Shown piece after piece: positions 1 through 64,000 of a stretch of 64,000 nt of DNA. The notes beneath the pieces are model-generated. The model ran no database searches, was not told the DNA's origin, and saw only the letters and a list, made by a program, of their open reading frames with translations. The stretch covers positions 1,860,001 to 1,924,000 of the forward strand of contig OZ218957.1 in assembly GCA_965112735.1 (NCBI GenBank), written 5' to 3'. The stretch's first letter is position 1; each line of letters starts with the position of its first letter. The translations under genes and the position numbers were made by a program. Source of the stretch: Phaeosaccion multiseriatum. Lineage: Eukaryota; Protista; Ochrophyta, other classes.

Positions 1-67
1 CTTACCTCTCTCCCCAACCCCTGTAATCCCACACAAACAAACAAACCTTCACCCCAATCCCCCCCCC

Positions 68-168
68 CCCCAACCCAACCCAACCCAACCCAACCCAACC
101 CAACCCAACCCAACCCAACTCAACCCAACCCAACCCAACCCAACCCAACCCAACCCAACCTAACCCAA
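68..168. repeat. (CCCAA)n intronic microsatellite
   Basis: About 20 tandem CCCAA units just upstream of the acceptor at 171-172. Confidence 0.95.
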
Positions 169-172
169 ACAG

Positions 173-2494
173 TGGTGGGTTGTCTATCCCTCGGCGTGCT
201 TTGGATGCCGGTAGACCTCCGTCTCTTCGACCTCTTTGTGCCCGCCAAGAGCGCCAGCATGAGGGGCCGCAGCCTGCACAACGACGTCTTTGGGGAGATC
301 GAGGTGGAGACCGTCCTGGTCGTCGCCAAACCAGACGGGCCTTACCAAGGGGAATTGCTTCAAGCAGGGGCCCTCCTTGAAACCCTGGACATTTATGATG
401 AGGTGACGCAGCGTGGCAGGAGTGATAGGGGGCACGGGTATGAGGATGTTTGTTCACGCACAAGCTCCGGCGCGTGCAACCCACAGACGCTGCATGGCTT
501 GTGGGGTTGGGAGAGGGAAACCATTGCAGCACTCTCTCGGGAGCAAATCACTGCCTCGGTTAGTGCCCCGCTACTGCAGCTCTCCACAGGCACCTTCCTG
601 CCGCGAGAGGCGCTGCTAGGGGGCGTTACGCTCTCAGATGGCGATGGCAGTAGCACCAACAGCAGTGATACTGTCAATGGTATCGGCGGCATCACTGCTA
701 TTATCAGTGATATGTCTGGTGTCAGTAGCCTCGGTAATTTAGGTGTTAGTTTTAGCGGCGAAGTGGTCACGGGGGCCCGTGCCATGATGATGGTGTTTCC
801 GCTGGACGAAACGCGGGGTCCGGGCAGATCTGGCGTCAGGGCCTTCGATCAGGACGTGTTCCTGCGAGCCTGTGTGGAGCGGGAGGAGAGTCCTGGGGTG
901 GAGTTGTACTGCATGGGTACAACAACGGTTGAGGTGGGTGGGTGGGTGAGGGAGGGAAGGAAGTACACACACGCACGCACACACACACATACACACACAC
1001 TTACGCTGCTGACACACTTGACACTCATATTCGCAGGTGGAGTCTAAGGCGGCGCTGGAGGAAGACCGAGACATCATGGCGTACTCCATCATCATCCAGG
1101 TACGGTCACAAATGGCAGGGCCGGGTTGGGTGGAGATAGGGTGGAAGGAGAGCCTCCCAGTCCGTACCGTCGACCATTTGAACCCTTTGGCTTGGCTGAC
1201 GACCTTCCTCTGGACCTGCCTCCGCTCCCATCTCTGCCCGCGTGCGTGTGTTTGTGTGTGGCGTGCTTGTGTATTTATGTATATTATATGTGTGCTGCGT
1301 GCGTGTGTGCGTGCGTGTGTTTTGTGTGCGTCCTCCCATCCCATCGAAGGTGGTGTTCATCGCAGTCATCATGGGGGGTGTACACTGGATCCGCAGTCAA
1401 ATGCTGCTGGCGTTGTCCGTGGTGCTCGTGGTGGTCATGTCTCTCGGCGTGGCCTTCGGCATGACAGGGCTGGCAGGAGTGCCTTTCACACAAGTCTCTC
1501 TCTTCAGCTTCTTCATCGTACTCGGGGTCGGGGTGGATGATATGTTCGTAGTTGTGGATTGTTACAAGCGGCTCTTGCCACATGTGCCGAAGCTTAGCGA
1601 GCGAGTGGGACTCACGTTGATGGAGGTGGGCCCGTCCATTCTCTTTACGAGCATAACGGACTGCTTGGCCTTCATCACCGGCAGTTTCATTGACGTACCG
1701 GTGAGAGACAGAGAGAGAGAGAGCGAGAGAGAGAGAGAGAGAGAGAGAGCCGGGTGGGGGGCCAGGGGGAGATAGAGCGACAGAGGGATGAGGGAGGGAG
1801 AGAGGACAGGGCTGTAAGGGCGGAGCGCACCTTCACCCTCACCCACCCAACCGACACGCCCCCCACCTCTTGCCTTGCCTTTGCTGCTCGTGCCTTGCCT
1901 TGCCTCATGGCATTATCCCACCAGGCCATATCCTATTTCTGCATCACGGCGGCCATCGCGGTAATGTCCGTCTTCTTCATCACCGTCACCTTCTTCGTAG
2001 CCCTCCTCTGTCTGGATCAGAAGCGCAGGGAGGGACGGCGTATAGACCTGCTGCCGTGCATCCAGGTGCCCCGAGGGGTGTGTGGGACATTGACGCTGGA
2101 GGAGGAGCAGGCGGAGGAAGAGGCGGCACTGGAGAGAGAGAGGGTAGCGAGAGGGAGGAGAGGGGGGAGGGGGGGGGGGATCATGAGGAGTGGATCTATT
2201 GGTGGTAGCGGTCGGTTGGGGTGGCGGGGAGCAGGAGAGCTTTCGACTCCCGTACGAGGAGGAGGGAAAGGAAGAGGAAAGGGAGGAGCAGGAAAGCGAG
2301 AGAAAGAGTACGGGGCGCAGGTGATGCGTGGGAGAGGAGGAGACTCGCGGGAGGCCCAGGCACAAGCAAAGCCAGGGGATCAGGGGCAGGGCAGCGGGAG
2401 CCACGTCAGTAGCTGGGCATGGCCGAGAAGCAGGGGCAGCGGGAGCACCATCAGCACCGGTAACGGCGGGGGGGTAGGTTCGGGGTGGGGGGGC

Positions 2495-2576
<82 letters not shown>

Positions 2577-5500
2577 CCCCCCCTAGAGCCACATGGAAGC
2601 GCCTCATCACTCGAGCGGCCTCCACGGGCAGGAGCAGTGCAGGCAGCACCACCGACATCGAATACGGACTCAGTCCGAGTAGGCGCAGTAGCAAATGCGG
2701 GGCAGCGGCACTATTAGCGGCGGAGGCAGGAGCAGGAGCAGGAGCAGGAGCAAGGGCAGGGGTCAAGGCGAAGCAGGGAGCTCAAGTGTGGCCGGCGCCC
2801 CTCCTCTCCTCCTCCTCCTCCCCCAACGCCGAAGCCAAAGCCCAGGCCCAAGCAACGGACATGACTGCAACATCTTCTGTAACGGCCGCGGCCCCGACCC
2901 CGCCTCACTGTGTGGTGGATGTGGACGATGCCCTCCCTCCACCCCCGCCCCCTCCACCCCTGGAGCGCATCGCCTCTGTCGGAGACGCGTCGGTGGTCAA
3001 TACGCTCATCAAGTTCGAGGGATTGTTGGGGGCGGTGGCGAGGCGGTTGCCGTCCAGAGGATTTCAGGTGTGGACGGTGGCCATCTTTCTCGCCTTCACC
3101 TGCTTTATGGCCTACTCGGCAACCTTCTTGGAGAAGGTAAGGGTGACCAGGAGAGGGAGAGGGAGAGGGAGAGGGAGAGGGAGAGAAGGGAGGCGTTGGT
3201 GTATGCTTGAGTCCGGGAACGTCTGGGTCCCTTTCGTTCCCTTCGCTCCTTTGTTCGCTCGCTTGTTCGTTCGTTCGTTCGTTTGCTTGTTTTGTTTGCT
3301 CGTTGGGGCCATCTTCTTTCGGGCCCTTTTTGCTCCTTTGGGTCGCAATCGCTTTATTTTTTGTTTATTTTATTTTTTATTTGTTTTGTTATCTTTCCAA
3401 CATTTAACCTCTTTTCTCTCTTTAGGCGCATGCTGGACTTCCAGCACCTCATCCCATCCCCCTCTCACCCGTCCCCCCCTCCCTCCCCTCCCTCCCTTGT
3501 TGCTGCTGCAGGGCCTCGAATCGAAGGATTACTTCGTCAAAGGCAGTTACGCAAGATCTTTCAGCGTGAGCTACACGGAGCTCTTCTCCGGCCAAATGTT
3601 CGGCCATTACTTCTTGGCTGACGTCAGACTCGACGGGCACGACCACACCGTCTTCAGCCTCGGCCCGCTCACCGATGAAACCGAAACTGGATTTGGAACT
3701 GGCCCTGGAACGGATCAAACTGGAGCTCAAGCTGGAACTGCCAGTCATCCAACTGGAACTCAACTGGTGTCCCCACTGTCCGAAGACCCCTTGAGGGCAC
3801 TTGACGCCATTGTTCGGGGCATTGAGGTGCTCACTGAGACAGCAGACCCCTTTTGGTCCGTGTATAACGAGTGGAGGGCGAGCAGCTGGGAGCGGGAGGG
3901 TGGAGAGGGGGGGGAGGAGAGTGGGGAGGGGGAGGGCGGCCGTTTCAGTTACGTTTATCCGGAAGCGGGCAGCAGGGTGGGCTCGTTCAAAGCCTTCCTC
4001 TCGTCTGCCCGGGGGAGCCACTATCGCCATGACGTGGTGTGGGACGAGGAAGATGAGGACTTGATCCGCTTCATTCGCTTCCCGCTACGCCTCATACCCT
4101 TCGACGAGAGCAAGTACGTATCCGTCACTTCAGTCCGTAACCGTCACTTCAGTCCGTAACCGTCACTTCAGTCCATAACCGTCACTTTAGTCGAGGGCGA
4201 GAGACCTCTCTCGCTGTCTTGCCTCCCCTCCGCCTGCGCCCTCCCCCTATCCAATGCATGGCAATTGGATAGAAATGCTTCTTGCTACGCTTCTTGCCAT
4301 GCTACAATCAATCCACCTACAAACAAGCAAACATGTAACCTGACGTCCCCCCCTCCCCCTCTCCTCCCATACAACAGTAACGCCAAAGTGAACGCCATGG
4401 AGGCGGCCTACCGAGTCGGCATCGAGCAACACCTCTACCCCGTGCATATCGAGTGTCAGGACTTCCTCGTTCTAGAGGGCCTCAAGGCTGTTGTCCCCAC
4501 CGCTGTCTCGGCTCTGAGTGTGACTTTGGTGGTCATCATGGTGGCAGCTCTCATCTTCCTACCCACTCCGGTGGCGGCCTGGGTGTTCCTTTGCGTGAGT
4601 CTGTCCCTGGTGGACACCCTTGGGCTCATGGCGCTGTGGGATGAGGCCCTCAACGTCACCACCCTCATCTTCCTCATCCTCTCCATCGGTACGTGTGGAA
4701 ATTGTATCTGTTTTGTACACCAAACGATTGATTTTGATGGCCTGCCTGCACCCTCCTCGCCGGACACCTATTTGCCCGTATGTCCGTATGCCTGTATGCC
4801 TGTATGCCTGTATGCCTGTATGCCTGTACACCCATGCGCACCTTTCAACTATGCCTTTTCTTAATTAAGTATACCCGTATACATGCCTAATGTGAACTGC
4901 CATGTGCCCATGTACCTCTCCACAGGCTTCACCGTGGATTACACGGCGCACATCTCGGAGCCCTCTGCGGAGGCCGACGACGTCGCCAACATCATTCCCA
5001 AGATGCAGGAAACACTCTGCACCGGTAAGTCAGTGAATTACAGTAAGCCAGTTAGCTAGTAAGTCCATCACACAAGCTGTACTCCAACGAACAAACCCAT
5101 CGGCCAACCAACCAACCAATCAACTGACCAACCAACCAATCGACCACTCAACCAACCAACCAACCAACCAACCACTCAACCAACCAACCAACCACTCAAC
5201 CAACCAACCGACCACTCAACCAACCAACCAACCACTCAAACCAACCAACCAACCTACCGACCACTCAACCAACCAACCGACCACTCAACCAACCAACCGA
5301 CCACTCAACCAACCAACCAACCAATCAACCAGCCAACCAACCAACCAACCAATCAACCAGCCAACCAATCAGTCAATCAATCAACCAACCAACCGACCAA
5401 TCAACCAACCGACCAATCAACCAACCGACCAACCAACCACTCAACCAACCGCATGTAGACCGCTCACTCTCTCTCTCTCCTTCTCTCCTTCTTTTCTCTC

Positions 5501-8322
5501 TCCCCCCCCCTCTCTCCCCTCTCCCCTCTCCTCCTCCCTCCGCGCCCTCCCTCCCCCCCGTCAGTGGGCCCGAGTGTGCTGAAGGCCGGCCTGTCCACCT
5601 TCCTCGCCGTGGTGCTGCTGGGCTTCAGCGACTCGTCGGCGTATCGCTCTCTCTTCAAGTACTTCTTCGCCACCGTCGTTTTTGGCCTCTCCCACGCCCT
5701 CCTCTTCCTCCCGGCAGTGGTGTGTCTGTCCACAGTAGCCTGTGGTAATTATCCCAGCTGCGCCTCCCTGTCCTCCGCCAAGATTAGGCGCCACTCCTCC
5801 TCCTCCTCGTCCTCGTCGTCCTCCTCCTCCTCCTCCCACGACGACGACGGCTCCGACGATGCCGGCTCGAAACCGCCGTTGGACTCGAAACCGCCGTTGG
5901 TCTCGAAACCGTCGAATTTGTCGAAATGTTCGTCGTCTTCGTCCTCCTCGACTCGTAAGCCCTCCTCGTGGCTGTGGTGGATGGGGGGCTCGGCGTCCTG
6001 CTGGGGCTCTTTGGCGGCGATGGTGGGCACGGACAAGAGAGCTCGCAGCGGCAGTGGCGATGGCAGTGAGGGTGGTGGTGGCGGTGGCGGTGGCGGCCGT
6101 GCTAGTCCCAGGCGGAGCAGCAACAGCGCGGAGGGCGGCCTTCGTAGGGAGGCGAGTTGGGGTGATGGACGACATGGTGGAGACGGAGGGAAGGAAGGAG
6201 AGGAGAAGGGCTTTGGAAGCGAATACTCGGACGGGAGTGTCGGCAGCGAGCGTGGGCAACGCAGGAGGAGAGGGAAGCAGTTGGGCCTTCACATCTCCAC
6301 GGGGGGGAGGGTGGGGCAAGGGGGCGACAACGACGACGACGACGACGACGACGACGAAGACGGGTGGGGTCCTGCTGGGCTGGACAGCTGCCGAAGCGAC
6401 CACAGCCACGACAGCAACAGCAGCGTGCGCAGCCTAGGAGACAGCATACTGGGAGGAGGGGCCAGCGTTGGCAGCGCGGGAGGCAGCGTTGGTAGTGCTG
6501 CGAGGACATGGGCCGCCGCACTCCTCAACAGCACCACACGTAGCCTGGGCAGCAAGAAGGGAGGTAGCATGGGCGGCCTGGGGGGGCTGAGAGGCAAGAC
6601 GCCCGTGGAGAGGTCCACGCCCGTACGGCGACATGGGTCCTCTTCGCGAGTTGGTGGTTCGGGGTCATCTGTGGGCTCGAGCGGGTCCGTGAGCAGCAGC
6701 GGCAGCAGGGCCGTGAGGGCGGTTGGCGGTGTGACGTGGTCAATTTATCAACAGTACACGACCAAGCCCGGCTCCAGCTCCTACGGAGAAGCGGTGCCAT
6801 GGGGCCCGATGGGAGGAGACGACGACGAGCAACAGCAGCAGCAGCGGCGGCGGCAGCAACCGGGCCAGAGCCAGAGCCAGGTGCAGGGGCAGCAGGCCAC
6901 TGAAGTCGATGGCAGCAGACGCTCGGGAGGAGGAGGAGCTGCGACTGCTGCTCTTGCTGCCGCGGCGGCGGCGGCTGCTGCTGCTGCTGCCGGCAGGGGC
7001 GGTAGTGGCAATGCTCATGGACGTAAGGCCCGACATGGCAGCAAGAGAAGCAGAGGAGACAGGCACCACCGCCACCACCACCACCGCCACCGTCATCACA
7101 ACGGAGGCACCACAGGCGGGGGCCTGGGGAGGAGCCGAAGCGGCAGCTACCACAGCAAGGGCACGAGCTATCAGAGCCGCGCCATCAGCGCCATCAGCGA
7201 CATGCCCAGGAGGGGAAGCAGCAGCAGAGGCGGGGGTGGTGGCGATGGCGGGGCGAGTGCGGCGGGCAGCGGCACCAGCGGTGTTCGTATGGGTTTGTTC
7301 ACGAGCGGCAGCAGCGTGGTGGAGGAGCAGAGCAGCAGCAACGGCTTCACGGCCGCCACGGGGCGGAGTCATGTCAGCATCAGCACTAGTGGTAGCACTG
7401 CCGCCGTCAGCACTGCCGTCACCGGACAGCAACTACGGCAGGGACAGGAGCAGCAGCAAGAGCAAGAACAAAAGCAACAAGAACAACAACAGCAACAACA
7501 ACCACAACAACCACGACAACCACAACCACAACCACAACCACAACCACCACCTCAAGCGAGCTCTCCCAGTCACGGTCTCAACGAGAGTGACTACTGTAGA
7601 GAAGGGCACTTCCCCTCGGAGGAGAGCGTGGGAGGGAACTACCCCAGGGAGGAGAGCATTGGGGAAAGGGCGCCCTGGACTGGCTTTACGGGTGTGCTGG
7701 GAGGGGGAGTGGCAGCTGGTGCGGGGGCAGATGCGGGGGTGGGCATAAGCATGACCAACTCCTCCTCCGTCGGCTTGGCGAATGACAGCCATGTCGATGT
7801 CGGCTCCTCGAACAGTAGGACCAGCCGTAGTTTCTGGAGGACAGCAAACTCCTCCTTCGATGCACATCAGCTAGAGAGCATCCCATATGCGGGAAGCGGC
7901 TTCACCAGCAGCAGCAGCAGGAGGAGCAGCCGCGACAGTGATGACGATGGTGGTGGTGGTGAGGATGGAGGTCTTGGGGTTGGGGACGACAGTAGTATTG
8001 GAAGCAGCAACAGAAGTAGAAGCAGCAGCATTAGCAGCAGCAGCAGCAGCACGGAGGCGGACTACTTGAACCCTCTTCCCCGCCTTGAATCCATTGCGAT
8101 GCCCCCCCACCTTACGGTGAGCAGCATGAGCACCAGTAGCAGCGACGACGGCTCCATTGACAGCAGCTTTTGCAGCAGTGCGGCACTCGAATTGTCCCAT
8201 GTGCAGCAGTTGGCGATACACCAGCAGCAGCTGCGCATGCAGCAGCAGTACCAGCAACAACAGCTGATGATGCACCAGGAGGAGCAGCAGTACCACTACC
8301 ACCACTACCAGCTGCAGCAGCT

Positions 8323-8353
<31 letters not shown>

Positions 8354-8485
8354 GAGGAGGAGGAGGAGGCGCAGGAGGCTCCTACATACGGACGTGGTCG
8401 CCAAGACGCGGTCCAGTCGGCCGGCTGGGGTGGATGGCAGGGCCAGGCACCCGCTATCGATCGAGTTCCGAGCAACACAGAGTGA
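173..8485 (+). CDS. Patched/NPC1-like (RND superfamily) sterol-sensing-domain membrane protein, 5' end outside the window; approximate exons 173-933, 1037-1099, 1350-1700, 1925-3135, 3511-4114, 4378-4688, 4926-5024, 5565-8485
   Basis: Spliced translation gives SSD motifs [26 protein letters not shown] and [16 protein letters not shown], and second-half motifs [31 protein letters not shown] and [21 protein letters not shown] junctions keep the frame. Confidence 0.85.
2495..2575 (+). repeat. (AAC)27 coding microsatellite (poly-Asn) in the Patched-like cytoplasmic loop
   Basis: Perfect AAC run in frame within exon 1925-3135. Confidence 0.9.
4122..4192. repeat. 19-bp intronic minisatellite (CCGTCACTTCAGTCCGTAA) x~4
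   Basis: Direct tandem copies just after the donor at 4115. Confidence 0.9.
5104..5450. repeat. (CCAA)n-derived intronic microsatellite
   Basis: Degenerate CCAA/CCACTCAA array. Confidence 0.9.
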
Positions 8486-8818
8486 CCAGAGTGACGGGAC
8501 GCCAACCGATAAGGATGGCAGCGGATGAGAGACGCACTCCAATGAGCAATGGGTTTCATTTCATGCCGAAGAGGGGATCAAGGATCAATCATGTTACTTT
8601 TAATTTAGTACCAGTATGCAATGGAAAAAGGAGAAGAAGGCTACTTCTTTCAATCCATGGCTCTCCTCATTCTTTCTCCTTCTCTCCATCCCGCCACTGC
8701 CCATGAGCGGGTAGGGAGGGGTAGAGACTTGCCATTGCCCTTGCACAGAGCACAACTCTACGTAGAGCAGCCCCTGACCAGGAAGCTCTCGTATCTCTCG
8801 TCCACACATTGAAAGTCG

Positions 8819-9829
8819 TCAGTCCTGGCAGTCGCAGGGGTGTCCATTTGCGTGTACCCACTGCTTCATCTCCTCAAAGGCGGCAGGGGGCATATCCCAC
8901 TTATCACCAAGACGATTTTTCCAGTACTGCGGGCATACCGAACTGTCCCAGGGGCACATGACCTCCTCCGACCGGAGCCATTTCAGGATAGAGAGGCTCT
9001 TGGCGTACAGAACTGCGTCATAACAGACGTGTTCATCCCACCTGCACAGCTCGCGTGCGTTTGCATGAAACCATTGCATCACTTCCACATTGCCTGCGTA
9101 GGCTGCCAATTTAGCACCACCTCTCCATGCGCTGTAATCCCCTGCCGCCTCCATACAAGCTCTGACCTTGGGGTGTTGGACAAGCGTGTCCAGCAAGTTA
9201 GTGTGCCCCGCCATCACAGCCTCACACAATATTCCAATATGAGGAGGGCCAACGGGACCATCAGACAGCAGCCACTCCACAACCTCCACATTGCCGCACT
9301 TGCCAGCTTCACCACTGACCCCATCTTCAGACCAAGGACACTGCTCCTTCGCAGGGAGGTCCTCGGATCGCAGCCATTTGAGGACACGCAGCCCGTGCCT
9401 GGCATTCCTCACAGCGGATTTGCAGACATGTTCGTCCAAGGGACATTCCAATCTGTGAAGCTCCTCGCACACGCTCAAATCTCCGTACTCTGCGGCAGCC
9501 CTGAAAGTGCTCACACTCAGCTCGTACCCACATTCCTTCTTGGCCCAACGCACACGCTTGACAGAGCCCACCACGCTTTGATGGGAGGTCTCGAGTGAAG
9601 GATACGTCGCGGTATATGCTTCTTGCCACTCCTTGCACACGGTGGCGATGAAGACGTGATGGCCCTTCCCCACAACGTGCATGACTCTCCGCAGGATCTC
9701 CTCCACCCCCAAGGCCTTGGCACTGGCCACGTAGGTCTCCTGGGCCACAGCAGCTTCATCAGCAGTCCCCGCGGCATTGTTATACGCGCTGCTTGCCTGG
9801 CACTGCTTCTCGGAGGTCTCCTCTGCCAT
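8819..9829 (-). CDS. Intronless ankyrin-repeat-like protein with an N-terminal F-box-like segment (paralogue 1), 336 aa
   Basis: ATG at 9829 (MAEETSEK...). N-terminal EEILRRVMHVVGKGHHVFIATVCKEW, repeated CPW/CRWD-x3-C-x2-A-x3-G-x-L-x2-L-x-WL units, C-terminus HANGHPCDCQD. Two paralogues are in the window. Confidence 0.8.
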   Translation of the reverse strand: MAEETSEKQCQASSAYNNAAGTADEAAVAQETYVASAKALGVEEILRRVMHVVGKGHHVFIATVCKEWQEAYTATYPSLETSHQSVVGSVKRVRWAKKECGYELSVSTFRAAAEYGDLSVCEELHRLECPLDEHVCKSAVRNARHGLRVLKWLRSEDLPAKEQCPWSEDGVSGEAGKCGNVEVVEWLLSDGPVGPPHIGILCEAVMAGHTNLLDTLVQHPKVRACMEAAGDYSAWRGGAKLAAYAGNVEVMQWFHANARELCRWDEHVCYDAVLYAKSLSILKWLRSEEVMCPWDSSVCPQYWKNRLGDKWDMPPAAFEEMKQWVHANGHPCDCQD

Positions 9830-10387
9830 CCTCCCGTAGGCAGGGAATCCACTCCCTCGGCCGCTGAACTGACCCTCTCCTAACACCACTCCTACCACCA
9901 CTTCCTCCCCTCCTCTCTCTCCGCGGCGCAACAAATAGCCCAAGGCATGAGGATAGGAAAGAGAGAAGTGGGAGGAAGATGAAAAAGGACGTAGCGGGAT
10001 TAAGGTACCATCCGCACCTCCATGTCGACTCGGACCCACACATCGCTTTGCTATCCATCCGCCATCCTCGATCCGCTCTGTGAGCATGGGAAGAGCGGTG
10101 GAAGAGATCAATAGTTGGGAATAGCAGAAGTGGAAACCACACTTCGTAGTGGAAGGAGAAACGAGAAGGAGAAGGAGGAAGGGGGAGGAAGGGTTATTTT
10201 TAGAGGGGGCAGGATGATCCTTGCTCCTGCCCAGACGGCGCCCAAACCCCTGCACTACCGCGGTAAGGCTGCTGCTGCTGCCTTGGAGGCAGAAGTTGAG
10301 GCCGAGAGACGCGATTCTGCAAGTGGAAGTGGCAGTAGCAGCAGTGGCGGCAGGAGGAGGAGAAGGACGGAGCTCGGCTCTTCGGCA

Positions 10388-23726
<13,339 letters not shown>

Positions 23727-23981
23727 GGACTTGGAGCACGGAGGGAGGCGAATGGAGGAGAGAGCATGGAGGAGAGAGCATGGAGTATAGGAGACAACAC
23801 ACACTTTTTTTTTATGCCTGATGCTTGGATTGATTGATAGGCAGTGAGTGTGCAGAGCTGTGCGCAAGAGAGAAGAGGGTTTTTTTCTGAAATTGATTTG
23901 AATTGTAGTACGGCCCTCAAGTCAAGTCTTGATACACAGAGAACTTTGAAAATGCTTTTCTAAATGAACTAATCTGCCCAG

Positions 23982-25052
23982 TCAGTCCTGGCAGTCGCAG
24001 GGGTGTCCGTTTGCATGCACCCACTGCTTCATCTCCTCAAAGGCGGCAGGGGGCATATCCCACTTATCACCAAGACGATTTTTCACGATCTGTGGGCATG
24101 CGTCACTGTCCCAGGGGCACATGACCTCCTCCGATCGGAGCCATTTCAGCATAGAGAGGCTCTTGCCGAGATAAATTACGCAACGACACACACTTTCATC
24201 CCACCTGCACAGCTCCCGTGCGTTTGCGTGTAGCCATTGCAGCACTTCTGGATTGCCTGCGTGGGCCCCCCATCTAGTCCCGTCCCTCCACTCGCTGTTT
24301 TCCCCTGCCGCCTCCATCCGAGCTCTGACCTTGGGATGTTGCAGCACCCACTCCACTACAGGAAGACGCCCCATAGCAATAGGTGCCATCAAAATCACGT
24401 AATCAAATGGCGCATTCACCTCGTCTGTGAGCATCCACTCCAGCATCTCCAGCTTCCCACGCCCACTTGCTTCCACACACACGTCTTCATTCCACGGGTA
24501 CCTCTCTTTGTTGGGCAGTTCCTCCGTTCGCAGCCATTGGAGGATACTGAGTCCGTGCCTCTCATTCCTCACAGCAGCCTTACACACTCCCTCATCTCTT
24601 GCACACATCATGCCGTGAAGAGCCTTGCACACGTGCACATCGCCATACTCAGCTGCAGTCCAAAACGTCTCCCTACTCAGCTCATACCCGCACTTCCTGG
24701 CCCAGTTCAAGCGCTCCACTGATTCCACCACTGTCCTGAGTCGTGTTGATTTGGCGGGATAGAGATGTCGGTAGTGCCCCTTCCACTCCTTGCTCACCGC
24801 CGCTACGAAGAAGTCGCAACCCTGCCCAGTCCACTCCATGACTGTGCTGAGCAACACGACCTGAGCCAGGGCCTGGCCACAAGCTTCGAAGCTCTCGCTA
24901 TCGCTTCCCTCGTTTGCAGCAAGGGCGGCGGGATGGGGAGCAGGCGCCACAGCGGTACTGGCACCTCCTCCTCCAAGCAAAGCCCCTGAGAAATCGGTGG
25001 GTAGAGCTGGCTGGAGCCGGTTGCCGCCCTGCTTTTTGTCAGGCCCCTCCAT
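23982..25052 (-). CDS. Intronless ankyrin-repeat-like/F-box-like protein (paralogue 2), 356 aa
   Basis: Open ORF homologous to 8819-9829 along its length; identical C-terminal KNRLGDKWDMPPAAFEEMKQWVHANGHPCDCQD. Confidence 0.8.
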   Translation of the reverse strand: MEGPDKKQGGNRLQPALPTDFSGALLGGGGASTAVAPAPHPAALAANEGSDSESFEACGQALAQVVLLSTVMEWTGQGCDFFVAAVSKEWKGHYRHLYPAKSTRLRTVVESVERLNWARKCGYELSRETFWTAAEYGDVHVCKALHGMMCARDEGVCKAAVRNERHGLSILQWLRTEELPNKERYPWNEDVCVEASGRGKLEMLEWMLTDEVNAPFDYVILMAPIAMGRLPVVEWVLQHPKVRARMEAAGENSEWRDGTRWGAHAGNPEVLQWLHANARELCRWDESVCRCVIYLGKSLSMLKWLRSEEVMCPWDSDACPQIVKNRLGDKWDMPPAAFEEMKQWVHANGHPCDCQD

Positions 25053-25282
25053 ATCTTCTGCGGGCCCACTCCGTCTCTGCTCTGCCCTGGAAGCCGCGCC
25101 CGCCTTTGATACTTTCGATGTGCCGCGGGCTGCAGATGATCGGGGGGAAGCTTGGGGGGTTGTTCTCTTCAGTGAAGCCTGGAATGAGGACAGAAGGGAA
25201 GGGGCCGAGGTTCAAAAGGAACACCGACAATGGGAGCGGGGAAGATGGAGGAGAGGCTTTAAAGGGGAAGGTTTATATATTT

Positions 25283-25795
25283 CAGGGGGGGGGGGGGGAA
25301 TTTTGAGGTCGTGTCCCTCTGACTCATCAGTTCTCCCCATGGGAACAAAGTTGATACCAGCCAGGATCCTGTGTCGAACCGATCGTTCGTGTCGGGCCCG
25401 CTGGAGCGCTACGGCTAATCGTCGCCGAATGACGCAAACAGCTCTCGCATAAGCCCTCGTGTCCAGATGTTCGTGCCCCCCAGCCATGTGGGTGGCGAGT
25501 GTTTTCATAAACATCTGAGCAAAAGGACCAAATGCGCCTTGCTGTTCTATTGTGAAAGGGACGAGGTGGTTTCGCGTGGGGTCATAGTGGATGTCCCCAC
25601 CCTGGCCTTCCATGCCTACCTGTGGCACCCCATCCGCTTGGTAGCTTCAGCCTTCTTGGCTGCCGCGAGTGTCTCCTTCGATGCCTTGGCCCGGTTGGTG
25701 GTGTTGGTGGCATCTGTGAGCGTGACGTCGATCATGAGGGACTTGTGGCCGTCGTCATATTCATGATCAGACGGAAGCTCAAAGGTGAGAGGGCA
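25283..25795 (-). mobile_element. 5'-truncated, frameshifted relic of an RLE-type non-LTR retrotransposon (CRE/NeSL-like endonuclease domain)
   Basis: The minus strand reads LMIDVTLTD...LAAAKKAEATKR, then after a frameshift HLVPFTIEQQGAFGPFAQMFMKTLA...IRRRLAVALQR. This matches the DVT / AE..K / P...E..G..G / VALQR pattern of restriction-like endonuclease C-termini. Confidence 0.7.
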
Positions 25796-25929
25796 TGTTG
25801 GTAATTCACTCCCCTCCCGGTGTTTGCCAGCGGTGAGACTCTACTCTAGAGCGGTCGCCTTCCCTGTGCTCCGCTGTTCCTCCTTTCCGCTACTGCTGCT
25901 GCTCCTCGGAGGAGTAGCGTACAGAAGGG

Positions 25930-26943
25930 ATGATTGGAAGGAGGAAGCGGTGCCTGGCAAGCAGCGCAGATGCGTATAGCAATGCCGCGGGGACTGTTGA
26001 TGAAGCTGCTGTGGCCCAGGAGACCTACGTGGCCAGTGCCAACGCCTTGGGGATGGAGGAGGTCCTGCGGAGAGTCATGCACCTTGTGGGGAAGGGTCAT
26101 CGCGTCTTCATCGCCACCGTGTGCAAGGGGTGGCAAGAAGCATATACCGCGACGTATCCTTCACTCGAGACCTCCCATCAAAGCGTGGTGGGCTCTGTCA
26201 AGCGCGTCCAGTGGGCCAAGAAGGAATGTGGGTACGAGCTGAGTGTGAGCACTTTCAGGGCTGCCGCAGAGTACGGAGATTTGAGCGTGTGCGAGGAGCT
26301 TCACAGTATGGAATGTCCCTGGGACGAACATGTCTGCGAATCCGCTGTGAGGAATGCCAGGCACGGGCTGTGTATCCTCAAATGGCTGCGATCCGAGGAC
26401 CTCCCCGACAAGAAGCAATGCCCGTGGGCAAAGTTTTGGACAAGTGGGGAAGCTGCCAAGAGCGGCAATGTGGAGGTTGTGGAGTGGCTGCTGTCTGATG
26501 GTCTCCATGGCCCACCTCATATTAACATGTGGGTTGAGGCTGTCAAGGCGGGGCACACTAACTTGCTGGACACGCTTGTCCAACACCCCAAGGTCAGAGC
26601 TTGTATGGAGGCGGCAGGGGATTACAGCGCATGGAGAGGTGGTGCTAAATTGGCAGCCTACGCAGGCAATCTGGAAGTGATGCAATGGTTTCATGCAAAC
26701 GCACGCGAGGTGTGCGACTGGGATGCACACGTCTGTTTTAACGCAGTTCGGTACGCCAAGAGCCTCTCCATGCTGAAATGGCTCCGATCGGAGGAGGTCA
26801 TGTGCCCCTGGGACAGTGAGTCATGCCCACAGGTCTTGAAAGATACGTTTGGAGATTATGGTTGGGATATACCCCCTGCCGCCTTTGAGGAGATGAAGCA
26901 GTGGGTACATGCCAATGGACACCCCTGCGACTGCCACGACTGA
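25930..26943 (+). CDS. Intronless ankyrin-repeat-like/F-box-like protein (paralogue 3), 337 aa; inverted relative to paralogues 1 and 2
   Basis: Highly similar to 8819-9829 at DNA level, and shares 3' flanking sequence (TGTGCAAGGGC...CCCTACCCGCTCAT..GCAGTGGCGGG). Confidence 0.8.
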   Translation: MIGRRKRCLASSADAYSNAAGTVDEAAVAQETYVASANALGMEEVLRRVMHLVGKGHRVFIATVCKGWQEAYTATYPSLETSHQSVVGSVKRVQWAKKECGYELSVSTFRAAAEYGDLSVCEELHSMECPWDEHVCESAVRNARHGLCILKWLRSEDLPDKKQCPWAKFWTSGEAAKSGNVEVVEWLLSDGLHGPPHINMWVEAVKAGHTNLLDTLVQHPKVRACMEAAGDYSAWRGGAKLAAYAGNLEVMQWFHANAREVCDWDAHVCFNAVRYAKSLSMLKWLRSEEVMCPWDSESCPQVLKDTFGDYGWDIPPAAFEEMKQWVHANGHPCDCHD

Positions 26944-27771
26944 CGAGTACGAAGGGCTGTGCTCTCTGTGCAAGGGCGATGGGAGGTCCCTACCCGCTCA
27001 TAGCAGTGGCGGGCGTACTTCAGGTATTCAGGCAGACAGGCAGACAGGCAGACAGAGCGGCACACCGGCAGCGACAGCAAGGGCCTCGACAACGACACAT
27101 CGGCGCTTGGGATTGCGTGCCGTGGGGTGGGTACGAGTCGATGCCCCCAGCAAAATGCAAGCTCAGCGTAGAGAGAGAGAGAGAGAGAGAGAGGAAAAGG
27201 AGAAAGGATGGGGAGAGGCAAAATCAAACACGAACGATCGTTCAATCAGTGTGACCTTCGTCTCTGCCAAGCACCCTCGAGCCAAGCAGTCCTTAGGGTT
27301 AGGAGCCCTCAAGCCCCGAAGGCGGTGACTCTCTGCGCCGCCTGCTGCCGGGACGGTCCCAAAAGCCACGCACTCATCCTCCTCCCCCCCCCCCCCTCTC
27401 TCTAGAGTATCTAGCAGCAACAAGGCTGCAAGCCTGCTCCTGGCCGGCCTGAGGCAGTGAATCCAAGCTTGGAGGGCGGGCAGGCCCGGCGAAGGCCCTA
27501 CCGCCCGCCTACTGCCCGCCCGTCCCTCCTCTTGCTCCTCCCTCATAGTGAGGACAAGTCCAGCGGTGACTCGCTCCAACCCGTGACCGCCTTCACTGCC
27601 GCCACCGTTCTACAGAGACCGGCGCCAGAGTCGAGGGGCGCAGGCTCTTGTGCTTGTGTGTTGACGTCAGCTGCGCCCGTAAGTCGCCCCAATGAGTCCT
27701 GACACCGCCCCAAAGAGTCCTGACACGGCTCTCGCCTCGATGGCTTCCTCAATTCACGTCACCTCACCATA

Positions 27772-28285
27772 AGGCGGGGGGGTGAGACAGAGTTTGACTG
27801 CCTCATCGGGTATGGAGCGACTGCCCTCACCACCGAAGGGAGGACACAAGGAAGGAGCTGGCCCACACTCAAGCGATGCAGCAGGAGCGTGCGTGCTGAC
27901 TCAGTGGCCCCCACTCTCTCCTCCCGCGTCCCCCCTCTATGTTCTCTGCCGTGCCGCACCTGCTGCATCCCCTCAGTGTCCCTCCGTGCCTACAACTGGC
28001 GTCACTCGCTCGCTGGCTGTCTGCGTACGTGCCACACGCAAACGTGCGCGCGTGCTGCGGCCTCGTGGGCTTATTAACCTCGGGGCCTGCCATTGATGCC
28101 AGCACTGGCCACAACGGCGAACATATCATCGCAGATGTTGGACGCTCAAATGTCCTGACACTCAAATGTCCAACGCGTGCAAGCTGCTCTTCCAGAGGTC
28201 CAGAGGTCAGGAGGTCAGAGGAGCTGCCGAGGGTGAGCATCGCAGCTGTGCTTACCAGGTCGCACCGCATGGCGGAGCACTGAGG
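27772..28285 (+). pseudogene. RPC2: Decayed duplicate of the RPC2 3' end (penultimate exon, intron, last exon)
   Basis: TGCCTCATCGGGTATGGAGC matches 23073-23092. Intron segment GCTGGCCCACA..CAAGCGATG matches 23245-23269. AACGTGCGCGCGTGCTGCGGCCTCGTGGGCT, ACGCGTGCAAGCTGCTCTTCCA and CGCATGGCGGAGCACTGAGG match the last exon. Many indels. Confidence 0.85.
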
Positions 28286-28415
28286 GGCTGTGTACTGAGT
28301 GCTGAGCGCTTAGTACTGCACTGAGCATGGGGAGGGCAGAGGCAGAGGCAGAGACAGAGCCGGACACAACCGGCCCCTCCCCTCACTTTTTCACTTCCTC
28401 CCCTCCCTCCCTGAC

Positions 28416-30844
28416 TTACTGGAGCGGCAGTAGGTCCTCCACGTACTTGGTTTGGTGCATGCCCACGGCCGTGCACGCCACCCCTTCCCGCTGCATCAAC
28501 CACCGCACGGCGTATTTCTGCAGCCGCTCACTCTGGGGGATGGCGTGGGTATACGCCCCTCCTCCTCCTCCTCCTCCTCCTCCTCCTCCTCCTCCTCCTC
28601 CTCCTCCTCCTCCTCCTCTCCCTAGTTCCAACACGGTGTTGCGAGCCTTTTGTGCGCACGAGAAGGCCACCATCCCCGCGTACTCCTGAAAGAAGCGATG
28701 CAGTAGGTCGGCACTCCTCTCATCCAGTCCCTCAAGCCGCTCGTGCAGCATGGGCACGAGGTTTGCTGCCACCTCCTGCTCGTACTGCATAGGAGAGGTG
28801 AAGTGTAGCAGCTCCTTGTTGAGGCTTTGGATCAGGTCGCGGAGGAAGTCGCAACCTTCGCGAGTGTCAATTTCCTGTGTGTTTGGTGGTGGTGATTTGT
28901 TGGGGTTTGTTGAGGTTGGTGTTGGGGTTGGTGCTCCGGGTTGGGATCGGATCTGGGGTTGCCTGACCCATGTTTGCGTGCGTTCAAAGGCCGTTCCGGA
29001 AGAGAGGCGCGCCATTGACAGTCTTTTTCTTTGACCCTTCCAAATATCGGCGTGCGGGCAGAGCAAGCACATACAAGCAAGGCCTCTTCCCCTTTCCCTC
29101 CCTCTCTCTCTCCCTCCCTCTCTCCCTCTCTTACTCCCTCCCTCTCCCTCTCCCTCTCTCCCTCTCTCTCTCTCTCTCCATCTCTCCATATCTTTGTCCC
29201 TCCCGCCACATCAGCCGCACCAAAAAGCAACGCATGTGAGCGTGTGCGTGTGTGCGTGCGTTCGCGGACGTACCTCCTGAGTGGGCTGCCTCCCCTCCTC
29301 GGGTGCCGGAGCGTTGAAGTGCTCCAGCGCCTCCCTTACCGTATCCATGTAGAGCGTGGGCGGGTGCAGCAGGGCAGAGTCCACCAGGCGCATCACCTGC
29401 CCCTGCGGAGTGAAGGCCGTCAGAGGTCGGTTCACCATCACCTTAGGGAGGGGAAGAGGGGGGAGTGAGTAAGAGGGATCAGGTGTGCGGAGGGAGGAGG
29501 AGGAGGAGAGAGAGAGGAAGAGGTGAGGCAAAGGGTTACAAGAAGACATTGCATCGACCCACCCGGTCCCCCATCACGACGTCAAGCAAAACTCTGCCAA
29601 GCTTTGTCAAGCAGGCAATCGGAGAGCACTGTACCTTGAGGCCCGCCTCCTGCATGGAGGGGAAGAGAGACAGCCCGTCCGTTTCCAGCAAGTTGGCAGG
29701 CACCTGCAGGGTCGACAGCGAGTGCCTGTGCCCACACAACACAACACAGCACCCAGGAGGAGGAGGAGGAGTTAGGAGGAGGAGGAGTTAGCCGTTAATG
29801 TACTGCCTGTGTCCAGACGGCCGGAGTTTTGGACGCTCCCTCCCTCGCTCCCTCGCTTCCTCACCAGCTCACCCTTCCCCCCGAGAGCTTGCTAGCACTC
29901 ACTCATGCACCCCCACACTCACTCACTGACTCACTTGCTCTGTCCCACGATTTTGGCCGCGTCTATGGCACTCTGCAGCACCCGGTCCCACGGCAAGTGC
30001 AACGCATTGGCCTCGGGGAGACACAAGCTGCGGCAGCTCACTCCGTACGAGCCGATGGAGCCATCCCTTGCCGCCTCTTCGAGCCCAACAAAGCTCTGCG
30101 TCAATTGGACAAAGAAGGCTTCGCGGGACTCCTGCACCACCTCCGGGGGGACAGCCTCCCGCTCCTGCTCCTGCCCCTGCTCCTGATCTTGCCCCTGCGT
30201 TCTCTTGTTGTTCTTGGGCACTTTGCTGGCCAGGAGTGATTCGAGGTGGTGCTCGGGGTTGTGGACGAGGTACACCTCAGGCCTGCGCCGACAGGACAGG
30301 ACAGGCAAGGAGAGGGAACGCAGAGTCGGAAATGGAAGGAAGAAAGCAGAGCCGGGATTTATACAGTGGTGGGATAGGTCAGAGAGAGAAAGAGGGTGAT
30401 GCTCCTCTCTTCTCTCTCTCTCTCCCTCTAAAGGATACCCACCTGCCCCCCAGCCTCTCCGTGGAGCGCTTGAGCTCCTCCGCCATGAACTCTGGGTGCA
30501 TGGAGTGGCGAATCTGCGCGCCTCCTTCTCCAGAGATGCCAATGCTGACACCTCCAGGTACCACCGCACCCAGCTCCTGCTGTGCCGTGTAGCCGAATTT
30601 GGACACCACGGTAAGGTCCTCTCGGCGGAAGGCCTGACCAGCCCCACTGCCTCCGCTACTGCTACTGTCAGAGGGGCCATTGACCACGGCTCCCACCAGC
30701 TCCTCGCTCCGCCCTCCCATGTACGTGCTGGCGGTGTCGATGACTCGCACTCCTCCGGCAAGGGCTAGGCGGAGGGCCTTCTCGTGCTCCGCCGATCCCA
30801 CCATGCACTTGGCAGCCCCAAAGCCCAGTCTAGACCACCCCATG
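28416..30844 (-). CDS. Aldo/keto reductase family protein; approximate exons 30844-30443, 30282-29935, 29725-29635, 29441-29274, 28874-28416 (both ends uncertain)
   Basis: SRLGFG, VRVIDTASTYMGGRSEELVG, RREDLTVVSKFGY, EVYLVHNPE, GSIGSYGVS, LQVPANLLE and VMVNRPL are AKR motifs. Splice phases are consistent. Confidence 0.82.
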
Positions 30845-31025
30845 GCGTTTTGCTTTGCTTTTTTTTTTTTTTCTCTCCCTTTTGGTCGCAGCAAAATCCT
30901 GCCCGTGCTGCCCGTATGGCAACGAAATTGCTTGGGCCAAGGGCTGGATCCGATTTAAATTCCTTGCTCGCGCCTGCTTTGGAGCTTTGCAGTCCTGCTT
31001 TTTGTCGCCTCGACGTAGCCCTAGC

Positions 31026-40733
<9,708 letters not shown>

Positions 40734-41262
40734 GCAGTGGTGGAGGCGGAGGCAGAGGCAAAAGAGGCAACAGCGCATGCAAGAGCAGAGGAAGAGGCAG
40801 CAACAGAGGCAGCAAGAGAGGCAGCGGCAGGCCCAGCAGCAGCTGAGCGAAGGGTTTATTGCAGTGGAGGATGGGTTGGTTCATCTCGACTGGGTGGTAG
40901 CTGTGCGGGGGCTTGGCTCACCAATGGCGCGGTAATTTCTTCGACACCCAACAACAACAACAACAACAACACCAAACGTCCTGGCAGCCGCCCACGGGGG
41001 GCCAAGCCCAAAGACCAAGACGCGCAAGTCTACGGAGGCCCAAGTAGAAGGGAAGGAAGCGTAAGACGAAGCGGGTATATGGGTATATGGGTATATGGGT
41101 GTATGCTTCCTACTGCAGAGGGGGTACAAGTGCTTGTCGGTGGTGCGTTCTGATGACGCCAATAGAGAGAAGGAAGCCTTAACCCCGTGTCCAAGGTTAA
41201 CCTAGTTTGCCAATCGTTGTGTTAACGATTGTTATCTATTGGTGCTCCTCCTTCACTTCTCC

Positions 41263-42060
41263 ATTCACACTGTCCTCCCGTTGCTGTCCTGCCCCGTGAG
41301 GTGGAGTCCGAACTCGTCGTGTGAGGTACACCAGCACCACAAGCCTGAGCAACGCTGACGCTGACGCTGTCCACGCTACCGCGGCCTCGACAGGGTATGA
41401 CAGTGACTCGGCGCGTTCACCTTCCCCACTTGGAGAGCGCAGCGAAGGGCGGCCTTGCCGGTCCACTCTAAATCCATCACCTTCCCTTCGTTGGCCCTCT
41501 TCCAATGTATGTGACATCACACACACACACGCACACACACCCCTCTGCGCTAGCGTCAGAGCACGAATCGTCAGCTAAACTCCAGTGCCCGTGCATGGAC
41601 AAGACATCCATGACCGACAGCACGATGGGTCATCTTATCCGGCTCTATCCGTTTATACATCAATCGCAGAGCCGTACAATCCGAGATTGCATCGAGTTTA
41701 AGCCCTTTCGTCCGCATCTCCCTTGAGCACTTCAACCGCCTTCTCGTCCTCTTCTGCATTGCCACAAGCAGAAACAGCAGAGTGGTACGAGGTTTATTCG
41801 GGTTGAAGCCCTTCTCTTCGCACCCCCTTCGTCAAGACAGGCGCCTTCTCGGGCTCTCTTTTGCCACACTCATCAATCGTAGAGCTGTACGACATTTGAG
41901 TGGGTTGAAGTCCCATTGCATCTCCTTCAGCGAGTCAAGCGCGCCTTCTCGTGCTGCCCTGCCTTGCCGCAGGCAGTGATCAGTAGAGCTGTACAAGACG
42001 ACATCGGGCTCAATGTCCTCCCTGGCGTTACTCTTCCCCTTCGAGAGCCAGATGAAACTG
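41263..42060 (-). pseudogene. Frameshifted PPR-SMR protein pseudogene
   Basis: Frame-corrected translation: IEPDVVLYSS/LITACGKAGQHEKA..LKEMQ, SYSSTIDECGKREPEKA, SYHSAVSACGNAEEDEKAVEVLK/EMRTKGLKLDAIS/YGSAID (PPR motifs), then MDLEWTGKAALRCAL, VIPCRGRGS and LRLVVLVYL (Smr-like). Confidence 0.72.
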
Positions 42061-42470
42061 CCCCCCAAACCCTCCTAGTCGGCCTTAGCACTTCACTTCA
42101 CTTCCCTTCACTTCACTTCACTGGGCGACGTGTGAAGAAGTGAGTGAGGCCAGGCGTTATGTATCTTCCTTTGGCCACCCCCGTCCTTGTCTGTGGGAGG
42201 AAGAGCTGTCTGTCCATCTCGCAAGCCAATGAGAGAAAGATCACAGAGACGACGGAAGTATCATCACAAGCAGCAGCAGCAGCAGCAGTACCAGCAGTAG
42301 TAGCAGCAGCAGTAGCAGAGTCACGGCGTGCAGCTGGCGCCCCATCCTTGCTCCGCTGTTTCACTCAGCAGTCAAGACGAATCAGATACATATGTGCAGT
42401 AGACATCGCCACCGACCTTCTGGCGTCCTGCTGGTCCTCACAGCTGGTGACGTATGACGGACCAATCCCT

Positions 42471-43745
42471 TCATTTGCCCTGCCCTGCTCTACTCTGCTC
42501 CCGCTGCTTACCCCCCTCCTTGGCGGGAGGAGCGTAGTAAATGTCATATATCTCATCAGCAGAGTAGCCCAGCACGGCGTAGAGAAAGACGCACCTCCAG
42601 TTGAGCAGCGTGGTCCTGAGGACGCCCCTCTTTCGCCAGCGTCGAGAGGAACACCACGCCACCTGTGACAAGCCCTGCACCACCCCGCCCGTGCGTAACG
42701 CCTCTGCCCGCACTCTACGCACCAGCTCAAAGTCCTCCATCATCTTCGAGGCGGGGAAGCCGCCCACTTGCCTCAGGTGGAAGCTGGTGATGGCAAGGGC
42801 TTGGTCGCCGTAGGGGAAGCCCCAGAGCTTGCATCGTATTCTCACAGCCCACTCCACGAACCACAGGCCGCGCACGCGCTCCTGCTGTTGATCAGGCTGC
42901 AGATCCTGCGGATGTATCATCAACGGCTGATCCTGGTCCTGCTGGTCCTGCTGCTGCTTCTGCTCGGGGGCGTGGTCTCCGCGACGGATACCAAAGGTGA
43001 AGAATGTGAGCAGGACGGCAGGGCTCGACTCAAAGGCTTGCCGAATACAGGTGTCGAAGCCCTTTTCAAGTAGCGTGTCTGCATGCAAGAAGAGCAAGAT
43101 GTCGCCCTTTGCTTCCTCGGCTCCCAGGCGACAGGCAGCCCCCCGGCCGCAAGAGGAATGCAGGATCCTGTTATGCCATTGGAAGCACGACCAGAAGCAG
43201 CAGCAGAAGCAGTAGCATAAGAGCAGGATTCCATCATACAAGAGCAAGCGGATCAGAGAGAGAGAAAGGGAGATAGACCGGCACAGAGAGACAACGGAGA
43301 GATGGACAGGGAGAGAAAAAAGAGACGAGAAAGCAGGTAGCATACCTGACGGATACGCTGCTATCACTGGCGACAGCTCTGACGTTGGCTATGGTGTCGT
43401 CCCTGCTGCCCCCGTCGACCACGATCACCTCTACACGCTCCTTGTCCTCCAGAGAGTAGAGCAAATTGCGCACTGCACGGCCCGCACCATCGCCCTCATT
43501 GTACGCGGGGATGATGATGGACAGCTTTCCGTCGCCGCGAATCTCCTGGGTCCGGTCAGCGAAGCCTCTCCTCCGTCGTCCTCGGTAGGCCTTCCAGCTG
43601 TGGTGGGGGAATGGGAGGGATGAGCATCATGCAGCAATAATTACGGGGTAGAGGCGACGAGTGGACAGCTCATCACAATCTCTTACCTCCACAGAAGACC
43701 AAGCGACCCGACAAGGCCACCCGCCGTGAGCGCAAAGCGTCCCAT
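42471..43745 (-). CDS. GT2 glycosyltransferase, TIGR04283-like; exons 43745-43687, 43597-43346, 43167-42471
   Basis: Spliced protein MGRFALTAGGLVGSLGLLWSWKAYR...LSIIIPAYNEG...VEVIVVDGGSRDDT...GRGAACRLGA...ILLFLHADT...PYGDQAL...VGGFPASKMMEDFELV...SSRRW. The LFLHAD, YGDQ, MED and SxRRW signatures are typical of this family. Confidence 0.85.
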
Positions 43746-44309
43746 TTGGCAGGGAGATCGCAGGGAAGGGTTTTCACAATAGATACATAGATACGCGGAA
43801 GGATCGATCTGTCGTATGGTGCCATCCTTCGCCTTTCATCAAATCCCGGCATGCCGGATGATCTTCGTCGGCAGCAAGCCAGCAACAGCAGAAAGAAAAG
43901 AAAGCCAGCAGCAGCAGCAGCAGCAGCACGGGGCAGACTGCTGATAGTCTGGGCATCTATTTCCCAGGCTTTGGAGAGCTGCACAGGTTTTTACTTCAAA
44001 AGTGTGCGCGCGTAAAGGAGCTGCAGCTACTCTACAGGCAACAGACGATCTGGTCGCGCATTTGCTGGCGAGGAGCAAGAAGGGTTAATCATTGTCGTAG
44101 CCAGAGTCAGAGGATGCTACCCGCTGGTGTATCCCATCACTGAGCCCTTCGCTCTTGAGTGCTTTCATCCTATTGTCCACTCATCCGCGACCTCTATGCC
44201 ATGTACTTGCCGATGCTCAGCTGGATCACTCTTTCAGGGTGTTCAAGTCCGTCGTTTGAGGGTGTGCGGTACGCGAATGTGTGAATGACTAACTTCTCTG
44301 GAGAGATAA

Positions 44310-45470
44310 ATGCCCGACTTCCACAATGACCCAGCATGCAGCAAAGCTCTTGAGGCGTTTCGCAAGGCGGAGAGAGTCGTCCGGAAGTTGAGGGAGGTGG
44401 CCACTATTGACAACATGCGGGATGCTCGCTTGCTGAGGCAGCACCTTCCCCTCGGGGACGCTGACGCTGCTCCCACCAATGCTCTTGAAGTCATCAACTT
44501 TGAGGCAGGTGGGGGCAAAACCACGCTTGTGGACACTGAGGAGCAGGTCGCTCTTTGATTGATTGACGGAGCACGGCGCGTGAGAGTGGAGGGCCAGATA
44601 CTCTTCCTTGGCTTTGATCGTGAGGCATACTCTTCTCTGCAGAGGGGTGTGTCCAATGGCAAGACAAGCGTGCTCCAGCTGTGCTCGAGCGAGAAGCTCT
44701 GCGTCCTGTTCTCCGTCACGAAGCTGGGAGGCGTGCCCAGCTTGCCCGCGAGCGGGATTCTGAGCCGGGAGAACATTGTGAAGGTAAACTTTTGCTGGGG
44801 AGAATGGGCGGTTGCTACTCTGTGCTGCTCTGCTTGTCTCTTATCTGTTGCTCGCGTTCTCTCTGTTTTGCTGCTCGACTTCCCTGTTGTTGTGCTGCTC
44901 TGCCGCTTTGCTGCTCGACTTCTCTACTGCTCTGCTGCTCTGCTGCTGCTGCTGCTGCTGGTGTGGCGAAGAGGGGCTGAGACTTGCCTTCTGTCTTTCT
45001 TGGTGCTTTTATTCCCACTTGGCCTTGACGGATCAACCCCTTTTGCTTCTTTCCCCCTACTCGTTGCCCTTGTCTTGGCCATTGGGGAAAAAATACTGTT
45101 TTTTCCAAATGATCTTTGCTGAAGAGTGCTGCAACCGTCAAGGGGGCTGTTATGGTTGTGAAGAGGGAGTTTGATGTGGACGTAAAATTTAAGAGGCGCC
45201 GTTGACATAGGTGTCGAAGCGCGCAGCTCTCTCCAGCTCATGCAGCCAGGGGCAGGGGAGCCACAGACTCGATGACATGGCTGCTCTAGATACGAACAAG
45301 CGTCTGGACAAGAGCATTGGGGGAGAGACTCATGGTCATGTGTTGAGGCTTGGGAATGGTGCGTTGTCTGACTGGCGCCGCTGGGCCACTTCTCTGCGCT
45401 CAGGCTTTTTACGCACGCCGCGAATGACGCCTATGCACGCAGGCTACTGCAGCACACGATCTGGACGAAG
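44310..45470 (+). pseudogene. WRN/DEDDy-type 3'-5' exonuclease pseudogene
   Basis: LGFDRE (ExoI), VLQLCS, ILSRENIVK, GAVDI, KRLDKS, LSDW and HAANDAY (ExoIII) lie in different frames. In-frame TGA at 44556-44558 and at least three frameshifts after 45190. Confidence 0.72.
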
Positions 45471-46352
45471 GAAGGGTGTACAGCAGCGAGTGGAGAGAAA
45501 GTGCCTGCGGAGGGACAGGACGATGAAGGCGCGGAGCAGATCGAAGCTGGAGAGCGCCTATTCGTAGGAGGTGGAGCACACAAAGGGACCAGCGACGCGA
45601 GAACAGAGGGGGGAGAAGGCGCGGTTGGAGGTGAATGGGAGGATACCGAGGAGACTCGGGAACAAGTTGCTGAGGCCCAGCGTGTGTGCGAAGACGCGGA
45701 GGAGGGGGGAAATAATGACGACGAGGAAGAAGGAGAAGAGGCACGGGAGGACGCGAGCCGCTCTGGAGGGGGGGGCGGGGAGGGGGAGCATACCGATATT
45801 TTGGAGCAAGGAGAGGGAGTGACCGGGGAGCGAGTCATGCTTTTTGAGAAGGGCTGGTGCCAGGCCTGATTATTGTACGAAGTACTGATTATGGTCGGCG
45901 CATAAGAGTAATCCCTGACCTAAGATCACTTAGAGCAAAGAGACACCCAACCCCCTTTTAACCTTCCACCCTAAACAACTGTTTTAGCGAGTTTGAACAT
46001 GCGCATCGTGATCATCGTTAAGACAAGTTGAAAGCCTTATGCAAGTACCCTTGCCTTACGAGAGGAAAGATGTGGAAGCTAGTGAATTGAATTGTGTTTT
46101 ATTACGTAAGGGAGGGTTTTACGTATGGGTATCTGAAGCCCAAGTGGGCCCTACCCCCCCCCTGTTGTTTATTTTTTCTTTACCCGTTGTTTTATTTTTT
46201 TTTTATTTGATTTTCTACTCTGGCAATTAATTCCCATCAACAATATTCAAATTTCACACACATGCCTGAGAAGGGGTACGGGCTTCCGCATTTTCTAGGC
46301 TTATCTGCGTGCTTACCTGAAGGAACAAATCAGGGGGTAAGCCCCCCTGTGA

Positions 46353-46639
46353 TCGGCCCTGGAAGAGGTTACAGTGTGCGCCGGTCATAATCAGTAATCA
46401 GGCCGGCTGGCGCCAATAATCAGTAATCAGGCCGGCTAGCGCCCGTCATAATCAGTAATCAGGCCGGCTGGCGCCGGTCATAATCAGTAATCAGACCCGA
46501 CTGGCGCCGGCCATAATCAGTAATCAGGCCCGGCTGGCGCCATAATCAGTAATCAGGCCGGCTGGCGCCGGCAGTAATCAGTAATCAGGTCGGCTGCGCC
46601 GGCCGTAATCAGTAATCTGATAACCTCTTCCAGGGCCGA
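46353..46639. mobile_element. Non-autonomous DNA transposon (MITE), 287 bp, 19-bp perfect TIRs, 6-bp TSD CTGTGA
   Basis: TCGGCCCTGGAAGAGGTTA (46353-46371) and its reverse complement (46621-46639). CTGTGA at 46347-46352 and 46640-46645. Confidence 0.88.
46387..46618. repeat. Internal tandem array of the MITE: 8 x TAATCAGTAATC(AG) plus a GC-rich GCCGGCTGGCGCCGG-like segment (~28-33 bp unit)
   Basis: Eight head-to-tail units read directly from the sequence. Confidence 0.92.
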
Positions 46640-47255
46640 CTGTGACACGCGCAAAACCCTCGGATTTGATGGGTTTGGGCGGCCGCAGAAATCCATGTGA
46701 AATTCCATGTTCCGCCATTCGTATCCCCACATTGTTTTTTTAATTCTTCTTTTTCCACTTTTTCAACATTGGGAAGGATAATCTGAGAGGGAAGGAAATC
46801 ATCGAAAGTCATATGACTAGAGGAGAGGAACGCAGGAGGATAACAGCAGCACAGCAGGAGAGAGGAGACGAAGAAAGGTGGGTGTACGATCTGACCCCCC
46901 CCCAGCCCAACCGAGGTTTAAAATTATTCATTGGCACCCCCAAACGCGCAAGATACGCGCAAATCTTCCGTGGAAAGTGGTGGCTCCTACACGTGATGTT
47001 CAGGCCATCCCAAAGGAGTGTCTTCAAGCTCTAGACGCTTGTACGGCCCACAACCCTCTGTTCCTGCCCCCGCCCCCTCGCCTCCTCATCGCTCACTCCC
47101 TTTCGATCGCTTTCCTCCAAGGAGGGAGCAGACCACAGGGAGACCACAGCGTTGCTTATCGCGGCCGGCCGGTCTCTCTCTCTCTCCATCATTACTCCCA
47201 TGCTTGCTCATTTGCCCCTGCCTCCAGCGTTGGATCTGGCCAAGAAGGAGAGAGA

Positions 47256-50200
47256 ATGCCCGGGGCCGGCAAGCAGGAGGAGCCGGTGCAGGATCAGCCT
47301 GAGCAGGGTGCAGCAACAGGTGTGGGGCAGGGACCGGCGGCGGAGACACCCGCAGCACCAGCACCAGTGCCAGGCAAAGAGGAGGAGGTTCGAAGGGCGC
47401 CTCTCTCGCCCACGCACCCAAACATGGGCAGCGGACCAACGAGAAGCGAAAAAGGCGGCCATCTTCGTGGCGACGTTGCAATTGTTGGAATGGCCTGCCG
47501 CTTCCCTGGAGGTGCCAACTCCGTTCCTGAGCTGTGGGACCTGCTCTGCAGGGAGGGCAGCGGCATCACAGACATGCCCACAGATAGGTGCGTGAGTGGG
47601 CGCTGGCTGGGTCTGGGCGACGGAACCTTGCTTGGAGAGGAGCGATGAGCGATGGGCAGCGTGCATCCATCACGGCGCTTATTAGCAATTTGCCCCCGGC
47701 TGGCGCGCTGGCTGCCGCAGCAGCAGATCTTGCTGGAGTGGTTGGGCGGGAGGGAGTTGGGATGGTAGTGGACGGGATGAGGGCTGAAGAATCACTGTAC
47801 ACACGTCGAGAGCTGATGGCTCCCACACTTTCTTTCTCTCCTTCACCCCGCCCCCTCCCTGCTTCACTGCCCTGCTTGCTGGCGCCTCCCAAAACACTCC
47901 TCCCGCGTTCGCGCACGTCTCTCTCACAGATGGGAGCCTGCGGCCTTGGACAGCGGTTACCCCACGCGGGGGGGCTTCCTCCCCGACGTAGAGCTGTTCG
48001 ATAACGCCTTCTTCAACATCTCTGACCCGGAGGCGTCCGCAATGGACCCTCAGCAGCGAGGTAAGCTCACCTGACCTCATCTCCTTGTGTTACTCGGACT
48101 TGTTTCGTCTTCAGTAGAACCAACGCTGTTCTCCTCAACACACGCAGTCATGTTGGAGGTGGCCTACGAGACCTTTCGCGACGCAGGGCTTGACAAGGAA
48201 GCTCTTCTTGAGAGCAGAACAGGTGGGTCGAGCGATGTATCACTATCAGTAGTAATGACTGAAGCAAATAGCGAGCAGGATCAGACGAAGAGGGAGCGGG
48301 ACAGAACTGCTCTGATGCTCTGATGGTCACTGACCTCACCACATACCTCACCACAAAGTCCTCTTCTCGAACGTCCAGGAGTGTTCGTCGGGTGCGGTAA
48401 CGGAGACTGGATGTCCAAAATGCAGTCCCACGCTCCTGGACCGTACGTTGCTACGGGCGCTTCAGAGGCTCTCGTGGCCAATCGGGTCTCCTTCGCCCTC
48501 GGTCTGACTGGACCTTCGCAGACCATCAACACGGCCTCTTCGTCCTCTCTCGTGGCCGTGCACCAGGCCTGCCGAGGCCTCCAAAGCCGCGACTGTGACA
48601 TGGCCCTGGCCGGAGGAGTGTCCATCATGACCAACCCCGAGCCCTTCTCCGCCATGTCATCGCTGCACTTGCTGTCAGACAAGTGCATGGTCTTTGATGC
48701 GGCTGCCAACGGCTACGTGCGGGCAGGTGAGCACGAGCGGCGCCTGCGAGACTGTAAAGAAGACTAGAAGGACGAGAATGAGATTGACATGTGGAGTAGC
48801 TTACCGCAGCCAGCGCTCTGATTCACGCCCTTTCCAGCTCCGCAAGGAGGGCGGTGAGAGGGAGAGGGAGACGGAATGAAAGAGGCGGGGAGAGGGAGAG
48901 AGGGGAAGAGGGAGCAGGCAGGAGCAGGAGAGGGAATGAGAGAGGGAATGAGAGAGGGAATGGGAGAAGCAAGGGGAGATGCATGGAGAGAAAGATCGGG
49001 AGAGCGAGAGAGGTAGCGGGAGAGAGAGAGAGAGGGCGAGACAGGGAGAGATGGAGAGGAGCAGGGGCAGAGACAAGGAGAAATGGAAAGAGAGAGGAAG
49101 GGGGGGAAATAGGGAAGGAGAGAAGTGCAGGATGAGAACGTCCTTCTTTGATGAACCTGATGAGAACGCCTCGACCACACCCTAGCTCACCCTCCAGTCA
49201 CCTCCATTTGCTGCGTGTGCCCTGCGGCTGCGAGCAGAGGGCTGCGGCGCCGTCGTGCTAAAGCGCCTCGAAGACGCCATAGAGGCCCAAGACAACATTT
49301 TGGCGGTGATTCGAGGCTCCTGCATCAATCACACGGGCCACGGCACGACCCTCACTGCCCCCAACGAAGCGGCACAGAAGGCCGTGGTCTTGGACTCCGT
49401 AGCAGAGGCGGGCATCGCTCTGTCCGACGTGAGCTTCATCGAGGCGCACGGCACGGGCACGCCCCTCGGGGACCGCACGGAGTGGGCTTCCATCGCCGGC
49501 ACCTATGGAGACCACGACCTGGCAACAGCCCGCCGTCTCGTCGTTGGAGCGATCAAGACCAACCTTGGTCACGCGGAGGCTGCGGCAGGCATTGCGGGGC
49601 TCATCAAGACGGTGCTGGTGCTCAGGCATGTCCAAGCGCCTCCCAACCTCAACCTGTCCACGCTGAACCCTGCACTGAAGACGGAGGGCAACAGCGCTCT
49701 GCTGCCCATCCCCGGACGCATGACCCCCATCTCCACCCGAATCGGAGGTGCGTTGGGGCCACTATTCAAAAACGTTTCCTGTGATCACTCACTCACTGAC
49801 CCACTCACTCAATCACTCACTCACTCACTTGTTCTCAATTTTTTTGCTAGATGATACCTACCCAGATTGGGAGGAAGAGTTATGCAAAAGCACGACTTCT
49901 AACAAGACCGGTGCTAGCAGTCGAACCCCCCCCCCCCCCGCACATGGTGACTTCTAACACACTCACTCACTCACTCACTCACTCACTCACTCACTCACTC
50001 ACTCACTCACTCACTCACTCACTCACTCACTCACTCACTCACTCACTCACTCACTCACTCACTCACTCACTCACTCACTCACTCCCGCACTCACTCCCGC
50101 ACTCACGCACTCACCCACTCACCCAATCACTCACTCACCCACTCTCACTGACTCGCTCGCTTCTTCTTGAGACAAGTTAAACTTTAGAGGGTATGAGCTA

Positions 50201-53200
50201 TCGTATGATGGTAAATGGCTGAACCCGTTCTCACCATGCCCTTCTGCTCGCTGTGGTTACTTCTGCTCCTTTTGCAGCTGTCAATTCCTTTGGGTTTGGC
50301 GGTGTCAATGCCCACGTCATTCTGGAGGGGACGGCCATCTCACACGCAGAGAAGACCAACGTCAGAGCCTCCCCGTTCACTAGCAGAAAGGCCTTCAGGC
50401 TGCTGCCCGCCCCACCGAGATCGGCGGCCGGAAAAAACTCCTTGGCAGCAGAGCTCCGCCGTGTCAGTCCAGCTGAACGCCAAGAGAGGCTTCGATCCGT
50501 CATCTCCGACATCGCCCTCTCCAGCACGGCAGGCTCTGTCGGCATCGACATGGACAAGCCTCTCATGGAGGCTGGCATGGATTCGTTGGCGCTCATGGAG
50601 CTGAGGCAGCGTCTGCACCTGCTCACGGACATTCCCGTTAGCAGTGCCGCCCTCTTCGCCCACCCCACCGTGGCGGCCTTGGCGGAGTGGTTGGGCTCAG
50701 CGCTCATGGAGGGAAGTGCGAGCAGCCTGCGCCTGTCCAGGAGGCTGCCATCGCCTCAGGGGGGGGGCGACCCCTCTGCCCCGCTTGCACTGGTGGGTAT
50801 GGCGTGCCGCTTCCCCGGAGGCGCAGACAGCCCTGAAGCTTTCTGGTCCATGCTACTGGAGGGGAGAGACTGCATCAGCGCCATGCCCCCGGGAAGATTC
50901 GCGGGTGCGGCAAAGGAGTGGCACGGAGGCTTCATCGACGGAGTGGAGATGTTCGACAACGCCGTGTTTCGCATCTCCGCGGCCGAGGCGGAGGCCATGG
51001 ACCCCACTCAGCGCATCATGCTCGAGGTCGGCTACGAGGCGCTGCACGCGGCAGGCTTCTCTGTGGACACGCTGCGCAACAGCAGCACCGGAGTATTCGT
51101 GGGCGCCATGCAGCACGGCGACTGGGCCGCGCTCAACAAAGACGGGGCCGCCAAGACCCACTCTATGATGGGCCAGTCAGCGAGCTGCCCTGCAAACCGC
51201 CTGTCCTACGCGCTGGGCTTGAGCGGTCCGAGTATGTCCGTTGATACGCTCTGCTCTTCGTCACTCGTTGCCCTGGACGCGGCGTGTCGTTATCTTCGCC
51301 TCGGCACGTGCGAAGCTGCGGTGGTGGGAGGTGTGAACTTGCTGCTCGGCGCCCGGTCCTTCGAGCTGCTCGACAACGGAGGTTTCCTGTCCAAGGACTG
51401 GTACGTAATAATTGACTCAGGGGCTTATTATTACGAGTAGAGTCGTGGTGTTTGGTTGACAGGTACTTCGACTACAAACATGTTATTAATCTCTCTCATG
51501 GCCTTGTCGTCCTCCGCTCCCGTCTGCCTCTTGCATGCCCTCCTCAGGCGCTGCAAGACGTTCGACACCTCGGCCAACGGCTATGTCCGAGGAGAGGGTT
51601 GCGGTGCCGTAGTGCTGAAACGGCTTGATGACGCGGAGCGCAACGGAGACAACATCCTGGCTGTCGTGCGGGGAAGCGGCGTGAACCACAACGGGCGCTC
51701 TATGCGACTCACGGCACCGAGTCCCGACGCGCAGCAGACTCTGATTGAGGCAGCCTTGGAGGAGGCCGGTGTAGAGGGCTCCGAGGTTCACTTCGTGGAG
51801 GCGCACGGCACCGGCACGGCCCTTGGCGACCCCATCGAGATGAGCGCCCTCAAAGCCGCCTATGGAGAAGGGCGGGAGAGCTCTTTCCCACTCATGGTCG
51901 GAGCTGTCAAGACCAACATTGGTCACTTGGAGGGCGCCGCAGGCATCGCGGGACTCATCAAGACCATCCTCGCCCTTCAGCACCGAGCTGCTCCACGCAA
52001 TCTGCACCTCGGCAAGCTCAATCCTGAGATTGATGTTGATGGATTCGCGGTGGCATTCCCTTCGTCAAGACTATCTCCATTGGGTAGCGAGGAGGGACAC
52101 CTCCATGACCGCGAGGAGGTGCTGTACGCAGGAGTAAGCTCGTTCGGAGCAGGAGGCACCAACGCGCATGTGGTGCTGAGCAGCGCTGCGCGGAGCGTGG
52201 AGGGACGGGTCTCGAAAGCGCCGAAGAGGAGTGAGGATACGGAGGTCGCCTCACCTGCGCACGTCTTTCTCTTCACGGGGCAAGGCTCGCAGTACCCCGG
52301 AATGGGCAAGGAGCTCTACGACGAGGTTAGTTGATTCGTTGCGCGCACCATCTCCGTCTAGCTCTCTTGTCATAGCCCCTGTTGTGCTCCATCACCTCGG
52401 CCTACCTGCCCTCGTTCTCATATTCGTCTCTCTCTCTTATTCCCTCCGCTCTCTGTGCCTCTCTTTTGGTGCCTCAATAGCGTGTGGTCTTTCGCGAGTG
52501 CGTGCAGCGGTGCAGCGGACTGCTCATGGAGCGGGACTGGCTAGACAAGTCCGTGGTAGAGCTCATGTACCCTGCCACGGCGGGGAAAGAGGAGGAGGAG
52601 GAGGAGGAGCGTGCACAAGCCCTGCTGAAGGAGACACGCTACTGCCAGCCATGCCTGTTCGTGCTGGAGTACGCCCTGTGTGAGCTGTGGAAGTCGGAGG
52701 GCGTGGAGCCTTTCATGGTGATGGGCCACAGCCTGGGCGAGGTAGCGGCGGCGTGCGTGGCCGGCGTCATGTCGCTGGAGGACGGGCTGATGTTGTCCGC
52801 CAAGAGAGGAGCCGCCATGCAGGCCTGCCCCAAGGGGGATGGAGTGATGATCGCAGTGAGGGCAGGCAGGCAAGCAACAATGGCTAGCATCGACGCTGCG
52901 GGAGTGGCAGGCGAGGTGGTGCTGGCGTCCTCCAACGGCCCTCAGGCCTGCGTGATCTCTGGCGCTCGCACCGCTGTGGACAAGGTGGTGGAGAAGCTCA
53001 CGGCAGATGGGGTGGGCTGCAAGGCCCTGGAAGTGTCGCATGCCTTCCACTCGCCCCTGATGCAGCCCGCTGTGCGTTCTCTGGAGGAGGCTCTAAGTGA
53101 GGTGTCACTCAACGCCCCACGCATTCCCCTGGTGTCCAACGTGACAGGCGAGGTGGTGAAGGCTGAGGAGGTGACGCAGGTAGCGTACTGGGTGCAGCAC

Positions 53201-56200
53201 ATGCTATCGCCGGTGCTGTTCGCGGAGAGCATCACCACGCTGCTCCGGGAGAGGCCTGAAGGTGTACGAGTGGTAGAGATTGGGCCCAGCTCTGTGCTGA
53301 TCAACATGGCGCGGCAATGCGAGGGAGAGAGGTCGGACGTGATGTGGCAGCCGTCCATGCGGCGGGAGGGGAGCGACACCACCTCGTTCGACAGAGCAGT
53401 GGCGGCAGTGCTGGGCAGGCCCACACCTCTGTTCCCCACCCGTCGTGCGCTCCCTTGGTTCGAGCAGCAGGCGCATGCGATGATTCCAAGCGGCGGCGTC
53501 GTCGAGAAGAAGGGAGGAACACTCCTCTCATGCCGCTTCACCCCTCAGCTCAAGGGCTTGCTGCAAGATCACGCGGTGGGAGGAGTGGTGCTCATGCCGG
53601 GCATGGGGTACATCGAGATTGGCCTTGCCGCCTTGCTGAAGGGCAAGCCTTTCCCTGGCGAGAGGCAAGTGGTCCTGAAGGGCCTGGTCTTCATGTCTCC
53701 ACTGGAAATTGCAGGCGCTCGTGCCCCCGATGTGGACCGTACGGTGGAGGGCTCCACCACTGTGGTCGCTTCTGAAGTCAGTGCCTTCATCACTGCCCGC
53801 GGCAGCGTGCAGTTTATCGAAGGTCCCCACGACAAGGCTGGGGAGACGGTGGCGAAGGCAACTTCCCTTCAATTGCGCGCAAGGACGGAGGCAGAGGCAT
53901 TGGACGTGGCGCGGGTGAGAGCCGCGGTGGGAGACGAGGACATCGCCGAGGGGCTCTACCTCAAGCTTGCCAGTGCTGGTTATGACTACGGTGCCAGCTT
54001 TGTCCGAACGCAGCACCTGTTCGCCGCCAGTGGACAGGCCTTGTCCGTTGCGGCGGCAATGGATGGCAGCCTATCGGCGGAGTGGGAGATCAACGGCTTC
54101 TACCTCCACCCTGCAGTCCTGGATAATGCCGCGCACACCATGCTGGCGCTCTTGCCTGAGGAGCTGACGAGCAAGGCCTTTGCCGCCGTCTTCTTGCCCA
54201 CCGGCTGCGAAGAGGTGCTTGTGCGAGGGGCCATCACGGGCGAGAAGGTGTGGGTGCATGCGGTGGCGAACGAGGTGGACTCTCAAGCTCTTGCGATCGA
54301 GTGCGACGTCGTGATAGCACACTTCGAGACGAAGCAAGTGCTCGTGCAGCTCAACCACTTCCGGATGCAGCTGGCCCGAGGCTTCTCCCGCACCAACCCC
54401 GTCAACCGAGCGCTGTATTCTCTACAGTGGCTGCCCAACGATTCCATCTCCCGCAGCAGAGGTGACGTGGAAGAGCGAGAGGAAGCTTGGCTGCTCCTCA
54501 CCAGCGGCGCTCGTGGCAGCTTGGACAAGGCAGCGAAAGAGAGCTTGCCCATCTCTGTGACACTGACGGAGAGGGAGATCAGGAGCATCGACGACTCCAC
54601 CCTCGCTTCAGAAGCGCCAGCAGGATGGGGCCGTGTGGTGTGCACCTTGTTCGGCGGCAAGCAGCAGAGCCCTAGCCAAGAGGCACAGACACTCCTCTTG
54701 TTGCTACAGCAGCTTTTACGAAGGCCAGCTCCTTTGATGGTGCTGGTGCAGGACACGCTGAGCGGCGGCGAGGGGTGGAGGCATCACTGGGTGTACGGCA
54801 TGATTCGAACCGCTCGTGCCGAGCACCCTTCGCTGGCCATCACGGTGGTGGACGTGGGCAGCGTGGACCTTCCCAAGTGCTGGGCCATCGCGTCACTGGG
54901 GCAGGACGTGTGGGTGCGAGACGGACGATATCTCACGCCTCACCTGACGCCCTCAACAGACACGCACCTCCCATTCTCCTTTGATCTCATGGTGAGGGGA
55001 AGCATCGAAGGCGGCTTGAAGCGCAGAGACGTACTCCCTTCCGAGAGAGACGCTGCCTTGCAGGACGGGGAGATTGAAATTTGTGTCAAGGCGGTGGGGC
55101 TCAACTTCAGAGACGTGCTGAATGTGCTGGACCTGTACCCTGGCGACCCTGGACAGCCTGGCATCGAGCTATCGGGGGTGGTCACTCGAGCATCGCGAAA
55201 CTCGCGCTTTCAAGTGGGAGACAAGGTCTACGGGTTTCCGGACAAGGGCTGCTTCTGCTCCCACGTAACGACAAGTGACGTGTGTCTGGCCAACATGCCT
55301 TCCAACAGGACGTTCGATGACATGGCAGCGCTGCCCATCGCGTGGCTCACAGTGGTGCACGCCTTTGAGCAACTCGCTGGCTTGAAGCGTGGTGAGAAGG
55401 TGCTCATCCATGCCGCGTCAGGTGGAGTGGGTCTCGTGGCCGTGCAGATTGCTCAGCGCATCGGAGCGGAGATCTACGCCACTGCTGGATCCGGGGAGAA
55501 GCACGCCTACTTGCGAGGCATGGGCGTGAAGAACATTGCGTCGTCGCGAGATGCGGAGGCCTTCAAGGCTTCCATGGGAGCTGCAAAGGTGGATGTGGTG
55601 CTTAATTGCCTGTCCGACAACTTCATCTCTTACTCTCTGGAGCTGCTGACGAAGAACGGGCGCTTCATGGAGATCGGCAAGCGAGGCGTGTGGACCAGGG
55701 AGGCGATGAAGGCTGCCAGGCCCGACGTGCTATACGAGCTGATTGCACTGGACTCCATGATAGCAGACGACTTCAAGGCCGAGAAGCAGGGCTGGGCGTT
55801 CGCTGGGCTGGAGCAGCTGACAGCGGACAGCGAGGCGGGCAGGGTCGAGGCGCTACCAGTGAAGACATTCGACTTGAGGGATGAGCTTGCGGAGGCAATG
55901 AACTTCCTCAGAACTGCGAAGCACATTGGGAAGGTTGTGCTCAGTAGCCCTGAGTGTGGTATTCCCGTCGTGCGAGACGGGACTTACGTCATCAGCGGTG
56001 GGCTGGGGGCGCTGGGGCTGGCGACTGCGAAGCATTTGGCTGATAAAGGAGCTCGTCATCTTGTACTGCTCTCGCGAGGGGGAAAGGTCAAGGCGGACTC
56101 CCAGTCGCTGTGGGAGGAGCTTCTCACCGTGGCTGGCGGGGTGAGCACCAAGGCTGTATCGTGCAACGTGTCTAGCGCGCAGTCGCTTGAGAAGGCTCTA

Positions 56201-59200
56201 GGCACGGCGCTCAGTAGCATGCCGCCCGTACGAGGTGTCATCCACGCTGCTGGTGTGCTCGACGATCGCTTGCTGGTGGACCAGACGCCCGAGAGTATCG
56301 AAGAGGTCTTCAAGCCGAAGGTGGAGGGCGCTTGGAATCTGCACGAGCTGTCGCTGCAGATGGCCTGGCCCTTGGACTTCTTTGTGTCCTACACATCCAT
56401 GGCAGGTGTGTTAGGCAATGCAGGCCAGGCCAACTATGCTGCAGCCAACGCTGCTGTGGACGGGCTGATGCAGCATCGTCGGCGTCTCGGTCACTCCAGC
56501 TCTGTGGCCCTCCAGTGGGGGCCGTGGGGCGAAGCTGGCATGGCCGCTCGGTCCGAAGTTGCCATGGCCAGTCTGGAGATGGCCGGCGTTGGGCTCATCA
56601 GTAAGGCATTGGGTATGGCGGCGCTTGATGCCGGCGTGTCAGCTCCATCTGCGGCATCGCGCGAGCTCTTGGTTCTGCCTGGCATGGACTGGCCCGCCTT
56701 CTCTGAGGCTGCTGGCAACCCCGGGATGCTCGATGCTCTCGTTAGAGAGGCTTCGATGATGGGACCGCAGAACAAGGCTAGCAACAGCGTGACTACCGAG
56801 GTTAAGCGCGACCTACTCGAGCTTTCGGAGGGAGAGCGAAAGCCCATGCTGCAGGCTTTAATCATGGAGATGGCAAAAGCATGCATTGGGGAAGCAGGCA
56901 TCGAGCTCGACGCTTTGAGGCCTTTGATGGAGGCTGGGCTGGACTCCATGTCTACGGTGGAGCTTCGGAGTCGACTCCAAGCTCGCTTCGGCGTGCCGGT
57001 CCCCAACGATGTGCTCTTCAGTCACCCCTCAGTGGCAGCGCTGACTGAGTGGCTCGAGGGCTTGGTGATGGGAGCTGAGGAGGGTGAAGAAGAGAGGAAT
57101 GCTGAACCGGCTGGAGGTAGCATGACTGCCCCCCTGGCTGTTGTGGGCATGGCGTGCCGCTTTCCGGGGGGCTCGAACAGTCCAGAGGCCTTCTGGTCAA
57201 TGCTGCGCGCAGGTACTGACTGCATTCAGACTGCCCCTCTGAGCCGGTGGGCGGGAAAAGAGGGGAGCGAAGATTGGCAAGGCAGCTTCATTGCTGACGT
57301 GGAAATGTTTGACCCTGCCGTATTCGGCATCTCGTTTGCCGAAGCGGCTGCGATGGATCCGCACCAGCGAGTGATGCTGGAGGTTGGATACGAGGCATTG
57401 GTCAACGCGGGGTGCGACAAAGCAAGCTTGGCGGGCAGTCGGGCAGGCGTCTTCATCGGCATGATGAGCCTCGGCGACTGGGGCTACCAGGGCAAGGATG
57501 TAGGGGCTGGAGTATACCGCACTATGGGTCGCATCCAATGTGGCGTTGCCAATCGGCTCTCGTACGTGCTGGGGCTGCAGGGCCCGTCCATGACCACTGA
57601 CACGGCGTGCTCGTCATCGCTGGTGGCCTTGGAAAACGCTTGCAGCAGCTTACGCATGGGCAAGTGCGATTCCGCTGTCGTCGGGGGCGTCAATTGCTTG
57701 CTCGGGCCAGTAGCCTTTGAGGACATTCAGGGCAGCGGCTTCCTGTCGCCGGACTGGTAAGTGCTTCCATTTTGTACCTCCTCCTCCGTCTCGTCCGACG
57801 TTACTTGCGCCGCCGACTAAAACTCCCCTCACGCTTCCCATGCCCTTCTCAGGCGCTGCAAGACGTTCGACGCGTCGGCAAACGGATACGTGCGTGGTGA
57901 AGGATGCGGTGCCGTTGTGCTGAAACTTTTGGATGACGCCCTCGCTGCCGGAGACACGGTCCTCGCTGTGATTGAGGGCTGTGCCGTGAACCACAACGGA
58001 ACCAGTGCCCGCCTCACGGCCCCCAGCCCCGCCGCCCAGCAGAGACTCATCGAGGCGACGCTGCGTGAGGCCGGTCGAGAGGGCTCCGAGGTACGCATCG
58101 TGGAGGCACACGGCACGGGCACATCTCTCGGCGACCCAATCGAGATGAGTGCTCTCAGGGCCACGTACGGAAAGAACCGTGACGAGTCTTTCCCGCTGGT
58201 AGTGGGTGCGGTCAAGACCAACATTGGCCATCTGGAGGGTGCGGCGGGCATTGCCGGGCTCATCAAGGCCGTCTTGATGCTGCAGCACCGCGCCGTGCCC
58301 GCCAACCTTCACCTCGAGAGCGTCAACCCGGAGCTGGACATGGACGGCTTCCCCGTGCAGCTCCCGTCGGTGATGGTGCAGCTGGAGGACGAGGGAGATA
58401 TGTTGGTGGGGGTGAGCTCATTCGGGGCGGGAGGAACGAATGCACACGTGCTGCTGAGGAGCCATGGGGAGAAGAGTGACTCCGTACTGACGGCTGGTAT
58501 GAAAAGCGATGGGGGGCCCGTCGTCAAGGAGGAGGCGCTCTTCCCGAATCGTGTGGCCTTCCCGTGGTACAAGAGCGATTATCACGCTTTATTTCCGAGT
58601 GGAGGGGTGCGAGATGAGAAGGGCGGGGTGCTGCTGTCCTGCCCATTCTCTCCAAGGCTCAAGGGCCTGCTGCAGGAGCACGCAGTGGGGGGGGTGGTGC
58701 TCATGCCCGGCATGGGCTACATTGAGCTGGCCCTGGCCACGCTGCTGAGGGGCGAGGCCTTCCCCGCAGATGGCCAGGTGCGCATGAAGGGCCTCGTCTT
58801 CACGGCCCCGCTAGAGGTGGCAGGCGTCTGTGTACCTGGCGTGGAGCGGATGGTGGATGGGTCCACGACGGTGGCATGCTCGGAGGTGAACGTGTTCCTC
58901 TCTGCCCACGGTAAGACGCGGATCACGGGCGGCTCCCGCGGCAAGGCAGGTGAGGCTGTGGCCAGGGCGGCGTCAGTGGTGCTGGAGGCAAGAGAGGCTA
59001 CTGCAATGATGGACGTGAGGAGCATCCAGGAGGCAGTGGGGCAGCGAGACGTGTCGGGTGAGCTGTACGCCACGTTCGCCAAGGCCGGCTTCAACTACGG
59101 CCCCCGCTTCAGGCGGACAGAGCGCTTGTACGCTGCCGAGGGACAGGCTCTGTCCGTATCGACAGCGCAGGACCCCAGCCTGTGCTCTGAGTGGGAGGTG

Positions 59201-62200
59201 CGTGGATTCTACCTCCACCCCGCCGTCCTGGACAGTGCCGCACACACCATGCTTGCGCTTCTACCTTCTGATCTAACCAAGGGTGGTACGTTCTTGCCAG
59301 CTGGATGCAATGACGTGGTTGCGAAGGGCGCCATCAGAGGAGACAAGGTGTGGGTGCATACCGTGCTCACCGAGATCAGCGACAAGCGCGACAGCGTCAA
59401 CTTTGACATTGTCATTGCCGACTTTGACAGCCAGTACGTGCTCGTGACCATGAAGGGCGTCAAGCTGCAGAGGGCCAAGGGCTTTACGCTCCTGAACCCT
59501 CTTCGTCGAGCCTTATACTATCTGGAGTGGCAGCCAGACAAGGCTCTGGCTCTGGCAACCACCACGGGGAAGGATGGTGTGGAGAAGGAGACGTGGCTGG
59601 CTTTGGTAGATAGAGTAAGTGCAGCTACAGCGTTGGTGAAGCGTATTGAGCAATCAGTGCCCGAGCACGTTACGCTGCGTGTGCAGGAGCGTGCCTATGA
59701 CCAAGATGTGGTGAGGGCCTTGGAGAGGGGCGAGTGGTCGCGAGTGCTGTACGTGATCGGCGGTGGGAGAGAGGAGGGACAGACGGCAAGGTCATCAGCC
59801 AGCGCCGCTCAGCAGGAAGCACAGAAGCTGCTGGCGGTAACGCAGCAGCTGGCCAAGAGACTAATCCCCTTGATGGTGCTACTACACGACACGCTGAGCG
59901 GGGGGGGCGAGGGATGGGCACACATGCTGGTCTTTGGCATGATTCGCTCCGTTCGTATCGAGCGGCCAGAGATGCAGATCATGGTCGTGGAAGCGGATGT
60001 GGAGGACATGAGCTTGGTGTTGTGTCTTCCCCTCCAGAGTCAGGACGTGCGTGTGCAAGGAGGAGAGTGCGAGACGCCTCAGCTGACTCGCTCCTCGGTA
60101 GTCAGCCTTCCCTTCTCCTTCGATCTCATGGCGAGGGGAAGCATCGAAGGAGGCTTGAAGCGCAGAGACGTACTCCCTTCCGAGAGAGACACTGCCTTGC
60201 AGGACGGGGAGATTGAAATTTGTGTCAAGGCGGTGGGGCTCAACTTCAGAGACGTGCTGAACGTGCTCGACCTGTACCCTGGCGACCCTGGACAGCCTGG
60301 CATCGAGCTATCGGGGGTGGTCACTCGAGCATCGCGAAACTCGCGCTTTCAAGTGGGAGACAAGGTCTACGGGTTTCCGGACAAGGGCTGCTTCTGCTCC
60401 CACGTAACGACAAGTGACGTGTGTCTGGCCAACATGCCTTCCAACAGGACGTTCGATGACATGGCAGCGCTGCCCATCGCGTGGCTCACAGTGGTGCACG
60501 CCTTTGAGCAACTCGCTGGCTTGAAGCGTGGTGAGAAGGTGCTCATCCATGCCGCGTCAGGTGGAGTGGGTCTGGTGGCCGTGCAGATTGCTCAGCGCAT
60601 CGGAGCGGAGATCTACGCCACTGCTGGATCCGAGGAGAAGCACGCCTACTTGCGAGGCCTGGGCGTGAAGAACATTGCGTCGTCGCGAGATGCGGAGGCC
60701 TTCAAGGCTTCCATGGGAGCTGCAAAGGTGGATGTGGTGCTCAATTGCCTGTCCGACAACTTCATCCCTTACTCTCTGGAGCTGCTGACGAAGAACGGGC
60801 GCTTCATGGAGATCGGCAAGCGAGGCGTGTGGACCAGGGAGGCGATGAAGGCTGCCAGGCCCGACGTGCTGTACGAGCTGATTGCGCTGGACTCCATGAT
60901 AGCAGACGACTTCAAGGCCGAGAAGCAGGGCTGGGCGTTCGCTGGGCTGGAGCAGCTGACAGCGGACAGTGAGGCGGGCAGGGCTGAGGCGCTACCAGTG
61001 AAGGCGTTCGACTTGAGGGATGAGCTTGCGGAGGCAATGAACTTCCTCAGAACTGCGAAGCATATAGGGAAGGTTGTGCTCAGTAGCCCTGAGTGTGGCA
61101 TTCCCGTCGTGCGAGATGGGACTTACGTTATCAGCGGTGGGCTGGGGGCACTGGGGCTGGCGACTGCGAAGCATTTGGCTGATAAAGGAGCTCGTCATCT
61201 TGTACTGCTCTCGCGAGGGGGAAGGGTCAAGGCGGACTCCCAGGCGCTGTGGGAGGAGCTTCTCACCGTGCCCGGCGGGGTGAGCACCAGGGCTGTATCG
61301 TGCGACGTGTCTAGCGCGCAGTCGCTTGAGAAGGCCCTAGGCACGGCGCTCAGCAGCATGCCGCCCGTGCGAGGTGTCATCCATGCTGCTGGCGTGCTCG
61401 ACGATCGCTTGCTGGTGGACCAGACGCCCGAGAGTATCGACGAGGTCTTCAAGCCGAAGGTGGAGGGCGCTTGGAATCTGCACGAGCTGTCGCTGCAGAT
61501 GGCCTGGCCCTTGGACTTCTTTGTGTCCTACACATCCATGGCAGGTGTGTTAGGCAATGCAGGCCAGGCCAACTATGCTGCAGCCAACGCTGCTGTGGAC
61601 GGGCTGATGCAGCATCGTCGGCGTCTCGGTCACTCCAGCTCTGTGGCCCTGCAGTGGGGGCCGTGGGGCGAAGCTGGCATGGCCGCTCGGTCCGAAGTTG
61701 CCATGGCCAGTCTGGAGATGGCCGGCGTTGGGCTCATCAGTAAGGCATTGGGTATGGCGGCGCTTGATGCTGGCGTGTCAGCCCCATCTGCGGTATCGCG
61801 CGAGCTCTTGGTCCTGCCTGGCATGGACTGGCCCGCCTTTTCTCAGGCTGCTGGCAACCCGGGGATGCTTGATGCTCCTGTTAGAGAAGCTTCAATGGTT
61901 GGATCGCAGAACAAGGCTAGCAACAGTGTGACTACCGAGGTTAAGCGCGACCTACTGGAGCTTTCGGAGGAAGAGCGAAAGCCCATGCTGCAGGCTTTAA
62001 TCATGGAGATGGCAAAAGCATGCATTGGGGAAGCAGGCATCGAGCTCGACGCTTTGAGGCCTTTGATGGAGGCTGGGCTGGACTCCATGTCTACGGTGGA
62101 GCTTCGGAGTCGACTCCAAGCTCGCTTCGGCGTGTCCGTCCCCAACGACGTGCTTTTCAGTCACCCCTCAATCGTAGCACTGTCTACCTGGCTGGAAGCC

Positions 62201-64000
62201 TTGGTGATGGGATCTGAGGAGGATGATGAGGGTGAGAGTGAGTCGATTGGATACCAGAGGGGCGACATGAAGGCATCGTTAGCGGTGGTGGGCATGGCCT
62301 GCCGCTTGCCAGGTGGTTCGAACAGCCCAGAGGAGTTTTGGGCCATGCTTAGCAATGGCAAGGACTGTGTCCAGCCTGCTCCGCTCGACCGCTGGGCGAG
62401 CAAGGAGGAGGATGAGCAGCAGTGGCAAGGAAGCTTCATCGACGGCGTGGAAATGTTCGATCCATCTGTGTTCGGCATATCCAGCCCTGAGGCTTCTGCC
62501 ATGGACCCACACCAGCGGGTGATGCTGGAGGTGGGACTGGAGGCGCTTGTGACTGCGGGCTATACCAAGCAAAGCCTGAGTGGCAGTCAGACCGGAGTGT
62601 TCGTGGGCATGAGCGGCAGTGACTGGGGATCCCTCGGGGAAGGCTCATCCTCGACAGGCGCGTATAGCACCATGGGCGCAGCCGGGGCAAGCGTGTCCAA
62701 TCGTCTGTCGTACACGCTCGGACTGCAGGGCCCGTCCATGACCACTGACACGGCGTGCTCGTCCTCTCTGGTGGCCCTGGACAGCGCTTGCAGCAGCTTA
62801 CGCATGGGCAAGTGCGACGCAGCCGTGGTGGGCGGAGTGAATCTGTTGCTGGGCACGCAGAGCTTCGAAAGGCTGAAGGGAAGTGGTTTCTTATCGCCCG
62901 ACGGGTACGTGCGCTTATGTGTGGAGTGCTTTCATTCCTGTTTGTGTTCACCCCTCTTCTCCCTTTGGCCATCGCCTCTCTGGCAAATCGCACAGTGAGA
63001 ACGACTTGAGTGCCTTACCAAGTCAACTTATCTCACCCCATCCCACAATTCCCATGCCCTTCTCAGGCGCTGCAAGACGTTCGACGCGTCGGCAAACGGA
63101 TACGTGCGTGGTGAAGGATGCGGTGCCGTTGTGCTGAAACTTTTGGATGACGCCCTCGCTGCCGGAGACACGGTCCTCGCTGTGATTGAGGGCTGTGCCG
63201 TGAACCACAACGGAACCAGTGCCCGCCTCACGGCCCCCAGCCCCGCCGCCCAGCAGAGACTCATCGAGGCGACGCTGCGTGAGGCCGGTCGAGAGGGCTC
63301 CGAGGTACGCATCGTGGAGGCACACGGCACGGGCACATCTCTCGGCGACCCAATCGAGATGAGTGCTCTCAGGGCCACGTACGGAAAGAACCGTGACGAG
63401 TCTTTCCCGCTGGTAGTGGGTGCGGTCAAGACCAACATTGGCCATCTGGAGGGTGCGGCGGGCATTGCCGGGCTCATCAAGGCCGTCTTGATGCTGCAGC
63501 ACCGCGCCGTGCCCGCCAACCTTCACCTCGAGAGCGTCAACCCGGAGCTGGACATGGACGGCTTCCCCGTGCAGCTCCCGTCGGTGATGGTGCAGCTGGA
63601 GGACGAGGGAGATATGTTGGTGGGGGTGAGCTCATTCGGGGCGGGAGGAACGAATGCACACGTGCTGCTGAGGAGCCATGGGGAGAAGAGTGAGGGTGCG
63701 CCAGGCCCTAATCCGGTGCAAGCAGAGACTCCAGTGGCGTTCTTGTTCACTGGGCAGGGTTCGCAGTACGTGGGCATGGGCAGGGAGCTGTACGAGAAGG
63801 AGGGCGTGTTCCGCGAGTGCATACAGCGGTGCAGCGGACTTCTCATGGAGCGGGCCTGGCTGGACAAGTCTGTGGTGGAGCTCATGTACCCTACCGCCGC
63901 TCAGGACGGGAAGGAGGAGCAGGAGAAGACTGCACAAGCGCTGCTGAAGGAGACACGCTACTGCCAGCCGTGCCTGTTTGTGCTGGAGTATGCCCTGTGT
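47256..64000 (+). CDS. Multimodular type I polyketide/fatty acid synthase, continuing past the window end: KS*-ACP | KS-AT-DH-ER-KR-ACP | KS-DH-ER-KR-ACP | KS-AT...
   Basis: Introns at about 47588-47929, 48061-48147, 48223-48378, 48728-49237, 49748-50277, 51401-51547, 52327-52480, 57757-57852 and 62905-63066 join one reading frame. Motifs GMACRFPG, DTACSSS, EAHGTGT, KTNIGHLE, GQGSQ, GHSLG, HAFHS, HxxxGxxxxP, GLNFRD, HAASGGVG, GGLGALG, HAAGVLDD, NYAAAN and G(L/M)DS. Start codon uncertain. Confidence 0.95.
47472..50700 (+). other. PKS module 1 (putative loading unit): KS with active-site Cys->Ser, then ACP, no AT
   Basis: INTASSSSL (TCT at 48537-48539); HGTGT and NLGHAE retained; ACP motif GMDSL at 50574-50588. 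Confidence 0.85.
50780..57060 (+). other. PKS module 2: KS-AT(malonyl-type)-DH-ER-KR(B-type)-ACP
   Basis: DTLCSSS; GHSLG at 52724-52738; HAFH at 53039-53050; DHAVGGVVLMP; LDD; NYAAAN; GLDS. Confidence 0.9.
54970..62169 (+). repeat. Near-identical ~2.06-kb direct repeat (ER-KR-ACP): 54970-57030 and 60109-62169
   Basis: Constant offset of 5139; about 20 amino-acid differences in ~690 residues by eye. Confidence 0.92.
57130..62200 (+). other. PKS module 3: KS-DH-ER-KR-ACP, no AT
   Basis: KS ends at NAHVLLRS (~58463) and is followed within ~35 aa by LFPNRVAFPW and the DH. There is no GQG, GHSxG or HAFH motif and no intron in between. Confidence 0.9.
57835..63693 (+). repeat. Apparently identical 645-bp direct repeat (intron 3' end plus KS C-terminal half): 57835-58479 and 63049-63693
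   Basis: Constant offset of 5214; no differences seen by eye, and the antisense ORF translations also match. Confidence 0.92.
62275..64000 (+). other. PKS module 4 (partial): KS-AT...
   Basis: DTACSSS, HGTGT, GHLE, then VAFLFTGQGSQYVGMGRELY...ETRYCQPCLFVLEY. Confidence 0.9.

Follow-up and report, generated by a model that had tools for sequence, protein, structure and literature searches.

The region between positions 47256 and 64000 on the forward strand of the window (the whole 64-kb stretch of DNA analysed here) is predicted to encode roughly the N-terminal third of an assembly-line PKS from a eukaryotic alga, on a single spliced gene in which AT-less and AT-bearing modules are combined. 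Pfam scans of the exon ORFs gave the layout KS-ACP / KS-AT-DH-ER-KR-ACP / KS-DH-ER-KR-ACP / KS-AT (Table 1). Modules 1 and 3 are without an AT and modules 2 and 4 carry one, in agreement with the mixture on one gene that the preliminary description had proposed; within the window this alternation covers four modules only. The four KS and three ACP domains on one frame-consistent exon chain (predicted splicing) mark the gene as a modular type I PKS, with Cys-His-His in KS2–4 and DSL/DSM in the ACPs.

The exon model was built from exon ORFs, Pfam matches and homology-guided GT-AG junctions, and both the splicing and the single polypeptide are predictions of this model. It comprises ten exons in a consistent frame, all introns are of the GT-AG type, and every module boundary falls inside an exon; the earlier proposal of one polypeptide is upheld by this continuous reading frame. 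Seven public sequencing runs are listed, none of them recorded as RNA, and five contain the stretch; contigs of the four runs examined were DNA-like, reading through the intron without splice joints. Searches, alignments and trees were run on single exons rather than on the joined spliced protein, and the closest protein relatives of the gene reached an identity of 37–39% at best. An AMP-binding/FAAL exon upstream of the gene was sought within the window and none was found.

Table 1. Features of the predicted PKS gene and of its repeated tracts, in positions of the window.
Feature	Position	Strand	Details
Front end of PKS megasynthase gene	47256–64000	+	ATG 47256; open at 64000; ~4,853 codons in window
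Exons 1–5	47256–47587, 47930–48060, 48148–48222, 48379–48726, 49238–49747	+	Homology-guided GT-AG, frame kept
Exons 6–10	50278–51400, 51548–52325, 52481–57756, 57853–62904, 63067–>64000	+	Homology-guided GT-AG, frame kept
KS1	47475–50318	+	Split by five introns; active site NTASSSS 48528–48548 (Cys to Ser)
Module 1 connector and ACP1	50319–50693	+	ACP1 50544–50693; GMDSLA 50574–50591; without AT
KS2	50784–52172	+	DTLCSSS 51243–51263; phase-2 intron 51401–51547 at the site ...DW/RCK...
AT2, malonyl-type	52266–53458	+	GHSLG 52724–52741; HAFH 53039–53050; intron 52326–52480
Module 2 reductive loop and carrier	53507–57055	+	DH2, ER2, KR2, ACP2
DH2	53507–54370	+	HAVGGVVLMP
ER2	55064–55942	+	HAASGGVG
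KR2	55979–56530	+	LDD, YAAAN
ACP2	56867–57055	+	
KS3	57134–58450	+	DTACSSS 57599–57619; both His motifs kept; intron 57757–57852
AT-less junction	58451–58567	+	KS end GTNAHV 58433–58450; LFPNRVAFPW 58538–58567
Module 3 reductive loop and carrier	58616–62194	+	DH3 58616–59476; ER3 60203–61081; KR3 61118–61669; ACP3 62006–62194
KS4	62279–63664	+	DTACSSS 62747–62767; intron 62905–63066
AT4 start	63740–64000	+	FLFTGQGSQ 63740–63766; 26 residues past KS4 end; cut by window end
ER-KR-ACP tract, ~2.07 kb	54975–57040	+	96.7% identical to 60114–62179 (module 3); flanks fall to 55–70%
645-bp tract	57835–58479	+	100% identical to 63049–63693; last 18 bp of intron and KS second half

Module 1 had been grouped with module 3 as AT-less. 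It appears to be a KS(Ser)-ACP loading didomain rather than an extension module. Brautaset et al. are said to have described, in 2003, a Ser variant of the KS in the NysA loading module of nystatin. In KS1 the Cys is replaced while both His motifs are kept (EAHGTGT, 49441–49461; KTNLGH, 49555–49572), and an ACP follows this KS at the predicted N-terminus; judged by these motifs, KS1 is probably non-condensing. The same features characterize the KSQ/KSS-type loading modules, of which the KSQ ones are known from bacterial cis-AT PKSs (PMC7327777). Like its bacterial counterparts, module 1 is expected to decarboxylate malonyl-ACP to acetyl, but the bacterial modules carry their own AT for the loading ACP, whereas module 1 has none. 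Its introns measure 87–530 bp, which leaves no room for a concealed AT exon. A motif resembling the post-AT linker, FTSRKAFRL, is found at 50376–50402 in the connector.

In module 2, the AT was located together with both of the motifs previously ascribed to it (GHSLG and HAFH). AT2 begins 32 residues past the end of KS2, and its post-AT linker is LFPTRRALPW (53429–53458). The best solved relative of AT2 is the CurL KS-AT didomain (E 2e-66) and its nearest proteins are cyanobacterial cis-AT PKSs (Moorena ATs), FabD and DisD being much more distant. The first ~87 residues of AT4 lie within the window and share 86% DNA identity with AT2 over 195 bp. The two complete modules, 2 and 3, were rightly described as containing DH, ER and KR; with intact motifs, both are predicted to be fully reducing.

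The KS of module 3 does join the post-AT linker directly, as had been noticed. GTNAHV ends at 58450 and LFPNRVAFPW starts at 58538, with 23 residues separating the KS core from this linker, so that neither an AT nor a KS-AT linker domain can fit between them. The KS, DH, ER, KR and ACP domains of the module lie within one uninterrupted ORF (57821–62995), and the intron of KS3 occupies the same site and phase as those of KS2 and KS4. The match to PF16197 in module 3 stops at profile position 50, and a linker-domain remnant of the trans-AT type is not present. The absence of an AT-docking remnant in module 3 is thus real, but it is not peculiar to AT-less modules, as had been implied: the KS-AT linker domain is absent from the AT-bearing modules 2 and 4 too.

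The spacing between KS and AT is 26–32 residues in modules 2 and 4 (21–32 when Chrysoparadoxa australica is included), compared with 94–206 residues, median 112, in 56 bacterial KS-AT pairs. A canonical cis-AT PKS has KS, linker domain and AT in every extension module; here, module 3 is without the AT and modules 2 and 4 are without the linker domain. The absence of an integrated AT, one mark of trans-AT PKSs, is seen in modules 1 and 3 but not in modules 2 and 4. The sequences of the domains are of the cis-AT type, with the KS clade nested among cyanobacterial and other cis-AT KSs and AT2 close to CurL and Moorena. In KS trees, which were built separately on two exon-wise halves, a starred clade (97*, 98*) unites KS2–4 with P0003 of C. 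australica and P0001/P0029 in both halves and is separate from the 23-row clade of bacterial trans-AT KSs. AT-less and AT-bearing KSs are intermingled within the algal clade. The second half of KS1 also groups with the algal clade among cis-AT-type KSs; only its short first-half exon (115 residues) fell, with a long branch, among the trans-AT KSs. The KS-AT of C. australica, as modelled by AlphaFold, has a 7-residue linker of low confidence, and its superposition on solved KS-AT didomains reaches no more than TM ~0.5 (rmsd 15–18 Å). The AT of the algal clade is a compact cassette that follows the end of the KS and precedes the post-AT linker, with short linkers and without the KS-AT linker domain, and the AT-less modules have the same architecture minus this cassette.

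The repeated tracts indicate that gene conversion or recent duplication is homogenising the modules. Besides the 645 bp shared by KS3 and KS4, modules 2 and 3 share a tract running through ER, KR and ACP, with 36 synonymous versus 25 non-synonymous codon differences; this tract, too, is attributed to gene conversion or recent duplication. ACP2 and ACP3 are identical at 73 of 80 residues, which had been taken as a sign of a shared AT. This identity is, however, part of the 2.07-kb tract and extends over ER, KR and synonymous sites, and therefore says nothing about AT sharing. ACP1 and ACP2 are only 41% identical, with no sign of a common recognition surface, which counts against sharing. Bimodule duplication (modules 1–2 giving modules 3–4) was considered as the origin of the alternation and rejected, since KS1 is highly diverged and module 3 resembles module 2 minus the AT rather than module 1. 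Conversion within the gene blurs the distinction between loss and gain of an AT.

Taking the evidence together, we lean slightly towards a reading in which KS(Ser)-ACP serves as the loading unit, modules 2 and 3 extend, and the embedded ATs supply the AT-less ACPs. KS1 would decarboxylate malonyl-ACP1 to yield an acetyl starter, and modules 2 and 3 would add one saturated C2 unit each, so that a hexanoyl-level chain would reach KS4. The embedded ATs of the same dimeric polypeptide would be the most likely source of malonate for ACP1 and ACP3. It would be most economical for the following module to provide the AT, since chain hand-over in any case requires ACP(n) to dock on KS(n+1)-AT(n+1); another route would be an ACP-to-ACP relay, as proposed for the fungal LasC/LasD. 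On this analysis it is plausible that each embedded AT serves two modules. The saturated long-chain lipid product suggested earlier goes beyond the data, there being only two saturating extensions in the window. A more far-reaching proposal, which we offer tentatively and consider unlikely, is that in this algal clade the AT has become a mobile cassette without a linker domain, tethered to the KS by ~25 flexible residues, that routinely loads its own ACP and also, when the AT-less module before it docks its ACP on the KS for chain hand-over, that second carrier. On this view a ratio of one AT to two modules would be a designed architecture, maintained by gene conversion stopping at the cassette boundary, and not a half-finished trans-AT transition.

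Two alternatives concern module 3 itself. The exact 645-bp repeat could have misled the assembly into creating the AT-less junction, and the identity does break off precisely at the passage into the AT in module 4 and into the linker in module 3, which is where a mis-join would sit. However, a contig of one public run (X3, which may derive from the sample used for the assembly of the window) bridges the junction at 58390–58535, covering 90 bp of repeat sequence plus 56 bp of the linker unique to module 3, and the module 4 flanks appear as separate loose contig ends exactly at 57835 and 58479; an assembly error is therefore extremely improbable. Read depth is also approximately twofold over the tract, with both types of flank among the contigs, DH3 downstream is unique sequence, and C. 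australica shows the same join from KS through linker to DH. Alternatively, a genuine module 3 might not extend, being a recent AT-deleted duplicate that is skipped, decaying, or used as an extra reductive or pass-through unit. The second half of its KS matches that of KS4 at 100% and its ER-KR-ACP matches that of module 2 at ~97%, so that the module is indeed a young mosaic, and non-elongating modules are common in PKZILLAs (PKZILLA preprint). Yet KS3 keeps the Cys and both His, the motifs of DH, ER, KR and ACP are intact, the frame is open over 5 kb, and synonymous differences exceed non-synonymous ones in the shared tract. Furthermore, divergence from the paralogues is 60–72% for DH3 and for the first half of KS3, so that, taken in its entirety, the module is not of recent origin. 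We regard a non-extending module 3 as improbable.

The main competitor to supply by the embedded ATs is a discrete, free-standing AT (trans-AT or FabD-type) encoded elsewhere in the genome, which would serve the AT-less modules while the embedded ATs load their own ACPs only, making the gene a true cis/trans hybrid. To our knowledge, every alga has FabD-type malonyl transferases that could serve AT-less modules. P0001 and P0029, two further members of this KS clade, are AT-less over as many as 2,826 residues, so that their malonate must come from outside those stretches. Algal multimodular PKSs are mostly without ATs and have been interpreted as trans-AT (PMC4661987; PMC10366177; PKZILLA preprint); the general assumption that they rely on free-standing ATs (PMC4661987) speaks against supply by embedded ones. 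On the other hand, tblastn with AT2 found no further AT in the 64 kb, including the 47 kb upstream of the gene, KS2–4 fall outside the clade of bacterial trans-AT KSs, and no remnant of the linker domain is present. The literature searched identifies no algal trans-AT, and no trans-AT is needed for LasC/LasD to make its product in Aspergillus oryzae (PMC13749307). Overall, a discrete AT seems to us somewhat unlikely, and we retain supply by the embedded ATs as the preferred reading.

The gene thus offers a compact natural test case for extender supply to AT-less modules of eukaryotic assembly lines. It combines an AT-less loading didomain, AT cassettes that are free of the rigid linker domain usual elsewhere, and a fully reducing module that has no AT but shares an identical second half of the KS with its AT-bearing neighbour. 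The only functional study on extender supply, that on LasC/LasD (2026), points to embedded ATs (PMC13749307). The layout also pictures evolution through loss or gain of an AT cassette together with gene conversion within one gene, which agrees with the 'module duplication and AT displacement' model for algae (PMC4661987).

Assembly lines with both AT-less and AT-bearing modules have been documented before (PMC10394414, PMC4661987) and make up ~5% of catalogued PKSs; the mixed layout was therefore already known, and the gene does not define a new enzyme class. By layout, it can be likened to LasC/LasD, the strasseriolide C line of Lasiodiplodia theobromae, which is also eukaryotic, has ATs in some modules only (2, 4 and 7) and starts with an AT-less loading module (PMC13749307). 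LasC/LasD differs in being fungal, in its MT domains and four tandem ACPs, and in its loading module and domain sets. The route demonstrated for it in vitro, in which malonyl passes from the module 2 ACPs to the loading ACP (PMC13749307; 2026), is moreover an ACP-to-ACP transfer and not direct AT action. The same mix is found in C. australica P0003, a predicted PKS (NCBI unnamed protein product, partial), where KS(no AT)-DH-KR-ACP is followed by KS-AT-DH, the AT-less KS leads straight into the post-AT-linker motif LFSSRQRFPW, and KS and AT are 21 residues apart. P0003 is truncated by the contig end, its locus ending ~600 bp after the partial gene; it shows an identity of only 34–39%, its N-terminal unit is FAAL-ACP in place of KS(Ser)-ACP, and its KSs are intronless.

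Bacterial trans-AT PKSs of the bacillaene/PksL type share with the algal gene the AT-less modules, in which the KS is followed by a short linker of the ...R(Y/F)W type. In contrast to them, the algal gene has KS2–4 outside the trans-AT clade, no KS-flanking linker-domain remnant, an embedded AT in every other module, and no discrete AT within the 64 kb. Bacterial mixed lines likewise unite AT-less and AT-bearing modules in one assembly line, but their clusters usually include a gene for a discrete AT, and their cores of KS, linker domain and AT are canonical, whereas the algal line is predicted to be one spliced polypeptide.

Pfam searches of the open frames on the + strand, from 47256 to the end of the window, returned the domain order KS, ACP, KS, AT, DH, ER, KR, ACP, KS, DH, ER, KR, ACP, KS, AT. 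This order bears out the preliminary description, in which AT-less modules (1 and 3) alternate with AT-bearing ones (2 and 4), and the alternation is confirmed for the window; the AT of module 2 (AT2) displays both the GHSLG and HAFH motifs. Module 3 lies within a single 1,725-codon ORF, in which the end of the KS core (GTNAHV) is followed, after 23 residues, by LFPNRVAFPW, the counterpart of LFPTRRALPW located 3' of AT2, so that the proposed direct joining of the KS to the post-AT linker also stands. In module 1, GVNAHV leads to a similar motif, FTSRKAFRL, and then to ACP1; the introns of this module (87–530 bp) are too short to hold an AT exon. No AT besides AT2 and AT4 was found in the 64-kb window by tblastn with AT2 as query.

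The predicted gene comprises ten exons, with homology-guided junctions that all follow GT-AG and preserve the frame; searches, alignments and trees were done exon by exon. Since the ACP1-KS2, ACP2-KS3 and ACP3-KS4 boundaries all fall within exons, the predicted single polypeptide rests on ORF continuity and on introns located within KS/AT domains. The frame of exon 1 is open for 145 codons further 5' of the ATG at 47256 (46821–47255), a stretch without a Pfam match; the start codon is a predicted one, and the true start may differ or an extra 5' exon may exist. Intron 5 contains a (CACT)n microsatellite with about 46 repeat units (49960–50144), as well as 11 more copies of TCAC (49785–49829), and intron 4 carries GA-rich imperfect repeats (48890–49097). 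A phase-2 intron interrupts KS2, KS3 and KS4 at one and the same codon, between SPD(G/W) and RCK, and is absent from KS1 and from the Chrysoparadoxa australica gene. The last 18 bp of this intron are identical between KS3 and KS4. This pattern reflects either module duplication at a time when the intron was already present or spread of the intron through gene conversion.

Predicted exons of the PKS gene and the introns shared by its KS domains
Feature	Position	Strand	Basis
Exon 1	47256-47587	+	homology-guided junctions
Exon 2	47930-48060	+	homology-guided junctions
Exon 3	48148-48222	+	homology-guided junctions
Exon 4	48379-48726	+	homology-guided junctions
Exon 5	49238-49747	+	homology-guided junctions
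Exon 6	50278-51400	+	homology-guided junctions
Exon 7	51548-52325	+	homology-guided junctions
Exon 8	52481-57756	+	homology-guided junctions
Exon 9	57853-62904	+	homology-guided junctions
Exon 10	63067 to beyond 64000	+	homology-guided junctions
Phase-2 intron, KS2	51401-51547	+	same site and phase
Phase-2 intron, KS3	57757-57852	+	same site and phase
Phase-2 intron, KS4	62905-63066	+	same site and phase

Self-comparison of the window revealed that 57835–58479 and 63049–63693 are 100% identical. This tract consists of the 18 bp of shared intron end and the KS second half, and terminates exactly at the passage into the AT in module 4 and into the linker in module 3. An identity that stops precisely at the module 3 junction is what would be met if that junction were an assembly artefact, the end of the tract being the expected place of any mis-join, and public contigs were therefore compared with the window over 54100–60050. 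A contig from one sequencing run (X3) crosses the junction (58390–58535), the contigs with module 4 flanks are separate and break off as loose ends at positions 57835 and 58479, their letters being exactly those of module 4, and read depth over the repeat is about double. Run X5, from a different study, extends over the linker of module 3 and DH3 (58506–59626); runs X1–X3 possibly derive from the same sample as the window assembly, so their support is not fully independent. Both copies of the KS second half are real, and an artefactual junction is very improbable. Contigs of all four runs also carry consistent single-base alternatives in the compared region (for example at 57243, 57271, 57298 and 57316), which suggests a second allele or strain differing by about 1%; some of those in 55300–55850 may instead be letters of the module 3 copy aligned to module 2.

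The absence of an AT-docking remnant, which had been noted for module 3, holds for its 23-residue junction but does not distinguish AT-less modules, since the AT-bearing ones share it. The distance from the KS end to FLFTGQGSQ is 32 residues in module 2 (52173–52265) and 26 in module 4 (63665–63739), and the corresponding gap in the C. australica protein P0003 is 21 residues (residues ~2310–2330), compared with 94–206 residues (median 112) across 56 KS-AT pairs of bacteria taken from the hit lists. Judging from these spacings, AT-bearing modules of the algal clade are without a KS-AT linker domain. In an AlphaFold model of the KS-AT of C. australica (mean pLDDT 91.5, pTM 0.69), the KS and AT folds are confident and the 7-residue stretch connecting them is of low confidence. 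Foldseek matched both domains to solved KS-AT didomains with no more than TM ~0.5 and rmsd of 15–18 Å, so the model departs from the canonical KS-linker domain-AT geometry, although its own inter-domain pose is uncertain. Hence the AT resembles a cassette of some 330 residues set between two short linkers, and an AT-less module is the same architecture minus the cassette.

Relatives were sought with a stretch of module 3 that spans the second half of the KS and the linker and reaches into the DH. Among the best full-length matches were P0001 (a three-KS Logan contig without an AT), P0029 (from JGI, no AT) and the partial P0003, organized as FAAL-ACP-KS(no AT)-DH-KR-ACP-KS-AT-DH. In maximum-likelihood trees built separately from KS second and first halves, a phylogeny that the preliminary description had proposed, KS2, KS3 and KS4 group with these three proteins in a starred clade (97 and 98, both starred). 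This algal clade is nested among AT-bearing, mostly cyanobacterial KSs and is separate from 23 rows of bacterial AT-less (PksL-type) KSs, which form a clade of their own. Within it, AT-less and AT-bearing KSs are sisters, the two KSs of P0003 (k1 and k2) pairing at a starred 99, and KS3 does not differ from KS4 in its second half; since KSs are homogenised by gene conversion within a gene, the trees have no power on the frequency or direction of AT loss or gain. For AT2, the closest relatives are the KS-AT structure of CurL (E 2e-66) and the cis-AT PKSs of Moorena and Okeania (40–45% identity), FabD and DisD being far more distant (E ~1e-25). The PKS shows a cis-AT-type ancestry. The KS1 halves conflict: the first-half exon (48381–48725, 115 residues) groups with bacterial trans-AT KSs (98, starred; long branch, 46% of columns filled) and the second half, in exon 5, with the algal clade. 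KS1 may be a mosaic, or the conflict may reflect long-branch attraction.

The likeness of ACP2 and ACP3 (73/80 identical) had been read as a sign of AT sharing. It belongs to a ~2.07-kb tract (54975–57040 versus 60114–62179; 96.7% DNA identity) that also takes in ER and KR, differs by 36 synonymous and 25 non-synonymous codon changes and has flanks that are 55–70% identical. The tract reflects concerted evolution, not selection to fit one shared AT; between ACP1 and ACP2, identity is only 41%.

At the active site of KS1, DTACSSS is replaced by NTASSSS and both His motifs are retained; the KS of the nystatin loading module likewise carries Ser. This variant, the predicted N-terminal position of KS1 and the lack of a FAAL exon upstream of it within the window mark module 1 as a loading didomain rather than an extension module. 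KS1 is probably a decarboxylase of malonyl-ACP1, like the KSQ domains of loading modules (PMC7327777).

We propose that KS1 makes the acetyl starter from malonyl-ACP1, that modules 2 and 3 perform two fully saturating extensions, and that the chain is passed on to module 4. As described earlier, both extension modules carry DH, ER and KR, and their DH, ER and KR (LDD) motifs are intact; saturation of the two extensions is read from these motifs. That module 3 does not extend is quite improbable. ACP1 and ACP3 would receive malonate from the embedded ATs, either directly, with the AT of the following module as the simplest donor since an ACP must approach it for chain transfer anyway, or by ACP-to-ACP relay. 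Overall, we give such embedded-AT supply a little better than an even chance. Supply of the AT-less modules by a discrete AT is a rather unlikely alternative: ATs are mostly lacking from algal multimodular PKSs, for which module duplication with 'AT displacement' has been modelled and noniterative cis-AT cases mentioned (PMC4661987), and pelagophyte and haptophyte giants have been interpreted as trans-AT (PMC10366177; PKZILLA preprint).

Embedded-AT supply has a precedent in fungi, and the interpretation offered in the preliminary description is partly supported. The present enzyme is a clean test case, notable for KS-AT cores that have no linker domain and for gene conversion over a tract ending at the AT boundary. 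In the fungal LasC/LasD, ATs are confined to modules 2, 4 and 7 and the loading module has none; its product was made in Aspergillus oryzae without a trans-AT. In vitro, malonyl was transferred from module 2 ACPs to the loading ACP, and the authors propose the same transfer for the other AT-less modules (PMC13749307).
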